Of a stretch of DNA of 15,727 nt, positions 1 through 15,727 are shown one piece after another; within the stretch, counting starts at the first letter, position 1; each line of letters starts with the position of its first letter. The position numbers and the translations under genes are program-made. The DNA lies in UHGV virus genome UHGV-0344409. One strand, written 5' to 3'. The stretch is from a virus. Under the pieces are notes generated by a model. The model did not search any database. It was not told the origin of the DNA and worked only from the letters and a program-made list of their open reading frames with translations.

Positions 1-69
1 GAGGTCTTCAGGGGTTTTGAGGTTTTTGGCCAGTTCGTTAGCCAGAGCCTGTAACTGTTTTTCGTCCAT
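1..69 (-). CDS. 5' end (23 codons) of an ORF running off the left edge; N-terminus resembles mutator-type (IS256-family) transposases
   Basis: ATG at 69..67 on the minus strand, open to the window edge; translated MDEKQLQALANELAKNLKTPEDL; AAGG about 9 nt upstream. Family assignment rests on only 23 residues recalled from memory. Confidence 0.35.
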   Translation of the reverse strand, partial: MDEKQLQALANELAKNLKTPEDL

Positions 70-152
70 AAATTAACCTTCATTTGATGCTGGATTGAAC
101 ATATCAAAATCAGGCAATTACACAAATCTATGTACAGGCTCACTCGACGCTG

Positions 153-512
153 TTAGCGACTTCGGAACATCGAGTAATAAATAACGTTCATTACGGTTCT
201 TAAACAACAATCAGTGGGCTTGATGTTGTTCTTTTCAAGCTCACTTGCCATCACTTCCATTATTCTTGCACTTACACGAATTATTTGGTGGCTGTAAGCG
301 ACGCAACTGTCGCTGATATTGCTGTTTATTTCTATTACTTCATTTTCACTGGCGGCGCTAAATTTGGATATGCCGTTTCCATTGTCCTGTTTCAGTGCTG
401 TTTCCGCTATCCGGATGCGTTCCTGCGTTGCGGAATTTGGGCTAAGTCGATAAACCTGTCTGGCATCTTCCAGAAGCAGGGCGATAATGTGCTTCAGTTC
501 TGTTTCATTCAT
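153..512 (-). CDS. hypothetical protein (119 aa), early-left operon
   Basis: ORF track 153..533 trimmed to the ATG at 512, which has GGAG 7 nt upstream (revcomp of 520-523); no family recognised. Confidence 0.5.
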   Translation of the reverse strand: MNETELKHIIALLLEDARQVYRLSPNSATQERIRIAETALKQDNGNGISKFSAASENEVIEINSNISDSCVAYSHQIIRVSARIMEVMASELEKNNIKPTDCCLRTVMNVIYYSMFRSR

Positions 513-543
513 AGTTAACTCCGGTAGTTGCAATTTATTAATA

Positions 544-729
544 TCAGGCGGTCAGCTCTTTAAGCTTCTGAACTGCTTTATTCATTTCATCCATACAGTC
601 GATGAATTCGTCCAGTTTAAGCTGCATTTTTCCGGCGGCCTGAAGAATTTCAAGTTTTAAGGGCGCAAGTTTTTTGTTGTAATCGACGCAGGTTATTAAC
701 TCGCGGCCAGTAATATTTTGGCTTGGCAC
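544..729 (-). CDS. hypothetical small protein (61 aa), doubtful
   Basis: ORF with a GTG start at 729 and no clear RBS; overlaps the 3' 80 nt of the 650..931 gene in another frame. Confidence 0.2.
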   Translation of the reverse strand: MPSQNITGRELITCVDYNKKLAPLKLEILQAAGKMQLKLDEFIDCMDEMNKAVQKLKELTA

Positions 730-931
730 GAGATCCGGGTCTTGAACCTACACAAACTATATAGCTCTCTTCTTTCCTCGGAAGGCCAGGTGCATCTAGC
801 AGACGGCCTAGTTCGAATTTTTTTACGTTGACACCAGGAGGAATCACCTCGACGATAAACCCGATTTTTACCTTCGTTACACCGTTTGATGAGCTTGACC
901 ATTTAACTTCATCGTTCAATTTGAACTTCAT
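650..931 (-). CDS. hypothetical protein (93 aa), early-left operon
   Basis: ORF track 650..994 trimmed to the ATG at 931 (MKFKLNDEV...), with GAGG 5 nt upstream; begins 9 nt after the N stop, tightly packed. Confidence 0.45.
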   Translation of the reverse strand: MKFKLNDEVKWSSSSNGVTKVKIGFIVEVIPPGVNVKKFELGRLLDAPGLPRKEESYIVCVGSRPGSRAKPKYYWPRVNNLRRLQQKTCALKT

Positions 932-939
932 CATTAACC

Positions 940-1245
940 TCAATCGTAATAAGCCGGAATTGATTTTCCGCGTTGTTTCTGGCGGCCTGAGCAAGTCACA
1001 CCCATTTCACTGCGTGGTTTGCGGTAGTAAATACGGTTCTGTTTACTCTCGACTTCTTCTGCCTTCTTGCAGCGAAGGCTTCCGAGTGATACTGCTTTGT
1101 CTGCTCCGACGCAACCAGAGATCTTTAGCGCAATCTTCCGTGTCAGTCTTTCACTACTGCGTCGCTCTGCAATAAGTTCTTCCCTGCGAGCTTTATAGCG
1201 GCTTTTTGCCGTACCTTTGGATTCTTTCCAGATTATGGTTACCAT
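940..1245 (-). CDS. N: antitermination protein N (phage-21 type)
   Basis: 101 aa from the ATG at 1245, with AGGAG 6 nt upstream. Residues 11-29 GTAKSRYKARREELIAERR match the arginine-rich motif of phage-21 N as I recall it. Lies leftward of OL/PL and the nutL-like site. Confidence 0.65.
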   Translation of the reverse strand: MVTIIWKESKGTAKSRYKARREELIAERRSSERLTRKIALKISGCVGADKAVSLGSLRCKKAEEVESKQNRIYYRKPRSEMGVTCSGRQKQRGKSIPAYYD

Positions 1246-1356
1246 GATGGTCTCCTTTAAGTGGCTTTGGTGTATGACGCGTCGAGGTGTTTTTCTTCTC
1301 GATCGCGGCCTTGCAACTGAAATTCGCGTCATCCCCAAAATCACTTAGATTTTGGT

Positions 1357-1396
1357 CTCAACGATTAGGTTGAGAGTCCATCAATGTTAAAGAGCC
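1357..1396 (-). promoter_or_regulatory. nutL-like site (boxA plus boxB hairpin)
   Basis: Minus-strand RNA carries GCUCUUUAACAUUG (revcomp of 1382-1395), the same 14-nt block as at nutR 3004-3017. A hairpin CUCAAC-CUAAUC-GUUGAG (revcomp of 1357-1374) follows 12 nt later. Confidence 0.45.
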
Positions 1397-1444
1397 GGCC
1401 AATCTGTTCCGTTTGGCTTCCAGCGTCCTGCTGTTGAATTGAAG

Positions 1445-1483
1445 ATAACCTAAGTTATCTGGTTGTGCAATAACTATATTTAT
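1445..1483. promoter_or_regulatory. OL operator sites (PL region)
   Basis: Two 14-bp sites ATAACctaaGTTAT (1445-1458) and ATAACtataTTTAT (1470-1483), centres 25 bp apart; same half-sites as OR. Confidence 0.45.
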
Positions 1484-1578
1484 CATTTTATGAAAAACGT
1501 TATAAATGACTGATAACAAAAATATTTTATTTTTTGTGGTATCCGCGTGATATTTTCAAGGGGGAAAGGCTGATTGTT

Positions 1579-1800
1579 ATGGGTGATTGCATGTTAATCG
1601 AAGGGGAATTTGGTGTGTTGCACCAGCGGGTAGTCGAAATTCTAGGGGTGTCGTTGCTTGAGGTTATTGCTACTGGGGAAGCTATTTCAGCAGATGCTAT
1701 TGCGGGAATGATCCGAGTGCTTCACCATGATGAATTGGATGATCTCGCTGTGAAGTTAGCTATAGATGTGTTACTTCAGGATATGCGACTGTGTAATTAA
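1579..1800 (+). CDS. hypothetical small protein (73 aa), moron-like, between OL and cI on the opposite strand to cI
   Basis: ATG at 1579 with GGAAAGG upstream; AT-rich region 1485-1560 contains a TGaTATTTT extended -10-like element; stop TAA 1798-1800 abuts the hairpin at 1811-1828. Confidence 0.35.
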   Translation: MGDCMLIEGEFGVLHQRVVEILGVSLLEVIATGEAISADAIAGMIRVLHHDELDDLAVKLAIDVLLQDMRLCN

Positions 1801-1802
1801 GT

Positions 1803-1828
1803 AAATAAAACCCGGCACTGGAGCCGGG
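1803..1828 (-). terminator. intrinsic terminator downstream of cI (minus strand)
   Basis: Hairpin CCCGGC-actgga-GCCGGG (1811-1828); on the minus strand it is followed by UUUUAUUU (revcomp of 1803-1810). Confidence 0.5.
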
Positions 1829-1952
1829 GGATTTAGAAATGGCATTTTATGAATTGGCTACTTGGCGAATGGTTTACCATCGGTGGTATTGAGCACAATA
1901 AAAGGCCGTTCTTCGTGAGTGTTCTTATAGCAAAAGTTCAGTTGGAGTCTGA

Positions 1953-2660
1953 TTACCAGCTATGTGATGACCAGAACACTCGCCCTATGATTCTTACGTT
2001 TTTGTAGAATTCTTCTCTGTTCATTACTTCATCAGGATACTCTTCGCGGTTTATCGATCTGATAATTACCGATGTTGGCGTGGCTATGAGCGTTTTTACC
2101 CTTAACAAATCAGCTTGGCAAATTGCATATGTTTTACCATCCCTGATGCTCGTATCTTGCGTGTTTACCCCCACCACATCACCATCATGGAGTGTTGGCT
2201 CCATGCTTTGCCCAACAACCCTGACCAACTTTGCCGCTTTTTCTGGAACTCCCATTTTTTTCAGGTAATAGCGCCTAAAAACTAGAGAGAATTCTGCGGA
2301 CTCCTCCAATGCACAACTTCCTCCGCCAGCTGAAAGTGAAATATTTAGAAGGGGGAGCGCAACAAATTCGTCATTATCATTTTGATGATCATCCCAGGCG
2401 ATAGCTTTTAAAGATGATTCCCGAGCATTAGATGGCTCTTCTGCGCTCTGTGGTCTCATTGACCCTATACCAGAGCTTAGCCATTCAGGGCGAACTCTTA
2501 ACGCGTTGGCTAATTCGACCATTTTACGTGATCCGGTTGTTTTACCAGATGACATCTTTTGTATGGCTGGTTGTGATACCCCCACCATGTCTGCAAGTTG
2601 TGCTTGTGACAACCCGGCTGAACTCATGGCGGCATTTAGTCTTTCTGCGAATGTTTTCAT
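1953..2660 (-). CDS. cI: CI-type prophage repressor (HTH plus S24 LexA-like autopeptidase domain)
   Basis: 235 aa; N-terminal HTH LSQAQLADMVGVSQPAIQKM; C-terminal VVGQSMEPTLHDGDVV with downstream Lys, typical of the S24 Ser-Lys dyad; divergent from cro across the operators. Confidence 0.9.
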   Translation of the reverse strand: MKTFAERLNAAMSSAGLSQAQLADMVGVSQPAIQKMSSGKTTGSRKMVELANALRVRPEWLSSGIGSMRPQSAEEPSNARESSLKAIAWDDHQNDNDEFVALPLLNISLSAGGGSCALEESAEFSLVFRRYYLKKMGVPEKAAKLVRVVGQSMEPTLHDGDVVGVNTQDTSIRDGKTYAICQADLLRVKTLIATPTSVIIRSINREEYPDEVMNREEFYKNVRIIGRVFWSSHSW

Positions 2661-2671
2661 ACCTGTAATCT

Positions 2672-2734
2672 ATAACCACGGTTATCAAAAGTAAAACAAC
2701 AATTGTTATTGCCCTGGTGTATAACTCATGTTAT
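2672..2734. promoter_or_regulatory. OR: three operator sites between divergent cI and cro (PRM/PR region)
   Basis: ATAACcacgGTTAT (2672-2685), AcAACaattGTTAT (2696-2709), ATAACtcatGTTAT (2721-2734); centres 24-25 bp apart. Confidence 0.6.
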
Positions 2735-2770
2735 TTTTGGTTATGCTTTATTTGCTGTAGAGGTATGCTC

Positions 2771-2995
2771 ATGAATTTAGTGATTCAGCGAGCCTTGAAT
2801 ATTGTTGGCAGTCAAAAACGACTTGCAGCTGATTGCGGCGTATCACAGCCCGCTGTTCATAAATGGTTGCGAGGCGGAAAAGTTTCTCCTGAAAAAGTTT
2901 TCGCTATCGTTAATGCCACCAATGGTCAGGTTAAGGCTTACGAAATTCGCCCGGACTTACCGCACCTGTTTCCTCATCCGAACCAGGCTGAATAA
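2771..2995 (+). CDS. cro: Cro-like repressor (74 aa)
   Basis: ORF 2717..2995 trimmed to the ATG at 2771, with GAGG 8 nt upstream; HTH QKRLAADCGVSQPAVHKWL; first rightward gene after OR. Confidence 0.75.
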   Translation: MNLVIQRALNIVGSQKRLAADCGVSQPAVHKWLRGGKVSPEKVFAIVNATNGQVKAYEIRPDLPHLFPHPNQAE

Positions 2996-3002
2996 GTAAC
3001 AC

Positions 3003-3043
3003 CGCTCTTTAACATTGCTGGTCGTTCACCTCTAACAGGGTGA
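3003..3043 (+). promoter_or_regulatory. nutR (boxA plus boxB)
   Basis: boxA CGCTCTTTA (3003-3011); boxB hairpin TCACC-tctaacag-GGTGA (3026-3043), close to the phage-21 boxB as recalled; lies between cro and cII. Confidence 0.55.
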
Positions 3044-3111
3044 GCAAACATCAGTGGCAAACCCATTGGGGATTGCCGCTTAACCCCATATCAATATAGG
3101 AAAATTAACAA

Positions 3112-3408
3112 ATGTCACAAACAAGTTACAGCAAACTGTCACAGCGCGATATCGATCGCGCTGAAACGGATTTACTTATCAACCTGTCAGCTCTGACGCA
3201 AAGGGGACTGGCGAAGATGATTGGCTGCCATGAATCGAAGGTCAGTCGTACCGACTGGCGATACATCGCGGCGATTTTATGCGCGTTTCAGATGGCATCT
3301 GATATCAGTCCGATCAGCCGGGCTTTCCAGCATGCCATTAACGTTCATGCAAATAAAAAACGTCCGGTTGGGGCCGGACGTTCTGAGCAAATCCTGATGA
3401 ATATCTGA
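3112..3408 (+). CDS. cII: CII-like transcriptional activator
   Basis: 98 aa; C-terminus NKKRPVGAGRSEQILMNI closely resembles the lambda CII C-terminus as recalled; HTH-like LAKMIGCHESKVSR; gene order cro-nutR-cII-O. Confidence 0.8.
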   Translation: MSQTSYSKLSQRDIDRAETDLLINLSALTQRGLAKMIGCHESKVSRTDWRYIAAILCAFQMASDISPISRAFQHAINVHANKKRPVGAGRSEQILMNI

Positions 3409-3571
3409 TATTCAGGCAGGGCATGGAGCAATACACGGGAATAATTCTGCCACATCTGGAAGAATTTCGCCAGCAACAACACCAACCGCAGCAGCCTGAA
3501 GCCGATTGGGTTAACCCGGGAGATACCGGGACCGTCTGCGGTATGGAGTAAATCTTGTATGCGAGGGGACT

Positions 3572-4654
3572 ATGCGTAATTACGCAACAATTTCACCTCA
3601 GTTCTGGTTAGGCGAAACAGGGAGAAAACTAAGGAAGTCTGGTCCGGAATGTATGGTAGTGGCGTTGTATATGATGACCTCGCCTCATTCCAATATGCTG
3701 GGCCTTTATTACCTGCCTGTTTTGTACATTGCTCACGAAACCGGACTTGATCCTGAAGGGGCTTCTAAGGGGCTTCAAATGGCTTGCGAGGCTGGTTTTT
3801 GCAGCTATGACCATGATTCTGAGGTTGTATGGGTGCATGAAATGGCAGCATGGCAGGTTGGTGAATCGCTGAAACCTGGCGATAACCGTTGTGCTGGGGT
3901 AAGAAATGAATATTCCGCGTTGCTGGAAAATCCTTTTTTATCATCCTTTTATGATAGATATAAGGATGATTTCCACCTGGATGTCAGACGTGAATCATGT
4001 CGGAAAATTGAAGCCCCTTCAGAGCCCCTTTCAAGCCAAGAACAGGAACAAGAACAAGAACAGGAAAGGGATAAAACCCTTCTGGTCCATGGCGAAAAAA
4101 TCGCCACGGACCCGCAGGGGGATTTTTGTCCTGTTCTGACTGAACGTCCAGGACCAGCTGGCACGACACCGGAAGCAGATTCCGGGCGTTGTGTGCAGCA
4201 GGTGCTGATCGTCGAACCGGAGCAACAACGCCAACCGCAGCAGCCTGAAGCCGATTCCGCGATGAGCGGGAAGCCGATTGGGTTAACCCGGGCGATGCCG
4301 GGACCGTCTGCGGGACGAGTTGATTATCCTGACGTGTTCGAACGGGTCTGGCGTGAATATCCGCATCGGGCAGGGTCAAACCCGAAGAAATCCGCGTTCA
4401 ATGCCTGGAGGGCCAGATTACGCGAAGGGGTGTCACCGGATGTCGTGCTGGATGGCGTGAGGCGTTACGCAAGATACCTGGAGGCTACCGGGAAAGCGGG
4501 AACTGAATTTGTTCAGCAGGCATCGACGTTTTTTGGCCCGAACAGGAATTTCGAAAATCCGTGGTCGCTGCCGAAGGCTGGCGCAGTCAGCCTGCGTTGC
4601 GTGAATCACATTTCTGAACCGGACACCGAAATTCCGCCGGGTTTCAGGGGGTAA
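3572..4654 (+). CDS. replication initiation protein (O position) with DnaT-like C-terminal domain
   Basis: 360 aa; GAGGGG RBS; C-terminus ...VNHISEPDTEIPPGFRG resembles the E. coli DnaT C-terminus as recalled; internal (QE)5 linker; immediately followed by the DnaC-like gene. Confidence 0.75.
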   Translation: MRNYATISPQFWLGETGRKLRKSGPECMVVALYMMTSPHSNMLGLYYLPVLYIAHETGLDPEGASKGLQMACEAGFCSYDHDSEVVWVHEMAAWQVGESLKPGDNRCAGVRNEYSALLENPFLSSFYDRYKDDFHLDVRRESCRKIEAPSEPLSSQEQEQEQEQERDKTLLVHGEKIATDPQGDFCPVLTERPGPAGTTPEADSGRCVQQVLIVEPEQQRQPQQPEADSAMSGKPIGLTRAMPGPSAGRVDYPDVFERVWREYPHRAGSNPKKSAFNAWRARLREGVSPDVVLDGVRRYARYLEATGKAGTEFVQQASTFFGPNRNFENPWSLPKAGAVSLRCVNHISEPDTEIPPGFRG

Positions 4655-4660
4655 TCAGCC

Positions 4661-5401
4661 ATGAAAAACATTTCGACAGGAGGGATTCTTGAACGGGTGC
4701 GCCGTCTGGCACCACCGCACGTGGCAGCACCGTTCCGGACGACCGACGAATGGCGGGAATGGCAACTGGCTGAGGGCCGTAAGCGCAGCGAGGAAATTAA
4801 CCGCCTGAATCATCAGGCGCGGGTTGAAAAAATCCTGAACCGTTCGGGCATCCAGCCGCTTCACAGGAAGTGCTCATTCGGGAACTACCGGGTGCAGAAC
4901 GACGGTCAGCGCCATGCTCTGAGTCAGGCAAAATCCATCGCGGCAGAGCTGCATACCGGCTGCACGAATTTCGTGTTCAGCGGTAAACCTGGCACCGGGA
5001 AAAATCACCTTGCAGCAGCGATTGGCAACTGGCTAATGGCGAAGGGGAGAAGCGTGATTATCGTCACCGTGTCCGATGTCATGAGTGTGTTGCATGACGG
5101 CTACGACAACGGCAAGTCCGGGGAAAAATTTTTACAGGAGCTTTGTGGAGTTGACCTTCTGGTCCTTGATGAAATTGGCATGCAGCGGGATACGCGCAAC
5201 GAGCAGGTCATACTGAACCAGATCGTCGACCGCAGAACGGCATCACTGCGCAGTGTCGGGATGCTGACTAACCTGAATCACGGTGCGATGAGCAGGCTTC
5301 TGGGGGAGCGAGTGATGGACCGTATGACCATGAATGGTGGTCGTTGGGTGAATTTTAACTGGGAGAGCTGGCGGTCAAACGTTGGACGTCAGGGTATGTG
5401 A
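4661..5401 (+). CDS. DnaC-like helicase loader (phage P-position replication protein)
   Basis: 246 aa; Walker A FSGKPGTGKNHLAAAIGNWL and Walker B LLVLDEIG, very close to E. coli DnaC; AGGGGG RBS; starts 7 nt after the O stop. Confidence 0.85.
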   Translation: MKNISTGGILERVRRLAPPHVAAPFRTTDEWREWQLAEGRKRSEEINRLNHQARVEKILNRSGIQPLHRKCSFGNYRVQNDGQRHALSQAKSIAAELHTGCTNFVFSGKPGTGKNHLAAAIGNWLMAKGRSVIIVTVSDVMSVLHDGYDNGKSGEKFLQELCGVDLLVLDEIGMQRDTRNEQVILNQIVDRRTASLRSVGMLTNLNHGAMSRLLGERVMDRMTMNGGRWVNFNWESWRSNVGRQGM

Positions 5402-5426
5402 GAATTTTTGACGAGGTAAATTTTCG

Positions 5427-6197
5427 ATGGAAACCGTATTGCATGCACTGAAAGCGATGGGAAAAGCCAATTCTGTTGAACTGGCGGCGCGGCTTGATAT
5501 CAGCCGTGAAGAAGTTCTCAACGAACTGTGGGAACTCAAAAAAAATGGCGTTGTTGATAAAACGGGTCACACCTGGTTTCTGGCTGTCGAAGGTGAATCC
5601 CGGGTAACCGAAGAGCGGCCAGTAAAATCTGAAACACAGGATATGCTGACCGAAGAGGTCGCTCCAAAAGTTAGCGCTGACATGATGATTGAGTTTATCT
5701 CTCAGGAGGGGGCTAAAACCTGTGAAGAAATAGCGGGTAAGTTCGGAGTTACCACTCGCAAGGTTGCTTCCACGCTGGCGGTGGTAACCGCAACGGGGCG
5801 GCTGGCACGCGTTAATCAGAACGGTAAATTTCGTTACTGCATGCCGGGGGGTAATTTACCAGCAGATCCGAAAACCGCGCCGGTAACGGAAAATGATGGT
5901 AAGGCCTTTCCTCAGCCAGCAGGTGCTGCGTTACCAGTCCGGGAAGCCGCAACACAGGAAGAAATTAAAACAGAAACTGTGGCGGACATTGTGCAGTCGT
6001 TGCCATCGTTTACCGAAACGCAAGCAGATGAGCTGATTTTTCCGTCCCTGCGCAGGGCAAACCTGGCGCTGCGCAGGGCGAAAAGTGATGTTCAGAAGTG
6101 GGAGCGAGTCTGCGCCGCGCTGCGGGAGCTGAATAAACACCGGGATATTTTCAGTTCGATTGCCGATATTCCGGTTCATTCACCGACAACAAAGTGA
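5427..6197 (+). CDS. hypothetical protein with two winged-helix-like segments (256 aa)
   Basis: GAGG RBS 9 nt upstream; HTH-like blocks NSVELAARLDISREEVLNELWELKKNGVV and KTCEEIAGKFGVTTRKVASTLAVVTATGRL; acidic, Pro-rich middle. Confidence 0.6.
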   Translation: METVLHALKAMGKANSVELAARLDISREEVLNELWELKKNGVVDKTGHTWFLAVEGESRVTEERPVKSETQDMLTEEVAPKVSADMMIEFISQEGAKTCEEIAGKFGVTTRKVASTLAVVTATGRLARVNQNGKFRYCMPGGNLPADPKTAPVTENDGKAFPQPAGAALPVREAATQEEIKTETVADIVQSLPSFTETQADELIFPSLRRANLALRRAKSDVQKWERVCAALRELNKHRDIFSSIADIPVHSPTTK

Positions 6198-6212
6198 TCT
6201 CCGGAGGTGCTT

Positions 6213-6644
6213 ATGACAAGAGCATTTACACCAGAAGAGCGGGAAAAAATTAAGGGGCTGATCGTGGAATTCGTACGCCTTAACGGACGAGGCACGATTC
6301 GGCAGTTATCGGATGAAATTGGTGTCAGTCATGCGTCTGTCGGTCGTTTATGCATGGAGCTGGCCGCCAGTGGTGATGTTTACAATTCCGGTTACGGAGT
6401 ATTCCCGTCTGAACAGGCTCGTAAGGACTGGCAAAATGCCCGCAAAAAACTCTCAAGGGCAAAGTCGAAGAAACCGGTTGTCGTTGATCCAGACCTTATC
6501 CGGGCATTACCAGATGGGGAAATACGGCGCTACGACAGACGCTACAACACAATTTGTCGCGAGTGCCGTAACAGCGAAACGATGCAGCGTGTGCTGGCAT
6601 TCTGGCGAGGGAGTGCAGAGGGATTGATGTTCTCCCCGTCGTGA
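6213..6644 (+). CDS. hypothetical HTH-like protein (143 aa)
   Basis: ATG at 6213 with GGAGG 5 nt upstream (track starts at the GTG at 6207); HTH-like TIRQLSDEIGVSHASVGRLCMELAASGDV; basic C-terminal half. Confidence 0.6.
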   Translation: MTRAFTPEEREKIKGLIVEFVRLNGRGTIRQLSDEIGVSHASVGRLCMELAASGDVYNSGYGVFPSEQARKDWQNARKKLSRAKSKKPVVVDPDLIRALPDGEIRRYDRRYNTICRECRNSETMQRVLAFWRGSAEGLMFSPS

Positions 6645-6676
6645 ATGACGGGGGCTTACGTGTTCAGAAAAGTGAT

Positions 6677-7351
6677 TCATATAGAGGCTGAATCTGATCT
6701 TTTTTGTTCACGTCTGGCTTCCACCATTGCAGGCAGAGTGAAGGCGTAGACTAAAAACATTTCGGTAAAACTCAGGATCTGGCTTGCCTCAATTGGTGTG
6801 AAAACTTCATCTGTATGAACTGCTTTATTGGCATCAATTCGTACAATATGAGCCCATTCCTTCATCTGTTCAGTGATCAGGCCTTTTTTGTAAATCATCT
6901 GAATACGTTGCGACAGCGATTCTTTTCCTGCTTCATCGCCGAGCAGTTTTTTCGTGGAGATATCGAGGACTCTGCGACAAAGAATAACCACTGTGTCGTA
7001 CCGCCTCCTCTGTAAATCCTCTTTTGCCTCAACAAAAGTACGGTCTGCAACCGGGGGTGTATATTCTGGTGCGGTAATTTTTTTGACCACAGGATAGATC
7101 TTGCGGAAACGGTACTGGCTATTTCCTGAAATCAGAATATCGAGGTCTTTTTTCTGGCTTTCCGCCATGGGACCGTGATAGTGGTCTGATGGGATTTCAA
7201 CAATAGCAACACCTCCTCGATGACAACTTCTGCATACAAAAGCGACGTTAAAAAAAGGTGTTTTTTCAATTTGTTTTTCGGCAAATGCCTCAATAACAGC
7301 TCGCTCTTTTAAACAGTGCGGGCATGTGATATCAAAGGAGACTAAACCCAT
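6677..7351 (-). CDS. Zn-ribbon plus DUF4145-like domain protein (224 aa); candidate defence/abortive-infection cargo
   Basis: ORF track 6677..7423 trimmed to the ATG at 7351, with GAGGAA 5 nt upstream; N-terminal CPHC...CRSC pair; C-terminal LGDEAGKESLSQRIQMIYKKGLITEQMKEWAHIVRIDANKAVH...FLVYAF fits the DUF4145 pattern as recalled; opposite strand to flanking phage genes. Confidence 0.6.
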   Translation of the reverse strand: MGLVSFDITCPHCLKERAVIEAFAEKQIEKTPFFNVAFVCRSCHRGGVAIVEIPSDHYHGPMAESQKKDLDILISGNSQYRFRKIYPVVKKITAPEYTPPVADRTFVEAKEDLQRRRYDTVVILCRRVLDISTKKLLGDEAGKESLSQRIQMIYKKGLITEQMKEWAHIVRIDANKAVHTDEVFTPIEASQILSFTEMFLVYAFTLPAMVEARREQKRSDSASI

Positions 7352-7595
7352 GGATATTCCTCGCGAAATTAAAGAAATTAACGAAATCATTGAGGTTACT
7401 GATCGCCCCGAGTTTACCCTCATGCGTCGTTATGAAACAGGAACCGACGAACAAAAATACATCATGGTTGCAGCATTGGCTGTGATGGCGATAGAAAGGG
7501 AGCGAAGGGAAAAGGACGTAATGGTTATTCCTGAGAGAAATGATTCACCGGATTTGAGATGGCAGGAGCCGGAGTGGGATGTGGTAATCCGGTGA
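7350..7595 (+). CDS. hypothetical protein (81 aa); start overlaps the DUF4145-like gene start on the other strand
   Basis: ATG at 7350 with AGGAG 9 nt upstream (7336-7340); charged, non-repetitive sequence; lies antisense to the 5' extension of the minus ORF. Confidence 0.35.
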   Translation: MDIPREIKEINEIIEVTDRPEFTLMRRYETGTDEQKYIMVAALAVMAIERERREKDVMVIPERNDSPDLRWQEPEWDVVIR

Positions 7596-7649
7596 TTGAT
7601 ATTTCTCTGGGGTAAAGCGCCGCCAGAATGACGGCGCGGTAGTGGAGAG

Positions 7650-7958
7650 TTAAACGAAGCGGATCTGGAGTTTTTTCCCTGTAGCACGGGCGAATTTTTT
7701 CAGTGTGGCAAATGATGGGCCGCTTGTACCTGATGCAAGATTGCTTTCCATTCTGGTTATCGCAGTCGCTTTTGTTCCCATACGTTCAGCAACTTCAGCC
7801 TGGGTTAAGCCAGCTTCTTTTCGTGCTGCCAGCATTTCATCAAGTAGTGCGAATTCATCGGCGATGGCGTCGTATTCTGCTTTTACTGCGGGGTTAGACA
7901 ACATTTTTTCTACCATTTCATCGTGTGTCATGGTAGGTGGGGTACGTTTACCAGTCAT
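7650..7958 (-). CDS. HigA-like antitoxin (XRE-family HTH)
   Basis: 102 aa; strong AAGGAGG 6 nt upstream of the ATG at 7958; HTH LTQAEVAERMGTKATAITRME; start overlaps the upstream toxin gene by 11 nt. Confidence 0.75.
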   Translation of the reverse strand: MTGKRTPPTMTHDEMVEKMLSNPAVKAEYDAIADEFALLDEMLAARKEAGLTQAEVAERMGTKATAITRMESNLASGTSGPSFATLKKFARATGKKLQIRFV

Positions 7959-8277
7959 GCTTAACCTCCTTCATTCTGGTTTCAGCTTTTCTAAGCTCGG
8001 CAGGTGGAGTTTTTTGCGTTTTCTTTACAAAGCTATGCAACATAATGATTCGCTTTCCTTTTAGCGTGCAGTAAAAAACACGCCCTATGCCTTCCGAGCC
8101 CTTAAGGCGGATTTCAAACAAACCGTCGCCAAATGCCTCTGTATGCGGGGAACCAAGATTAGCTCCGTAAATACGCATTTTCTCCGTGTACCGAATGTAC
8201 CGGGCTTGTAAGGTCTCAGGAAGAGAAAGGATCTCAGCTTCAACCTCGTCACTGTAGTATTCGATAATGTAGTTCAT
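7948..8277 (-). CDS. HigB/RelE-family toxin (Gp49-like), toxin-first operon
   Basis: 109 aa from the ATG at 8277 (MNYIIEYYSDEVEAEILSLPE...RIIMLHSFVKKTQKTPPAEL), typical of HigB-like toxins; followed by the overlapping HTH antitoxin; candidate promoter TTGTCG-N17-TATATA on the minus strand (8329..8301). Confidence 0.7.
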   Translation of the reverse strand: MNYIIEYYSDEVEAEILSLPETLQARYIRYTEKMRIYGANLGSPHTEAFGDGLFEIRLKGSEGIGRVFYCTLKGKRIIMLHSFVKKTQKTPPAELRKAETRMKEVKHDW

Positions 8278-8300
8278 GAGAGTAAACATAACAAATTTGT

Positions 8301-8349
8301 TATATACATTCAAGGTATGTTGACGACAACACATATCCGGGATTATATT
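8301..8349. promoter_or_regulatory. back-to-back divergent sigma70-like promoters with overlapping -35 elements
   Basis: Plus strand: TTGACG (8320-8325), 17-18 nt spacer, TTATAT/TATATT (8343-8349). Minus strand: TTGTCG (revcomp of 8324-8329), 17 nt spacer, TATATA (8301-8306). Confidence 0.4.
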
Positions 8350-8411
8350 CTTCGCACGCCAGCAAAATCTGGCGTCGGGATTTGCACCCCGGATATTCAA
8401 CCGCGACAGAC

Positions 8412-8433
8412 ACACGCCGCGAGCGTGTTTTTT
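8412..8433 (+). terminator. intrinsic terminator-like hairpin in the leader upstream of the ORF6N gene
   Basis: ACACGC-cgcga-GCGTGT followed by TTTTT (8429-8433); about 75 nt downstream of the plus-strand promoter and 165 nt upstream of the ATG at 8598. Confidence 0.4.
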
Positions 8434-8597
8434 GTTGTCGTAAGCACACGCACATCTGAATTATGGTGGGGCGTATGGGGGAGCCGAAAGGCTCGCCGGT
8501 TGGTTGATCCGGTAGTGCAAACCCTGTACGTCTCACCACCCAAAGATTTGCACCTGACGGTGGTGATAGTTAAATTCATCAACCAGAGGGCGTTGTC

Positions 8598-9299
8598 ATG
8601 GCGACTCAAATTTCCGTTGAAACTCTTTCCCCAATTGCCTACAACCAGATCCCCGTAATTACTACAGAATTATTGGCGCAATTGTATGGCACTGAAACAG
8701 TCAATATAAAAATGAATTTTTCCCGTAACTCTGCGCGATTTGTACAGGGAAAACATTTCTTTAAGTTGGAAGGGAATGAACTACGTGAGTTTAAGCACAG
8801 ACTATCTTTAAGCGAGTCTGTTAGCCGCGAGGTAACAGAAAGTTACTCTGTGAAAATCGCCCGCAATGTTCGCTCCCTCATCCTCTGGACAGAACGCGGC
8901 GCAGCCCGTCACGCAAAAATGCTCGAAACCGATCAGGCGTGGGAAGTGTTCGAAAAACTGGAAGACTGCTATTTCAGCCAGGGAAAAACAGCACCAACCG
9001 AACAGCAGCCGCAGATTCAGCCACAATTCACAGCCGAGGAAATCATCCTCCTTTGCTACATGCAACTCTGGATGGAAAAAGCCCAGGACCTTAGCAAGCA
9101 GCTGTACCCCATAATGAAAGAGCTGAACTCCTCATACACGAACAAGCTGTATGACATTGCGTTTGAGACCATCTACATGGTGACGAAGAACAGAGACGCG
9201 CTACTAAGGGAGGTAACACGTCTCGACATGTCAAGTTCCGTTATCCAGCGGGCCATGCCAATGCTGAAAAGCCTGCGGGCAAGACAATTTGAATTCTGA
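8598..9299 (+). CDS. ORF6N-domain antirepressor-like protein
   Basis: 233 aa; AGAGGG RBS; N-terminal PVITTELLAQLYGTETVNIKMNFSRNSARFVQGKHFFKLEGNELREFK and ...WEVFEKLEDCYF fit the ORF6N (antirepressor N-terminal) pattern as recalled. Confidence 0.7.
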   Translation: MATQISVETLSPIAYNQIPVITTELLAQLYGTETVNIKMNFSRNSARFVQGKHFFKLEGNELREFKHRLSLSESVSREVTESYSVKIARNVRSLILWTERGAARHAKMLETDQAWEVFEKLEDCYFSQGKTAPTEQQPQIQPQFTAEEIILLCYMQLWMEKAQDLSKQLYPIMKELNSSYTNKLYDIAFETIYMVTKNRDALLREVTRLDMSSSVIQRAMPMLKSLRARQFEF

Positions 9300-9304
9300 A
9301 ACTA

Positions 9305-9327
9305 AAGGAGCTTCGGCTCCTTTTTTG
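9305..9327 (+). terminator. intrinsic terminator (tR2-like position, before ninB)
   Basis: AAGGAGC-ttcg-GCTCCTT followed by TTTTTTG; 6 nt after the ORF6N stop and 27 nt before the ninB start. Confidence 0.75.
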
Positions 9328-9353
9328 TTGGGAAAATCCAGTGAGAGGGAATA

Positions 9354-9764
9354 ATGAACCAGACTATCTTCCTCCGAAGTAAGCAGCAGCAACAATTCGC
9401 CATTAACGCCATCCTTGCAACAACTCTCGATAAAGACAAACCCGTTACGATCCGTATCACCGATTACAAGCGTAATCTCGCTCAAAATGCAAAATTTCAC
9501 GCGATGGTCGCTGATATATCCCGCCAGGTTAAGTGGTGCGGCAGGTGGCTAAAACCAGAACAGTGGAAAGTTTTGTTAATCAGCGGTCATGCCGTGGCGA
9601 CAAAACAGGAAGCTGATGTTTTGCCAGGTCTTGAAGGTGAATACGTCAATATCCGCGAAAGCAGTGCGCAAATGAGCGTGAAGCGTATGGCAAGCCTGAT
9701 TGAGTACACAACATCCTGGGCCGTGGATCAGGGTGTCAGATTTACCGACAGGAGGTACGAATGA
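9354..9764 (+). CDS. ninB: NinB (Orf-family recombination mediator)
   Basis: 136 aa; similar to lambda NinB as recalled ([10 protein letters not shown]...; ...[15 protein letters not shown]); GAGG RBS; followed by nin genes. Confidence 0.8.
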
Positions 9765-9952
9765 GACGACAGCGACGAAGCATCACCGATATCGTCTGTG
9801 AAAACTGCAATTACCTTCCAACCAAACGCTCCCGAAATAAACCCAGGCCAGTCCCCAAAGAATCTGATGTTAAAACCTTCAACTATACGGCTCACCTGTG
9901 GGATATCCGGTGGCTAAGGCGTCGAGCAAGATTTAATTGTCACTCCGGATAG
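9761..9952 (+). CDS. ninE: NinE-like small protein
   Basis: 63 aa; ATG overlaps the ninB stop (ATGA); GGAGG 5 nt upstream; [23 protein letters not shown]... matches NinE-like proteins as recalled. Confidence 0.55.
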
Positions 9953-9972
9953 CCTACTGCATGAGGAATAAG

Positions 9973-10266
9973 ATGATGACAAACCTACGCAAAGAAGCGC
10001 GCGGCAGAGAATGCCAGGTACGGATTTATGGCGTATGCAATGGCAACCCTGAAACTACAGTTCTGGCGCATTACCGAATGGCTGGAATTTGCGGAACGGG
10101 AACAAAGCCAGATGATCTGTTGGCTGCATGGGCCTGTAGTGACTGCCATAATGAAATCGATCGCCGTACTCGCATTCTCGACAACAACGACGCCAGACTT
10201 TACCACCTGGAAGGCGTGATCAGGACGCTGGCGATATTGCTGAAGGAGGGGAAGATTAAGTCATGA
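9973..10266 (+). CDS. ybcO: YbcO-like (DUF1364) putative nuclease
   Basis: 97 aa from the ATG at 9973 with GAGGA 5 nt upstream; LRKEARGRECQVRIYGVCNGNPETTVLAHYR...CSDCHNEIDRR matches prophage YbcO as recalled; stop overlaps the rusA start (ATGA). Confidence 0.7.
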   Translation: MMTNLRKEARGRECQVRIYGVCNGNPETTVLAHYRMAGICGTGTKPDDLLAAWACSDCHNEIDRRTRILDNNDARLYHLEGVIRTLAILLKEGKIKS

Positions 10267-10625
10267 ATGAATATGAGTTTGTGCTTCCCTGGCCGCCGAC
10301 GGTGAATACCTACTGGCGAAGACGGGGAAGCCAGTACTACATCAGCGATAAAGGCCAGAAATACCGAAAAGACGTACAGCAAATCATCCGGCAACTCAGA
10401 TTAGACATTTTCACTAAATCACGACTTCGCATCACAATTATTGCTGAACCACCAGATTCCCGCCGTCGCGACCTCGATAACATCCTGAAAGGTTTACTCG
10501 ACTCTCTTATCCACGCCGGATTTGCGGAAGACGACGTGCAATTCGATGACATTCGCGTAATTCGCGGCGTGAAAGTGCTTGGCGGTAGAGTGGGGATAAA
10601 AATCACCGAACTGGAGAACATATGA
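10263..10625 (+). CDS. rusA: RusA Holliday-junction resolvase
   Basis: 120 aa; motifs LPWPPTVNTYW and DSRRRDLDNILKGLLD match RusA; coupled to its flanking genes by ATGA overlaps. Confidence 0.9.
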   Translation: MNEYEFVLPWPPTVNTYWRRRGSQYYISDKGQKYRKDVQQIIRQLRLDIFTKSRLRITIIAEPPDSRRRDLDNILKGLLDSLIHAGFAEDDVQFDDIRVIRGVKVLGGRVGIKITELENI

Positions 10626-10822
10626 ACGCCACAATTCAAACAATACCGGAATTGCTTATCCAGGCACGAGGCAATATGACTGAAGTTTCACGAAAACTGA
10701 ACTGTAATCGTGCTACGGTCAGAAAATATGTCGGTGATAAAGAAGGCAAACGGCACGCCGTCGTCAACGGTGTCCTTATGGTTCATCGTGGATGGGATAA
10801 GGGGAAAGCTACTGATGCGTGA
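10622..10822 (+). CDS. ninH: NinH-like small HTH protein
   Basis: 66 aa; TIPELLIQARGNMTEVSRKLNCNRATVRKYVGDKEGKRHAVVNGVLMVHRGW closely resembles lambda NinH as recalled. Confidence 0.7.
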   Translation: MNATIQTIPELLIQARGNMTEVSRKLNCNRATVRKYVGDKEGKRHAVVNGVLMVHRGWDKGKATDA

Positions 10823-11057
10823 TATTCAGCAGGTGCCTGAACGCATGGCTTTATTCAGGTCGTCTGGAAAAGCGCATGAGCAGCGTAATAGCGGAGTTCA
10901 TGGCGAAGAGTATATGAACAGATTATTCGAATGCTATATGAGACTGAAGCACGGAGATCGCTATGACCTGACACGTGATGCTGACGGTTTCTACTGCCGT
11001 GAAGTTGTGAAACGAATGTTTGAAGTGTGGTGTCATTGTAAAGGATGGGGGCTGTGA
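10815..11057 (+). CDS. hypothetical Cys/His-containing small protein (80 aa), coupled to the downstream Q-position gene
   Basis: ATG at 10815 overlaps the ninH stop; the N-terminus MRDIQ.V.ER recalls the start of some Q-family antiterminators; C-terminus ...FYCREVVKRMFEVWCHCKGW; stop TGA overlaps the next ATG (TGATG). Confidence 0.5.
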   Translation: MRDIQQVPERMALFRSSGKAHEQRNSGVHGEEYMNRLFECYMRLKHGDRYDLTRDADGFYCREVVKRMFEVWCHCKGWGL

Positions 11058-11671
11058 TGCGGCTAACCCCAGTATTCGGCATGGTTAACTTTATTAATGA
11101 TGCTCATTTCCGCCGCATATGGAGGCATCCGAAGAAAATCATTAACTCTCGTCAGAAAGCATGGGTTCACTACATGCTACAGGTATGGGGAAATGTTAAC
11201 GCTGGTGATGATTCTCCTTGTGGTGCAATTAACGTTATTGGGCGACTGATGATTCGCAGTCAGTGGAGCGATGACAAAGCTAAGCAGATTGAGTCTGTTG
11301 TCATGCGTCTGTATGAAGAAGACGGACTACGTGGAGATGAACTCCATCAGAAAGCCCGAGAACTGGTCATCCCTCAGTCATCGGCAGGTAATATCATTGC
11401 TCTCGCCAAAGAATCCGATGATGCTGCTTTCGTTGAACGTGTGATGGTTGAGACCTTTCATCGTGAAAGCCCTGTCCGTGATGTAGCTATTAGGCGATAT
11501 TGCAATCGCGACAGCACGCAAGATATCGCCAGGATGATTTCTCAGATAACAGGAGTTGATATTCAGTATTGCCGGAGGCGGGTCGTGTGGTGCGAGAGGG
11601 TCCTTGATTCAGAAATGTTTTATGCAATGAAGCGAGAATTGGAGAAAGAACTTCTAGTGATTGCTGGATGA
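11057..11671 (+). CDS. putative late-gene regulator at the Q position (family not confirmed)
   Basis: 204 aa, translationally coupled (TGATG at 11055-11059); sits after ninH and immediately before a promoter plus intrinsic terminator; size close to lambda Q. I do not recognise the sequence, so the assignment is positional. Confidence 0.4.
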   Translation: MRLTPVFGMVNFINDAHFRRIWRHPKKIINSRQKAWVHYMLQVWGNVNAGDDSPCGAINVIGRLMIRSQWSDDKAKQIESVVMRLYEEDGLRGDELHQKARELVIPQSSAGNIIALAKESDDAAFVERVMVETFHRESPVRDVAIRRYCNRDSTQDIARMISQITGVDIQYCRRRVVWCERVLDSEMFYAMKRELEKELLVIAG

Positions 11672-11695
11672 TGCAAAATATTTTTTGTAAATGCG

Positions 11696-11724
11696 TTGCT
11701 TTCGAGAAATGAAAGTAGTATGTT
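11696..11724 (+). promoter_or_regulatory. PR'-like late promoter candidate
   Basis: TTGCTT (11696-11701), 17 nt spacer, TATGTT (11719-11724), about 25 nt after the Q-position gene stop. Confidence 0.3.
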
Positions 11725-11831
11725 TTGTGTATGCTCGGAGCAAAAGCGCACTGAGAAGCGAAAGAGAAATCCTGATTTACCTCGGTCGTCGATAATATTT
11801 AGGATCGGCATACTGGCTAGATTAGGTAAAG

Positions 11832-11858
11832 GCCTCGGCAGAAATGTCGGGGCTTTTT
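11832..11858 (+). terminator. tR'-like intrinsic terminator
   Basis: GCCTCGGCA-gaaa-TGTCGGGGC (9-bp stem with two G-U pairs, GNRA loop) followed by TTTTTGTTT. Confidence 0.55.
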
Positions 11859-11990
11859 GTTTGCACAACAGGTAAGAGCATTGAACCCGCAGACCTCGTG
11901 GAATTGGTGAAAGGTGTGCGCAGTGCTCTTATCGTTGTGGTGAAGCTCAATGGCGAGCTAGCAGACAGGCGACTGTGAAAATACTAGTCA

Positions 11991-12062
11991 TGTAGCGGAT
12001 CGCCGCGCGTATTGTAATCGGCAGCGCACCGATGGGAGCTGGTTCGATTCCGGCCGCCACAA
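11991..12062 (+). other. tRNA-like element (possible tRNA pseudogene or remnant)
   Basis: Canonical T-arm GCTGG-TTCGATT-CCGGC (12038-12054); acceptor pairing TGTAGCG (11991-11997) with CGCCACA (12055-12061), one A-C mismatch; perfect anticodon-type stem ATCGG/CCGAT (12017-12033). D-arm and 7-nt loop CAGCGCA are non-canonical and CCA is not encoded. Confidence 0.3.
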
Positions 12063-12181
12063 TCCAAACTGAGCCGTAGCCTCTGGGTGTCCTGAATTCA
12101 TCAGTGATAGTTACGCTGCGGCCTTCTACATACGATTTTTGTGAAAAGCGGGTGGCAAGAGGCTGCGAAATTTTTAAATAC

Positions 12182-12399
12182 CTCACAATTCCACAGCTTG
12201 ATGATTGTCTGGCTGCCGGAGAATTTGTTAAAAATTGCATCGCGTGGTGAATCCCCCTCAGCGGCGGGGCATCTGGCAAAGTGTATGATCCAGCGAACAT
12301 GCAAATTCAGTAGCCAGGCTGAATTTACCGGGAGGCACCTGGCACCATGCGACAGACAGAAATTAGGCTATACTTCAGCCCCTCTCCGGAGGGGCTTTT
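12182..12399 (+). repeat. structured non-coding repeat unit, copy A (candidate sRNA), ending in an intrinsic terminator
   Basis: Ordered conserved blocks shared with copy B: CTCACAATTC, GATTGTCTGG, TTTGTTAAAAA, GGTGAATCCCCCT, GCGGnGGGGCAT, CACCGGGAGGCACC, CACCATGC. Hairpin AAATTCAG-tagccagg-CTGAATTT (12303-12326); terminator GCCCCTC-tccg-GAGGGGC-TTTT (12378-12399). Confidence 0.6.
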
Positions 12400-12589
12400 C
12401 TGTGCAGGATGTGTCACAGTTTCCTGAATTCTGAGTACTGTCCTGTTACTCAGGGTGCTATATTTTCTGACGTGATGAAAGTCTGCCGGAAGGCGGAACG
12501 TATCGGAAATGACCCAGTAGAGAAAACGTTGACTCAGATACCGATGCTGAGTTACCGGGAAACCGGCATCACATGACCGCTATCCTTCC

Positions 12590-12613
12590 AGGCTCGCTCC
12601 GGCGGGCCTTTTT
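12590..12613 (+). terminator. intrinsic terminator between the two repeat copies
   Basis: AGGCTCGC-tccg-GCGGGCCT followed by TTTT; same TCCG loop as the copy A and B terminators. Confidence 0.5.
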
Positions 12614-12650
12614 ACTGCAGAAAACAGTTTTCCCGTAAAATGCCACGTTA

Positions 12651-12882
12651 CTCACAATTCAGGCTGGCGATTATTGTCTGGCCAGCGGGAAGTTTGTTAA
12701 AAAAATATGGCATGGTGAATCCCCCTGTGCGGAGGGGCATATCAGCGACAGGTGTTTGGTCACACCCCTTATCCTTTCTGGTGCGGGTTCAGGTGCTGAT
12801 ACTGAACTCACCGGGAGGCACCCTGCACCATGCATGAACGGTACATAGCGCTACTCTCCAGCCCCTCTCCGGAGGGGCTTTC
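12651..12882 (+). repeat. structured non-coding repeat unit, copy B (candidate sRNA), ending in an intrinsic terminator
   Basis: Same block order as copy A; hairpin GGTTCAG-gtgctgata-CTGAACT (12786-12808) carries a compensatory A-T to G-C change relative to copy A; terminator GCCCCTC-tccg-GAGGGGC-TTTC (12861-12882). Confidence 0.6.
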
Positions 12883-12891
12883 TTGTTGGAT

Positions 12892-12921
12892 AAAAAAAAG
12901 CCCGCGCCGGGAAGCGCGGGT
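12892..12921 (-). terminator. minus-strand intrinsic terminator facing the copy B terminator
   Basis: A8 run (12892-12899) then GCCCGCGC-cgggaa-GCGCGGGT; on the minus strand this reads as a stem followed by U8. Confidence 0.45.
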
Positions 12922-13121
12922 GGCAAGGAATAAACAACAAAACGTGAAGTGATCAATTTTCAGCTGGCGAATAATACCTGATAGTAATCACTCTGCGCAA
13001 CTGTATGGTCTTTTTCGTATTGCGGGCTGTAGTCATCCTCCTGTTTCTGAACCCTTGTCCATGACTGACGTCAGCCCGCACCTTATCTTGATTGCATACA
13101 CTATCCCTGCCGGGAGGAATA

Positions 13122-15095
13122 ATGGCATTTAAACACTATGACGTGGTCAGGGCATCATCGCCGTCAGACCTCGCAGGAAAACTGACGCAAAAACTGAAGG
13201 AAGGCTGGCAACCCTATGGTAGTCCGATTATCTCAAACGCGGGTTATGGTGCTGAATTTATCCAGGCTATAGTCGCTGAAGGGGATATGACCTCTCCGGT
13301 AGTTTCACCGGGGGGAGATGGTACCCGGACTGTTGTTGTTGAACCAGAATATTACTTTGTCATTGCGCTGGCCGGACAGTCAAACGGCATGGCGTATGGT
13401 GAAGGCCTGCCGCTGCCGGAGACATATGACCGTCCGGACCCGCGTATTAAACAGCTGGCGCGTCGCAGTACGGTGACACCGGGTGGTGCGGCCTGTGCAT
13501 ATAACGACATCATTCCGGCGGACCACTGCCTGCATGATGTGCAGGATTTGAGCCGTTTTTCTCATCCGAAAGCCAGCGCAGAGCAGTATGGGTGTGTCGG
13601 ACAGGGATTGCATATTGCCAAAAAGCTGTTGCCCTTTATGCCGGAAAATGCGGGTATTTTGTTAGTGCCGTGCTGTCGTGGTGGCTCTGCGTTTACAGCC
13701 GGTGCTGACGGAACGTTCAGTGAAAGTTCAGGAGCGTCGGATAAATCTGAACGATGGGGCGTTGATAAGCCGTTGTATAAAGACCTGCTGACACGCACTC
13801 AGGCCGCGCTGAAGGCAAACCCCAAAAACATACTGCTTTGTGTTGTCTGGATGCAGGGCGAGTTTGATTTAAAACAGGGAGCGTACGCCAGTCAGCCCGC
13901 CATGTTTGATGCCATGGTGGAAAAATACCGTTCTGACCTGGCGGGAGTATCCGGTCAGTGCGCTGGTGCTTCTCCTTCTCTGGTGCCCTGGATTTGTGGT
14001 GACACGACGTACTACTGGAAGGAGACGTATTCAGCGCAATACGATGCCGTCTATGGCGCATACAAAACCAAAGCCGGTAAAAATATCTTCTTTGTGCCGT
14101 TTATGATGGATGACAATGGTCAGAAAGTCGGGACCAATGAACCGTCAGAAGACCCGGATATTCCGGCTATCGGGTATTATGGTTCCGGTGGACGAACGGA
14201 TGCGAAGAGCTGGACAACATCCGATCGTAAAACCCACTTTGGTTCATGGGCGCGTCGCGGAATTATTTCCGACCGTCTGGCAACAGCCATTCTTCTGCAT
14301 GTGGGCAGAGTGGCAGATTTTGTTTCCGGGAAAGTGACAAAAGCCGCGGTTTCTTCAGGCGGAGGCGTATCGCAACCAGCACAGGAGAGTGGCGATACTC
14401 AGCCTGAATCCGTTGTCCCGACAAAGATACAGTCAGTGCTGGCTTATGATGCGAATGCGGAAAATGCCGATCTGGCTTCGCAGGGCTGGACGCTGACAGA
14501 TGTCAAAAACACGCTGGTCAGTGACAGTGGTTCAGGTAAAAAAGCCCTTCGTCTTGAAAAACCAGAAAATGGTCTTGCACAGAAAAAGACCTGGAAAGTA
14601 TCGCACGCAATTGATGCCGGTAAGGGGAAGGAGCTGTTCGATAACGGCGGTGAAATCACGCTGCGCTTTAAAATCCCCGATGATGTATCTCTCAATGCTT
14701 CTGCAAATCAATATTCTGCGGGTATTTACTGGCGCGGTAGTGGATGGCCGGGAGCGGAATCAGAGGAGGGTTATATTGCGGCCTTCTATCTGCAGACTGA
14801 TAAAACAAACATCAATGTGATGTATCATGCAAACACCACATCACAGCGGCTTGGTAGTTATGGTCCGTTCGATCACGACTGGCACACGCTGACTTTCCGC
14901 TTCCCGGGTGGTGGCTCGCTGAACGTCACGCCGGTGCTTGATAATGCAGCAGGAAAACCGTTTACGCTGACCAGATGGACGAATGCAGCCTTTGAGGCCA
15001 ACGCGCTGGCAATTACGGATATTACCGGAAATGCGGCAACTTACCCTGTGCTGATTGAAAGTCTTACTGTTGGTGTGAATGCCGTAGCAGCATAA
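13122..15095 (+). CDS. nanS-p: NanS-p-like prophage sialate 9-O-acetylesterase (DUF1737 N-terminus plus SGNH/SASA esterase domain)
   Basis: 657 aa from the ATG at 13122 with GGGAGG 4 nt upstream (track starts at the TTG at 13092); N-terminal MAFKHYDVVRASSPSDLAGKLTQKLKEGWQPYGSPI; GQSN motif in IALAGQSNGMAYGEG; sits where Stx phages carry nanS-p downstream of stx. Confidence 0.8.
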   Translation: MAFKHYDVVRASSPSDLAGKLTQKLKEGWQPYGSPIISNAGYGAEFIQAIVAEGDMTSPVVSPGGDGTRTVVVEPEYYFVIALAGQSNGMAYGEGLPLPETYDRPDPRIKQLARRSTVTPGGAACAYNDIIPADHCLHDVQDLSRFSHPKASAEQYGCVGQGLHIAKKLLPFMPENAGILLVPCCRGGSAFTAGADGTFSESSGASDKSERWGVDKPLYKDLLTRTQAALKANPKNILLCVVWMQGEFDLKQGAYASQPAMFDAMVEKYRSDLAGVSGQCAGASPSLVPWICGDTTYYWKETYSAQYDAVYGAYKTKAGKNIFFVPFMMDDNGQKVGTNEPSEDPDIPAIGYYGSGGRTDAKSWTTSDRKTHFGSWARRGIISDRLATAILLHVGRVADFVSGKVTKAAVSSGGGVSQPAQESGDTQPESVVPTKIQSVLAYDANAENADLASQGWTLTDVKNTLVSDSGSGKKALRLEKPENGLAQKKTWKVSHAIDAGKGKELFDNGGEITLRFKIPDDVSLNASANQYSAGIYWRGSGWPGAESEEGYIAAFYLQTDKTNINVMYHANTTSQRLGSYGPFDHDWHTLTFRFPGGGSLNVTPVLDNAAGKPFTLTRWTNAAFEANALAITDITGNAATYPVLIESLTVGVNAVAA

Positions 15096-15101
15096 CAGAC
15101 G

Positions 15102-15137
15102 AAAAAAACCGCCAGCAACAGGAATGGAGACTGGCGG
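15102..15137 (-). terminator. minus-strand intrinsic terminator just after the nanS-p stop
   Basis: A7 (15102-15108) then CCGCCAG-15 nt loop-CTGGCGG; a terminator with U7 on the minus strand only; the plus-strand reading lacks a U tract. Confidence 0.45.
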
Positions 15138-15235
15138 AGGTAATCCCAATGGAGAATCTAACGAAAGGATGCTTTCGACATCAATCATTTCTAAATGAAA
15201 ACAGTTCTCATTGTCAACAGTAACGGTAATAAACC

Positions 15236-15430
15236 ATGACATTCATCAACCAGTTAATGCTGTACTTCTGTACGGTGGTCTGTGTGTTGTATCTGCTTTC
15301 GGGTGGATACAGGGCAGTACGCGACTTCTGGCGCAGACAGATTGACAAAAGGGCCGCTGAGAAAATCAGCGCCACTCAGTCAGCCGGAGCAAAAACAGAA
15401 GCCCCACTCATTCCGGAACAACCTTCTTAA
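15236..15430 (+). CDS. small predicted membrane protein (64 aa)
   Basis: Single hydrophobic segment LMLYFCTVVCVLYLLSGGY followed by a basic stretch RAVRDFWRRQIDKR; weak RBS. Confidence 0.4.
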   Translation: MTFINQLMLYFCTVVCVLYLLSGGYRAVRDFWRRQIDKRAAEKISATQSAGAKTEAPLIPEQPS

Positions 15431-15455
15431 TAACCCCTTTCAACGAGAAAATCTC

Positions 15456-15727
15456 ATGACAGATATAAAACAACTGGTCACTGCTGAGGCAGTGAAGGAA
15501 GTCATTCGCTCTGAAGAAGTCAGAAGCGTCCTGAAACAAAAACTCCGCCAGAATCTGGAAGAGCGTCTTGATGCAGAAGTGGATTCAATTCTGGATGAAT
15601 TGCTTGGTGCACAGCCGGAACCATCCCCGGAACTGCTTCCGGAACCACAGGCGGAAGATGTCACCACGGAAAATGGTGATATTCAGCCGGAGTCACCGGT
15701 GACGGATATGACAGACACACAACCCGA
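15456..15727 (+). CDS. 5' part of an acidic hypothetical protein running off the right edge
   Basis: ATG at 15456, open for 90 codons to the window end (MTDIKQLVTAEAVKEVIRSEEVRSVLKQKL...); absent from the ORF track because it is incomplete; the antisense ORF 15440..15667 is the alternative. Confidence 0.45.
   Translation, partial: MTDIKQLVTAEAVKEVIRSEEVRSVLKQKLRQNLEERLDAEVDSILDELLGAQPEPSPELLPEPQAEDVTTENGDIQPESPVTDMTDTQP

What the first reader, a model, noticed from the sequence alone, without database searches (positions are those of the whole stretch)
3468..4313. A ~75-bp internal segment of the O gene is duplicated in the cII-O intergenic region, with a 23-bp indel flanked by the direct repeat GAAGCCGATT
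3468-3542 (upstream of the O start) matches 4219-4313 (inside O) at high identity, except that the internal copy carries 23 extra bp between two GAAGCCGATT repeats (4247-4256 and 4270-4279; single copy at 3498-3507). The upstream copy falls in a 42-codon ORF (3423..3551) in a different frame, so the duplication is DNA-level. It may be a scar of recombination between O alleles, or a functional site such as iteron-like binding sequence placed outside the gene.
Basis: seen in the sequence. Interest (0 to 1): 0.5.

Follow-up and report, generated by a model that had tools for sequence, protein, structure and literature searches.

The report
Replication-gene linker copied upstream, variable repeat
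A 70-bp piece of a prophage replication gene's flexible linker has been copied to just upstream of that gene, at an old recombination joint, where it behaves as an unstable repeat rather than as a demonstrable functional site: a real but fairly ordinary by-product of phage mosaic evolution.

Summary
The repeat is real. Window 3472-3541 matches 4221-4313 at 67/70 positions, apart from 23 extra bp in the internal copy between two GAAGCCGATT.

The internal copy is the native one. It encodes the interdomain linker of a two-domain replication initiator. This initiator is the 'Eru4' type, not a lambda O homologue. A different initiator type (phage Tritos) has the same linker.

The upstream copy is derived:
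- It begins where homology to the lambda-type cII-oop-pO-O' region ends, so it sits on a mosaic joint.
- It occurs only in one E. coli/Shigella clade that is about 95-100% identical in this module. It is absent from 25 more distant relatives of the same N-domain.
- Among close relatives it is a variable tandem array of 1-3 units of 90 or 113 bp, with or without the 23 bp. The window carries the one-unit allele.
- It exchanges sequence with the internal copy, and in one lineage recombination between the two deleted the initiator's N-domain.

The 42-codon ORF is not conserved in frame or length. The segment fails the iteron tests; better ori-iteron candidates (GAAGCCCCTT) lie elsewhere in the gene.

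Verdict: a recombination scar that became an unstable repeat. Modest interest.

The parts
3112..3408 (+). cII gene
   Evidence: Pfam Phage_CII, E = 6.5e-26. Annotated as cII in relatives.
3352..3437 (-). oop-like antisense RNA. The 5' end is inferred; the terminator is at 3384->3357.
   Evidence: Intrinsic terminator on the minus strand. Two-hairpin fold, z = -4.0. Window 3352-3408 is 77% identical to lambda 38597-38653, which is annotated as oop in HK629/HK633/434. The 5' end is inferred from the position of the pO-like -10 hexamer CAGAAT (reverse complement of 3444-3449), which aligns with the reverse complement CATAAT of lambda's ATTATG; that this hexamer is lambda's pO -10 is from my own knowledge.
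3424..3465 (+). Remnant of a lambda-type cII-O intergenic region plus about the first 7 codons of a lambda-type O gene (the pO region). The ATG equivalent is CTG at 3447-3449.
   Evidence: Local alignment to phage PA28 scores 17 (shuffle maximum 13, 0/2000). Alignment to lambda scores 13 (3/2000). Alignments.
3472..3541 (+). Upstream (derived) copy of the rep linker segment. This is the single-unit allele of a variable tandem array.
   Evidence: Relatives carry 2 or 3 units of 90 bp or 113 bp.
3498..3507 (+). Single GAAGCCGATT. This is the deletion junction where the 23-bp segment is missing.
   Evidence: The 23 bp are still present in upstream copies of L007, L077 and L078.
3423..3551 (+). 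42-codon ORF (PHROG 2751, unknown function), probably not a real gene.
   Evidence: Variants of 42, 46, 51, 58, 62, 72, 76, 88 and 102 aa exist, with different frames after about residue 30. In L007 a stop falls in unit 1. Its start lies in sequence homologous to lambda non-coding DNA.
3572..4654 (+). Replication initiator gene (360 aa, Eru4 type). N-domain about aa 1-164, linker about aa 140-250, C-domain about aa 248-360.
   Evidence: PHROG 1701, with N part 1-188 and C part 207-360. No Pfam family. Homologous to the Tritos initiator only from aa 165. Eru4 type per PMC8951638.
4172..4181 (+). Degenerate GAAGCAGATT (PEADS peptide repeat) in the linker.
   Evidence: Tritos has four GAAGCCGAT in its linker.
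4221..4313 (+). Internal (native) copy. It encodes linker residues about 217-247 (EQQRQPQQPEADSAMSGKPIGLTRAMPGPSAG).
4257..4279 (+). The 23-bp segment (CCGCGATGAGCGG plus the second GAAGCCGATT) that the window's upstream copy lacks.
   Evidence: In Tritos the equivalent spacing is 24 bp, in frame: EADSAIQR-EADR.
4661..5401 (+). DnaC/IstB-like helicase loader, part of the same replication module.
   Evidence: Pfam IstB_IS21, E = 3.5e-18.

Best explanation
The upstream segment is a non-coding, DNA-level paralogue of the initiator gene's linker-coding region. It was left at the joint where an Eru4-type replication module (rep plus dnaC-like gene) was joined to a lambda-type cII-oop-pO region. I infer that it has no site-specific function of its own. 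It works as a recombination substrate.

Shown:
- The internal copy is the native context.
- The upstream copy abuts the end of lambda-type homology.
- In close relatives the upstream copy is a head-to-tail array that expands and contracts by whole units (90 or 113 bp) and by sub-repeats (a 16-bp unit, the 23 bp between the two GAAGCCGATT, and a G-run).
- The window carries the minimal one-unit allele. This equals a 90-bp deletion relative to the common two-unit allele.
- Upstream and internal copies share lineage-specific substitutions, which indicates gene conversion.
- Crossing-over between upstream and internal copies deleted the N-domain and candidate origin in one lineage.

Inferred:
- The 23-bp gap arose by slippage or recombination between the two GAAGCCGATT. 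These are relics of an in-frame EAD(S/R) peptide repeat in the linker.
- The array arose by tandem duplication at the joint.
- The last unit persists because homology-driven loss of it would also remove the essential N-domain, not because it is selected.
For: 1. Native context. Tritos-type initiators have an unrelated N-domain but share the linker and C-domain: 64% amino-acid identity from aa 165, 82-83% at the DNA level. They also have the segment between two GAAGCCGAT.
2. Joint. Window 3424-3465 is significantly similar to the lambda/PA28 intergenic region plus the O 5' end. Window 3352-3408 matches lambda oop. The repeat starts at 3472.
3. Clade restriction. The array is in 81 of 5426 E. 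coli genomes and the rep N-domain in 78. All 32 IMG/VR loci with at least 99% identical N-domain have 1 or 2 units. None of 19 IMG/VR loci at 47-75% identity, nor of the 6 bacterial-genome relatives examined, has an upstream/internal repeat.
4. Variable array. Alleles seen: 1 unit (window, L010, L022, L023); 2 units (most); 3 units (L008); 3 units of 113 bp (L007); mixed 113+90 (L077); 1 unit with the 23 bp (L078); extra 16-bp units (P0002).
5. Concerted evolution. In L007, GATGCC is present in all three upstream units and in the internal copy, against GAAGCC in every copy of every other locus extracted. L077 unit 1 is 100% identical to its own internal copy over 75 nt.
6. Deletion. In SW071619 the crossover lies within GAAGCCGATTGGGTTAACCCGGG and rep is a pseudogene lacking its N-terminus.
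7. No coding constraint. ORF frames and lengths vary. L007 and the window differ by 4 non-synonymous and 0 synonymous changes in the first 21 codons (read).
8. No special RNA or ssDNA structure: z from -1.7 to +0.5.
Against: - No genome was found with this rep module and zero upstream units. That would also be expected if the element were required.
- Substitution diversity in the upstream units (pi 0.002-0.0075) is not higher than at 4-fold sites of rep (0.006-0.015), and is lower than in the internal copy (0.0148). Some constraint, or homogenisation, cannot be excluded.
- The palindrome GGGTTAACCC is kept in nearly every unit.
- GAAGCCGATT shares 8 of 10 positions with the candidate iteron GAAGCCCCTT.
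- The exact series of events that produced a linker copy at the joint could not be reconstructed. The flanks of the upstream copy are not detectably homologous to each other.
Confidence: 0.68

Rival explanations
1. The upstream units are cis-acting replication-control sites. They would be auxiliary initiator-binding sites outside the origin, like the iteron arrays that flank plasmid rep genes or the crr repeats of phage P4. They would titrate or 'handcuff' the initiator, or enhance origin firing, and copy number would tune the effect.
For: - The units are direct repeats placed on both sides of the N-domain and candidate-origin segment.
- The array is always present with this rep module.
- Each unit carries a perfect 10-bp palindrome, GGGTTAACCC, and a GAAGCCGATT that matches the candidate iteron GAAGCCCCTT at 8 of 10 positions.
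- Substitution diversity is low.
Against: - The segment is also present in Tritos-type genes, whose N-domain is unrelated and whose internal iterons are GTCACG. It therefore does not co-vary with DNA-binding specificity.
- The palindrome is not conserved in Tritos.
- 25 distant homologues of the N-domain keep the GAAGCCCCTT clusters or close variants, but have no upstream copy.
- Unit number (1-3), unit length (90 or 113 bp) and inner structure vary freely. The window has one unit and lacks the 16-bp sub-repeats.
- The segment is GC-rich (0.61-0.68) and lies away from the AT-rich trough at 3880-3999.
Confidence: 0.15
2. The small ORF (42 aa here, 72 or 102 aa in relatives; PHROG 2751) is a real gene for a repeat-containing peptide. 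It might, for example, be translationally coupled to rep or mimic the initiator linker.
For: - It is called as a CDS in many genomes and has its own PHROG family.
- The 90-bp unit is a multiple of 3, so 1-, 2- and 3-unit alleles stay in frame.
- The ORF ends 20 nt before the rep start codon.
- The first block is in the same codon phase as in rep.
Against: - The 113-bp unit is not a multiple of 3, and the L007 ORF stops in unit 1.
- At least five different C-terminal readings exist.
- All 4 differences between L007 and the window in codons 1-21 are non-synonymous.
- The start codon and first 14 codons lie in DNA homologous to the lambda non-coding/pO region and overlap the oop-like RNA.
- The Shine-Dalgarno sequence is poor, judged from the sequence.
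Confidence: 0.07
3. The direct repeats are a selected cassette boundary. They would let the origin plus N-domain module be excised or swapped by homologous recombination, acting as a programmed switch of replication competence or a device for module exchange.
For: - The repeats bracket exactly the specificity module: N-domain plus candidate iterons.
- A natural deletion between them exists.
- A mosaic boundary with Tritos-type genes lies at the linker.
Against: - Only one deletion lineage was seen, in two genomes from one study, and it gives a frameshifted pseudogene.
- No reciprocal duplication was seen: one N-domain place per genome in all 78 genomes.
- Tritos-type phages lack the upstream copy, so it cannot serve as a shared left handle.
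Confidence: 0.05

Closest known systems
Mosaic-joint scars and partial gene remnants in lambdoid phages (module exchange at or inside genes). General knowledge, not tested in a database.
   Same: The upstream copy sits exactly at the boundary between a lambda-type block (cII-oop-pO-O' remnant) and an unrelated replication module. It is a partial, out-of-context copy of a neighbouring gene and is restricted to one clade.
   Different: The scar is a copy of an internal part of the incoming gene, not a leftover of the replaced one. It has since become a tandem array that still exchanges sequence with its parent.
Variable-number tandem repeats (minisatellite-like) evolving by unequal crossing-over, slippage and gene conversion.
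   Same: Head-to-tail units of 90 or 113 bp. Alleles of 1-3 units among near-identical genomes. Sub-unit indels at short direct repeats. Homogenisation of variants across units.
   Different: One extra, dispersed unit lies 0.75 kb away inside an essential gene. Array dynamics are therefore coupled to a coding sequence and can delete part of it.
Lambda ori iterons inside the O gene linker.
   Same: A repeated DNA motif lies in the part of an initiator gene that encodes the interdomain linker.
   Different: Lambda's sites are four 18-bp O-binding iterons spaced 20-24 bp apart, as annotated in the record. From general knowledge they have dyad symmetry, lie next to an AT-rich region and are specific for the O N-domain. 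Here the unit is 70-113 bp, GC-rich, shared with an initiator whose N-domain is unrelated, and far from the AT-rich trough. The motif clusters that do behave like iterons (GAAGCCCCTT) are at 3756-3776 and 4010-4030.
Phage P4 crr, and plasmid iteron arrays outside the origin (P1 incA, F incC). Recalled from memory as functional analogues.
   Same: Direct repeats of about 100 bp, or iteron clusters, lying outside the origin and flanking a rep gene.
   Different: Those elements contain the same short iteron as the origin, and the initiator binds them. Here the unit does not contain the candidate iteron (the best match is 8 of 10), and no binding data exist.

Membership tests
Origin iterons (lambda-type initiator binding sites) | Several short (about 10-22 bp) repeats in helical register | tested here: not met
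   The repeat unit is 70 bp (93 bp internally). The window has one upstream unit. The 10-mer GAAGCCGATT occurs at 3498, 4247 and 4270, with spacings of 749 and 23 bp.
Origin iterons (lambda-type initiator binding sites) | Adjacent AT-rich unwinding region | tested here: not met
   The internal copy is the most GC-rich part of the gene (0.61-0.68). The AT-rich trough (GC 0.35) is at 3880-3999.
Origin iterons (lambda-type initiator binding sites) | Sequence co-varies with the initiator's DNA-binding (N-terminal) domain | tested here: not met
   The same segment occurs in Tritos-type genes with an unrelated N-domain. It is absent from 25 homologues of this N-domain.
Origin iterons (lambda-type initiator binding sites) | Bound by the initiator | not testable with these tools
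   Needs EMSA or footprinting.
Recombination (mosaic-joint) scar / partial paralogue | A parent copy in a native, conserved context can be identified | tested here: met
   The internal copy is in-frame linker coding sequence, shared with Tritos-type genes, 23/24-bp segment included.
Recombination (mosaic-joint) scar / partial paralogue | Lies at a boundary between blocks of different ancestry | tested here: met
   Lambda/PA28 homology runs through 3352-3465 and stops. The repeat starts at 3472.
Recombination (mosaic-joint) scar / partial paralogue | Restricted to one lineage; not a general feature of the gene family | tested here: met
Variable-number tandem repeat | Head-to-tail units with copy-number polymorphism among close relatives | tested here: met
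   1, 2 or 3 units of 90 bp; 3 units of 113 bp; mixed arrays. The window itself has a single unit.
Protein-coding gene (PHROG 2751) | Reading frame and length conserved among relatives; purifying selection | tested here: not met
   Nine length and frame variants. Premature stop in L007. 4 non-synonymous and 0 synonymous differences in codons 1-21.
   No Pfam family at E <= 0.01. The best PHROG is 1701, 'DnaD-like helicase loader'. Only the position in the genome is O-like.
oop antisense RNA (for the left flank) | Short RNA antisense to the cII 3' end, with an intrinsic terminator and homology to lambda oop | tested here: met
   Terminator 3384->3357. Fold z = -4.0. 77% identity to lambda 38597-38653. 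Promoter activity is not testable here.

The most novel reading that the evidence does not exclude
The upstream units are a copy-number-tunable cis-regulator of this uncharacterised (Eru4) replication system. They would be auxiliary binding sites for the initiator or a partner protein, derived from the gene's own linker DNA. Unit number (1-3) would set replication or rep expression level, and thereby prophage stability in E. coli lineages, including Stx1 phages.
Probability: 0.1. Interest if true: 0.6.

Novelty: new member of a known kind. Interest (0 to 1): 0.27.

Why it matters
- Practical: the 42/72/102-aa 'hypothetical protein' (PHROG 2751) annotated in about 80 complete E. coli genomes and several Stx1 phages is most likely a repeat artefact. 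Its length is a hypervariable marker that could subtype Eru4-type prophages, and it may disturb short-read assembly.
- Biological: it is a clean natural example of three things. A mosaic joint can seed a tandem array. Such an array stays in sequence exchange with an essential gene 0.75 kb away. Such repeats can inactivate a prophage's replication module by deletion.
- As a by-product, the analysis points to where the origin of the so far unstudied Eru4 replication module probably lies: the GAAGCCCCTT clusters flanking an AT-rich trough inside rep.

Tried and rejected
- Extended duplication: I tested whether the flanks of the upstream copy (3409-3471 and 3540-3640) are themselves paralogous, as expected for a tandem duplication of ribosome-binding site, rep 5' end and linker. 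They are not: score 14 against a shuffle mean of 13.1, and 8 against 6.5.
- The right flank against lambda/PA28 is not significant.
- Structured RNA or ssDNA element: the plus-strand RNA of 3405-3590 gives z = -0.99. ssDNA folds of both copies on both strands give z from -1.7 to +0.5. Rejected.
- Rfam: the only hit is a sub-threshold AgvB match (20.7 bits against a gathering score of 56), on the oop-like RNA and not on the repeat.
- Empty site: I looked for a genome with this rep module but no upstream copy. None turned up in E. coli complete genomes, the phage collection or IMG/VR.
- Diversity test for constraint: inconclusive, with too few segregating sites.
- Literature on Eru replication types (PMC8044961, PMC8951638) mentions neither repeats nor iterons.
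- The genome-contig scan was largely wasted on the low-complexity QEQEQEQE pattern. It returned only 7 distant loci.

Full report

Yes. The repeat finder reports two collinear direct-repeat blocks:
- 3472-3507 = 4221-4256 (36 nt, 97%).
- 3493-3541 = 4265-4313 (49 nt, 92%).

Their offsets (749 and 772) differ by 23 bp. GAAGCCGATT occurs once upstream (3498) and twice internally (4247, 4270). A degenerate fourth copy, GAAGCAGATT, is at 4172. Merged, 67 of 70 positions agree. A local alignment of the intergenic region against the gene scores 78, against 18.9 +/- 2.2 (maximum 28) for shuffles.

**2. Gene context**

| Coordinates | Feature | Evidence |
|---|---|---|
| 1953-2660 (-) | cI-like repressor | |
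| 2717-2995 | Cro-like | |
| 3112-3408 | cII (Pfam Phage_CII) | |
| 3423-3551 | 42-codon ORF | |
| 3572-4654 | 360-aa replication protein, no Pfam family | |
| 4661-5401 | DnaC/IstB-like loader | |
| 5427-6197 | DUF1627 protein | |
| further right | NinB, RusA, NanS-p-like esterase; no tRNA genes | |

- The replication protein matches PHROG 1701, 'DnaD-like helicase loader'. Separate PHROGs cover its N part (1-188) and its C part (207-360).
- The closest sequenced phages, at 98-99%, are PhiR5_2, phiSTEC1589-Stx1c, Shigella phages POCJ13 and 75/02 Stx.
- 75/02 Stx is the type example of the 'Eru4' replication region of Stx phages. The authors say that nothing is known about the replication proteins of the Eru phages (PMC8951638).
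- So 'O gene' is right by position only.

**3. Which copy is the original?**

- Tritos-type phages have an initiator whose N-domain is unrelated. Their annotation calls it 'replisome organiser', and it carries internal GTCACG iterons.
- Their linker and C-domain are nevertheless homologous to the window's: 64% amino-acid identity from residue 165, 82-83% at the DNA level from window 4173.
- Their linker contains the same segment, including the piece between two GAAGCCGAT.
- In Tritos the two motifs are 24 bp apart and in frame, giving EADSAIQR-EADR. The motif occurs four times in that linker.
- GAAGCCGATT is therefore the DNA trace of an EAD(S/R) peptide repeat.
- In the window's gene the spacing is 23 bp, and a second 1-nt difference downstream restores the frame. 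That is a compensated frameshift, which shows that this stretch is a sequence-tolerant linker.
- The internal copy is therefore native. The upstream copy is derived, and its missing 23 bp is a deletion between the two direct repeats.
- Upstream copies that still contain the 23 bp exist in L007, L077 and L078. This confirms the polarity.

**4. What the upstream copy looks like in relatives**

| Allele | Where seen |
|---|---|
| Two head-to-tail units, 90-bp period (72-aa ORF) | All four related phages; most genomes |
| One unit | Window, L010, L022, L023; 7 of the 60 listed E. coli genomes; 4 of 32 IMG/VR loci |
| Three units (102-aa ORF) | TOE17 (L008) |
| Three 113-bp units, each keeping the 23 bp | 23CRST047 (L007) |
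| Mixed array, 113 + 90 bp | L077 |
| Extra 16-bp sub-repeats | P0002 |
| CCCGG(G)AG G-run variants | several loci |

- The window differs from the two-unit form by exactly one 90-bp unit, deleted within 41 bp of identity.
- The array occurs in 81 of 5426 complete E. coli genomes.
- One-unit alleles occur with at least three different cI/cro backgrounds. Contraction has therefore probably happened more than once.

**5. Sequence exchange with the internal copy**

- In L007 all three upstream units and the internal copy carry GATGCC. Every copy in every other locus extracted (window, L001-L004, L008-L010, L018-L023, L077, L078) has GAAGCC, as does Tritos.
- L007's last upstream unit and its internal copy also share GGGAGATGCC.
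- In L077, unit 1 is identical to that genome's internal copy over 75 nt.
- Whatever the direction, a change has spread between sites 0.75 kb apart. That is concerted evolution.
- In SW071619 (and its sibling SW07163) a crossover inside GAAGCCGATTGGGTTAACCCGGG joined the upstream unit to the internal copy. This removed the N-domain and left a frameshifted pseudogene.

**6. Where the upstream copy sits**

- Window 3352-3408 is 77% identical to lambda 38597-38653, the oop RNA region.
- The minus strand has an intrinsic terminator at 3384->3357 and a two-hairpin fold with z = -4.0.
- Further right, 3424-3465 aligns significantly with the lambda and PA28 cII-O intergenic region plus the first seven or so codons of a lambda-type O gene. 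Against PA28 the score is 17 with a shuffle maximum of 13 (0/2000). Against lambda 3 of 2000 shuffles reach the score (alignments).
- The hexamer aligned with lambda's ATTATG (reverse complement CATAAT, which from my own knowledge is lambda's pO -10) is CAGAAT here (reverse complement of 3444-3449). The O start codon equivalent is CTG at 3447.
- Homology stops at about 3465-3473, and the linker-derived repeat begins at 3472.
- The upstream copy is therefore the first thing on the 'new module' side of a mosaic joint.
- The flank to its right (3542-3571, the rep ribosome-binding site) is not similar to lambda or to the left flank.
- I therefore could not reconstruct the exact chain of events. 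One possibility is an illegitimate join of a lambda-type O 5' end to a rep linker, followed by re-acquisition of a complete rep gene.

**7. Is it a functional site?**

*Iteron reading*
- The segment does not track the DNA-binding domain. It is present with the unrelated Tritos N-domain.
- It is absent from 19 IMG/VR loci (47-75% identity) and from the 6 bacterial-genome homologues of this N-domain that were examined.
- It is the most GC-rich part of the gene, whereas the AT-rich trough lies at 3880-3999.
- The array varies freely in unit number and unit structure.
- Another motif does behave like an iteron. GAAGCCCCTT occurs twice on the minus strand at 3756-3776 with 11-bp spacing. It recurs on the plus strand at 4010-4030 (one exact copy and one with 2 mismatches). 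The two clusters flank the AT-rich trough.
- The same motif in the same arrangement recurs in homologues from Caldimonas and Methyloversatilis (exact copies), and a close variant recurs in Contendobacter. In L055, judging from its protein sequence, the second cluster is flipped and reads EGASKGL instead of EAPSEPL.

*Small-protein reading*
- ORF variants of 42, 46, 51, 58, 62, 72, 76, 88 and 102 aa exist, with at least five different C-terminal readings.
- In L007 the ORF stops in unit 1.
- The four differences between L007 and the window in codons 1-21 are all non-synonymous.
- The start codon lies in DNA homologous to lambda non-coding sequence.

*Structure and diversity*
- The folds show nothing unusual.
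- Nucleotide diversity in the units (0.002-0.0075) is in the range of the rep gene itself, and the test is inconclusive.

*Absence of zero-unit alleles*
- This is not evidence of selection. Homology-driven deletion can shrink the array to one unit. The last unit can only recombine with the internal copy, which destroys rep, as in SW071619.

**8. Verdict**

A real, non-chance, DNA-level duplication. It is best explained as a recombination scar at a module joint that became an unstable tandem repeat in concerted evolution with its parent segment. The window carries the contracted single-unit allele. I found no description of it in the Eru literature, but it belongs to a familiar class of events. 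A regulatory role is not excluded, and I put it at about 0.1-0.15. Interest is modest.

Noticed in passing
window 3756-3776 (-), 4010-4030 (+), AT-rich trough 3880-3999: Candidate origin of the uncharacterised Eru4-type initiator. GAAGCCCCTT occurs twice 11 bp apart on the minus strand, then once exactly plus a 2-mismatch copy on the plus strand 250 bp downstream. The two clusters flank the only AT-rich trough of the gene (GC 0.35). Exact copies of the motif in the same arrangement are conserved in Caldimonas and Methyloversatilis homologues, and a close variant in a Contendobacter homologue. In L055, judging from its protein sequence, the second cluster is inverted, which argues for a DNA-level rather than protein-level constraint.
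   Followed up: partly
window about 3352-3437 (-): oop-like antisense RNA overlapping the cII 3' end. It has an intrinsic terminator at 3384->3357 and a two-hairpin fold (z = -4.0), and is 77% identical to lambda oop. The candidate pO -10 hexamer is CAGAAT, with a TG one base upstream. It also gives a weak sub-threshold Rfam hit to the prophage anti-sRNA AgvB (20.7 bits, gathering score 56).
   Followed up: partly
L009 (E. coli SW071619, NZ_CM129853.1) 2606-2700: Natural deletion between the upstream unit and the internal copy. It removes the initiator N-domain and candidate origin and leaves a replication-defective prophage. The same allele is in SW07163.
   Followed up: yes
window 4577-4651 (rep aa 336-360): The C-terminal tail of the initiator weakly resembles the C-terminus of E. 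coli DnaT / primosomal protein 1 (PDB 2ru8, 6aep, 9zbt; E = 0.008-0.03). This may explain the 'primosomal protein I' annotation and hints at how the DnaC-like loader is recruited.
   Followed up: no
window 4031-4066: Imperfect (CAAGAACAGGAA)n repeat encoding (QE)n in the linker. Together with other linker indels, length variation here probably underlies rep alleles of 358-366 aa among near-identical prophages; this was not checked by alignment.
   Followed up: no
L005 (phage Tritos) 2537-2575 and 2797-2845: Two clusters of GTCACG repeats, mostly at 10-bp spacing, lie 260 bp apart inside the N-domain coding part of the Tritos-type initiator gene. They probably mark its origin. The layout parallels the two GAAGCCCCTT clusters of the window's gene.
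   Followed up: no
window 3112-3408 versus 3409-4654: Among about 40-47 related loci, cII is far more diverse (4-fold pi 0.07) than everything from the cII stop codon rightwards (pi 0.002-0.015). A recent mosaic boundary therefore lies near the cII 3' end / oop region, and oop-pO-array-rep travels as one young block.
   Followed up: partly
window 11700-15095: A NanS-p-like sialate O-acetylesterase gene (DUF1737 + SASA + DUF6645, 13092-15095) lies in the late region, the position it has downstream of stx in Stx phages (from general knowledge). No tRNA genes were found, and no stx-sized ORF is evident upstream, so this looks like an stx-negative relative of Eru4 Stx1 phages.
   Followed up: no

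What the first reader, a model, noticed from the sequence alone, without database searches (positions are those of the whole stretch)
6677..7351. Opposite-strand Zn-ribbon plus DUF4145-like gene inserted between the replication module and the nin region
The gene is antisense to all flanking phage genes, a hallmark of moron cargo. Its C-terminal half fits the DUF4145 pattern, a domain that recurs in restriction and abortive-infection contexts, and its N-terminus has a CPHC...CRSC zinc-ribbon-like pair. Together with the adjacent HigBA-like pair on the same strand, this forms a candidate defence island.
Basis: partly seen in the sequence, partly recalled or inferred. Interest (0 to 1): 0.68.

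Follow-up and report, generated by a model that had tools for sequence, protein, structure and literature searches.

The report
Prophage zinc-domain HEPN RNase, RAZR-like
A real 224-codon gene carried backwards in a lambda-like E. coli prophage encodes a four-cysteine domain fused to a DUF4145/HEPN ribonuclease domain, the same layout as the recently solved anti-phage protein RAZR, so it is most likely an untested relative with a different sensor domain.

Summary
Window 6677-7351 (minus strand) is a real 224-aa gene with a good ribosome-binding site. Residues 118-197 match Pfam DUF4145 above its cut-off. The four cysteines (CPHC...CRSC) are invariant in 31 homologues and about 90% conserved in 116 cluster representatives.

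The relation to RAZR is distant:
- HEPN domains share 24% identity (hhalign 93.8%).
- The N-terminal domains share only the CPHC knuckle.
- RAZR's oligomerisation residues are absent.
- The PADLOC PD-T7-4 model scores only E=0.002.

The family is large (214 clusters at E<=1e-30). In all eight examined contexts it sits in temperate phages; in the seven prophage contexts it runs antisense to its neighbours in accessory-gene ("moron") slots, and in P2-like phage Cartapus it lies in the P2 defence hotspot.

The neighbouring toxin-antitoxin pair is real but is an independently swapped cassette.

Verdict: a probable phage-triggered defence RNase, a new variant of a known kind, with no experimental test. 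Moderate interest.

The parts
6677..7351 (-). Complete CDS (224 aa plus stop) of the Cys4-domain / DUF4145(HEPN) protein
   Evidence: ORF and translation. Same CDS annotated in RefSeq as 'DUF4145 domain-containing protein' WP_032144013.1. phrog_1305 E=1.3e-63. AF2 model mean pLDDT 88.8.
7094..7351 (-). N-terminal Cys4 domain, residues 1-86. Cys10/Cys13 (CPHC, 7313-7324) and Cys40/Cys43 (CRSC, 7223-7234). Presumed sensor.
7055..7093 (-). Linker, residues 87-99 (YP-x7-AP-x3-P) joining the Cys4 domain to the HEPN domain
   Evidence: P87, P95 and P99 are invariant in 31 homologues. The linker aligns with the conserved RAZR linker IPAAGNVELPNPDMP in BLASTP and HMMER alignments. The RAZR linker is needed for its function (PMC13017515).
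6716..7054 (-). DUF4145 / HEPN domain, residues 100-212, with the putative catalytic R171 (6839-6841), N175 and H179 (6815-6817)
7359..7362 (-). Shine-Dalgarno GAGG, 7 nt upstream of the ATG at 7351
   Evidence: Read directly from the sequence.
7350..7595 (+). 81-aa ORF (phrog_8371, no Pfam match). Its ATG overlaps the target's ATG by 2 nt (CCATGG). It travels with the target in E. coli cassettes but is not a conserved partner.
   Evidence: phrog_8371 E=6.8e-56, full length. No Pfam or NCBIfam match. Present beside the target. Absent beside homologues. Retained where the DUF4145 gene is replaced.
7617..7637 (.). GC-rich hairpin (GCGCCG / 9-nt loop / CGGCGC) at the junction between the toxin-antitoxin cassette and the DUF4145 cassette. 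Possible terminator of the toxin-antitoxin operon.
   Evidence: Read directly from the sequence. Near-identity between the two cassette alleles begins at this hairpin. The consensus terminator scan did not call it. Function untested.
7650..7958 (-). HTH_3 (XRE-type) antitoxin, 102 aa. Neighbouring but separable cassette.
   Evidence: PF01381 E=3.6e-11. phrog_1373 E=2.7e-36.
7948..8277 (-). Gp49 / RelE-HigB-type toxin, 109 aa. Neighbouring but separable cassette.
   Evidence: PF05973 E=4.6e-27. phrog_2523 E=2.6e-42. RefSeq name 'type II toxin-antitoxin system RelE/ParE family toxin'.
8288..8303 (.). Perfect 16-nt palindrome ATAACAAATTTGTTAT, 11 nt upstream of the toxin start. Likely operator for the toxin-antitoxin pair.
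   Evidence: Read directly from the sequence. The operator role is an inference from the usual autoregulation of type II toxin-antitoxin systems.

Best explanation
The gene is accessory cargo (a moron) of a lambda-like, Stx-phage-related prophage. It encodes a single-protein, phage-triggered abortive-infection ribonuclease.

Proposed mechanism:
1. The protein is made in the lysogen and stays inactive.
2. When another phage infects, the variable N-terminal Cys4 domain binds a phage protein.
3. Binding brings the conserved DUF4145/HEPN domains into an active dimer or higher oligomer.
4. The composite R171/H179 site then cuts RNA, which stops translation and phage production.

What is shown: the gene, its domains, the conserved motifs, the HEPN fold, homology of the HEPN domain to RAZR, and the prophage accessory-slot context.

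What is inferred: zinc binding, RNase activity, a phage protein as trigger, and defence itself.

Whether activation needs assembly around a ring-shaped phage protein, as in RAZR, is open. I rate that specific step at about 0.25.
For: - Architecture and size match RAZR: a Cys4 domain plus DUF4145, 224 aa against 219 aa.
- R171-x3-N175-x3-H179 is invariant. It aligns with RAZR R146/H154, which are required for RAZR defence.
- Profile-profile comparison with the RAZR family gives probability 93.8%, E=1.8e-7.
- 64 of 116 family representatives match the PADLOC PD-T7-4 model, best E=1.8e-11.
- As in RAZR, the N-terminal domain is the most variable part and the HEPN domain the most conserved.
- Context: all eight examined family members lie in temperate phages. 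Seven are antisense to both neighbours. Four of those, from three genera plus an unassigned metagenome contig, lie in the same slot between the replication genes and ninB. Others lie beside int/xis, between the lysis genes and the terminase, in a Paraburkholderia prophage early region, or (Cartapus) in the P2 cos-portal hotspot.
- The gene is rare and variable: 37 of 5,426 E. coli genomes, while its flanks occur in about 1,900.
- Two 71%-identical alleles are swapped inside an otherwise identical cassette.
Against: - No experiment exists for this subfamily.
- The window protein scores only E=0.0022 (15.5 bits) against the PD-T7-4 model and E=0.11 against the RAZR sequence 9y9c by profile search.
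- The N-terminal domain shows no detectable homology to the RAZR zinc-finger domain beyond the CPHC knuckle (hhalign probability 30% over 7 columns). It has no zinc-ribbon or RAZR fold match.
- RAZR oligomerisation residues D179, D180 and R184 are replaced by V-Y-A-F-T-L-P.
- The target carries about 30 extra residues between the Cys4 site and the linker.
- No convincing sigma-70 promoter was found upstream, so expression in the lysogen is not shown.
- HEPN domains also occur in non-defence roles.
Confidence: 0.6

Rival explanations
1. The three minus-strand genes (Gp49 toxin, HTH antitoxin, DUF4145 protein) act together as one defence system or operon.
For: All three are on the same strand. 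In every E. coli and Shigella example a toxin-antitoxin pair lies upstream of the DUF4145 gene. No strong promoter of its own was found for the DUF4145 gene, so read-through from the toxin-antitoxin promoter is possible.
Against: The neighbouring pair belongs to four different families in different prophages: Gp49/HTH, HigB PF05015/HigA, RelE-like, and a ParD-type pair with an orphan HigA. Homologues in Enterobacter, Citrobacter, Yersinia, Atlantibacter and Paraburkholderia prophages have no toxin-antitoxin neighbour. Stx2a phages carry this pair without the DUF4145 gene. A hairpin and 300 nt separate the two units.
Confidence: 0.1
2. The protein is a selfish addiction or stress-response RNase toxin that stabilises the prophage or causes dormancy, without sensing phages.
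For: HEPN domains are common toxins of HEPN-MNT toxin-antitoxin systems. The closest fold matches include such toxins.
Against: No MNT or other conserved partner gene lies beside family members. A variable N-terminal domain joined to a conserved effector is the pattern of a sensor-effector protein. RAZR, the closest characterised relative, is not toxic alone.
Confidence: 0.1
3. The protein serves the phage itself, for example in host RNA takeover, anti-defence or regulation of the lytic cycle. A related view treats it as a zinc-finger DNA-binding regulator, following the PHROG label 'DNA binding protein'.
For: phrog_1305 and one RefSeq phage record call it a 'DNA binding protein'. It lies in the early region.
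Against: It is antisense to the early-right operon, so it would be opposed rather than driven by lytic transcription. It occupies different accessory slots in different phages and is absent from most relatives. The catalytic-type R/N/H residues are invariant, which a purely DNA-binding role would not require. The 'DNA binding' label has no supporting domain match here.
Confidence: 0.08
4. The gene is a decaying or non-functional remnant with no current role.
For: One genome has it interrupted by an IS3 element.
Against: 36 of 37 E. coli copies are full length with at least 97% identity. The diverged segment between alleles shows dN/dS of about 0.26, with dS of about 1. Motifs are conserved across 116 representatives.
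Confidence: 0.03

Closest known systems
RAZR (ring-activated zinc-finger RNase; formerly PD-T7-4), E. coli UMB1727; PDB 9Y9C/9Y6U; Zhang et al., Nature 2026 (PMC13017515); discovered in Vassallo et al. 2022 (PMC9519451)
   Same: - Single protein of about 220 aa.
- N-terminal Cys4 domain whose first knuckle is CPHC in both proteins.
- Proline-rich linker.
- C-terminal DUF4145/HEPN domain with R-x3-N-x3-H, where R171/H179 align with R146/H154.
- Variable N-terminal domain and conserved HEPN domain.

   Different: - Only 24% identity, and only over the linker plus HEPN domain.
- N-terminal domains are not alignable beyond the knuckle.
- The target has about 30 extra residues, including a helix at 61-68.
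- RAZR dimer-dimer residues D179, D180 and R184 are not conserved.
- The PD-T7-4 HMM hit is weak, E=0.0022.
- No phenotype, trigger or structure is known for the target.
DS-38 (WP_001313577.1), a validated HEPN plus zinc-finger defence protein from DefensePredictor (PMC13092281 and its bioRxiv version)
   Same: A single-protein E. coli defence combining a HEPN nuclease with zinc-finger modules. Its authors note that it differs from PD-T7-4 in its zinc-finger part.
   Different: Opposite domain order: HEPN at the N-terminus and multiple zinc fingers at the C-terminus. It is 366 aa and its sequence is unrelated in layout to the target. The target sequence is not in that paper's tables as held (several are truncated).
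HepS of the Salmonella Gifsy-1 prophage (PDB 9oik, HEPN protein bound to the lambda J tail tip)
   Same: A prophage-encoded HEPN protein of similar size (218 aa) solved bound to a structural protein of another phage. This is the same concept of a prophage competition element (description line only).
Other DUF4145-containing systems: BxaP (BREX-associated; PMC10799925) and Ishtar1 (anti-plasmid; bioRxiv 10.64898/2026.07.06.735840); DUF4145 as a HEPN family (Anantharaman et al. 2013, PMC3710099)
   Same: They use the same Pfam domain as the effector. The 2013 survey already lists zinc-ribbon fusions and dsDNA-virus members of DUF4145.
   Different: In BxaP and Ishtar1 the DUF4145 domain is N-terminal and fused to HEAT-like or other C-terminal domains. 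Neither has a Cys4 domain.

Membership tests
Pfam DUF4145 (PF13643), HEPN superfamily | Match to the family HMM above the gathering score | tested here: met
   36.9 bits against a cut-off of 23.1, E=3.9e-9, residues 118-197.
Pfam DUF4145 (PF13643), HEPN superfamily | All-alpha HEPN fold | tested here: met
Pfam DUF4145 (PF13643), HEPN superfamily | Conserved Arg...His catalytic motif | tested here: met
   R171-I-D-A-N-K-A-V-H179. R171, N175 and H179 are invariant in 31 sequences and at least 90% conserved in 116 sequences. The spacing is R-x7-H as in RAZR, not the canonical R-x4-6-H.
RAZR / PD-T7-4 | Significant match to the PD-T7-4 family model (PADLOC PDLC04109) | tested here: inconclusive
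   The window protein gives E=0.0022, 15.5 bits, HEPN part only. 64 of 116 family representatives match at E<=0.01, best 1.8e-11. The family borders PD-T7-4, but this member would probably not be called by the model.
RAZR / PD-T7-4 | HEPN domain homologous to that of RAZR, with catalytic R146/H154 equivalents | tested here: met
   BLASTP gives 24% identity over 141 aa, E=3e-5. hhalign gives probability 93.8%, E=1.8e-7. R171/H179 are aligned with R146/H154.
RAZR / PD-T7-4 | N-terminal Cys4 zinc-ribbon domain (ZFD) homologous to the RAZR sensor domain | tested here: not met
RAZR / PD-T7-4 | Conserved linker between the zinc-finger domain and the HEPN domain | tested here: met
   YPVVKKITAPEYTP aligns with IPAAGNVELPNPDMP. 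P87, P95 and P99 are invariant in the target family, and P66 and P79 in the RAZR family.
RAZR / PD-T7-4 | Dimer-dimer oligomerisation residues (D179, D180, R184; V21) | tested here: not met
   The aligned segment reads FLVYAFTLP instead of IIVDDRITRP. The residues required in RAZR are described.
RAZR / PD-T7-4 | Activation by assembly around phage ring proteins, nonspecific ssRNA cleavage, and an abortive-infection defence phenotype | not testable with these tools
   This needs phage challenge, escape mutants, co-expression toxicity tests, RNase assays and cryo-EM.
Type II toxin-antitoxin pair (neighbouring cassette, RelE/HigB-type) | Small toxin gene with a RelE-fold family match, overlapping a small HTH antitoxin gene, with an upstream palindromic operator | tested here: met
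   PF05973 E=4.6e-27 and PF01381 E=3.6e-11. The genes overlap by 11 nt (7948-7958). A 16-nt palindrome lies at 8288-8303. Activity was not tested.

The most novel reading that the evidence does not exclude
This gene stands for a large, unnamed family of prophage-borne defence RNases: at least 214 clusters at 50% identity, found in Enterobacterales and Burkholderiales phages. A DUF4145/HEPN effector of the RAZR type would be coupled to a different, roughly 86-residue Cys4 beta-sheet sensor domain. That sensor would recognise another class of phage protein and might activate through a different assembly geometry. The consistently antisense placement would let lytic transcription shut the gene off, so the prophage does not trigger its own defence when induced.
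Probability: 0.3. Interest if true: 0.6.

Novelty: new variant of a known kind. Interest (0 to 1): 0.42.

Why it matters
RAZR showed that a small zinc-finger/HEPN protein can sense infection by assembling around ring-shaped phage proteins. If this sister family also defends, three things follow:

- The DUF4145 effector would prove to be re-used with unrelated Cys4 sensor domains. That gives a natural test of which features of RAZR activation are general: ring geometry, linker, and higher-order assembly.
- A defence gene that current defence-finding models barely detect would be added, and it sits in Stx-type and other lambdoid prophages of E. coli and Shigella. This bears on competition between prophages and on phage therapy host range.
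- It raises a concrete question: how does a prophage that carries such a sensor avoid triggering it with its own portal or recombinase when induced?

Tried and rejected
- DS-38 identity. I suspected the gene might be DS-38, the validated HEPN plus zinc-finger system of DefensePredictor. It is not: DS-38 is WP_001313577.1, 366 aa, with the opposite domain order. The target sequence is absent from the supplements as held, but several of those tables are truncated.
- The 81-aa divergent ORF as partner or antidote. Rejected as a conserved partner. It is absent next to homologues in other genera and persists where the DUF4145 gene is replaced.
- Promoter search upstream of the gene. The consensus scan and my own relaxed scan found only weak candidates.
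- Brenes & Laub 2025 (Cell Host Microbe, PMID 40409266). The PhiR-named phages in the closest records (PhiR5_2, PhiR12_3) resemble the phage names used by that laboratory, so the paper may describe them. It is not held, so I could not check whether this gene was tested there.
- Positive selection. The two E. coli alleles differ through a recombined block with saturated synonymous sites (dS about 1.05) and dN/dS of about 0.26. This is evidence of allele swapping, not of positive selection.
- Retrieving RAZR zinc-finger domains. The third protein search recovered only a handful of intact ones, so the RAZR N-terminal profile has just 6 sequences and the negative hhalign result is weak.

Full report
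**1. The observation**

The minus strand carries an ORF ending at 6677. Its first ATG is at 7423 and a second in-frame ATG is at 7351. The 7351 start is the real one for three reasons:
- GAGG lies 7 nt upstream.
- All homologues begin MG(L/I)LS.
- RefSeq annotates exactly this 675-bp CDS as 'DUF4145 domain-containing protein'.

Pfam DUF4145 matches residues 118-197 at E=3.9e-9, above the gathering score. The CPHC (10-13) and CRSC (40-43) pairs exist. Their four cysteines are invariant in 31 homologues and at least 90% conserved in 116 cluster representatives that share only 24-52% identity with the query.

The window is the early-right region of a lambdoid, Stx-phage-like prophage of E. coli. 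It is 97.9% identical to phage PhiR5_2 and 98.8% identical to a prophage of strain G1/2. The gene order is:
- cI, cro, cII, O, a DnaC-like gene, DUF1627 and DUF977 on the + strand;
- the target on the minus strand;
- an 81-aa ORF on the + strand;
- an HTH antitoxin and a Gp49/RelE-type toxin on the minus strand;
- then isrK, C4 RNA, the antirepressor gene, ninB and further nin genes on the + strand.

So the gene is antisense to the phage operons on both sides. It shares its strand with the toxin-antitoxin pair.

**2. What the protein is**

An AlphaFold2 model built on 31 homologues has a mean pLDDT of 88.8. It shows three parts:
- an N-terminal beta-sheet domain (strands 4-8, 18-27, 33-40, 46-52 and 81-86, helix 61-68) that carries the four Cys;
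- a proline-rich linker (residues 87-99);
- a helical C-terminal domain.

R171, D173, N175 and H179 are invariant. The N-terminal region, residues 21-86, is the most variable part, and the HEPN domain is the most conserved.

**3. The closest characterised relative**

A full-text search for DUF4145 led to Zhang et al., Nature 2026 (PMC13017515). That paper renames the defence system PD-T7-4 as RAZR. Its main findings are:
- RAZR is a 219-aa protein with an N-terminal Cys4 zinc ribbon and a C-terminal DUF4145/HEPN domain.
- R146 and H154 are essential for defence.
- The protein is harmless alone.
- It is activated when 24 copies assemble around ring-shaped phage proteins: an Erf-like recombinase or a portal.
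- Once active it cuts ssRNA nonspecifically.
- The zinc-finger domain sets phage specificity.

I rebuilt the RAZR sequence from two database fragments. Its length and residue numbering agree with the PDB chain and with R146/H154.

Comparison of the target with RAZR gives these results:
- 24% identity over 141 residues covering the linker and HEPN domain, with R171/H179 aligned to R146/H154.
- Family profiles align at 93.8% probability, E=1.8e-7, again over the HEPN domain only.
- The target family profile reaches the PDB entry only at E=0.11.
- The PADLOC PD-T7-4 model scores the target at E=0.0022.
- 64 of 116 family representatives match that model, best E=1.8e-11.

The target family is therefore a sister group of RAZR that shares the effector domain.

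**4. Where it departs from RAZR**

- The two N-terminal domains share the CPHC first knuckle and similar Cys spacing (x26 against x29). A profile-profile comparison aligns only those seven columns, at 30% probability. This negative is weak, because only six intact RAZR zinc-finger domains could be collected.
- The target has about 30 extra residues between the second knuckle and the linker.
- The residues that hold RAZR dimers together (D179, D180, R184) are replaced by an invariant hydrophobic YxFTLP segment.

I therefore do not file the gene as a RAZR orthologue. It is a variant of the same design.

I also checked DS-38, another validated E. coli HEPN plus zinc-finger defence. It is a different protein with the reverse domain order.

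**5. Comparative context**

The gene is present in only 37 of 5,426 complete E. coli genomes. It is always chromosomal and always at least 97% identical. Its flanking genes occur in about 1,900 genomes. Other prophages carry unrelated cargo after DUF977, and in one Stx1c phage a + strand ORF replaces it.

An exhaustive HMM search finds 214 representatives at E<=1e-30. Of the 150 listed, nearly all are 200-235 aa and most are matched over almost the full length.

I examined eight contexts, and all are temperate phages:
- the same replication-to-ninB slot in E. coli Stx phages, Yersinia, and an Atlantibacter-type metagenome contig;
- beside int/xis in Enterobacter;
- between the lysis genes and the small terminase subunit in Citrobacter;
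- a Paraburkholderia prophage early region;
- the cos-portal hotspot of P2-like phage Cartapus, with 26% identity over the full length. This position matches the P2 hotspot described in PMC9519451.

In the seven prophage cases the gene is antisense to both neighbours.

Two E. coli alleles (71% identity) sit in an otherwise near-identical cassette. Codons 12-185 have dS of about 1.05 and dN/dS of about 0.26, while the flanks and both gene ends are 98-100% identical. This indicates allele replacement by recombination under purifying selection.

**6. The 'island'**

The toxin-antitoxin pair is real and has a perfect 16-nt palindrome just upstream. However, the DUF4145 cassette lies beside four different toxin-antitoxin families in different E. 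coli prophages. In other genera it has none. Stx2a phages carry this pair without the DUF4145 gene.

The two units are separate cassettes in one hotspot. Co-transcription from the toxin-antitoxin promoter cannot be excluded, because I found no convincing promoter directly upstream of the target.

**7. Mechanism and verdict**

The best-supported reading is a prophage-expressed, phage-triggered HEPN ribonuclease that aborts infection, with the variable Cys4 domain as the sensor (confidence about 0.6). Ring-templated assembly as in RAZR is possible but unsupported for this subfamily (about 0.25).

Rival readings are less likely, for the reasons given with each:
- a joint three-gene system;
- an addiction toxin;
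- a phage-serving or DNA-binding role;
- a decaying remnant.

Nothing here has been tested experimentally. I could not read Brenes & Laub 2025, which may describe the PhiR-named phages and could already contain a test.

Novelty: a new variant of a known kind. Interest: moderate. The finding is not surprising now that RAZR is published, but it gives a clean and easily testable contrast to it.

Noticed in passing
window 8356-8433 (+) and 8459-8543 (+): Rfam gathering-level hits to the isrK Hfq-binding sRNA (75.4 bits) and the C4 antisense RNA (74.4 bits), directly upstream of the ORF6N/P22AR antirepressor gene (8598-9299). A sigma-70-like promoter (8320-8349) and a terminator-like hairpin (8412-8428) bracket isrK. 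This looks like an immI-type control region for the antirepressor gene.
   Followed up: partly
window 12212-12405 and 12681-12890 (+): Two copies of the sRNA family STnc100 (138.7 and 129.9 bits) lie in a gene-poor stretch upstream of the SASA/NanS-p-type esterase gene (13092-15095). A related Stx phage contig (L008) has a Shiga-toxin A (RIP) gene after its antiterminator Q gene, whereas no toxin gene appears in the RefSeq annotation of the near-identical prophage.
   Followed up: no
window 8288-8303: A perfect 16-nt palindrome ATAACAAATTTGTTAT lies 11 nt upstream of the Gp49-type toxin start codon. It is probably the operator bound by the HTH antitoxin.
   Followed up: no
window 6677-7351 compared with L008 6001-6675: Mosaic divergence between two E. 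coli alleles of the target. Codons 1-11 are identical and codons 186-224 are nearly so (dS 0.08); the flanks are near-identical. Codons 12-185 have dS of about 1.05 (71% aa identity overall). One allele has CPSC instead of CPHC in the first knuckle.
   Followed up: yes
window 7350-7595 (+): An 81-aa ORF of unknown function (phrog_8371). Its start codon overlaps the target's start codon by 2 nt on the opposite strand (CCATGG). It stays in place in phage phiSTEC1589-Stx1c, where the DUF4145 gene is replaced by a + strand 167-aa ORF (L023 2770-3270).
   Followed up: partly
L018 and L019 9490-10410: Yersinia prophages that carry a family member in the replication-to-nin slot also carry a gene with a BstA_C domain next to the repressor gene. 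From my own knowledge, BstA is a prophage abortive-infection defence protein. One prophage would then carry cargo at two accessory slots.
   Followed up: no
L024 162-860 (Escherichia phage Cartapus, P2-like): A 232-aa family member (26% identity over the full length) sits between cos and the portal gene, which is the P2 defence hotspot. At the position of the catalytic Arg it has Lys (CVKDDGNDGAH).
   Followed up: partly
NZ_CP145707.1 (hits H44 and H87): In E. coli S1-CAM-02-A the target gene is interrupted by an IS3-family insertion. This is the only disrupted copy among 37 genomes.
   Followed up: no
(RAZR family proteins in the protein collection): Most database entries for RAZR relatives are 146-169 aa. 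They start inside or after the zinc-finger domain, for example MHVSVCLCCSEE... or directly at MIIP. Many RAZR-family genes therefore appear to be annotated with truncated N-termini, or they truly lack the first knuckle. This limits any profile of the RAZR sensor domain.
   Followed up: no

What the first reader, a model, noticed from the sequence alone, without database searches (positions are those of the whole stretch)
7650..8277. Toxin-first HigB/HigA-like pair on the cargo strand, possibly co-transcribed with the DUF4145-like gene
The gene order is toxin then XRE-HTH antitoxin with an 11-nt overlap, and the antitoxin has a strong RBS. The pair lies about 300 nt upstream, on the same strand, of the DUF4145-like gene, with only a weak hairpin (7617-7637) between them. 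Toxin, antitoxin and DUF4145 protein could therefore form one three-gene module.
Basis: partly seen in the sequence, partly recalled or inferred. Interest (0 to 1): 0.55.

Follow-up and report, generated by a model that had tools for sequence, protein, structure and literature searches.

The report
Ordinary prophage HigBA toxin-antitoxin cassette
This is a standard, self-contained two-gene toxin-antitoxin cassette (Gp49-type HigB toxin plus XRE antitoxin) sitting in a swap-prone slot of a lambda-like E. coli prophage, and comparative genomics shows that it is not a fixed three-gene unit with the neighbouring DUF4145 gene.

Summary
7948-8277(-) encodes a 109-aa Gp49/PF05973 HigB-type toxin. 7650-7958(-) encodes a 102-aa XRE-HTH antitoxin. 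They overlap by 11 nt, and AAGGAGG lies 6 nt before the antitoxin ATG.

The three-gene reading is not supported, for four reasons.
- The "spacer" holds a conserved + strand gene (7350-7595).
- A conserved 9-bp GC hairpin follows the antitoxin stop.
- The cassette (~7644-8318) is replaced by other TA families in otherwise identical prophages. The same TA also occurs without DUF4145 in other prophage types, and none of 80 species-level loci has a relative of this DUF4145 protein detectable by tblastn.
- DUF4145 homologues are solitary genes elsewhere. They share the architecture of RAZR (PD-T7-4), a single-gene defence RNase.

What flanks the TA consistently in the E. coli prophage loci examined is a divergent isrK/C4-antirepressor module.

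One side result is mildly new. Across 74 loci the toxin has no Shine-Dalgarno motif. A TTG-17-TAnnnT promoter ends 5-9 nt before the start codon, and a TAACA-N4-TGTTA operator overlaps the -10. This suggests an autorepressed, leaderless toxin mRNA.

Co-transcription with DUF4145 cannot be excluded by computation. No clear promoter for DUF4145 was found.

Verdict: a known kind, already annotated, of low interest.

The parts
7948..8277 (-). Toxin gene: 109-aa Gp49-type HigB (RelE superfamily)
   Evidence: Pfam PF05973 at 94.3 bits. phrog_2523 at E 2.6e-42, full length. PDB 6af3_A HigB at E 7e-5. AF2 model pLDDT 86. Foldseek best hits are S. pneumoniae HigB at TM 0.75 and M. tuberculosis HigB1 at TM 0.74. 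R57/R66/K85 align with the HigB1 catalytic residues R68/R77/K95 and are invariant in A1.
7650..7958 (-). Antitoxin gene: 102-aa XRE-family HTH (HigA-like), with no C-terminal extension
   Evidence: HTH_3 at E 3.6e-11, residues 44-98. Best PDB hit is 6af3_B, the cognate HigA of the toxin's best hit. It lies immediately downstream of the toxin in 79 of 80 species-level loci.
7965..7971 (-). Shine-Dalgarno AAGGAGG of the antitoxin, inside the toxin 3' end; the two genes overlap by 11 nt (7948-7958)
   Evidence: Read from the sequence. The same 11-nt overlap is kept in enterobacterial relatives L001, L004-L006, L008 and L011.
8285..8313 (-). Predicted TA promoter: -35 TTGAAT (8308-8313), 17-nt spacer, -10 TATGTT (8285-8290). 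The -10 ends 7 nt before the toxin ATG, which implies a leaderless or near-leaderless toxin mRNA
   Evidence: This is the only sigma-70-like site on the - strand in 8270-8345. TTG and TAT.TT are invariant in 7 enterobacterial loci from different contexts. In 70 of 74 species-level loci a TAnnnT ends 5-9 nt before the start codon, and 0 of 74 have an SD motif. The transcription start itself is inferred, not shown.
8288..8303 (.). Perfect 16-bp palindrome ATAACAAATTTGTTAT: candidate operator for the HTH antitoxin, overlapping the -10
   Evidence: It has a single copy in the window. It is conserved across genera. The core TAACA-N4-TGTTA recurs at the same place in most of the 74 loci. Binding is inferred by analogy with autorepressed Gp49-type higBA2 of A. 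baumannii (PMC5906591).
7617..7637 (-). GC-rich 9-bp hairpin 12 nt after the antitoxin stop, tail UUUACCCC. It is a probable (leaky?) terminator and marks the left edge of the exchangeable cassette
   Evidence: The 71-nt stretch containing it folds at -19.1 kcal/mol, z -3.6. It is unique in the window. It is conserved behind three different TA cassettes, and behind this TA in three other prophage contexts; the one change within the stem (C to T) keeps pairing as a G-U wobble.
7644..8318 (-). The exchangeable TA cassette as delimited by homology breakpoints
   Evidence: blastn of the window against L002, L003, L007 and L088: the left flank ends at 7638-7647 and the right flank resumes at 8318-8320. 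Unrelated TA genes lie in between.
7350..7595 (+). Neighbour, not part of the TA: conserved 81-aa phage gene on the opposite strand, filling the 'spacer'. Its ATG overlaps the DUF4145 ATG in the palindrome CATG
   Evidence: phrog_8371 at E 9.5e-56. Annotated in RefSeq genomes. Present without DUF4145 in L007. A Yersinia homologue has 52% aa identity and the same head-to-head overlap with a DUF4145 orthologue.
6677..7351 (-). Neighbour, not part of the TA: 224-aa Cys4 zinc-ribbon + DUF4145 (HEPN-like) protein, with RAZR/PD-T7-4-like architecture
   Evidence: PF13643 at 36.9 bits. C10/C13/C40/C43 and R171-x7-H179 are invariant. AF2 pLDDT 88. Foldseek best hits are HEPN proteins. PADLOC PD-T7-4 at E 0.0022. 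PDB 9y9c profile hit at E 0.16 with the R and H aligned.
8320..8543 (+). Neighbour, divergent from the TA: + strand promoter (8320-8349), isrK (8356-8433) and C4 antisense RNA (8459-8543), upstream of the ORF6N antirepressor gene (8598-9299)
   Evidence: Promoter TTGACG-18-TATATT scores 10/12. Rfam isrK at 75.4 bits against GA 50, and C4 at 74.4 bits against GA 45. ORF6N + P22_AR_C.

Best explanation
An autonomous, bicistronic type II toxin-antitoxin cassette of the Gp49-type HigBA kind, carried as a moron on the strand opposite to the early-right operon of a lambdoid (Stx-like) E. coli prophage.

Proposed mechanism, with shown and inferred steps marked:
1. A promoter (TTGAAT-17-TATGTT) drives a transcript that starts at or within 1-2 nt of the toxin AUG. 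The toxin, which has no Shine-Dalgarno motif, is therefore translated poorly. (Inferred from conserved geometry.)
2. The antitoxin is translated efficiently from AAGGAGG inside the toxin 3' end. (The sequence is shown; the efficiency is inferred.)
3. The XRE antitoxin neutralises the toxin and, as a dimer or as a TA complex, represses the promoter through the 16-bp palindrome overlapping the -10. (Inferred by homology with characterised HigBA systems.)
4. Free toxin is a ribosome-dependent mRNA endonuclease using R57/R66/K85. (Inferred from fold and conserved residues.)
5. Transcription mostly ends at the GC hairpin 7617-7637. (Inferred.)

The biological role is most likely prophage-borne abortive-infection defence and/or addiction. 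The cassette occupies a slot between that hairpin and the isrK/C4-antirepressor promoter, where different TA families replace each other. The DUF4145 gene is a separate, RAZR-like single-gene unit.
For: Family, fold and catalytic residues.

Pair conservation: the toxin is followed by the orthologous XRE antitoxin in 79 of 80 loci from different species. None of these has a tblastn hit to this DUF4145 protein within 3.5 kb, and the downstream genes vary in size and strand.

Promoter, operator and start geometry are conserved in 7 enterobacterial and 74 species-level loci.

Cassette exchange: identical flanks hold PF05015 HigB + HigA (L003, L088), an orphan HigA plus ParD (L002, L101), or TumE + HVO_A0114 with no DUF4145 (L007).

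The same TA without DUF4145 occurs in e14/CPS-53-like and P22-like prophages.

DUF4145 homologues occur alone next to int/xis, after replication genes, or between the lysis and terminase genes.

An IS3 insertion truncates DUF4145 while the TA stays 99.8% identical.

RAZR, which has the same domain architecture, protects as a single gene (PMC13017515).
Against: Nothing here is experimental. Toxicity, neutralisation, the transcription start and termination are all inferred.

The hairpin has only three U's after it, so read-through into the antisense of 7350-7595 and on into DUF4145 is possible.

No sigma-70-like promoter scoring 8/12 or better was found for DUF4145 in 7340-7700. In E. coli the DUF4145 + small-ORF block was, in every case I inspected, followed by some toxin-first TA array in the same orientation. 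That leaves room for a looser functional linkage.

22 of the 74 homologous toxin genes start with GTG (count read by hand from the listing), which is unfavourable for leaderless translation in E. coli-like systems. A strong SD for the antitoxin is not family-wide (19 of 79 by a strict criterion).
Confidence: 0.8

Rival explanations
1. One reading: toxin, antitoxin and the DUF4145 protein form one co-transcribed three-gene module. For example, the TA promoter could feed the DUF4145 RNase gene, so that derepression of the TA during infection also raises the RAZR-like effector.
For: The genes share a strand and lie 298 nt apart. The hairpin has a weak U-tail. No good independent promoter was found for DUF4145. 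In the E. coli loci inspected, DUF4145 + small ORF is always followed by a toxin-first TA array in the same orientation, even on a different phage backbone. Three-component HigB-based systems do exist: HigBAC and PD-lambda-2.
Against: The TA partner of DUF4145 changes family while the flanks stay about 95% identical. The same TA occurs without DUF4145 in three other contexts, and none of the 80 species-level loci has a tblastn hit to this DUF4145 protein. DUF4145 orthologues in Yersinia, Enterobacter and Citrobacter have no TA upstream. A conserved opposite-strand gene and a conserved 9-bp GC hairpin lie between them. The antitoxin has no chaperone-addiction tail or peptidase domain. The TA stays intact where IS3 has destroyed DUF4145.
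Confidence: 0.07
2. The pair is functionally tied to the divergent isrK/C4-antirepressor module rather than to DUF4145. For example, the HTH antitoxin could influence antirepressor expression and hence prophage induction.
For: In the eight E. coli prophage loci scanned (the window, L002-L007 and L088) a TA cassette sits back-to-back with an isrK/C4 RNA region and an Ant/Rha/ORF6N gene. The two -35 elements are only about 6 bp apart. In Edwardsiella the RNA family sRNA-Xcc1 lies divergently upstream of the TA; its relation to C4 was not checked.
Against: The right-hand cassette boundary (8318-8320) falls exactly at the edge of the + strand promoter, and unrelated TA families with other DNA-binding antitoxins occupy the same place. 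This looks like a permissive insertion slot rather than a regulatory partnership. The operator palindrome occurs once and does not overlap the + promoter. Most of the 80 non-phage loci show no such neighbour; this was not examined systematically.
Confidence: 0.05
3. The pair is a decaying or domesticated remnant: the toxin is inactive and the HTH protein acts only as a transcription factor.
For: The slot contains obvious debris in relatives: orphan HigA genes, and a 69-nt remnant of this antitoxin's 3' end in many O157 Stx2a prophages. Some Gp49-type HigB proteins (M. tuberculosis HigB2 and HigB3) are non-toxic (PMC9098466). Some public annotations call only a 76-aa toxin.
Against: The full 109-aa frame is intact. 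It is 65-91% identical to homologues across Proteobacteria, with the catalytic R/R/K, F83, Q88 and K89 all present. The promoter, operator and overlap are also intact and conserved. The 12 E. coli copies are at least 99.7% identical.
Confidence: 0.06

Closest known systems
Streptococcus pneumoniae HigBA (PDB 6AF3/6AF4)
   Same: It is the best sequence hit in the PDB for both the toxin (E 7e-5; 1.9e-7 with a profile) and the antitoxin (E 1.4e-3), and the best fold match for the toxin (TM 0.74-0.76). It shares the Gp49-type toxin with the H-x-F-x-K-(K/R)-T-Q-K-T-P motif, the toxin-first order and the XRE antitoxin.
   Different: Identity is only about 20%. The host is Gram-positive and the locus is chromosomal. 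Nothing is known there about a leaderless arrangement or about a phage cassette slot.
Mycobacterium tuberculosis HigB1 (Rv1955) of the TAC system, and E. coli NT1F31 HigBAC
   Same: The same Gp49-type fold with a long C-terminal helix (TM 0.74). Catalytic R68/R77/K95 correspond to R57/R66/K85 here. The mechanism is ribosome-dependent mRNA cleavage. HigBAC is also carried by a lambdoid prophage and defends against phages.
   Different: TAC systems need a SecB-like chaperone as a third gene and a ChAD tail on the antitoxin. Here the antitoxin ends at the HTH (102 aa) and the nearby third gene is a DUF4145 protein, not SecB. HigBAC lies next to cI, not in the nin/ant region.
Acinetobacter baumannii HigBA2 (GP49-domain toxin)
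   Same: A Gp49-type toxin comes first and an XRE antitoxin second. The operon is autorepressed by the antitoxin, with the toxin as co-repressor. There is a single transcript and no internal antitoxin promoter (PMC5906591).
   Different: It is plasmid-borne. That paper states that how reversed TA operons set the toxin:antitoxin ratio is unknown. The conserved leaderless geometry seen here is a candidate answer for this subfamily, but it is untested.
Proteus vulgaris Rts1 HigBA and the PF05015 HigB-like / HigA pairs
   Same: The same toxin-first logic. A PF05015 pair occupies exactly the same slot in sister prophages (L003, L088).
   Different: It is a different Pfam family (PF05015, not PF05973) with no detectable DNA similarity. 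It is an alternative cassette, not a homologue at the sequence level.
RAZR / PD-T7-4 (for the neighbouring DUF4145 gene)
   Same: An N-terminal Cys4 zinc ribbon plus a C-terminal DUF4145 (divergent HEPN) domain with R-x7-H. The size is similar (the RAZR chain 9y9c is 219 aa; this protein is 224 aa). It is a single-gene system often found in prophage or integrase contexts.
   Different: Sequence similarity is marginal (PADLOC E 0.0022; PDB 9y9c E 0.16). The trigger and activity of this Enterobacterales clade are untested. Here and in Yersinia it is paired head-to-head with a small conserved gene.

Membership tests
Gp49-type HigB toxin (PF05973, RelE/ParE superfamily) | Significant match to the family profile over its full length | tested here: met
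   PF05973 at 94.3 bits (cut-off 23.9), profile positions 2-90 of 90. There are 2354 homologues, the closest 65-98% identical and 107-113 aa long.
Gp49-type HigB toxin (PF05973, RelE/ParE superfamily) | RelE-like fold: antiparallel beta-sheet flanked by helices, plus the long C-terminal helix typical of Gp49-like toxins | tested here: met
   AF2 model with pLDDT 86, showing beta-strands, helices 10-17 and 21-37, and a C-terminal helix 92-107. Foldseek hits are 6af3/6af4 at TM 0.75, 7nbu HigB1 at TM 0.74, then RelE, HigB2, YafQ and YoeB. The long alpha-3 is described as a Gp49 trait in PMC9098466.
Gp49-type HigB toxin (PF05973, RelE/ParE superfamily) | Catalytic basic residues equivalent to HigB1 R68/R77/K95 (RelE K54/R61/R81) | tested here: met
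   The profile alignment to HigB1 places R57, R66 and K85 (and F83, Q88, K89) at these positions. R57, R66, F83, K85 and K89 are invariant in A1; Q88 is present in the window but varies among the homologues. Residue roles are taken from PMC9098466.
Gp49-type HigB toxin (PF05973, RelE/ParE superfamily) | Toxicity through ribosome-dependent mRNA cleavage | not testable with these tools
   Needs kill/rescue and in vitro translation or cleavage assays.
Type II HigBA operon (reversed order, XRE antitoxin) | The toxin gene lies immediately upstream of a cognate XRE-HTH antitoxin gene, and the synteny is conserved | tested here: met
   HTH_3 at E 3.6e-11. The orthologous antitoxin is adjacent in 79 of 80 loci; the exception is a contig end. 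The best PDB hits of the two proteins are the two chains of one complex, 6af3.
Type II HigBA operon (reversed order, XRE antitoxin) | Autoregulation through an operator at the promoter | tested here: inconclusive
   A perfect 16-bp palindrome overlaps the predicted -10 and is conserved across genera and across 74 loci. Binding and repression were not tested.
Toxin-antitoxin-chaperone (TAC / HigBAC) tripartite systems | A SecB-like chaperone as the third gene, and a C-terminal ChAD extension on the antitoxin | tested here: not met
   The antitoxin is 102 aa and its HTH reaches residue 98. The downstream same-strand gene is DUF4145, with no SecB match. TAC features are as described.
PD-lambda-2 (HigB-like + Xre-peptidase + P4-antitoxin-like) | A peptidase domain fused to the Xre antitoxin, and a third antitoxin-like gene | tested here: not met
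   The antitoxin has only HTH families, and there is no PADLOC PD-lambda-2 hit. The system is as described in PMC9519451.
Proposed three-gene module (toxin + antitoxin + DUF4145) | Conserved co-occurrence and order of the three genes across relatives | tested here: not met
   None of the 80 TA loci from other species has a tblastn hit to this DUF4145 protein. The TA occurs alone in L004-L006. DUF4145 occurs alone in L090-L098. DUF4145 occurs with other TA families in L002, L003, L088 and L100.
Proposed three-gene module (toxin + antitoxin + DUF4145) | A single transcript across 7352-7650 | not testable with these tools
   Against: a hairpin (its 71-nt stretch folds at -19.1 kcal/mol) and an opposite-strand gene lie in between. 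For: the U-tract is weak and no clear DUF4145 promoter was found. Needs RNA-seq or RT-PCR.
RAZR / PD-T7-4 (neighbouring DUF4145 gene) | An N-terminal Cys4 zinc ribbon plus a C-terminal DUF4145/HEPN-like domain with catalytic R and H | tested here: met
   C10, C13, C40, C43, R171 and H179 are invariant in 22 homologues. PF13643 at 36.9 bits. Foldseek best hits are HEPN proteins 1o3u, 7ae6 and 5yep. RAZR features are from PMC13017515.
RAZR / PD-T7-4 (neighbouring DUF4145 gene) | Sequence-level membership of the PD-T7-4 family | tested here: inconclusive
   PADLOC PD-T7-4 at E 0.0022, partial. Profile against PDB 9y9c at E 0.16, with the R...H motif aligned. phmmer finds nothing.

The most novel reading that the evidence does not exclude
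The physical linkage may be functional after all, in a loose and regulatory way. When the antitoxin is lost during infection, the derepressed TA promoter could read through the U-poor hairpin. That transcript would run antisense across the small + strand gene (7350-7595) and into the RAZR-like DUF4145 gene, which lacks an obvious promoter of its own. One sensor, the labile antitoxin, would then boost a second abortive-infection RNase. This would explain why E. coli DUF4145 + small-ORF blocks are always followed by some toxin-first TA array in the same orientation, whatever its family.
Probability: 0.06. Interest if true: 0.55.

Novelty: already known. Interest (0 to 1): 0.2.

Why it matters
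As a toxin-antitoxin pair it matters little. It is a well-populated Pfam family. RefSeq already annotates it as a RelE/ParE-family toxin plus an HTH protein, and the GenBank record of phage PhiR5_2 calls it HigB/HigA.

The useful outcomes are corrective and contextual.
1. The three-gene idea should not be carried forward without transcript data.
2. The neighbouring DUF4145 gene is better viewed as a RAZR-like single-gene defence candidate.
3. The slot between a conserved hairpin and the isrK/C4-antirepressor promoter is a place where lambdoid, e14-like and P22-like prophages swap TA cassettes. This is of practical interest for mining prophage defence or addiction genes.
4. The family-wide geometry of no SD, a -10 ending 5-9 nt before the start codon, and an operator over the -10 offers a testable answer to how reversed (toxin-first) Gp49-type operons keep toxin translation below antitoxin translation.

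Tried and rejected
1. I looked for a terminator after the antitoxin as a family trait. In 77 species-level loci only 4 have a hairpin plus a T-rich tail within 70 nt, and folding energies do not differ from control windows. The hairpin is therefore specific to the E. coli prophage contexts and is not a feature of the TA family.

2. I tested whether a strong SD for the antitoxin is family-wide. Only 19 of 79 loci pass a strict criterion, so that claim is limited to the enterobacterial copies.

3. I suspected a tRNA-like remnant upstream of the toxin, because of a T-arm-like motif and a hairpin with apparently compensatory changes. ARAGORN finds no tRNA. The structures belong to the + strand isrK/C4 RNAs.

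4. The standard promoter scan (9/12 or better) found no TA promoter. A relaxed scan found exactly one (8/12), and comparative conservation supports it.

5. I searched for a DUF4145 promoter and found none at 8/12 or better. There is only a weak conserved GTTTCA-16-TAAACT, and its conservation is confounded by the overlapping coding frame.

6. phmmer of the DUF4145 protein against the PDB found nothing. Foldseek did not return the RAZR entry itself, only generic HEPN proteins, at weak E-values.

7. A literature search for leaderless higBA transcripts found nothing specific.

8. Tools not used: the search of protein representatives, the viral and metagenome contig scans, and covariance-model building. 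None was needed for the verdict.
Full report
**What is there**

The window is the early-right/nin region of a lambdoid, Stx-like E. coli prophage. On the + strand it encodes:
- a DUF1627 protein (5427-6197);
- a DUF977/Ren-like protein (6207-6644);
- an ORF6N antirepressor (8598-9299);
- NinB (9354-9764), followed by the usual nin genes.

The window is about 97% identical over 11 kb to phage PhiR5_2.

Two units lie on the opposite strand. The first is a 224-aa DUF4145 gene (6677-7351).

The stated details are all correct when read from the sequence. The ORFs overlap by 11 nt. AAGGAGG (7965-7971) lies 6 nt before the antitoxin ATG. A hairpin lies at 7617-7637.

**Identity of the pair**

The toxin matches Pfam Gp49/PF05973 over the whole profile, at 94.3 bits against a gathering score of 23.9. 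The antitoxin matches HTH_3 at E 3.6e-11.

In the PDB, the best sequence hits of the two proteins are the two chains of the same complex, S. pneumoniae HigB-HigA, 6AF3.

A 20-sequence alignment of homologues that are 65-91% identical confirms the ATG-8277 start, because all begin M-x-Y-x-I. The shorter 76-aa toxin called in some public records would remove the first strand and two helices.

The AlphaFold model has pLDDT 86. Its best fold matches are S. pneumoniae HigB (TM 0.75) and ribosome-bound M. tuberculosis HigB1 (TM 0.74), followed by RelE, HigB2, YafQ and YoeB.

A profile alignment to HigB1 places R57, R66 and K85 on the catalytic R68, R77 and K95. It also places F83, Q88 and K89 on F93, Q98 and K99. 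R57, R66, F83, K85 and K89 are invariant in the family alignment; Q88 is not.

The antitoxin stops four residues after its HTH. It therefore has neither the chaperone-addiction tail of TAC antitoxins nor a peptidase domain.

**Is it a conserved two-gene unit?**

Yes. In 80 loci from different GTDB species (Gamma- and Betaproteobacteria, Nitrospirota and others), 79 have the orthologous XRE antitoxin directly after the toxin. The one exception is a contig end. The genes further downstream differ in size and strand from locus to locus. None of the loci has a tblastn hit to the window's DUF4145 protein.

**Regulatory anatomy**

The standard promoter scan found nothing upstream of the toxin. A relaxed scan finds a single site, TTGAAT (8308-8313), a 17-nt spacer, then TATGTT (8285-8290).

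This site and a perfect 16-bp palindrome, ATAACAAATTTGTTAT (8288-8303, unique in the window), are the most conserved DNA in an alignment of seven enterobacterial loci from quite different contexts.

Across 74 species-level loci:
- 0 have a Shine-Dalgarno-like motif before the toxin start;
- 70 have a TAnnnT hexamer ending 5-9 nt (mostly 6-7) before the start codon;
- a TTG lies about 17 nt further upstream;
- a TAACA-N4-TGTTA inverted repeat sits between them and overlaps the -10.

From this I infer an autorepressed promoter whose transcript begins at or next to the toxin start codon, that is, a leaderless toxin mRNA.

In the window and its enterobacterial relatives this contrasts with the strong SD of the antitoxin. 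It would give antitoxin excess despite the reversed gene order. The A. baumannii HigBA2 paper explicitly calls that question open.

There are caveats:
- 22 of the 74 start codons are GTG (my count from the listing).
- A strong antitoxin SD is not family-wide (19 of 79).
- No transcription start has been mapped.

**The 'spacer' and the hairpin**

The 298 nt between the antitoxin stop and the DUF4145 start are not empty.

A + strand gene (7350-7595, 81 aa) matches phrog_8371 over its full length at E 9.5e-56. It is annotated in RefSeq genomes. It is present without DUF4145 in L007. It has a Yersinia homologue with 52% amino-acid identity (E 2e-16), which settles that it is a real coding gene.

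Its ATG and the DUF4145 ATG share the tetranucleotide CATG. The same arrangement occurs in Yersinia.

The hairpin has a 9-bp stem with 7 G-C pairs. The 71-nt stretch that contains it folds at -19.1 kcal/mol, z -3.6, with 1 of 200 shuffles folding as well. It begins 12 nt after the antitoxin stop and is followed by UUUACCCC. So it is strong as a stem and poor as a U-tract.

The hairpin is conserved behind three different TA cassettes, and behind this TA in three other prophage types. The only change within the stem is a C-to-U that keeps a G-U pair. It is not a family-wide feature: only 4 of 77 loci have any terminator-like site after the antitoxin.

**Natural experiments on the three-gene idea**

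*Homology breakpoints.* Comparison with sister prophages places the breakpoints at 7638-7647 and 8318-8320. This delimits a cassette of about 675 bp that contains the two genes, the promoter and the operator.

*Other cassettes between the same flanks.* Other E. coli prophages carry:
- a PF05015 HigB-like toxin plus a HigA-family antitoxin (L003, L088);
- an orphan HigA, a 69-nt scar of this very antitoxin, a hypothetical gene and a ParD antitoxin (L002, and O157 Stx2a prophages such as L101);
- an orphan HigA stacked on a Gp49/XRE pair (L099);
- another RelE-type pair (L100);
- a TumE/HVO_A0114 pair in a prophage that has no DUF4145 gene at all (L007).

*The TA without DUF4145.* Allelic variants of the Gp49/XRE pair (the toxin region 71-73% identical at the protein level in tblastn) sit without any DUF4145 gene in e14/CPS-53-like prophages, between a DUF4222 gene and a Rha/Ash gene. 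They also sit in a P22-like nin region, between NinE and Ant.

*DUF4145 without a TA.* DUF4145 homologues of 44-50% identity are solitary opposite-strand genes in three settings, none with a TA:
- next to int/xis in Enterobacter;
- after the replication genes in Yersinia;
- between the lysis and terminase genes in Citrobacter.

*A natural knock-out.* In strain S1-CAM-02-A an IS3 element removes the HEPN-like half of DUF4145 while the TA remains 99.8% identical.

*Counts in 5426 complete E. coli genomes.* 12 carry this TA essentially unchanged. 36 carry the DUF4145 + small-ORF block. 475 carry the right-hand flank.

**What the neighbours are**

*DUF4145 protein.* It has an invariant Cys4 zinc ribbon (C10, C13, C40, C43) and an invariant R171-x7-H179 in a helical domain. 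The model has pLDDT 88, and the Foldseek best hits are HEPN proteins.

This is the architecture of RAZR (PD-T7-4). RAZR is a single-gene abortive-infection RNase with catalytic R146/H154, activated by assembling around phage portal or ring proteins (PMC13017515; PMC9519451).

Sequence-level membership is marginal: PADLOC E 0.0022, and a profile against the RAZR cryo-EM chain 9y9c at E 0.16 with the R and H aligned. I therefore call it RAZR-like, not RAZR.

*The right-hand side.* Immediately beyond the right cassette boundary a + strand promoter (TTGACG-18-TATATT, 8320-8349) precedes matches above threshold to isrK (8356-8433, 75.4 bits) and the P1-type C4 antisense RNA (8459-8543, 74.4 bits). 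The ORF6N antirepressor gene follows.

All eight E. coli prophage loci scanned with Rfam (the window, L002-L007 and L088) have the same isrK and C4 RNA matches next to a TA cassette, which sits back-to-back with an antirepressor-type gene. This RNA/antirepressor module, not DUF4145, is the constant neighbour of the cassette in those loci.

**Assessment**

The pair is an ordinary, apparently intact Gp49-type HigBA toxin-antitoxin cassette. It sits in a swap-prone slot bounded by a conserved hairpin and the antirepressor control region. Its likely role is phage exclusion and/or prophage addiction, as for other prophage HigB-type systems, but this is inference.

The three-gene module is not supported as a genetic unit.

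I cannot exclude transcriptional read-through into DUF4145, for three reasons:
- the U-tract is weak;
- I found no convincing promoter for DUF4145;
- every E. coli DUF4145 block I inspected has some toxin-first TA array upstream in the same orientation.

I give that looser coupling about 6-7%.

**Novelty and interest**

The family is in Pfam. This very pair is already annotated in RefSeq as a RelE/ParE-family toxin plus an HTH protein, and in GenBank as HigB/HigA of phage PhiR5_2. It is therefore already known in kind, and interest is low (0.2).

The mildly new points are by-products. They are the family-wide leaderless promoter-operator geometry, the TA-exchange slot next to isrK/C4-ant, and the RAZR-like protein paired head-to-head with a small conserved gene.

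Noticed in passing
window 8320-8543 (+), with 8598-9299: A P1-immI-like control region lies on the + strand. It consists of a promoter (8320-8349), isrK (8356-8433, 75 bits), C4 antisense RNA (8459-8543, 74 bits) and a sub-threshold a1/b1 target match (8343-8395), upstream of an ORF6N/P22_AR_C antirepressor gene. The same RNA pair flanks TA cassettes of several different families in the eight E. coli prophage loci scanned.
   Followed up: partly
window 7350-7595 (+) and 6677-7351 (-); L094/L095 3281-3502 and 3501-4148: An 81-aa conserved phage gene (phrog_8371) starts head-to-head with the DUF4145 gene, the two ATGs sharing CATG. The same arrangement occurs in Yersinia, where the small protein is 52% identical and the DUF4145 protein 47-49%. 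Each gene can also occur alone (L007; L090, L096). Whether the small protein modulates the HEPN-like RNase is unknown.
   Followed up: partly
window 6677-7351 (-): The DUF4145 protein has the zinc-ribbon + HEPN-like (R-x7-H) architecture of the recently characterised RAZR/PD-T7-4 defence RNase, but only marginal sequence similarity. It belongs to a clade of 83 homologues, named almost entirely from Enterobacterales, that is typically found as solitary prophage morons.
   Followed up: partly
window 7650-7718; e.g. L002 3966-4036, L101 3001-3069: A 69-71-nt remnant of the 3' end of this antitoxin gene (94-96% identical) persists, unannotated, in many O157:H7 and other Stx2a prophages. It lies between an orphan HigA gene and a hypothetical/ParD pair, and looks like a scar of cassette replacement.
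   Followed up: partly
L001 7449-7679; L004 4299-4529; L102 3799-4029: Several public annotations call the toxin as 76 aa, starting at internal Met34, instead of 109 aa.
   Followed up: yes
window 12212-12405 and 12681-12890 (+): There are two tandem full-length matches to the Rfam sRNA family STnc100 (139 and 130 bits), downstream in the late-gene regulatory region of the prophage.
   Followed up: no
window 8412-8428 (+): A terminator-like hairpin with a good T-tract (ACACGCCGCGAGCGTGT TTTTTGTTGT) coincides with the 3' end of the isrK match. This is consistent with isrK being a discrete short transcript.
   Followed up: no
L007 5579-5669; L011 3086-3171: Rfam sRNA-Xcc1 matches (67-69 bits) precede a BRO-family gene in an E. 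coli prophage. In Edwardsiella ictaluri a match lies divergently upstream of the Gp49/XRE pair. I did not check whether this RNA family is related to C4.
   Followed up: no

What the first reader, a model, noticed from the sequence alone, without database searches (positions are those of the whole stretch)
8294..8597. Promoter, hairpin and terminator leader (about 75 nt) ahead of a long structured 5' UTR of the ORF6N gene
Back-to-back promoters share overlapping -35 hexamers (8320-8329). The plus transcript would start near 8356, form hairpin CGCCAG-caaaat-CTGGCG at once (8357-8374) and meet terminator 8412-8433. A further 165 nt with hairpins GAGCC-gaaa-GGCTC (8482-8495) and a duplicated GATTTGCACC (8379-8388 and 8547-8556) precede the ATG at 8598. 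This looks like an attenuator or antitermination-controlled leader, or a small RNA gene, controlling an antirepressor-like protein.
Basis: seen in the sequence. Interest (0 to 1): 0.5.

Follow-up and report, generated by a model that had tools for sequence, protein, structure and literature searches.

The report
IsrK–C4 antisense switch for antirepressor
The "leader" is a known prophage RNA switch: a small RNA (IsrK), then an antisense RNA (C4) whose two exposed segments match sites at the ribosome-binding site of an antirepressor gene, so it is real but ordinary.

Summary
They belong to two curated RNA families. IsrK (RF01394) lies at 8356-8433, scoring 75.4 bits against a threshold of 50. 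C4 antisense RNA (RF01695) lies at 8459-8543, scoring 74.4 bits against 45.

The duplicated GATTTGCACC holds the two "a" target sites of C4. Site a1 sits in an IsrK hairpin loop and a2 sits just after C4. A second pair of sites, b1 and b2, matches the loop of C4 hairpin 2. Site b2 ends one base before the Shine-Dalgarno of the ORF6N/P22_AR_C antirepressor gene, whose ATG is at 8598.

In 21 loci, including P1, P4 and N15, the C4 segments and both target sets change together. None of 20,000 permutations reached the observed match.

This is the P1 immI / P4 seqA-CI-seqC / Gifsy-1 isrK layout. The most likely mechanism is that C4 blocks antirepressor translation and IsrK counteracts C4. That mechanism is inferred by homology and was not tested here.

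Local differences:
- There is no icd gene.
- The Gifsy-1 "orf45" equivalent is only 14 codons.

Verdict: already known. Interest is low.

The parts
8320..8349 (+). Promoter of isrK: -35 TTGACG (8320-8325), 18-nt spacer, -10 TATATT (8344-8349)
   Evidence: Consensus scan, 10 of 12 matches. It ends 6 nt before model position 1 of IsrK. The same TTGAC..-17/18-TATA.T arrangement lies upstream of IsrK in the other loci. The transcription start is inferred, not measured.
8356..8433 (+). IsrK small RNA (78 nt): stem-loop 1 (8356-8375), stem-loop 2 (8376-8391), intrinsic terminator (8412-8433)
   Evidence: RF01394, 75.4 bits against gathering 50, full length. The MFE fold equals the model structure. 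Stem 1 has 5 of 7 pairs with compensatory changes.
8381..8387 (+). a1 target site UUUGCAC, in the loop of IsrK stem-loop 2 (core of the first GATTTGCACC copy, 8379-8388)
   Evidence: Complementary to a' at 8515-8521. Across 17 loci, 6 of 7 pairs are compensatory and 97.5% of cells are paired. Corresponds to site a1 as annotated in the P1 record.
8397..8402 (+). b1 target site UCAACC, in the single-stranded part of IsrK
   Evidence: Complementary to the C4 hairpin-2 loop. Cognate run averages 6.8 against 4.3 when permuted, with 0 of 20,000 permutations reaching it. Duplex -8.7 kcal/mol.
8403..8442 (+). Outer 'clamp' helix around the terminator (GCGACA 8403-8408 with UGUCGU 8437-8442); it can form only in read-through RNA
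   Evidence: Predicted in all 19 loci folded, with different sequences in each (GCGACA:UGUCGU, GCGCAU:AUGCGU, GCGAUA:UAUCGU, and others). Function unknown.
8459..8543 (+). C4-type antisense RNA: outer stem 8464-8480 with 8522-8538, hairpin 1 at 8481-8494, hairpin 2 at 8495-8513
   Evidence: RF01695, 74.4 bits against gathering 45, full length. MFE -44.6 kcal/mol, z = -4.9, same structure as the model. Outer stem has 7 of 17 pairs compensatory; hairpin 1 has 5 of 5.
8463..8507 (+). Mini-ORF of 14 codons starting in the C4 5' arm; positional equivalent of Gifsy-1 'orf45'
   Evidence: Its stop ends at 8507, 90 nt before the antirepressor ATG. The equivalent ORF runs from 3 to at least 200 codons in other loci, so it is not conserved (SW-37).
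8501..8508 (+). b' : loop of C4 hairpin 2, UGGUUGAU
   Evidence: Complementary to b2 over 8 nt and to b1 over 6 nt.
8515..8521 (+). a' : single-stranded junction GUGCAAA between hairpin 2 and the outer stem of C4
   Evidence: Complementary to a1 and a2.
8547..8553 (+). a2 target site UUUGCAC (core of the second GATTTGCACC copy, 8545-8554)
   Evidence: For a':a2, 6 of 7 pairs are compensatory and 99.2% of cells are paired across 17 loci.
8559..8566 (+). GGUGGUGA box, alternative partner of the C4 3' arm (UCACCACC, 8533-8540)
   Evidence: Across 17 loci, 4 of 8 pairs are compensatory and 97.8% of cells are paired. The helix forms in the MFE of the read-through RNA. It favours the conformer in which IsrK pairs with C4 in cis: -95.6 against -87.6 kcal/mol.
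8578..8585 (+). b2 target site AUCAACCA, ending 1 nt before the Shine-Dalgarno GAGGG (8586-8590)
   Evidence: Cognate run averages 8.05 against 4.86 when permuted, with 0 of 20,000 permutations reaching it. Duplex -10.7 kcal/mol including G8586. In the other loci the equivalent site ends 7-16 nt before the start codon or overlaps the SD.
8598..9299 (+). Antirepressor-like gene (233 aa; ORF6N plus P22 antirepressor C-terminal domain)
   Evidence: Pfam ORF6N 1.8e-20 and P22_AR_C 2.4e-07. 72% identical over 128 aa to the gene behind the same cassette in phage PA8.
9304..9329 (+). Terminator-like hairpin and T run that close the unit
   Evidence: 8-bp stem followed by a T run.

Best explanation
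This is an IsrK-C4 antisense cassette placed in front of an antirepressor gene. It is the same kind of module as immI of P1/P7, immA of N15, seqA-CI-seqC of P4 and isrK-STnc1160-anrP of Gifsy-1.

Likely sequence of events:
1. A sigma-70 promoter at 8320-8349 starts transcription near 8356.
2. Most transcripts stop at the intrinsic terminator and give the 78-nt IsrK RNA, which carries sites a1 and b1.
3. Some transcripts read through and carry the C4 RNA (8459-8543), sites a2 and b2, and the antirepressor mRNA.
4. C4 exposes two short segments: a' (GUGCAAA, a junction) and b' (UGGUUGAU, a hairpin loop). They pair with a2 (8547-8553) and b2 (8578-8585). Site b2 abuts the Shine-Dalgarno, so pairing keeps ribosomes off the antirepressor gene and the prophage stays quiet.
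5. IsrK carries the same two sites and competes for a'/b'. It can do so in cis within the read-through RNA, a conformer stabilised by the GGUGGUGA box, and in trans as the free small RNA. Excess IsrK therefore releases antirepressor translation.

Shown here: family membership, structures, the three-way co-variation of the sites, and the position of b2 at the ribosome-binding site.

Inferred by homology: partial read-through, processing of C4, the repressing direction of C4, and the activating role of IsrK.
For: - Both RNA families match above their curated thresholds and over full length.
- The tandem recurs in 17 of 18 phage loci fetched, and in N15 and P4.
- P1 has C4 above threshold plus a weaker IsrK-like hit at 35.1 bits.
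- The a':a2 and a1:a' helices each have 6 of 7 pairs with compensatory changes and are 97-99% paired. No shuffle in 500 reached the observed values, and slid controls collapse to 26-59% paired.
- An alignment-free test over 21 loci gives cognate complementary runs of 6.8-8.1 nt against 4.3-4.9 for permuted partners, with 0 of 20,000 permutations reaching them. The same procedure recovers exactly the a1/a2/b1/b2 sites annotated in the P1 record.
- The composite pattern a..b occurs only three times in the window: in IsrK, in the leader, and as its complement in C4.
- Site b2 ends 1 nt before the SD here. It ends 7-16 nt before the start codon, or overlaps the SD, elsewhere.
- The read-through RNA is predicted to switch between a cis-paired and a C4-folded conformer. 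This matches structures A and B shown experimentally in Gifsy-1.
- In Gifsy-1, IsrK G28/G31 pair with C162/C159, which is a1:a', and IsrK supplied in trans raises anrP translation 139-fold (PMC4825925).
- The P1 record annotates a2/b2 as 'repression of icd ant translation'.
Against: - No expression data exist for this locus.
- In Gifsy-1 a mutation in a1 within the long RNA raised basal translation, which a pure decoy model does not predict.
- In Gifsy-1, constitutive STnc1160 (the C4 homologue) did not relieve IsrK toxicity.
- The Gifsy-1 authors explain activation through an upstream ORF rather than through a2/b2, which lay outside the 1-180 nt they folded.
- The IsrK fold alone is not unusually stable (z = -1.5).
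- The c4-a1b1 model scores 42.2 bits, below its gathering score of 46.7.
Confidence: 0.75

Rival explanations
1. The literal Gifsy-1 mechanism applies. The read-through RNA is silent because the ribosome-binding site of an upstream ORF (orf45) is buried in the C4 outer stem. IsrK opens that stem, and ribosomes translating the ORF run into the antirepressor gene by translational coupling.
For: The two AUGs of orf45 are conserved here, at 8463 and 8475, 12 nt apart as in Gifsy-1. Stop and start mutations in orf45 lowered activation in Gifsy-1. The two-conformer prediction holds here.
Against: Here the ORF is 14 codons and stops at 8507, 90 nt before the ATG, so coupling by ribosome run-through is not possible. 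Its length ranges from 3 to at least 200 codons across loci, so the AUGs look conserved as part of the C4 stem rather than as a gene. The model also does not explain why a2 and b2 co-vary with C4.
Confidence: 0.1
2. The main output is transcription termination, as described for P4 CI RNA and proposed for N15. On this view C4 pairs with a1/b1 and a2/b2 on nascent RNA and causes premature termination, either at the IsrK terminator or by Rho downstream. Translation block would then be secondary or absent.
For: P4 and N15 carry the same IsrK-C4 tandem above Rfam thresholds. The N15 record marks the IsrK terminator as a rho-independent terminator. The Gifsy-1 authors raise this possibility, and IsrK raised an anrP transcriptional fusion 8-fold. 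This rival is compatible with the best explanation, because un-translated mRNA invites Rho.
Against: No alternative antiterminator pairing was found around 8392-8433. Site b2 sits at the ribosome-binding site in every locus, which is what a translational block needs and a termination device does not. The translational effect in Gifsy-1 (139-fold) far exceeds the transcriptional one (8-fold).
Confidence: 0.25
3. One reading: a protein-controlled attenuator or antitermination leader, with N, Q or the HigA-like antitoxin deciding read-through at 8433.
For: A terminator lies between promoter and gene. The cassette lies in the nin region, where N-modified polymerase coming from upstream would ignore it (context).
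Against: There is no leader peptide with regulatory codons, no cis-regulatory Rfam match, and no conserved terminator/antiterminator alternative. The same cassette works in P1, P4, N15 and APSE phages, which lack these proteins. The neighbouring toxin-antitoxin pair is absent from most loci.
Confidence: 0.03

Closest known systems
Gifsy-1 isrK-orf45(STnc1160)-anrP-isrJ locus of Salmonella (Hershko-Shalev et al. 2016, PMC4825925)
   Same: - Promoter, then ~77-nt IsrK with a leaky terminator, then a C4-like RNA.
- An antirepressor with the same N-terminus (MTTQISVE...; SW-37 locus).
- The a1:a' pairing and two predicted conformers.
   Different: - The upstream ORF is 14 codons here and cannot couple to the antirepressor gene.
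- No isrJ follows, only a terminator hairpin.
- The neighbouring genes are a HigB/HigA-like pair and ninB, not antQ.
- The a and b alleles differ.
immI of phages P1 and P7: c4-icd-ant with sites a1, b1, a2, b2 (Citron and Schuster 1990, cited in PMC3632133; P1 record NC_005856)
   Same: - C4 RNA of the same Rfam family.
- Two target sites upstream and two downstream in the same order.
- The downstream b site next to the ribosome-binding site.
- An antirepressor as cargo.
- A GG.GG... box complementary to the C4 3' arm is also visible by eye in P1.
   Different: - P1 has icd between b2 and ant; here the antirepressor follows directly.
- The P1 a1b1 region scores only 35.1 bits with the IsrK model, and its terminator-like hairpin has a large loop.
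- P1 Ant has the ANT/KilAC domain, whereas this protein has ORF6N plus P22_AR_C.
- P1's promoter is under a C1 operator. No operator is known here.
P4 immunity (seqA-CI RNA-seqC) and N15 immA (CA RNA)
   Same: Both carry IsrK and C4 above the Rfam thresholds, and the sites match in the same way. Barquist et al. 2013 already call this the 'IsrK-C4 immunity system'.
   Different: - The reported outcome in P4 is premature transcription termination of replication and derepression genes.
- The cargo is P4 epsilon, or N15 Ash-like, Icd and Bro-N proteins.
- The IsrK-to-C4 spacer in P4 is 107 nt, against 25 nt here.

Membership tests
IsrK small RNA (Rfam RF01394) | Covariance-model score at or above the curated gathering score, over full length | tested here: met
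   75.4 bits against 50, model positions 1-77 of 77, at 8356-8433.
IsrK small RNA (Rfam RF01394) | Two 5' hairpins plus an intrinsic terminator, supported by compensatory changes | tested here: met
   The MFE equals the model structure. Stem 1 has 5 of 7 compensatory pairs and stem 2 is 100% paired. The terminator was mis-aligned by MAFFT (59% paired), but it folds in every locus.
IsrK small RNA (Rfam RF01394) | Own promoter, with a discrete ~77-nt Hfq-associated transcript plus a read-through isoform | not testable with these tools
   Only a promoter-like motif at the right distance and its conservation are available. There are no RNA data.
C4 antisense RNA (Rfam RF01695, clan CL00128) | Covariance-model score at or above the gathering score; long outer stem enclosing two hairpins | tested here: met
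   74.4 bits against 45, model positions 1-87 of 87. z = -4.9. Outer stem has 7 of 17 and hairpin 1 has 5 of 5 compensatory pairs.
immI-type antisense control (P1/P7) | a' and b' of C4 complementary to a2 and b2 downstream, with b2 at the ribosome-binding site of the first downstream gene | tested here: met
   a':a2 pairs over 7 nt and b':b2 over 8 nt. Site b2 ends 1 nt before GAGGG. Co-variation is shown.
immI-type antisense control (P1/P7) | A second copy of the sites (a1, b1) upstream of c4 | tested here: met
   a1 at 8381-8387 and b1 at 8397-8402. However, the c4-a1b1 model RF03163 scores 42.2 bits, below its gathering score of 46.7.
immI-type antisense control (P1/P7) | icd gene between b2 and ant, with translational coupling | tested here: not met
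   The antirepressor ORF starts 12 nt after b2 and no icd-like ORF is present. This locus is therefore a relative of immI, not a copy of its operon.
immI-type antisense control (P1/P7) | C4 released from the precursor by processing, and repressing ant in trans | not testable with these tools
   Known for P1 and N15 from the literature (titles cited in PMC3632133). No data exist for this locus.
Phage antirepressor | Domains of known antirepressors | tested here: met
   ORF6N 73.5 bits and P22_AR_C 31.2 bits, both above their cut-offs. Activity was not tested.
Classical transcription attenuator or riboswitch leader | Mutually exclusive terminator and antiterminator, or a leader peptide, or a match to a cis-regulatory family | tested here: not met
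   No cis-regulatory match at E up to 1 in 8250-9400. The segment 8392-8411 is unpaired in the IsrK fold. The only conserved pairing around the terminator encloses it rather than competing with it.

The most novel reading that the evidence does not exclude
The two short sites may form a combinatorial address that decides which co-resident prophages talk to each other. Among 21 loci there are 16 different a' heptamers and 21 different b' loops. One a allele (target UUGGCGU; three a' heptamer spellings) is shared by seven phages whose b alleles all differ. E. coli genomes carry up to three copies of this leader. An IsrK from one prophage could then partly titrate the C4 of another, so antirepressor release, and with it induction of Stx-type prophages, could be coordinated or insulated by RNA alone. 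A conserved bistable read-through RNA (the GGUGGUGA box and the clamp helix) would set the threshold.
Probability: 0.2. Interest if true: 0.5.

Novelty: already known. Interest (0 to 1): 0.2.

Why it matters
- **Annotation.** The element is real and functional-looking, but it is missing from the annotation under the match in RefSeq E. coli genomes. In most phage records it is also missing. In some it is covered by a spurious CDS, for example the Ant CDS in LC567819, orf44 of phage cdtI, cI of P4 and gp32 of N15.
- **Biology.** The cassette gates an antirepressor in lambdoid prophages, including many Stx phages. It is therefore a candidate route to SOS-independent induction, and so to toxin release.
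- **What the comparison adds.** The downstream a2/b2 sites co-vary with C4 as tightly as the IsrK sites do. The Gifsy-1 'orf45' is not a conserved gene. Both points favour direct occlusion of the antirepressor ribosome-binding site as the family-wide mechanism.

Tried and rejected
- **tRNA or tmRNA.** None found in the window.
- **Riboswitch or attenuator families.** No match at E up to 1.
- **c4-a1b1 model.** It is present but below its gathering score (42.2 against 46.7), so it is not claimed as a member by that model.
- **Upstream ORF as a conserved gene.** Rejected, because its length ranges from 3 to at least 200 codons.
- **Column-based counting for the b sites and the terminator.** MAFFT put them out of register, and the terminator showed only 59% paired. 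I used an alignment-free permutation test and per-locus folds instead.
- **Exact source in complete E. coli genomes.** The best match is 88.6% over 8200-8700. PhiR12 phages match at 98% from 8334 onward, and PhiR5_2 matches at 97.8% over 83% of the window.
- **Minus-strand promoter.** The scan did not detect it.
- **Site names.** My first labelling had a and b the wrong way round. I corrected it against the P1 record. The APSE-7 record labels them in the opposite sense to P1.
- **Literature.** Searches found no paper on this cassette in Stx phages. The work on the Phi24B ant gene does not mention an RNA regulator.

Full report
**What is in the sequence**

- A sigma-70-like site, TTGACG-18-TATATT, lies at 8320-8349.
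- The hairpin 8356-8375, the terminator 8412-8433 and the inner hairpin GAGCC-GAAA-GGCTC (8481-8494) are all present.
- The 10-mer GATTTGCACC occurs exactly twice, at 8379-8388 and 8545-8554. Chance expectation is 0.05 copies.
- The proposed minus-strand promoter is only a weak match seen by eye, and the scan did not report it.

**What it is**

A scan of the window against Rfam gave two full-length matches above the curated thresholds.
- IsrK (RF01394) at 8356-8433, 75.4 bits against 50.
- C4 antisense RNA (RF01695) at 8459-8543, 74.4 bits against 45.

The model of the 'a1, b1 targets of C4' (RF03163) also matches 8343-8395, but below its threshold (42.2 against 46.7).

C4 folds alone into the model structure at -44.6 kcal/mol (z = -4.9). 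IsrK folds into its three hairpins at -24.4 kcal/mol (z = -1.5).

So the '75-nt leader' is a small-RNA gene, and the 'long structured 5' UTR' is a second RNA gene.

**Related loci**

BLAST against phage genomes found 318 records with this leader. Most are Stx-converting and other lambdoid phages. Hafnia, Yersinia and Klebsiella phages and the aphid-symbiont phage APSE are also represented.

I fetched 18 diverse loci. Seventeen carry IsrK about 25 nt upstream of C4, both above threshold. The eighteenth, Salmonella phage SW-37, is a Gifsy-1-like locus with isrJ downstream and has a diverged IsrK.

N15 and P4 also carry both RNAs above threshold. P1 has C4 plus a weaker IsrK-like region at 35.1 bits.

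The APSE-7 record already annotates the pair.

The gene behind the cassette differs between loci, but it is always an antirepressor or derepression type:
- ORF6N plus P22_AR_C in this window
- Bro-N
- pRha
- ANT/KilAC in P1
- epsilon in P4

**The pairing code**

I use the site names of the P1 GenBank record.
- C4 exposes a' (GUGCAAA, 8515-8521), the junction after hairpin 2.
- C4 also exposes b' (UGGUUGAU, 8501-8508), the loop of hairpin 2.
- a' is complementary to a1 (8381-8387, in the loop of IsrK hairpin 2) and to a2 (8547-8553). These two sites are the cores of the duplicated 10-mer.
- b' is complementary to b1 (8397-8402) and to b2 (8578-8585).
- b2 ends one base before the Shine-Dalgarno GAGGG (8586-8590). 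The ATG is at 8598.

The composite pattern 'a site, 5-35 nt, b site' occurs three times in the window and nowhere else: in IsrK, in the leader, and as its complement in C4.

Evidence from the 17-locus alignment:
- The a':a2 helix and the a1:a' helix each have 6 of 7 pairs with changes on both sides, and 99.2% and 97.5% of cells paired.
- No shuffle in 500 reached the observed values.
- Sliding the partner by 1-3 columns drops pairing to 26-59%.

The b sites vary in length and MAFFT mis-aligned them, so I used an alignment-free test over 21 loci.
- The longest Watson-Crick run between each C4 element and its own IsrK or its own leader averages 6.8-8.1 nt.
- With permuted partners it averages 4.3-4.9 nt.
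- None of 20,000 permutations reached the observed mean.
- The same procedure recovers exactly the a1, a2, b1 and b2 sites annotated in P1.

In other loci b2 ends 7-16 nt before the start codon or overlaps the Shine-Dalgarno.

**Two further conserved elements**

First, a box GGUGGUGA (8559-8566) is complementary to the 3' arm of the C4 outer stem (8533-8540). Four of its 8 pairs show compensatory changes, and 97.8% of cells are paired.

In the predicted minimum-energy fold of the read-through RNA, a1/b1 pair with a'/b' in cis, the C4 outer stem is open, and its 3' arm pairs with the box.
- That conformer scores -95.6 kcal/mol for 8356-8570.
- The conformer with IsrK and C4 folded separately scores -87.6 kcal/mol.

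These correspond to structures A and B demonstrated for Gifsy-1. The Gifsy-1 authors folded only nucleotides 1-180, which excludes the box and the a2/b2 sites.

Second, in all 19 loci folded, the IsrK terminator is enclosed by an outer helix. It forms between the sequence just 5' of the terminator and the sequence just 3' of the U run, and the sequences differ from locus to locus. It can exist only in read-through RNA. Its role is unknown.

**How it most likely works**

- **Shown here.** Family membership, the structures, three-way co-variation of the sites, and placement of b2 at the ribosome-binding site.
- **Shown in relatives.**
  - In Gifsy-1, part of the isrK transcripts read through the terminator.
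  - In Gifsy-1, the long RNA is translationally silent.
  - In Gifsy-1, IsrK in trans raises anrP translation 139-fold.
  - In Gifsy-1, IsrK G28/G31 pair with C162/C159, which is a1:a'.
  - In P1, a2/b2 are the sites through which C4 represses icd-ant translation (annotation).
- **Inferred for this locus.** C4 pairs with a2/b2 and keeps ribosomes off the antirepressor gene. IsrK competes for a'/b', in cis and in trans, and so releases it.

I put the identity of the element near certainty and this direction of control at about 0.6.

Two Gifsy-1 observations do not fit a pure decoy model.
- An a1 mutation in the long RNA raised basal translation.
- Constitutive STnc1160 did not relieve IsrK toxicity.

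**Rivals**

- **Gifsy-1 upstream-ORF coupling.** It cannot apply literally here. The ORF that starts in the C4 5' arm is 14 codons and stops 90 nt before the ATG, and its length ranges from 3 to at least 200 codons elsewhere.
- **Termination-based output, as in P4.** It is compatible with a translational block and may add to it.
It has no support. No cis-regulatory family matched and no competing antiterminator was found. The same cassette also occurs in phages without N, Q or the toxin-antitoxin pair.

**Comparison with what is known, and novelty**

Barquist et al. 2013 already describe an 'IsrK-C4 immunity system' shared by P4, P1, P7, N15 and lambdoid Salmonella prophages. Hershko-Shalev et al. 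2016 dissected the Gifsy-1 locus. Rfam holds all three models.

This locus is another copy of that module, with three local differences:
- its own a/b allele
- no icd gene
- a truncated 'orf45'

The verdict is 'already known'. Residual value lies in annotation, in the comparative support for direct occlusion at a2/b2, and in the two conserved helices of the read-through RNA.

**Context**

The window is a lambdoid prophage segment, 97.8% identical to Escherichia phage PhiR5_2 over 83% of its length. The cassette itself is only 82.6% identical to that phage, and 98% identical to PhiR12 phages from 8334 onward. The module therefore appears to have been exchanged by recombination near its promoter.

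Noticed in passing
window 12212-12405 and 12681-12890 (+): Two tandem copies of the STnc100 small RNA family (RF02076, 138.7 and 129.9 bits) lie downstream of the gene at the Q position and upstream of a 667-aa ORF.
   Followed up: no
window 8290-8301: A perfect 12-bp palindrome, AACAAATTTGTT, lies between the start of the HigB-like gene (8277, minus strand) and the isrK -35 hexamer. It is a candidate operator for the HTH antitoxin.
   Followed up: no
window 8403-8408 with 8437-8442; same position in L001-L019: An outer helix encloses the IsrK terminator and U run. It forms only in read-through RNA and is present with different sequences in all 19 loci folded. It may be a processing or stability element.
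   Followed up: partly
window 8559-8566 with 8533-8540: A conserved GGUGGUGA box is an alternative partner of the C4 3' arm, with 4 of 8 pairs compensatory. It stabilises the conformer in which IsrK pairs with C4 in cis. It lies outside the 1-180 nt folded in the Gifsy-1 study.
   Followed up: partly
L012 664-1686; L018 440-1588; L020 620-1036; L019 1335-1625: Public records annotate protein-coding genes across the IsrK and/or C4 RNA genes: an Ant CDS in LC567819, orf44 of phage cdtI, cI of P4 and gp32 of N15. These are likely over-calls or historical annotations. RefSeq E. coli genomes list no RNA feature there.
   Followed up: partly
L001 1641-1665 versus L021 18256-18460: The APSE-7 record labels the C4 hairpin loop as a' and the junction as b'. 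This is the opposite of the site naming in the P1 record, where the 7-nt junction site is 'a' and the 8-nt loop site is 'b'.
   Followed up: yes
window about 8334: A mosaic joint. The window as a whole is 97.8% identical to phage PhiR5_2. The cassette is only 82.6% identical to it, and 98% identical to PhiR12 phages from 8334 onward.
   Followed up: partly
L002 1638-1721, L004 1636-1719, L007 1663-1746, L017 1684-1758: Another small RNA family often follows the antirepressor gene: sRNA-Xcc1 (RF02221) in Stx phages and isrJ (RF01393) in the Gifsy-1-like phage. The window has only a terminator hairpin at 9304-9323.
   Followed up: no
21 loci: The a allele UUGGCGU is shared by seven phages (WGPS6, phi419, YpM44, O157 typing phage 9, cdtI, SW-37 and phi419-like), and their b alleles all differ. 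This suggests the two sites assort independently.
   Followed up: partly

What the first reader, a model, noticed from the sequence alone, without database searches (positions are those of the whole stretch)
10815..11671. Unrecognised coupled gene pair (80 aa plus 204 aa) at the Q position
The two ORFs are linked by a TGATG stop-start overlap and sit between ninH and the PR'-like promoter, exactly where the late antiterminator Q belongs. I do not recognise either sequence as a lambda-, 82- or 21-type Q. The small protein has a Cys/His cluster (C..C...CHC) and an MRDIQ start; the large one has scattered Cys. It could be a split or two-component antiterminator, or a different late regulator.
Basis: inference. 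Interest (0 to 1): 0.5.

Follow-up and report, generated by a model that had tools for sequence, protein, structure and literature searches.

The report
Divergent Q21-type late-gene antiterminator cassette
The 204-aa gene is a very divergent relative of the phage 21 Q antiterminator, sitting in front of its own promoter, pause site and terminator, while the "80-aa partner" is a leftover piece of an older Q gene run together with an unrelated small phage gene, so this is not a two-part regulator.

Summary
Both ORFs exist as described: 10815-11057 (80 aa) and 11057-11671 (204 aa), joined by a TGATG overlap, between ninH and a promoter/terminator unit.

The 204-aa protein has no Pfam or NCBIfam hit. 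It is nevertheless a distant member of the Q21 antiterminator superfamily:
- PHROG 753 "Q-like", E 3e-68.
- Profile-profile match to the Q21 family is 95%, E 3.7e-8.
- Intermediate relatives pass Pfam PF06530/DUF1133.

It differs from Q21 by a ~40-residue insertion in the region that forms the Q21 "torus", and by a short HTH turn.

In 52 loci from many Enterobacterales genera, the gene is followed by a promoter, a near-invariant -10-like TATGCTCGG in the first transcribed bases, and a terminator. The upstream DNA varies together with the protein's recognition helix.

The 80-aa ORF is a chimera. Codons 1-33 read, out of frame, a relic of a Q21-family Q gene carrying an 8-bp deletion. Codons 34-80 are a widespread 47-aa phage protein that usually sits next to xis and is absent from 48 of 52 Q-like loci. 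The split or two-component idea is not supported.

Verdict: a new variant of a known kind, of moderate interest.

The parts
10622..10822 (+). ninH (context). Its stop overlaps the ATG at 10815 by 8 nt, the same junction as ninH-Q in other E. coli prophages.
   Evidence: Pfam PF06322 E 3.2e-29; the junction is homologous to ninH/'antiterminator Q family protein' junctions.
10815..10913 (+). Relic of the 5' end of a Q21-family Q gene. The first ~10 codons resemble MRDIRQVLE of a 144-aa Q. Then 10843-10917 encodes AWLYSGRLEKRMSSVIAEFMAKSI* in the +1 frame, matching Q21 residues 25-44. An 8-bp deletion removes the WG codons and breaks the frame.
   Evidence: blastn: 10740-10844 is ~80% identical to ninH-Q junctions, and 10842-10906 is 92-95% identical to the inside of Q21-type genes. 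Alignment and translations. L055 Q is Q21.
10815..11057 (+). It is a chimeric reading frame: 33 relic-derived codons plus the 47-aa gene.
10914..11057 (+). 47-aa conserved small phage protein (phrog_3871 family; helix, beta-hairpin, helix). Function unknown. Its stop overlaps the Q-like start (TGATG).
11057..11671 (+). Q-like late antiterminator: a divergent Q21-superfamily protein of 204 aa.
11675..11692 (+). AT-rich element (AAAATATTTTTTGTAAAT) just upstream of the -35, conserved in class I loci. Possibly an UP-like element or part of the Q-binding region (inferred).
   Evidence: Conserved non-coding sequence.
11696..11724 (+). PR'-like promoter: -35 TTGCTT (11696-11701), 17-bp spacer, -10 TATGTT (11719-11724). 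The spacer holds GAGAAATGAAAG (11704-11715), the candidate Q-binding element.
   Evidence: Sequence; conserved with the Q-like gene in other phages; the spacer motif class tracks the recognition-helix class.
11730..11738 (+). TATGCTCGG: a -10-like hexamer (TATGCT) 5 nt after the promoter -10, so in the first transcribed bases. Candidate sigma70-dependent pause element.
   Evidence: At most 1 mismatch in 43 of 52 loci and at most 2 in 50 of 52, at a fixed distance from the -10; a single exact copy in the window; the Q21-type prophage has CATAAT-7 nt-TAAGCT at the same place.
11827..11861 (+). tR'-like intrinsic terminator (AAAGGCCTCGGC-AGAAAT-GTCGGGGCTTT, then a T-tract).
   Evidence: 46 of 52 loci have such a hairpin 55-225 nt after the motif.

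Best explanation
Window 10914-11861 is a self-contained late-switch cassette. It holds a small accessory gene, a Q-like gene, a PR'-like promoter with a Q-binding element, a sigma-dependent pause element and a terminator. At some point it replaced a Q21-family Q cassette, leaving the first ~100 bp of the old Q gene at 10815-10913.

Proposed mechanism of the 204-aa protein (inferred by homology with Q21):
1. It is translated from the delayed-early transcript, coupled to the preceding ORF.
2. It binds through its C-terminal sigma-R4-like HTH to DNA overlapping the promoter spacer.
3. It engages RNA polymerase held by sigma70 at the -10-like TATGCT in the first transcribed bases.
4. It rides with the elongation complex and suppresses hairpin-dependent termination at 11827-11861 and at the further terminators before the late genes.

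The 47-aa protein is an unrelated small phage protein carried along with the cassette. The 80-aa reading frame arises only because the 8-bp deletion in the Q relic puts the old Q start codon in frame with it.
For: Shown here:
- Family relatives P0191, P0202 and P0203 pass the Pfam gathering scores of DUF1133 and/or PF06530. Q21 itself hits both models. PF06530 is the Q21 family (PMC9388147).
- Position: after ninH and before the lysis genes. In P22-like UPF_BP1 it sits exactly where gene 23 does.
- The cis cassette is conserved in 52 loci: promoter, TATGCTCGG, terminator.
- The recognition-helix class co-varies with the upstream DNA class. D(I/V)Q..R(R/K)RV.WC goes with GAGAAAT. KEARNRxEWA goes with ATAGCACGAATAGCTAAAGACAAAGGGCA. 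Serratia loci L011 and L013 fall in different classes despite equal overall divergence.
- At least four terminators lie before the late genes.
- No other Q is annotated in the prophage.
- Relic.
- The small protein is not a conserved partner.

Inferred, not shown: DNA binding, pausing, RNAP loading and antitermination.
Against: - There is no experimental evidence for any member of this subfamily.
- The window protein itself has no Pfam or NCBIfam hit even at E<1.
- Its own narrow profile matches Q21 only weakly (E 0.86, probability 22%).
- The AF2 model is only moderately confident (pLDDT 74), with three segments below 50.
- Foldseek E-values are weak (0.05-0.45).
- The transcription start and pause site are not mapped.
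- The ~40-residue insertion lies in the part that forms the Q21 torus, so the details of RNAP engagement could differ.
- The small-protein family is upstream of the Q-like gene in 4 of 52 loci in three genera (Escherichia, Intestinirhabdus, Serratia). That is more than nothing.
Confidence: 0.82

Rival explanations
1. Two-component or split antiterminator: the small protein (80 or 47 aa) is an obligatory partner of the 204-aa protein, for example by supplying a zinc-binding module.
For: TGATG coupling in the window and in Intestinirhabdus L004. The family is also found just upstream of the Q-like gene in Serratia L011 and L013. Cys/His residues C61, C73, H74 and C75 are conserved.
Against: - 48 of 52 Q-like loci have other, mutually unrelated ORFs upstream (NinH, RusA, NinG, several 40-86-aa families), usually with the same kind of start/stop overlap.
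- Of 44 phage records with a small-protein homologue, only PhiR5_2 is also among the 29 phage records with the Q-like protein. The homologues sit mostly at the int end, for example between DUF4222 and xis in BP-4795.
- Residues 1-33 have no homologues beyond near-identical copies and are an out-of-frame relic.
- Q21 acts without such a partner (10.1101/651190).
Confidence: 0.05
2. The 204-aa protein is a late-promoter activator or alternative sigma-like factor, using its sigma-R4-like HTH to start transcription rather than to prevent termination.
Against: - The downstream promoter already has good sigma70 -35/-10 or extended -10 elements.
- A terminator follows within 55-225 nt in 46 of 52 loci, and a -10-like element sits in the transcribed region. 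Neither has a role in simple activation.
Confidence: 0.08
3. The 204-aa gene is a non-functional or non-regulatory passenger, and late expression depends on something else in the prophage.
For: RefSeq names it 'hypothetical protein'. Several structural genes of the copy in strain G1/2 are frameshifted.
Against: - The family is under clear purifying selection across genera, with 33 invariant positions among 26 sequences down to 46% identity.
- No other Q is annotated.
- An identical gene is carried by phage PhiR5_2, whose record names E. coli K-12 MG1655 as host.
Confidence: 0.04

Closest known systems
Q21, antiterminator Q of phage 21 (Pfam PF06530 / DUF1133 PF06576; PDB 6P18, 6P19, 6JNX)
   Same: - Shared N-terminal Q..W....L.WG motif and DD(D/A) motif at the start of the next conserved helix.
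- C-terminal sigma-R4-like DNA-binding HTH.
- Same genome position.
- Same cassette layout: gene, promoter with an overlapping binding element, a -10-like element a few bases after the -10 (TAAGCT in the Q21-type prophage L055, TATGCT here), then a terminator.
   Different: - No direct Pfam or NCBIfam hit; about 15% identity.
- 204 aa against 162 aa.
- About 40 extra residues (roughly 69-106, two predicted helices) inserted where the alignment places Q21 'ESVEPGR', which I take from memory to be its H2-H3 linker; that linker helps form the RNA-exit-channel torus (10.1101/651190).
- Q21's long HT[loop]H loop is replaced by a short turn.
- Different upstream DNA motifs.
- Activity is untested.
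Q-lambda (PF03589) and Q82 (PF06323)
   Same: Same regulatory role and genome position; same kind of promoter-proximal pause/terminator cassette.
   Different: No sequence match to either family. Q-lambda is reported not to be a structural homologue of Q21 (PMC9388147).
PHROG 753 'anti-termination protein Q-like' (for example ST64B Sb49, Cronobacter phage ENT47670 gp21, Salmonella phage UPF_BP1 gp24)
   Same: The window protein is a full-length member (E 3.3e-68) and is 84-86% identical to the ENT47670, UPF_BP1 and 29485 proteins.
   Different: The name is a computational label. I found no paper that tests or describes these proteins.
phrog_3871, a 47-49-aa 'bacteriophage protein' (for example BP-4795 ORF3)
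   Same: Residues 34-80 of the small ORF are 60-85% identical to members.
   Different: Here it sits in the nin/Q region instead of beside xis, and it carries a 33-codon relic-derived extension if translated from 10815.

Membership tests
Q21-type antiterminator (Pfam PF06530 Phage_antitermQ / PF06576 DUF1133) | The protein itself scores above the Pfam gathering threshold. | tested here: not met
   No hit at E<1 for the window protein, and none in NCBIfam. Family relatives do pass: P0191 (DUF1133 26.2 against 23.1 bits), P0202, and P0203 (PF06530 36.2 against 26 bits).
Q21-type antiterminator (Pfam PF06530 Phage_antitermQ / PF06576 DUF1133) | Homology detectable by profile-profile comparison with Q21 relatives. 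| tested here: met
   hhalign A3 against A6: probability 95%, E 3.7e-8, 125 columns, residues 28-192 against Q21 7-143. The narrow profile A1 is weaker (22%).
Q21-type antiterminator (Pfam PF06530 Phage_antitermQ / PF06576 DUF1133) | Q21 three-dimensional fold. | tested here: met
   [not shown]
Q21-type antiterminator (Pfam PF06530 Phage_antitermQ / PF06576 DUF1133) | The gene lies immediately upstream of a promoter, a promoter-proximal -10-like pause element, a terminator and the late genes. | tested here: met
   Window 11696-11861. The layout is conserved in 52 loci. Lysis genes lie downstream.
Q21-type antiterminator (Pfam PF06530 Phage_antitermQ / PF06576 DUF1133) | HT[loop]H DNA-binding motif with a long loop. 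| tested here: not met
   In the hhalign alignment, about 12 residues of Q21 (roughly 107-118, inside ...PRKMCGRGGEGWRKPS...) fall opposite a gap in the window protein, which has a short turn instead.
Q21-type antiterminator (Pfam PF06530 Phage_antitermQ / PF06576 DUF1133) | Sequence-specific binding to a QBE, loading on sigma70-paused RNAP, and processive antitermination. | not testable with these tools
   Indirect evidence only: recognition helix and upstream DNA co-vary.
Q-lambda family (PF03589) and Q82 family (PF06323) | Match to the family HMM. | tested here: not met
   No hit at E<1.
Two-component (split) antiterminator | The two genes co-occur consistently across relatives. | tested here: not met
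   The small family is upstream in 4 of 52 Q-like loci. Only 1 phage record is shared between the 44 with the small protein and the 29 with the Q-like protein.
phrog_3871 small phage protein | Full-length match to the 48-position profile. | tested here: met
   E 1.8e-26, residues 34-77 against profile positions 1-44 of 48; alignments.

The most novel reading that the evidence does not exclude
The Q-like subfamily is a structurally elaborated fourth working class of Q. Its conserved but low-confidence segments (VIGRLMIR, IIALAKESDDAAF) and its inserted two-helix module would build an RNA-exit-channel nozzle different from that of Q21. Its natural recognition-helix/QBE classes (at least three) would be mutually orthogonal switches that all use one invariant sigma70 pause element. 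A weaker add-on: in the subset of phages that carry it next to Q, the 47-aa protein modulates this Q.
Probability: 0.2. Interest if true: 0.55.

Novelty: new variant of a known kind. Interest (0 to 1): 0.35.

Why it matters
- Q proteins are textbook antiterminators described as three families (PMC9388147). This subfamily escapes the Pfam and NCBIfam models, so RefSeq leaves it as 'hypothetical' in E. coli genomes. Prophages carrying it therefore look as if they have no late regulator.
- Linking it to Q21 gives these prophages a late switch.
- It offers a natural variant with an insertion in the nozzle-forming region, useful for testing how general the nozzle mechanism is.
- It provides matched protein/DNA specificity classes that share one pause element.
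- The relic at 10815-10913 is a clean record of Q-cassette replacement by recombination inside the conserved WGAW-coding stretch.
- For annotation, the 80-aa ORF should not be called as such without evidence.

Tried and rejected
- Pfam, NCBIfam and PADLOC scans of both proteins gave nothing useful.
- phmmer and hmmsearch against PDB sequences gave only a spurious ERp29 match (E about 1e-3) and a marginal Q21 match (E 0.86).
- hhalign with single-sequence templates was inconclusive (46% and 10%). It became significant only with broad alignments on both sides.
- The exhaustive representative search found only 41 clusters. The family is small and nearly confined to Enterobacterales.
- ARAGORN found no tRNA genes in the window.
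- Literature searches for DUF1133, for Q-like/ST64B and for PhiR5 found no paper that characterises this protein family.
- The promoter scan did not report the PR'-like promoter because TTGCTT/TATGTT falls below its 9-of-12 rule. I read it directly and through conservation.

Full report
**Observation.** The window is a lambdoid E. coli prophage. Over the Q region it is identical to phage PhiR5_2 (PV340546) and to prophages in 18 of 5426 complete E. coli genomes. The small one runs 10815-11057 (80 aa) and the large one 11057-11671 (204 aa), joined by a TGATG stop/start overlap. Upstream lie YbcO, RusA and NinH, all with clear Pfam hits. Downstream I read a promoter-like TTGCTT-17 bp-TATGTT (11696-11724) and a hairpin plus T-tract at 11827-11861.

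**The 204-aa protein: what it matches.** It has no Pfam, NCBIfam or PADLOC hit even at E<1, and RefSeq calls it hypothetical. It is a full-length member of PHROG 753, 'anti-termination protein Q-like' (E 3.3e-68). It has 214 relatives in the 5.8-billion-protein collection, but only 41 clusters in the exhaustive 50%-representative search. The named ones are Enterobacterales prophages, so the family is small.

**The 204-aa protein: three links to Q21.**
- Profile-profile comparison. A broad family alignment (A3) compared with a Q21-family alignment (A6) gives 95% probability and E 3.7e-8 over residues 28-192. The match includes the N-terminal Q..W....L.WG signature and the DD(D/A) signature, both invariant in each family.
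- Intermediates. Distant family members P0191, P0202 and P0203 pass the gathering thresholds of Pfam DUF1133 and/or PF06530. Q21 relatives hit both models. PF06530 is the Q21 family as defined in PMC9388147.

**How it differs from Q21.**
- About 40 extra residues (roughly 69-106, two predicted helices) are inserted where the alignment places Q21 'ESVEPGR'. Placing that segment in the H2-H3 linker is from my memory of the structure. That linker is part of the segment that refolds into the Q21 torus (10.1101/651190).
- Q21's long HT[loop]H loop is absent.

**The cis cassette.** I fetched 51 genomic loci and several phage loci that encode relatives at 37-86% identity.
- In 50 of 52 loci, a TATGCTCGG-like nonamer (at most 2 mismatches; at most 1 in 43 loci) lies 35-84 nt after the stop codon. 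The one exception is L014, where the motif starts 17 nt before the assigned stop. In most loci the nonamer follows a -10-like hexamer by about 5 nt.
- It contains a -10-like TATGCT. Given its spacing from the -10, it falls in the first transcribed bases.
- 46 of 52 loci have a terminator-like hairpin with a T-tract 55-225 nt further on.
- This is the Q regulatory cassette as defined for Q21: promoter, sigma-dependent pause element, terminator.
- The Q21-type prophage L055 shows the same local layout, TTGACA-18 bp-CATAAT-7 nt-TAAGCT. This is my reading of the sequence, not a mapped site.

**Specificity.** The DNA just upstream of and overlapping the promoter falls into classes, and these classes track the predicted recognition helix.
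- D(I/V)Q..R(R/K)RV.WC goes with ..G.GAAAT.. in the spacer plus an AT-rich AAATATTTT box. The window belongs to this class.
- KEARNRxEWA goes with ATAGCACGAATAGCTAAAGACAAAGGGCA.
- The Xenorhabdus DLDSAKRRVRW class has a third sequence.

Two Serratia loci at equal overall divergence (L011, L013) belong to different classes, so the pairing is not simply phylogeny. The pause element stays constant. That is expected if host sigma70 reads it while the phage protein reads the upstream element. This is indirect evidence for a Q-binding element.

**Need for antitermination.** The window has 15 terminator-like sites between 10500 and 13200, against 2.7 expected. They include tR' and three more on the + strand, which end STnc100-type sRNA units. 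All lie before the esterase and lysis genes. No other Q is annotated between int and the tail genes.

**The small ORF: the conserved part.** Only residues 34-80 are conserved. They belong to a 47-49-aa family (phrog_3871). PGAP calls the gene from 10914. The family folds confidently as helix, beta-hairpin, helix (pLDDT 91.5) but matches no solved fold. In other phages its homologues lie mostly at the int end. In BP-4795 the gene lies between DUF4222 and xis.

**The small ORF: the first 99 bp are a relic.**
- 10740-10844 matches ninH-Q junctions of Q21-family genes (MRDIRQVLERWGAW...).
- 10842-10906 is 92-95% identical to codons 25-45 of Q21-type genes.
- In the +1 frame, 10843-10917 reads AWLYSGRLEKRMSSVIAEFMAKSI*, compared with Q21 AWVYSGRLEKRMSSVIAKFME.
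- Relative to Q21, 8 bp (CTGTGGGG, the WG codons) are missing. As a result the old Q start codon at 10815 now runs in frame into the 47-aa gene.
- In the original Q frame, the relic stops at a TGA that overlaps the ATG at 10914.

**Is the small protein a partner of Q?** The gene directly upstream of the Q-like gene differs widely among loci: NinH, RusA, NinG, or at least five unrelated small ORF families. It usually has a 1-, 4- or 11-nt overlap with the Q-like gene. Coupling is therefore a property of the Q-like gene's start, not of this pair. The 47-aa family is upstream in 4 of 52 loci:
- the window (with its identical phage copy L001) and Intestinirhabdus L004, both with the same TGATG overlap;
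- Serratia L011;
- Serratia L013, more distantly.

The L004 arrangement shows that a [47-aa gene + Q-like + qut] block exists elsewhere, with the small gene starting at its own ATG. A cofactor role is therefore unlikely, though it is not excluded for that subset.

**Conclusion.** However, the protein is not a new kind of regulator and not a split one. It is a divergent Q21-superfamily antiterminator with its own conserved qut site. The '80-aa partner' is a relic-plus-passenger chimera. Binding, pausing and antitermination are inferred from homology and anatomy, not shown.

Noticed in passing
window 12212-12405, 12441-12616, 12681-12890 (+): Two strong Rfam STnc100 sRNA matches (139 and 130 bits) and one sub-threshold match (30 bits) lie in tandem between tR' and the late genes. 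Each ends in a terminator-like hairpin (12377-12396, 12590-12609, 12860-12879). A Q-modified polymerase would have to read through all of them.
   Followed up: partly
window 11859-11885; L055 1996-2030; also L004, L034, L047 just after their terminators: The sequence GTTTGCACAACAGGTAAGAGCATTG directly after tR' is shared with a Q21-type prophage and with distant Q-like loci. It looks like the right-hand mosaic joint of exchangeable Q cassettes.
   Followed up: no
loci L006, L007, L008, L013, L019, L046, L049, between the TATGCTCGG motif and the terminator: A conserved leader segment of about 120 nt (GGTGGTGAGATAA...GAGGCGGC...CTCACCAC...CCGCCTAGTTGGT...ACTCCAACC...GGCTGAGAGGTCTG) is present in some Q-like cassettes and absent from the window. 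It may be a structured leader RNA or an sRNA.
   Followed up: no
window 12033-12103 (+): A tRNA-like 3' fragment (..GGTTCGATTCCGGCCGCCACA..) gives only a weak tmRNA-clan hit (13.5 bits), and ARAGORN finds no tRNA. It may be a remnant of the tRNA genes that Stx-type phages carry at this position.
   Followed up: partly
window about 7681-8308 (-): A RelE/ParE-family toxin plus HTH antitoxin pair (annotated HigB/HigA in PhiR5_2) sits on the opposite strand inside the replication/nin region.
   Followed up: no
window 11947-12300 (-): A 117-aa minus-strand ORF is annotated as hypothetical in PhiR5_2 but not by PGAP. It overlaps the first STnc100-like unit and is probably not a gene.
   Followed up: no
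P0202 and P0203 (database proteins, not in the window): Distant relatives of the Q-like family occur as 366-379-aa fusions with an N-terminal HNH_3 (and AP2-like) domain.
   Followed up: no
window protein residues 61-68 and 113-125 (11237-11260, 11393-11431): The most conserved segments of the family (VIGRLMIR, IIALAKESDDAAF) overlap segments where the AlphaFold confidence is below 50. This fits parts that fold only on binding RNA polymerase, as reported for the Q21 torus.
   Followed up: no

What the first reader, a model, noticed from the sequence alone, without database searches (positions are those of the whole stretch)
11696..11858. PR'-like promoter followed about 125 nt later by a tR'-like terminator: a short constitutive late-leader RNA
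TTGCTT-N17-TATGTT lies directly after the Q-position gene, and the strong terminator at 11832-11858 follows. This reproduces the PR'-tR' arrangement of lambdoid phages, which yields short abundant leader RNAs and the antitermination (qut) site. The stretch right after the terminator (TTTGCACAACAGG, 11859-11871) is CA-rich, but any sRNA-sponge role is pure speculation.
Basis: partly seen in the sequence, partly recalled or inferred. Interest (0 to 1): 0.5.

Follow-up and report, generated by a model that had tools for sequence, protein, structure and literature searches.

The report
Phage late promoter, pause site, terminator
This is the ordinary late-gene switch of a lambda-like E. coli phage (a promoter, a pause site and a terminator just after the antiterminator gene), notable only because the antiterminator belongs to an unstudied family that is predicted to fold like the phage 21 Q protein.

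Summary
TTGCTT-N17-TATGTT (11696-11724) and a 13-bp terminator hairpin with a U-tract (11828-11862) are present. The hexamers alone are at chance level; context and conservation carry the case.

- a -35/-10 pair;
- nearly invariant G-27, G-25 and A-23 in the spacer;
- a -10-like TATGCT at -1..+5;
- a conserved +6..+27 block;
- an intrinsic terminator 54-224 nt downstream in 51 of those 52.

The sequence after the terminator, including the "CA-rich" TGCACAACAGG, is the conserved stretch that follows tR' in lambda and HK75. That fixes the terminator at the tR' position and removes the sponge idea. CACAACA is at chance frequency, lies past the U-tract, and no AgvB/AsxR core is present.

Best reading: a PR'-pause-tR' cassette of the phage 21 type that gives a leader RNA of about 130 nt. 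The leader has a covarying hairpin with an invariant loop, so an StxS-like sRNA role stays open but untested.

The parts
11057..11671 (+). Q-position gene (204 aa; an in-frame ATG at 11045 would give 208 aa). A divergent antiterminator predicted to have the Q21 fold.
11696..11701 (+). -35 hexamer TTGCTT of the late promoter (positions -35..-30)
   Evidence: A TTGnnn or AAGACA hexamer sits 16-18 nt upstream of the -10 in most of the 51 distinct relatives; a few score only 1-2 of 6.
11704..11708 (+). GAGAA in the spacer (-27..-23): candidate Q-binding element half-site
   Evidence: G-27 (92%), G-25 (94%) and A-23 (100%) are conserved over 51 distinct loci of both promoter types. It resembles the phage 21 QBE half-site TGAGCA, which also lies between -35 and -10 (PMC6606751). 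The assignment is an inference.
11719..11724 (+). -10 hexamer TATGTT (-12..-7)
   Evidence: TATATT, TACATT, CATATT or similar sits 5-6 nt before the TATGCT anchor in relatives; T-7 100%, T-8 92%.
11730..11738 (+). -10-like element TATGCT (-1..+5) plus CGG: candidate sigma-dependent pause element. Predicted start at A11731.
   Evidence: Of 51 distinct loci, TANGCT occurs in 45 and CATGCT or CATGAT in 6. A+1, G+3, T+5 and G+8 are invariant. It occupies the same place as the lambda PR' -10-like element, which I recall as AACGAT at +1..+6.
11739..11757 (+). Conserved initially transcribed block (+9..+27), AGCAAAAGCGCACTGAGAA. C+17/G+18 (11747/11748) together with G+8 fit the G-10 Y-1 G+1 pause consensus.
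   Evidence: A4: C+17 and A+20 invariant, G+18 nearly so. Homology with Salmonella phages stops at about +33. In L011, L013 and L018 the same block is joined to a lambda 6S-type body at about +30.
11771..11826 (+). Leader hairpin 2, with invariant apical sequence GATAATATTTAG (11791-11802)
   Evidence: MFE fold. RNAalifold on 9 distinct leaders found 4 pairs of this helix with compensatory changes. The loop is identical in 27 viral contigs.
11828..11862 (+). tR'-equivalent intrinsic terminator (13-bp stem, loop GAAA, U5-G-U3)
   Evidence: It lies at the same position as lambda tR' and the annotated HK75 Tr' relative to the conserved downstream sequence. 51 of 52 relatives with the anchor have a terminator at +54..+224.
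11863..12167 (+). Post-tR' late leader shared with lambda, HK75, HK629 and P22-like phages. It starts with the boundary sequence GCACAACAGGTAAGAGCATTGA and includes a degenerate tRNA-like element at 11936-12062.
   Evidence: 92.7% identity to HK75 from the end of its Tr'. Three-way alignment with lambda. 'bsq4; boundary sequence' is annotated at this spot in CUS-3. Rfam tRNA 26.5 bits, below the gathering score of 29.

Best explanation
The region is the late-gene regulatory cassette of a lambdoid phage (PhiR5_2). A sigma-70 promoter (-35 at 11696, -10 at 11719) starts transcription at about A11731. Sigma region 2 would then re-bind the -10-like TATGCT at -1..+5 and hold the polymerase at a promoter-proximal pause, probably near +17. 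Without the product of the upstream gene, the polymerase terminates at the hairpin 11828-11862 and releases a leader RNA of about 130 nt. When the upstream protein is made, it would bind a site in the promoter spacer (candidate GAGAA at -27..-23), load onto the paused polymerase and make it terminator-resistant. That protein is a divergent relative of phage 21 Q. The modified polymerase would read through tR' and the three further terminators, into the esterase, lysis and structural genes.

Shown here: the sequence elements, their conservation, the Q21-like predicted fold, and the positional equivalence to lambda tR'.

Inferred: the start site, the pause, the Q-binding site, constitutive activity, and antitermination itself.
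For: 1. Identity and layout. The window is 100% identical to phage PhiR5_2 and 18 E. coli genomes hold at least 80% of the 1.5-kb query at 99.9-100% identity. The gene order is N, cI, cro, cII, O, nin, RusA, NinH, then this gene, later holin, lysozyme, Rz and terminase, all on the + strand.

3. Family-wide conservation. 52 of 56 loci with this gene carry a TATGCTCGG-like anchor, 47-80 nt after the stop codon in nearly all. The loci come from Escherichia, Salmonella, Cronobacter, Serratia, Pantoea, Erwinia, Photorhabdus, Xenorhabdus and Proteus, down to about 44% identity. A -10 lies 5-6 nt before the anchor and, in most loci, a -35 hexamer 16-18 nt further up. 51 of the 52 have an intrinsic terminator at +54..+224.

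4. Modularity. Homology with relatives that share the Q type runs through the gene and promoter to about +30 and then breaks. In L011, L013 and L018 the leader body is the lambda 6S type. In five Salmonella-type relatives (L004, L005, L008-L010) a different terminator comes at about +65.

5. The terminator sits exactly where lambda tR' and the annotated HK75 Tr' sit relative to the conserved TGCACAACAGGTAAGAGCATTGA.

6. Three more + strand terminators (12377, 12590, 12860) lie before the late genes, so processive antitermination is needed.

7. The layout matches the published phage 21 cassette: a QBE of TGAGCA repeats between -35 and -10, and a -10-like element in the initially transcribed region (PMC6606751, 10.1101/651190).
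Against: There are no transcript data: start site, pause, termination efficiency and Q dependence are all untested. The window's own hexamers are weak (3/6 and 4/6) and of a quality expected by chance. The protein matches none of the three Pfam Q families, and a profile comparison with 933W Q is not significant, so the link to Q rests on a predicted structure of moderate confidence (pLDDT 74) and on position. The Q-binding site is not identified with certainty. The conserved +19..+27 block has no explanation within the known Q model.
Confidence: 0.85

Rival explanations
1. In addition to its cis role, the tR'-terminated leader of about 130 nt is a trans-acting regulatory RNA of the lysogen, as StxS is in Stx phages. 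It would act through the invariant apical loop GAUAAUAUUUAG.
For: Hairpin 2 keeps pairing through 4 compensatory pair changes between the window type and the Cronobacter type, while its 12-nt apex is identical in 27 viral contigs. StxS shows that PR'-tR' transcripts can be Hfq-dependent sRNAs, and lambda 6S RNA is abundant (PMC7547250).
Against: Only two or three independent lineages carry this leader body, so the covariation rests on few events. Other members of the same Q family have unrelated leader bodies, so the body is not needed for the switch. No complementary site exists in the window. No Rfam family matches. The invariant apex could instead be a DNA-level element, because it is the -10 of a promoter-like site on the - strand.
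Confidence: 0.18
2. The upstream protein is a sigma-region-4-like activator of a phage-specific promoter rather than an antiterminator. The promoter would then be silent without it, and no constitutive leader RNA would be made.
Confidence: 0.07
3. The hairpin merely ends the early rightward (Q) operon, and the hexamers upstream are a chance match.
For: Hexamer pairs of this quality occur at chance frequency. The terminator follows a gene and would also end its mRNA.
Against: A chance match would not be conserved with fixed spacing to an invariant TATGCTCGG in 52 loci across many genera. A Q-type-specific module would also not stop at about +30.
Confidence: 0.04
4. The CA-rich stretch after the terminator is a GcvB-type sRNA sponge.
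For: CACAACA (11864-11870) equals the GcvB R1 target consensus used by AgvB (PMC4104026).
Against: The 7-mer occurs at chance frequency (2 against 2.6 expected). It lies after the U-tract, so it is absent from the terminated RNA. It reads CATAACA in a close relative. It is part of the conserved boundary sequence also present after lambda tR'. No AgvB/AsxR 3' core is in the window.
Confidence: 0.02

Closest known systems
Phage 21 late cassette (Q21, PR'21 with TGAGCA-repeat QBE, -10-like pause element, terminator)
   Different: No detectable sequence similarity: no Pfam hit, and hhalign with 933W Q gives probability 0.1. The protein is about 50 residues longer. Only one clear half-site is seen. 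A further conserved block at +19..+27 has no counterpart that I know of.
Lambda PR' - 6S RNA - tR'
   Same: Same position in the genome. The -10-like element is at about +1. The pause-consensus letters fall at +16 to +18. The sequence after the terminator is homologous from TGCACAACAGG for about 300 nt. A short terminated leader RNA is produced.
   Different: The Q protein family is unrelated. The leader body and terminator stem are not homologous to lambda 6S in this window, although they are in relatives L011, L013 and L018. The leader is about 130 nt rather than 194 nt. A moron of about 3.6 kb is inserted before the lysis genes.
StxS sRNA of Stx phages (the PR'-tR' transcript processed to a 74-nt Hfq-binding sRNA)
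   Same: It is likewise a terminated late-promoter leader in a lambdoid prophage, upstream of a moron site and a nanS-p-like esterase.
   Different: No homology was seen and no Rfam hit. Hfq binding, processing and targets are unknown here.
HK75 annotated pR'/Tr'
   Same: The mosaic joint is the same: window 11854-12167 is 92.7% identical to HK75 starting at the 3' end of its annotated Tr'.
   Different: HK75 has a different Q, promoter and terminator stem, and a much shorter leader.

Membership tests
Lambdoid Q-dependent late regulatory cassette | Antiterminator gene immediately upstream of the promoter | tested here: met
   A 204-aa ORF ends 24 nt before the -35. Its predicted fold is Q21-like, and it matches phrog_753 'Q-like'.
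Lambdoid Q-dependent late regulatory cassette | Sigma-70 type promoter directly after the gene | tested here: met
   TTGCTT-17-TATGTT is present. The equivalent pair is conserved in most of the 51 distinct loci, often closer to consensus. Promoter activity itself was not testable.
Lambdoid Q-dependent late regulatory cassette | -10-like sigma-dependent pause element in the initially transcribed region | tested here: met
   TATGCT lies at -1..+5. TANGCT occurs in 45 of 51 distinct loci and CATGCT or CATGAT in 6. Pausing itself was not testable.
Lambdoid Q-dependent late regulatory cassette | Q-binding element between -35 and -10 | tested here: inconclusive
   G-27, G-25 and A-23 are nearly invariant, and the motif resembles the 21 half-site. 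No clear second subsite was found and there are no binding data.
Lambdoid Q-dependent late regulatory cassette | Intrinsic terminator between the promoter and the late genes | tested here: met
   The position equals lambda tR'. Late genes lie downstream on the same strand.
Lambdoid Q-dependent late regulatory cassette | Q-dependent read-through of the terminator | not testable with these tools
   Needs in vitro transcription or reporter assays.
Q21/933W protein family (Pfam model) | Match to the family HMM or significant profile similarity | tested here: not met
   No Pfam family at E <= 0.01. hhalign of the family profile against 933W Q gives probability 0.12, E 0.49. The PDB sequence search does not find Q21.
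Q21 structural fold | Three-dimensional similarity to solved Q21 | tested here: met
[quoted passage not shown] | Match to PF03589 or the Q82 model | tested here: not met
AgvB/AsxR anti-sRNAs | Conserved 3' core of about 42 nt (GTATCTCATGC.ATTGCCCGAACCCA.TCGGGC) with a variable 5' seed | tested here: not met
   0 matches with up to 3 mismatches, and 0 matches to TTGCCCGAACCC with up to 2 mismatches.
StxS-like late-leader sRNA | Hfq binding and trans targets | not testable with these tools
   Only the position is shared. No Rfam match in 11600-12250 apart from a sub-threshold tRNA hit.

The most novel reading that the evidence does not exclude
The terminated leader of about 130 nt is a trans-acting regulatory RNA of the lysogen, StxS-like, that acts through the invariant GAUAAUAUUUAG loop on a covarying hairpin. 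Alternatively, the conserved +6..+27 block, which can form a 5' hairpin UGCUCGG/CUGAGCA, is an RNA-level part of Q loading that is absent from the lambda, 21 and 82 models.
Probability: 0.15. Interest if true: 0.55.

Novelty: new member of a known kind. Interest (0 to 1): 0.3.

Why it matters
Q-dependent antitermination is a textbook system described as having three unrelated protein families. This cassette belongs to a fourth sequence family: at least 214 clusters at 90% identity across Enterobacterales, with no Pfam or NCBIfam model. The family is predicted to share the Q21 fold. It has a very well conserved promoter-proximal site, consisting of G-N-G-N-A in the spacer, TATGCTCGG at the start, and a pause-consensus C/G at +17/+18.

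That gives a ready-made comparative set for asking which parts of a Q-utilisation site are general and which are Q-specific. It also allows such genes to be annotated. For the phage itself it is simply the expected late switch.

Tried and rejected
- **Rfam.** At gathering and at permissive thresholds there was no family for the leader. The only nearby hit is a sub-threshold tRNA-like element downstream.
- **RNAalifold on +1..+37 across 52 loci.** No consensus structure was found. A 4-bp GCUC/GAGC complement is 90% paired but has only two compensatory cells, which is too thin to call.
- **Search for the complement of the invariant loop in the window.** Only the loop itself was found.
- **AgvB/AsxR core search.** Nothing was found.
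- **CACAACA.** It occurs at chance frequency.
- **Sequence searches of the PDB with the protein and with its family profile.** Only ERp29 came up, at weak E-values that are probably spurious; Q21 did not appear.
- **hhalign against 933W Q.** Not significant.
- **TATGCT as the true -10.** Rejected, because no -35-like hexamer lies 16-18 nt upstream of it in either promoter type, whereas TATGTT/TATATT has one.
- **A promoter downstream of the GAGC repeats.** Rejected, because nothing is conserved beyond about +30.
- **Small ORFs in the leader** (the 59-aa TTG ORF on the + strand and the 82-aa ORF on the - strand). They have no family hits, the deposited record does not annotate them, and the variation pattern is RNA-like.
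- **Literature search for this Q family.** Nothing specific was found, within four searches.

Full report
**What is there**

The window is 100% identical over the 1.5-kb test stretch to Escherichia phage PhiR5_2 (PV340546.1), and 18 complete E. coli genomes hold at least 80% of that stretch at 99.9-100% identity. The deposited annotation shows a lambdoid order on the + strand: N, cI, cro, cII, O, DnaC-like, nin genes, RusA, NinH and two 'hypothetical' genes. After a gap come an esterase-like ORF, holin S, lysozyme R, Rz and terminase. The finding lies just after the second hypothetical gene (window 11057-11671).

TTGCTT is at 11696-11701, the spacer is 17 nt, and TATGTT is at 11719-11724. The terminator has a stem 11832-11840 / 11845-11853 with loop GAAA. 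A-U and G-U pairs extend it to 13 bp (11828-11857), and it is followed by TTTTTGTTTG. Hairpin dG is -17.5 kcal/mol. The 151-nt stretch folds with z = -3.3 against shuffles.

The simple consensus scan missed both elements for rule reasons: the -35 matches 3 of 6, and part of the T-run is absorbed in the stem. On their own the hexamers mean nothing, because TTG-N20-TANNNT occurs 7 times in the window against 8.2 expected.

**The upstream gene**

The 204-aa product matches no Pfam or NCBIfam model, and therefore none of the three recognised Q families. It does match PHROG 753, 'anti-termination protein Q-like' (E 3.5e-68), a name that appears to have been given by position. It has at least 214 relatives at E <= 0.001 in the large protein collection, nearly all unnamed.

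An AlphaFold2 model built from a 29-sequence alignment has pLDDT 74.
- **Foldseek against the PDB.** The top nine hits are all phage 21 Q. Their probability is 0.99-1.00, with TM-scores of 0.43-0.48 normalised to the query and 0.59-0.66 normalised to the target. Everything below them has TM < 0.3, apart from one further Q21 chain at rank 16.

Q21 is itself reported to resemble ECF sigma region 4 (10.1101/651190), so this ranking is what a true Q21 relative should give. A profile comparison with 933W Q is not significant. The relation is therefore visible only at the level of predicted structure.

**Comparative anatomy of the intergenic region**

I collected the region after this gene from 6 phage or E. 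coli records and 50 species genomes. In 52 of these 56 loci, down to about 44% protein identity, a TATGCTCGG-like anchor is present, 47-80 nt after the stop codon in nearly all. The genera include Escherichia, Salmonella, Cronobacter, Citrobacter, Serratia, Pantoea, Erwinia, Rosenbergiella, Photorhabdus, Xenorhabdus and Proteus.

I set +1 at the A of TATGCT (window 11731). With that choice the window's hexamers fall exactly at -35..-30 and -12..-7. Over 51 distinct sequences:
- T-7 is invariant and T-8 is 92% conserved.
- A -10 (TATATT, TACATT, CATATT, TATGTT) ends 5-6 nt before the anchor.
- In most loci a -35 hexamer lies 16-18 nt upstream: TTGnnn in enteric, Photorhabdus and Proteus types, AAGACA in Pantoea and Erwinia types.
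- Within the otherwise different spacers, G-27 (92%), G-25 (94%) and A-23 (100%) are conserved. They read GAGAA in the window (11704-11708).
- The anchor hexamer is TANGCT in 45 sequences and CATGCT or CATGAT in 6.
- A+1, G+3, T+5, G+8, C+17 and A+20 are invariant; C+4, C+6 and G+18 are nearly so.

The strongest conservation is therefore not in the promoter hexamers. It is in a -10-like element at the transcript start and in the first 27 or so transcribed positions.

**Terminators in relatives**

A simple search finds a hairpin plus T-run 54-224 nt after +1 in 45 of the 52 loci (median 104). A fold-based check finds one in 6 of the other 7. The stems are of several unrelated kinds.

In five Salmonella-type relatives the terminator comes at about +65. 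In the window, in two E. coli prophage types and in Cronobacter phage ENT47670 it comes at about +126, after an extra hairpin. A terminator shortly after the promoter is thus a constant of the family, while its sequence is not.

**Module boundaries**

Homology between the window and Salmonella phages UPF_BP1 and 29485 runs through the gene and promoter to window 11763 (+33) and stops there. In L011, L013 and L018 the family's promoter and +1..+30 block are joined to a body homologous to lambda 6S RNA.

In L066 a very divergent Q-like domain (24% identity, fused to an HNH-like N-terminal part) is combined with a different spacer, but with the same sequence from about -12 onward. These natural swaps fit a Q-utilisation site that extends from the promoter to about +30, with Q specificity in the spacer and an exchangeable leader body.

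**Position of the terminator**

Window 11854-12167 is 92.7% identical to phage HK75, starting at the last bases of HK75's annotated Tr'. A three-way alignment shows that lambda tR', HK75 Tr' and the window's terminator have unrelated stems. Each is followed by the same TGCACAACAGGTAAGAGCATTGA and about 300 nt of shared late leader. CUS-3 annotates this spot as 'bsq4; boundary sequence'.

This has two consequences.
- The terminator is at the tR' position in the strict sense.

CACAACA occurs twice in the window against 2.6 expected. It lies after the U-tract and reads CATAACA in a close relative. The published AgvB/AsxR core (supplement of PMC4104026) is absent from the window. The sponge idea can be dropped.

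**Mechanism**

The published phage 21 cassette has TGAGCA direct repeats between -35 and -10 as the Q-binding element. It also has a -10-like sequence in the initially transcribed region that re-binds sigma region 2 and pauses the polymerase. Q then forms a ring in the RNA exit channel that prevents hairpin formation (PMC6606751; 10.1101/651190). The window has the same parts in the same order.

From my own knowledge:
- At lambda PR' the -10-like element is at +1..+6 and the pause is at +16/17.
- A second, elemental pause signal (G-10 Y-1 G+1) sets the pause position.
- A G two bases after a -10 hexamer contacts sigma region 1.2.

On that basis TATGCT-CGG would be the sigma-dependent pause element with a favourable discriminator. 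G+8 with C+17/G+18 fits a pause at +17. These are inferences.

The block +19..+27 (AACTGAGC in most relatives, CACTGAGAA in the window) is unexplained. In the window's clade it can pair with +2..+8 (UGCUCGG/CUGAGCA). Across the family no consensus structure is predicted, and only two compensatory cells exist.

Downstream, three more + strand terminators (12377-12396, 12590-12609, 12860-12879) precede the esterase and lysis genes. Late expression therefore needs a processive antiterminator.

**The leader RNA itself**

With +1 at 11731 and release at 11858-11862, the RNA would be about 128-132 nt. Nine distinct leaders of this body type, drawn from 27 viral contigs, give a consensus of three hairpins. 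The middle hairpin (+42..+96, window 11771-11826) keeps pairing through four pairs with changes on both sides, between the window type and the Cronobacter type. Its apex GAUAAUAUUUAG (11791-11802) is invariant.

This is suggestive of a selected RNA structure, and StxS is a precedent for a functional PR'-tR' RNA (PMC7547250). Four points weigh against it:
- Only two or three lineages are involved.
- Other members of the Q family have unrelated bodies.
- No target was found in the window.
- The invariant apex is also the -10 of a weak promoter-like site on the - strand.

I rate a trans-acting role at under 0.2.

**Verdict**

It is the expected late switch of a lambdoid phage and is already known in kind. 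The new content is threefold: its antiterminator belongs to an unmodelled sequence family with a predicted Q21 fold, that family has a strikingly conserved promoter-proximal site, and the CA-rich stretch is a known boundary sequence rather than a sponge.

Noticed in passing
window 8356-8433, 8459-8543, 8598-9299: isrK (75.4 bits) and a C4 antisense RNA (74.4 bits) lie in tandem directly upstream of an antirepressor ORF. This is a P1/P7 immI-like, Gifsy-1 IsrK-like module inside the nin region of a lambdoid phage.
   Followed up: no
window 12212-12405, 12681-12890, 12590-12609, 12901-12920 (- strand): Two STnc100 copies (139 and 130 bits) each end in a + strand terminator, and a third + terminator lies between them. 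A strong - strand terminator converges on the second copy. This is where Tree et al. place convergent anti-sRNAs, but no AgvB/AsxR core is present.
   Followed up: partly
window 11936-12062: A degenerate tRNA-like element: acceptor, D and T arms with a 74-nt insert. Rfam tRNA scores 26.5 bits, below the gathering score of 29, and ARAGORN finds nothing. HK75 shares it, lambda has it partly deleted, and one Salmonella phage record annotates it as tRNA-Ser.
   Followed up: partly
window 11792-11819 (- strand): A promoter-like site TAGCCA-16-TATTAT lies on the - strand. Its -10 is the complement of the invariant leader loop GATAATATTTAG. It would give an RNA antisense to the leader and the 3' end of the Q-like gene, loosely like lambda paQ. 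Sites of this quality are below chance frequency in the window.
   Followed up: no
L066 1324-2451 (- strand): A 375-aa ORF in an IMG/VR contig fuses an HNH-like N-terminal part to a Q-like C-terminal half (24% identity to the window protein). It sits upstream of the same leader but has a different promoter spacer.
   Followed up: partly
window 13092-15095: A 667-aa ORF with DUF1737, SASA sialate O-acetylesterase and DUF6645 domains (nanS-p type). It lies at the moron site where Stx phages carry the same gene after stx. The deposited record splits it into two CDS.
   Followed up: no
window 7650-8210 (- strand): The deposited record annotates a HigB/HigA toxin-antitoxin pair inside the nin region.
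   Followed up: no
Q-like protein residues 28-97 (window 11138-11347): The family profile hits the C-terminal domain of ERp29 in the PDB sequence search at E 4.5e-4. The same stretch has low confidence in the model. This is unexplained and probably coincidental.
   Followed up: no
L021, L026-L048, L055-L056, upstream of the -35: Pantoea, Erwinia and Rosenbergiella relatives carry a conserved near-palindrome, TAGCACGAATAGCTA, just upstream of or overlapping the -35 of their late promoter. It may be an operator that would make those promoters regulated rather than constitutive.
   Followed up: no

What the first reader, a model, noticed from the sequence alone, without database searches (positions are those of the whole stretch)
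12182..12882. Two copies of a ~220-bp structured non-coding element with a covarying hairpin and identical terminators (candidate tandem sRNA genes)
Copy A (12182-12399) and copy B (12651-12882) share the same ordered sequence blocks, but the spacers between blocks differ in length by non-multiples of 3 (11 vs 10 nt; about 55 vs 68 nt), so the conservation is not protein-level. The internal hairpin keeps its pairing through a compensatory change (A: AAATTCAG/CTGAATTT; B: GGTTCAG/CTGAACT), which points to selection on RNA or DNA secondary structure. Each copy ends in the same terminator, GCCCCTC-TCCG-GAGGGGC plus a U tract. The block sits between the Q-position gene and the late gene nanS-p, the moron slot where lambdoid phages are known to carry tRNAs, toxins and regulatory RNAs. 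I cannot tell from sequence whether this matches an already named prophage sRNA.
Basis: seen in the sequence. Interest (0 to 1): 0.72.

Follow-up and report, generated by a model that had tools for sequence, protein, structure and literature searches.

The report
Tandem STnc100-family prophage small RNA genes
The two repeats are real but already catalogued: they are copies of the prophage small RNA STnc100 (Rfam RF02076, a relative of EcOnc27 and PasD), and a third, divergent copy lies between them, so the finding is mostly ordinary apart from a few new structural details.

Summary
Copies A and B both match the curated Rfam family STnc100 (RF02076) full-length, at 138.7 and 129.9 bits against a gathering score of 47. 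The covarying hairpin and the identical terminators are as described. STnc100 is a known prophage sRNA. In the Stx2 phage Sp5 it is the Hfq-bound EcOnc27/sRNA103, and the Hfq-associated EPEC sRNAs PasD1/PasD2 are structural relatives.

That array, or its middle member, is present in 570-673 of 5426 complete E. coli genomes.

Each gene has a promoter, a roughly 110-nt conserved multi-helix core, a hypervariable single-stranded tail and a terminator. By homology, the tail and terminator most likely bind Hfq and pair with mRNAs.

Incremental new points:
- The tandem triple itself.
- A covarying pseudoknot between the segment after P2 and the P4 loop, not mentioned in the literature I could search.
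- Family members in about a quarter of sampled Enterobacteriaceae species that sit terminator-less in front of kdgM porin genes.

Function remains untested. Novelty: already known. Interest is low to moderate.

The parts
12205..12234 (+). Predicted sigma-70 promoter of copy A: -35 TTGTCT (12205-12210), 18-nt spacer with an extended -10 TG (12226-12227), -10 TAAAAA (12229-12234)
   Evidence: Read from the sequence. Family-wide, A at position -12 relative to UGGUG occurs in 129 of 163 unique upstream regions, and there is a purine at -3. The RNA-seq-mapped 5' end of PasD2 (NC_011601 741157, PMC8550237 Table S6) falls at that -3 G. The simple consensus scan did not call this promoter, so it is inferred.
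12242..12400 (+). STnc100 copy A, predicted ~159-nt RNA. Core 12242-12350: P1 12242-12249/12343-12350, P2 12253-12257/12266-12269, P4 12303-12310/12319-12326, P5 12328-12332/12338-12342. Pseudoknot X 12272-12277 with X' 12313-12318. Tail 12351-12376. Terminator 12377-12396 plus U tract.
   Evidence: Rfam RF02076 138.7 bits, E 4e-31, model 1-206. Own model R1 79.6 bits. The minimum-free-energy fold reproduces P1, P2, P4, P5 and the terminator. Coordinates.
12456..12464 (+). Predicted extended -10 promoter of the middle element M: TGc-TATATT, with no good -35
   Evidence: Read from the sequence. Identical in the 86% variant in L003. Inferred, not tested.
12470..12614 (+). Divergent third family member M, predicted ~145-nt RNA. 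P1 12472-12477/12567-12572, P2 12482-12487/12492-12497, P4 12531-12537/12547-12553, P5 12555-12558/12563-12566. Pseudoknot X 12500-12506 with X' 12541-12547. Tail 12574-12589. Terminator 12590-12609 plus U5.
   Evidence: Rfam STnc100 30 bits (below the gathering score of 47), E 5e-5, full model length. Model R1, built without it, gives 19.9 bits here and 29 bits for the L003 variant. P2 changes compensatorily between variants, CUGCC/GGCGG versus CUGUC/GGCAG. Folding z-score -2.48, and the minimum-free-energy fold contains the X:X' helix. Present in 673 of 5426 E. coli genomes.
12674..12703 (+). Predicted sigma-70 promoter of copy B: -35 TTGTCT (12674-12679), 18-nt spacer with an extended -10 TG, -10 TAAAAA (12698-12703)
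   Evidence: Same layout as copy A. The first 13 nt of PasD1/PasD2 RNA match window 12710-12722 exactly.
12710..12883 (+). STnc100 copy B, predicted ~174-nt RNA. P1 12710-12717/12826-12833, P2 12721-12725/12734-12737, P4 12785-12792/12802-12809, P5 12811-12815/12821-12825. Pseudoknot X 12740-12746 with X' 12795-12801. Tail 12834-12859. Terminator 12860-12879.
   Evidence: Rfam RF02076 129.9 bits, E 8e-29. R1 86.0 bits. Coordinates.
12893..12946 (-). Convergent minus-strand sRNA-like element: terminator CCCGCGCTTCCCGGCGCGGG plus U8. It forms a convergent pair with copy B.
   Evidence: Terminator scan. 87% identity over 54 nt to the EPEC RIL-seq sRNA candidate E2348C_1409.E2348C_1408.IGR (sequence from PMC8550237 supplementary Fig. 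S5). Same layout as STnc100/EcOnc27 with AsxR in Sp5. It is not an AsxR or AgvB member (no Rfam match).
12183..12192 (+). Conserved CTCACAATTC box about 50-60 nt upstream of the predicted start of copy A. A second copy lies at 12652-12661, upstream of B.
   Evidence: Invariant between A and B and kept in the L003 and L004 variants. Not conserved across genera. Role unknown.

Best explanation
The block 12182-12883 is a head-to-tail array of three paralogous genes of the STnc100/PasD family of prophage-encoded small RNAs. It lies in the moron region downstream of the Q antiterminator and upstream of nanS-p.

Each gene is its own transcription unit: a sigma-70 promoter with an extended -10, a start about 3 nt before UGGUG, and an intrinsic terminator. 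The predicted RNAs are about 159 (A), 145 (M) and 174 (B) nt.

Each RNA has two modules.
1. A conserved 5' core of about 105-125 nt. A closing helix P1 encloses four hairpins (P2, the variable P3, P4 and P5), and a pseudoknot between the segment after P2 and the P4 loop locks it further.
2. A 16-27-nt single-stranded tail that differs completely between A, M and B, followed by the terminator hairpin.

By homology with EcOnc27 and PasD1/PasD2, the tail and terminator bind Hfq, and the tail base-pairs with host and phage mRNAs. The three paralogs would then give the lysogen three target specificities on one stable scaffold. The core most likely acts as a folding and stability domain.

During lytic growth, Q-modified RNA polymerase from pR' should read through all three terminators.

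Shown here: family membership, structure, covariation, array architecture and distribution. Inferred: promoters and start sites, by analogy with the mapped PasD 5' end. Inferred from relatives only: Hfq binding and trans base-pairing.
For: **Family membership.** Rfam RF02076 scores 138.7 and 129.9 bits against a gathering score of 47. M scores 30 bits over the full model length. An independent model built without M or PasD finds M at 19.9-29 bits and PasD1/2 at 32 bits.

**Structure.** 95.5% of cells are paired, against 41-54% when partners are slid, and 17 of 25 pairs change on both sides. For the pseudoknot, the alignment-free test gives z = 11.5 with 0 of 5000 permutations. On the unfitted alignment it is 65.7% paired against 46.1% shuffled (0 of 500), and 24-43% when slid.

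**Own terminators.** Found by the scan. 116 of 173 non-kdgM family members have a terminator-like site starting within 90 nt of the core.

**Promoter and start.** A conserved -10 A and a -3 purine. The PasD 5' end aligns to 12710.

**Literature on relatives.**
- In Sp5 the STnc100 copy (207.7 bits) is EcOnc27/sRNA103, which is Hfq-crosslinked and Northern-verified (PMC4104026, PMC7873438, PMC12711010).
- PasD1/2 are abundant 172-173-nt RNAs that form Hfq RIL-seq chimeras through a UGUGAG seed in the tail (PMC8550237 text and Table S6). PasD was linked to STnc100 by Zhu et al. 2026 (10.64898/2026.05.13.724894).
- EDL933 has 11 STnc100 copies that are transcribed, and one was Northern-positive (PMC5331693).
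- RpoD binds STnc100 promoters in Salmonella LT2 (PMC10794520).

**Not coding.** No Pfam hits. Substitutions in the M ORF fall 7/9/8 by codon position, and the ATG is lost in the variant.
Against: - No transcript data exist for this particular array.
- The U tracts are short and interrupted (UUUUCUGU, UUUUUACU, UUUCUUGUU), which is poorer for Hfq than the U8 of PasD.
- In ordinary Hfq sRNAs the seed is the most conserved part. Here the putative seed is the least conserved, and the core is nearly invariant across genera. That suggests the core itself is recognised by something.
- PasD levels are not reduced in the hfq deletion strain (log2 fold changes +0.55 and -0.18, PMC8550237 Table S2).
- About a quarter of species-level loci carry the core without a terminator in front of kdgM, which looks like a cis-acting leader.
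- Single-sequence folding z-scores for A and B are unremarkable (-1.2 and -0.9).
Confidence: 0.62

Rival explanations
1. Cis-acting leader or attenuator. The conserved core senses a factor or ligand and controls whether transcription or translation proceeds past the tail and terminator into the downstream genes: nanS-p and the late genes in phages, kdgM-pel in chromosomes. The terminated RNAs would then be by-products, which might secondarily act in trans.
For: - In 19-22 of 80 species-representative loci the core lies 90-230 nt upstream of a KdgM-family porin gene (Pfam E 3e-77), on the same strand, followed by a periplasmic pectate lyase gene.
- Only 5 of 21 of those loci have a terminator-like site, against 116 of 173 elsewhere. 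L021 has none and L054 only a weak one.
- A promoter, an invariant structured domain, a variable platform with a terminator and then a gene is the architecture of a riboswitch or attenuator.
- In E. coli copies, P2 (CCCCCUGUGCGGAGGGG) resembles the terminator (CCCCUCUCCGGAGGGG), and the minimum-free-energy fold of B pairs the two.
- Copy B and PasD2 both precede a sialate esterase gene, and the chromosomal E. coli esterase nanS shares an operon with the KdgM-family porin nanC (own knowledge).
Against: - In the window, about 240 nt and a convergent minus-strand terminator separate the terminator of B from the nanS-p start.
- A and M are followed by another sRNA gene, not by a protein gene.
- Each copy has its own promoter.
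- The similarity between P2 and the terminator is confined to the E. coli lineage.
- PasD forms trans chimeras on Hfq (PMC8550237).
- No ligand or factor is suggested by any data.
Confidence: 0.15
2. The core is itself the effector. It would be a compact pseudoknotted, possibly tRNA-derived, RNA that binds or decoys a conserved host or phage factor. The variable tail would be only a linker to the terminator.
For: - The core sequences GGUGAAUCCCCCU..GCGG.GGGG and CACCGGGAGGCACCCGGCACCA are near-invariant across many Enterobacteriaceae genera, while the rest diverges to about 41% mean column identity.
- The topology of a closing helix with four arms, with P5 abutting the 3' strand of P1, resembles a class II tRNA.
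- A tRNA-like element at 11936-12062 lies directly upstream. It has an intact acceptor stem, D-arm and T-arm and a 74-nt insert (tRNA model 26.5 bits), and it also matches the core model weakly (13.8 bits; E 1.3e-4 in the local search, E 0.02 over 37 kb).
- The arrays lie next to tRNA genes in L003, L004 and Sp5.
Against: - The invariance is partly imposed by my search pattern.
- The Rfam tRNA model and ARAGORN do not detect A, M or B.
- Model R1 does not hit the three genuine tRNAs in L003.
- M and PasD change the 'invariant' loops, yet M persists in hundreds of genomes and PasD is abundantly expressed (PMC8550237).
- No partner is known.
Confidence: 0.12
3. Anti-sRNA sponges. The tails pair with core-genome sRNAs, not with mRNAs, as shown for the neighbouring prophage RNAs AgvB and AsxR.
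For: The locus is the same (convergent sRNA pairs 3' of pR') and belongs to the same Hfq-bound prophage RNA population as AgvB/AsxR (PMC4104026). In Sp5 the STnc100 copy sits 1 nt from AsxR.
Against: The anti-sRNAs are 51-60 nt with a conserved 3' region and a variable 5' end, and belong to the other member of the convergent pair. A, M and B have no Rfam AsxR or AgvB similarity. The listed PasD RIL-seq partners are mostly mRNAs (PMC8550237 supplement).
Confidence: 0.07
4. The repeats are protein-coding, or are remnants of REP, IS or other repeat elements.
For: ORFs of 97, 55 and 65 aa overlap A, M and B. The PhiR5_2 record annotates 'hypothetical proteins' over part of the block, on the minus strand over copy A and on the plus strand over M. 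The M ORF matches a PHROG of unknown function.
Against: - None of the overlapping ORFs has a Pfam match.
- Indels between A and B are not multiples of 3.
- Substitutions in the M ORF fall 7/9/8 by codon position, and the ATG is lost in the 86% variant.
- RNA covariation is strong.
- Each copy matches the curated sRNA model full-length.
- The copies are spaced as genes, each with a promoter and a terminator.
Confidence: 0.01

Closest known systems
STnc100 (Rfam RF02076), the same RNA as EcOnc27 / sRNA103 of the Stx2 phage Sp5
   Same: A and B match the full-length model far above the gathering score. They have the same five-helix core, the same position downstream of Q/pR' and upstream of nanS-p, and the same convergent partner sRNA. 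They are also on the same strand as the late genes.
   Different: There are three copies in tandem here, where Sp5 has one. V1, pseudoknot and tail sequences differ (the blastn match of A to Sp5-type copies is about 70% identical). M falls below the family's gathering score. No stx genes are present.
PasD1/PasD2 (EPEC E2348/69; EHEC EcOnc13)
   Same: The core fold is the same: P1, P2, P4 and the pseudoknot are kept with other bases (AUGAUC/GAUCAU). The first 13 nt are identical to B. The position between Q and a sialate esterase or the lysis genes is the same, and both have a promoter with a TAAAAA -10 box. Both are sub-threshold or divergent relatives of STnc100 (41 and 38 bits with Rfam; 32 bits with R1).
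   Different: The PasD tail carries the UGUGAG seed and a U8 terminator, and none of A, M or B has that tail. PasD lacks a full P5. PasD copies are reported as distal, never tandem (Zhu et al. 2026).
Convergent sRNA pairs in the lambdoid moron site (Tree et al. 2014): EcOnc27 with AsxR, and AgvB loci
   Same: B and the minus-strand element at 12893-12946 face each other with adjacent terminators, 3' of pR' and Q, as in Sp5.
   Different: The minus-strand partner here is not an AsxR or AgvB family member (no Rfam match). It resembles a different EPEC RIL-seq candidate (87%).
Tandem sibling sRNAs (OmrA/OmrB, PrrF1/PrrF2, Qrr1-5)
   Same: Adjacent paralogous sRNA genes, each with its own promoter and terminator.
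   Different: In those pairs the seed is the conserved part and the rest diverges. Here the large structured core is conserved and the presumed seed tails are unrelated (11 of 25 identical between A and B).

Membership tests
STnc100 (Rfam RF02076) | Score at or above the curated gathering score (47 bits) over the full-length covariance model | tested here: met
   A 138.7 bits and B 129.9 bits, both over model positions 1-206. M, at 30 bits, does NOT meet it and is filed only as a divergent relative.
STnc100 (Rfam RF02076) | Conserved multi-helix secondary structure kept by compensatory changes | tested here: met
   RNAalifold on 42 diverse members: 26 pairs, of which 10 have double changes. 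On 110 distinct sequences: 95.5% paired and 17 of 25 pairs with double changes, against 41-54% paired when partners are slid. A, M and B keep every helix.
STnc100 (Rfam RF02076) | Prophage context downstream of the late antiterminator Q | tested here: met
   Q-like ORF 11045-11671 (PHROG 753). nanS-p ORF with SASA and DUF1737 domains. The window is 100% identical to Escherichia phage PhiR5_2.
STnc100 (Rfam RF02076) | Expressed as a discrete small RNA | not testable with these tools
   Shown only for relatives: EDL933 copies by RNA-seq and Northern (PMC5331693), EcOnc27 by Northern and Hfq-CRAC (PMC7873438), PasD by Northern (PMC8550237).
Hfq-dependent base-pairing sRNA | Hfq binding, a 3' hairpin with a long U tail, and a seed that pairs with targets | tested here: inconclusive
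   Terminator hairpins are present, but the U tracts are only 3-5 uninterrupted U. The tails are unpaired in the minimum-free-energy folds of A and M. Hfq binding and targets cannot be tested here.
PasD | Sequence identity to PasD1/PasD2, including the tail seed UGUGAG | tested here: not met
   Only the first 13 nt match B. The alignment shows unrelated V1 and tail regions. The relationship is at the level of the core fold.
Anti-sRNA (AsxR/AgvB) | Rfam RF02703 or RF02702 match; 51-60 nt; conserved 3' region of about 42 nt | tested here: not met
   No match at E up to 5 anywhere in 11600-13200, whereas Sp5 gives AsxR at 88 bits.
tRNA or tRNA-like RNA | Detection by a tRNA model (Rfam RF00005, ARAGORN) | tested here: not met
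   ARAGORN finds none in the window. RF00005 has no hit on A, M or B. Only the neighbouring element at 11936-12062 scores, at 26.5 bits against a gathering score of 29.
Cis-regulatory leader or riboswitch | Lies in the 5' UTR of the regulated gene, with a switchable terminator or ribosome-binding-site structure | tested here: inconclusive
   The window copies are separated from nanS-p by about 240 nt and a convergent terminator, and A and M precede other sRNA genes. The kdgM-linked relatives do fit a 5' UTR position.

The most novel reading that the evidence does not exclude
The near-invariant, pseudoknotted five-helix core of STnc100/PasD is a functional RNA domain in its own right, not just a scaffold for an Hfq seed. 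It could be a sensor, a factor-binding module, or tRNA-derived. Enterobacteria would then use it in cis as a leader of kdgM-type porin and pectate-lyase operons, and lambdoid phages would have captured it, multiplied it into arrays of 2-4 and fused it to diversifying Hfq-binding tails.
Probability: 0.2. Interest if true: 0.6.

Novelty: already known. Interest (0 to 1): 0.3.

Why it matters
STnc100-family RNAs sit next to Shiga toxin and sialate esterase genes in pathogenic E. coli. They are abundant and Hfq-bound, and sequence features overlapping one copy were among the top predictors of haemolytic uraemic syndrome (HUS) in a machine-learning study (PMC12711010). Their function is still unknown.

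For this window the practical result is an annotation. The two 'hypothetical proteins' annotated in the identical phage record, on the minus strand over copy A and on the plus strand over the middle element, should be replaced by three sRNA genes, plus a convergent fourth on the other strand.

The incremental observations give experimenters concrete handles:
- A three-gene array is present in about 10-12% of complete E. coli genomes.
- A divergent paralog is invisible to Rfam-threshold pipelines.
- A covarying pseudoknot is available for mutate-and-rescue tests.
- Terminator-less copies sit in front of kdgM.

They also raise the question of whether the conserved core does more than stabilise a seed.

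Tried and rejected
1. **LexA box upstream of M.** TACTG-N10-CAG at about 12436-12455 is not conserved in the 86% variant, so I dropped it.
2. **svsR.** This prophage sRNA that limits phage infection (PMC12803456) lies at the 3' end of cI, so it is unrelated.
3. **PasA, PasB and PasC in the window.** blastn-short gave only 14-17-nt terminator-like matches. No members were found, although a PasA/C-like minus-strand terminator lies after nanS-p.
4. **Column-wise pseudoknot count on the model-fitted alignment A5.** No clean diagonal, because loop registers drift. I replaced it with an alignment-free permutation test and a count on the unfitted MAFFT alignment.
5. **Complementarity of the tails to the window.** The scan only returned the trivial self-antisense hits, because I did not exclude the element's own locus. 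It is therefore uninformative. Genome-wide target prediction was not possible without a host genome in the sandbox.
6. **Coding potential of the overlapping ORFs.** Rejected.
7. **Literature searches.** 'EcOnc13' and 'kdgM' with 'sRNA' returned nothing relevant.
8. **Single-sequence thermodynamic z-scores.** These are weak for A and B. The support for the structure comes from covariation, not stability.
Full report
**1. The observation**

The window is a lambdoid phage. The 1420-bp stretch 11672-13091 is 100% identical to Escherichia phage PhiR5_2. The 741-bp block 12160-12900 is 100% identical to the chromosome of E. coli strain G1/2.

- Aligning 12170-12410 with 12640-12895 gives 81% mean column identity in ordered blocks, with indels of 1, 3, 11, 1 and 2 nt.
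- The hairpin is AAATTCAG/CTGAATTT in A and GGGTTCAG/CTGAACTC in B. Two A-U pairs become G-C and one becomes G-U.
- The 20-nt terminator AGCCCCTCTCCGGAGGGGCT is identical in both copies.
- The flanks are as stated. ORF 11045-11671 is Q-like (PHROG 753, E 3.5e-68, although it has no Pfam hit). ORF 13092-15095 carries DUF1737 and SASA esterase domains, as expected of nanS-p.

**2. What it is**

A scan of the window against Rfam 15 places both copies in the curated family STnc100 (RF02076). Both are full-length matches, at 138.7 and 129.9 bits against a gathering score of 47, with E-values of 4e-31 and 8e-29.

What the literature says about the family:
- In the Stx2 phage Sp5 (VT2-Sakai) the STnc100 copy scores 207.7 bits. 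It lies about 75 nt after stx2B and is convergent with AsxR.
- That RNA is EcOnc27, also called sRNA103. It is Hfq-crosslinked and Northern-verified (PMC4104026, PMC7873438, PMC12711010).
- Tree et al. [quoted passage not shown]
- EDL933 has 11 annotated STnc100 copies that are transcribed, and one was seen on a Northern blot (PMC5331693).
- Salmonella LT2 copies bind RpoD (PMC10794520).
- STnc100 RNA was detected in STEC outer-membrane vesicles (PMC12370729).
- Zhu, Shabalina and Storz (bioRxiv 2026, 10.64898/2026.05.13.724894) showed that the EPEC Hfq RIL-seq sRNAs PasD1/PasD2 (PMC8550237) are structural relatives of STnc100, and that PasD sits between Q and a sialate esterase gene.

**3. 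A third member**

The 'spacer' between A and B contains another STnc100-like element. Rfam gives 30 bits (below the gathering score) at E 5e-5, aligned over the full model length with every helix rebuilt from different bases.

I built an independent covariance model, R1. Its seed was 42 diverse core sequences (<75% pairwise identity), 38 from other species' genomes and viral contigs plus window copies A and B and one E. coli prophage copy; M and PasD were left out.
- It finds M at 19.9 bits, and the 86% variant of M in another E. coli prophage at 29 bits.
- It finds PasD1/PasD2 at 32 bits.

M looks functional:
- It has an extended -10 box (TGcTATATT) and the best terminator of the three, with an 8-bp stem and U5.
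- Its P2 changes compensatorily between the two variants, CUGCC/GGCGG versus CUGUC/GGCAG.
- Its folding z-score is -2.48.

M is not PasD, because the V1 and tail sequences are unrelated. The 55-aa ORF inside M matches a PHROG of unknown function. However, its substitutions fall 7/9/8 over the three codon positions and its ATG is lost in the variant, so it is not coding.

**4. Anatomy**

The consensus core has a closing helix P1 (GUGGUG/CACCAC) that encloses four hairpins:
- P2 (CCCCC..GGGG), which is invariant;
- P3, which closes a hypervariable insert V1;
- P5 (CCGGG-AGGCA-CCCGG), which is invariant.

On 110 distinct sequences, 95.5% of cells are paired (87.1% in shuffles, 41-54% with slid partners), and 17 of 25 pairs show changes on both sides.

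I also found a pseudoknot: the segment just after P2 is complementary to the P4 loop.

| RNA | Segment after P2 | P4 loop |
|---|---|---|
| A | UCUGGC | GCCAGG |
| B | UAUCAGC | GCUGAUA |
| M | GUAUCGG | CCGAUGC |
| PasD | AUGAUC | GAUCAU |
| Sp5 | CUGGU | ACCAG |

Evidence for the pseudoknot:
- An alignment-free test on 77 non-redundant pairs gives a mean best run of 6.51 bp against 4.99 for permuted partners (z = 11.5). Duplex energy is -9.25 against -5.86 kcal/mol (z = -12.8). None of 5000 permutations reaches either value.
- On the unfitted MAFFT alignment, the six pairs are 65.7% paired against 46.1% shuffled (0 of 500) and 24-43% when slid. 71 cells have double changes against 32 expected.
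- Caveats: I chose the columns after inspecting the pairing matrix, and the relatedness of the sequences inflates such statistics.
- The pseudoknot is not mentioned in Zhu et al., and the structure line of a covariance model cannot show one.

After the core comes a tail of 16-27 nt that is unrelated between A, M and B (11 of 25 identical between A and B). This is where PasD carries its RIL-seq seed UGUGAG. The terminator follows.

Upstream, a TAAAAA-type -10 box is conserved: A at position -12 relative to UGGUG in 129 of 163 unique upstream regions, and a purine at -3. The RNA-seq-mapped PasD2 5' end (741157, PMC8550237 Table S6) is that -3 G, and the first 13 nt of PasD match window 12710-12722. 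The predicted RNAs are therefore A 12242-12400, M 12470-12614 and B 12710-12883.

**5. Distribution**

- The core motif occurs in many Enterobacteriaceae genera, among them Kosakonia, Klebsiella, Raoultella, Enterobacter, Citrobacter, Leclercia, Superficieibacter, Trabulsiella and Erwinia, and in more than 120 viral contigs.
- 2679 of 5426 complete E. coli genomes have a match to the block, and 570 carry at least 80% of it.
- M is present in 673 genomes, as two variants of about 99% and 86% identity. The same triple occurs in E. albertii.
- Arrays are recurrent. 25 of 205 locus-strands have 2-3 exact-core copies, spaced about 257-267 bp (directly adjacent) or 468-490 bp (with an intervening divergent member).
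- Superficieibacter and Leclercia loci have 3-4 members within 1.5 kb, which Rfam calls above its gathering score.
- Zhu et al. state that PasA and PasD copies are distal and not tandem. The papers I could search do not describe tandem STnc100 arrays.

**6. A second context**

In 19-22 of 80 species-representative loci the core is not in a prophage.
- It lies 90-230 nt upstream of a KdgM-family porin gene (PF06178, E 3e-77), on the same strand, followed by a periplasmic pectate lyase gene (PF06917). A divergent LuxR-type regulator lies upstream.
- Rfam calls these copies STnc100 at 79-84 bits.
- Only 5 of 21 have a terminator-like site starting within 90 nt of the core, against 116 of 173 elsewhere (examples).
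- There the core looks like a 5' leader.

**7. Mechanism**

I commit to independently transcribed, Hfq-associated, trans-acting sRNAs with a modular design: a conserved pseudoknotted core that acts as a stability and folding module, and a variable tail that acts as the seed. Three paralogs would give three specificities. In the lytic cycle, Q-modified polymerase would read through them.
- Identity and architecture are shown here.
- Promoters and start sites are inferred by analogy with the mapped PasD 5' end.
- Hfq binding and base-pairing are inferred from EcOnc27 and PasD only.

Points that weaken this model:
- the short U tracts;
- the inverted conservation pattern (core far more conserved than the presumed seed);
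- PasD levels that do not drop in an hfq deletion strain (PMC8550237 Table S2);
- the kdgM leader context.

The rivals are therefore a cis-acting attenuator or leader, a factor-binding or tRNA-derived core, and an anti-sRNA sponge. Coding and repeat-element explanations are excluded.

**8. Verdict**

The finding is a correct observation of an already known family. The new elements are incremental: the tandem triple, the sub-threshold middle paralog, the pseudoknot and the kdgM-linked members. Interest is low to moderate. The function of the family remains open, and the core's conservation hints at more than a scaffold.

Noticed in passing
window 11936-12062 (+): A tRNA-like element with an intact acceptor stem (UGUGGUG/CGCCACA), D-arm and T-arm (GCUGG-UUCGAUU-CCGGC), but a 74-nt insert where the anticodon arm should be. 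The Rfam tRNA model gives 26.5 bits against a gathering score of 29, and ARAGORN finds nothing. It also matches my STnc100 core model weakly (13.8 bits). The surrounding ~320 bp are 91-93% identical in HK75 and in several other lambdoid Escherichia and Salmonella phages.
   Followed up: partly
window 12893-12946 (-): An sRNA-like element convergent with copy B, with a strong terminator plus U8. It is 87% identical to the EPEC RIL-seq candidate E2348C_1409.E2348C_1408.IGR. It is present in the window and in L003 but absent from the L004 and L040 versions of the array. It is not an AsxR or AgvB member.
   Followed up: partly
L005-L086, e.g. L021:1321-1530, L015, L054: In about a quarter of sampled Enterobacteriaceae species the STnc100 core sits 90-230 nt upstream of a kdgM-family porin gene followed by a pectate lyase gene, mostly without a terminator. 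This looks like a leader and not a free-standing sRNA. The E. coli porin NanC is a KdgM-family member that shares an operon with the esterase NanS, whose phage homologue follows copy B (own knowledge).
   Followed up: partly
L210 (VT2-Sakai) ~2508-2522: The two HUS-predictive changes reported at +90 and +103 after stx2B (PMC12711010) fall, by my numbering, in the extended -10 region and just before the predicted start (G2523) of the STnc100/EcOnc27 gene. They would therefore be in its promoter, not in the RNA. The numbering is uncertain by 1-2 nt.
   Followed up: no
window 8356-8433 and 8459-8543 (+): Rfam matches above the gathering score to isrK (75.4 bits) and to the C4 antisense RNA (74.4 bits), adjacent to each other. 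This resembles the regulatory RNA module upstream of an antirepressor gene in P1/P7- and Gifsy-type phages (own knowledge).
   Followed up: no
window 11832-11862 (+): A 9-bp hairpin, GCCUCGGCA-GAAA-UGUCGGGGC, followed by UUUUUGUUUG lies about 160 nt after the Q stop codon. This is the position of tR', the end of the short pR' transcript (the place occupied by StxS in Stx phages). The terminator scan did not list it, so this was read by eye.
   Followed up: no
window ~15101-15145 (-): Directly after the nanS-p stop codon there is a minus-strand terminator, CCGCCAGUCUCCAUUCCUGUUGCUGGCGG plus U7. It is at the position and in the orientation where EPEC carries PasA or PasC. Only a 16-17-nt match to the PasA terminator was found.
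   Followed up: partly
window 12183-12192 and 12652-12661 (+): A CTCACAATTC box about 50-60 nt upstream of the predicted starts of A and B. It is kept in E. coli variants but not across genera. It contains CUCACA, the motif PasD targets share (PMC8550237), which may be coincidence.
   Followed up: no
window 12721-12737 versus 12860-12879: In E. coli copies, P2 (CCCCCUGUGCGGAGGGG) and the terminator (CCCCUCUCCGGAGGGG) are near-repeats. The minimum-free-energy fold of copy B pairs them with each other instead of forming the consensus fold. This could be an alternative conformer or simply a folding artefact.
   Followed up: no
window 11045-11671 (+): The Q-position protein (208 aa) has no Pfam match at E up to 0.01 but matches PHROG 753, 'anti-termination protein Q-like', at E 3.5e-68. 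This Q type is not covered by the Pfam antiterminator families.
   Followed up: partly
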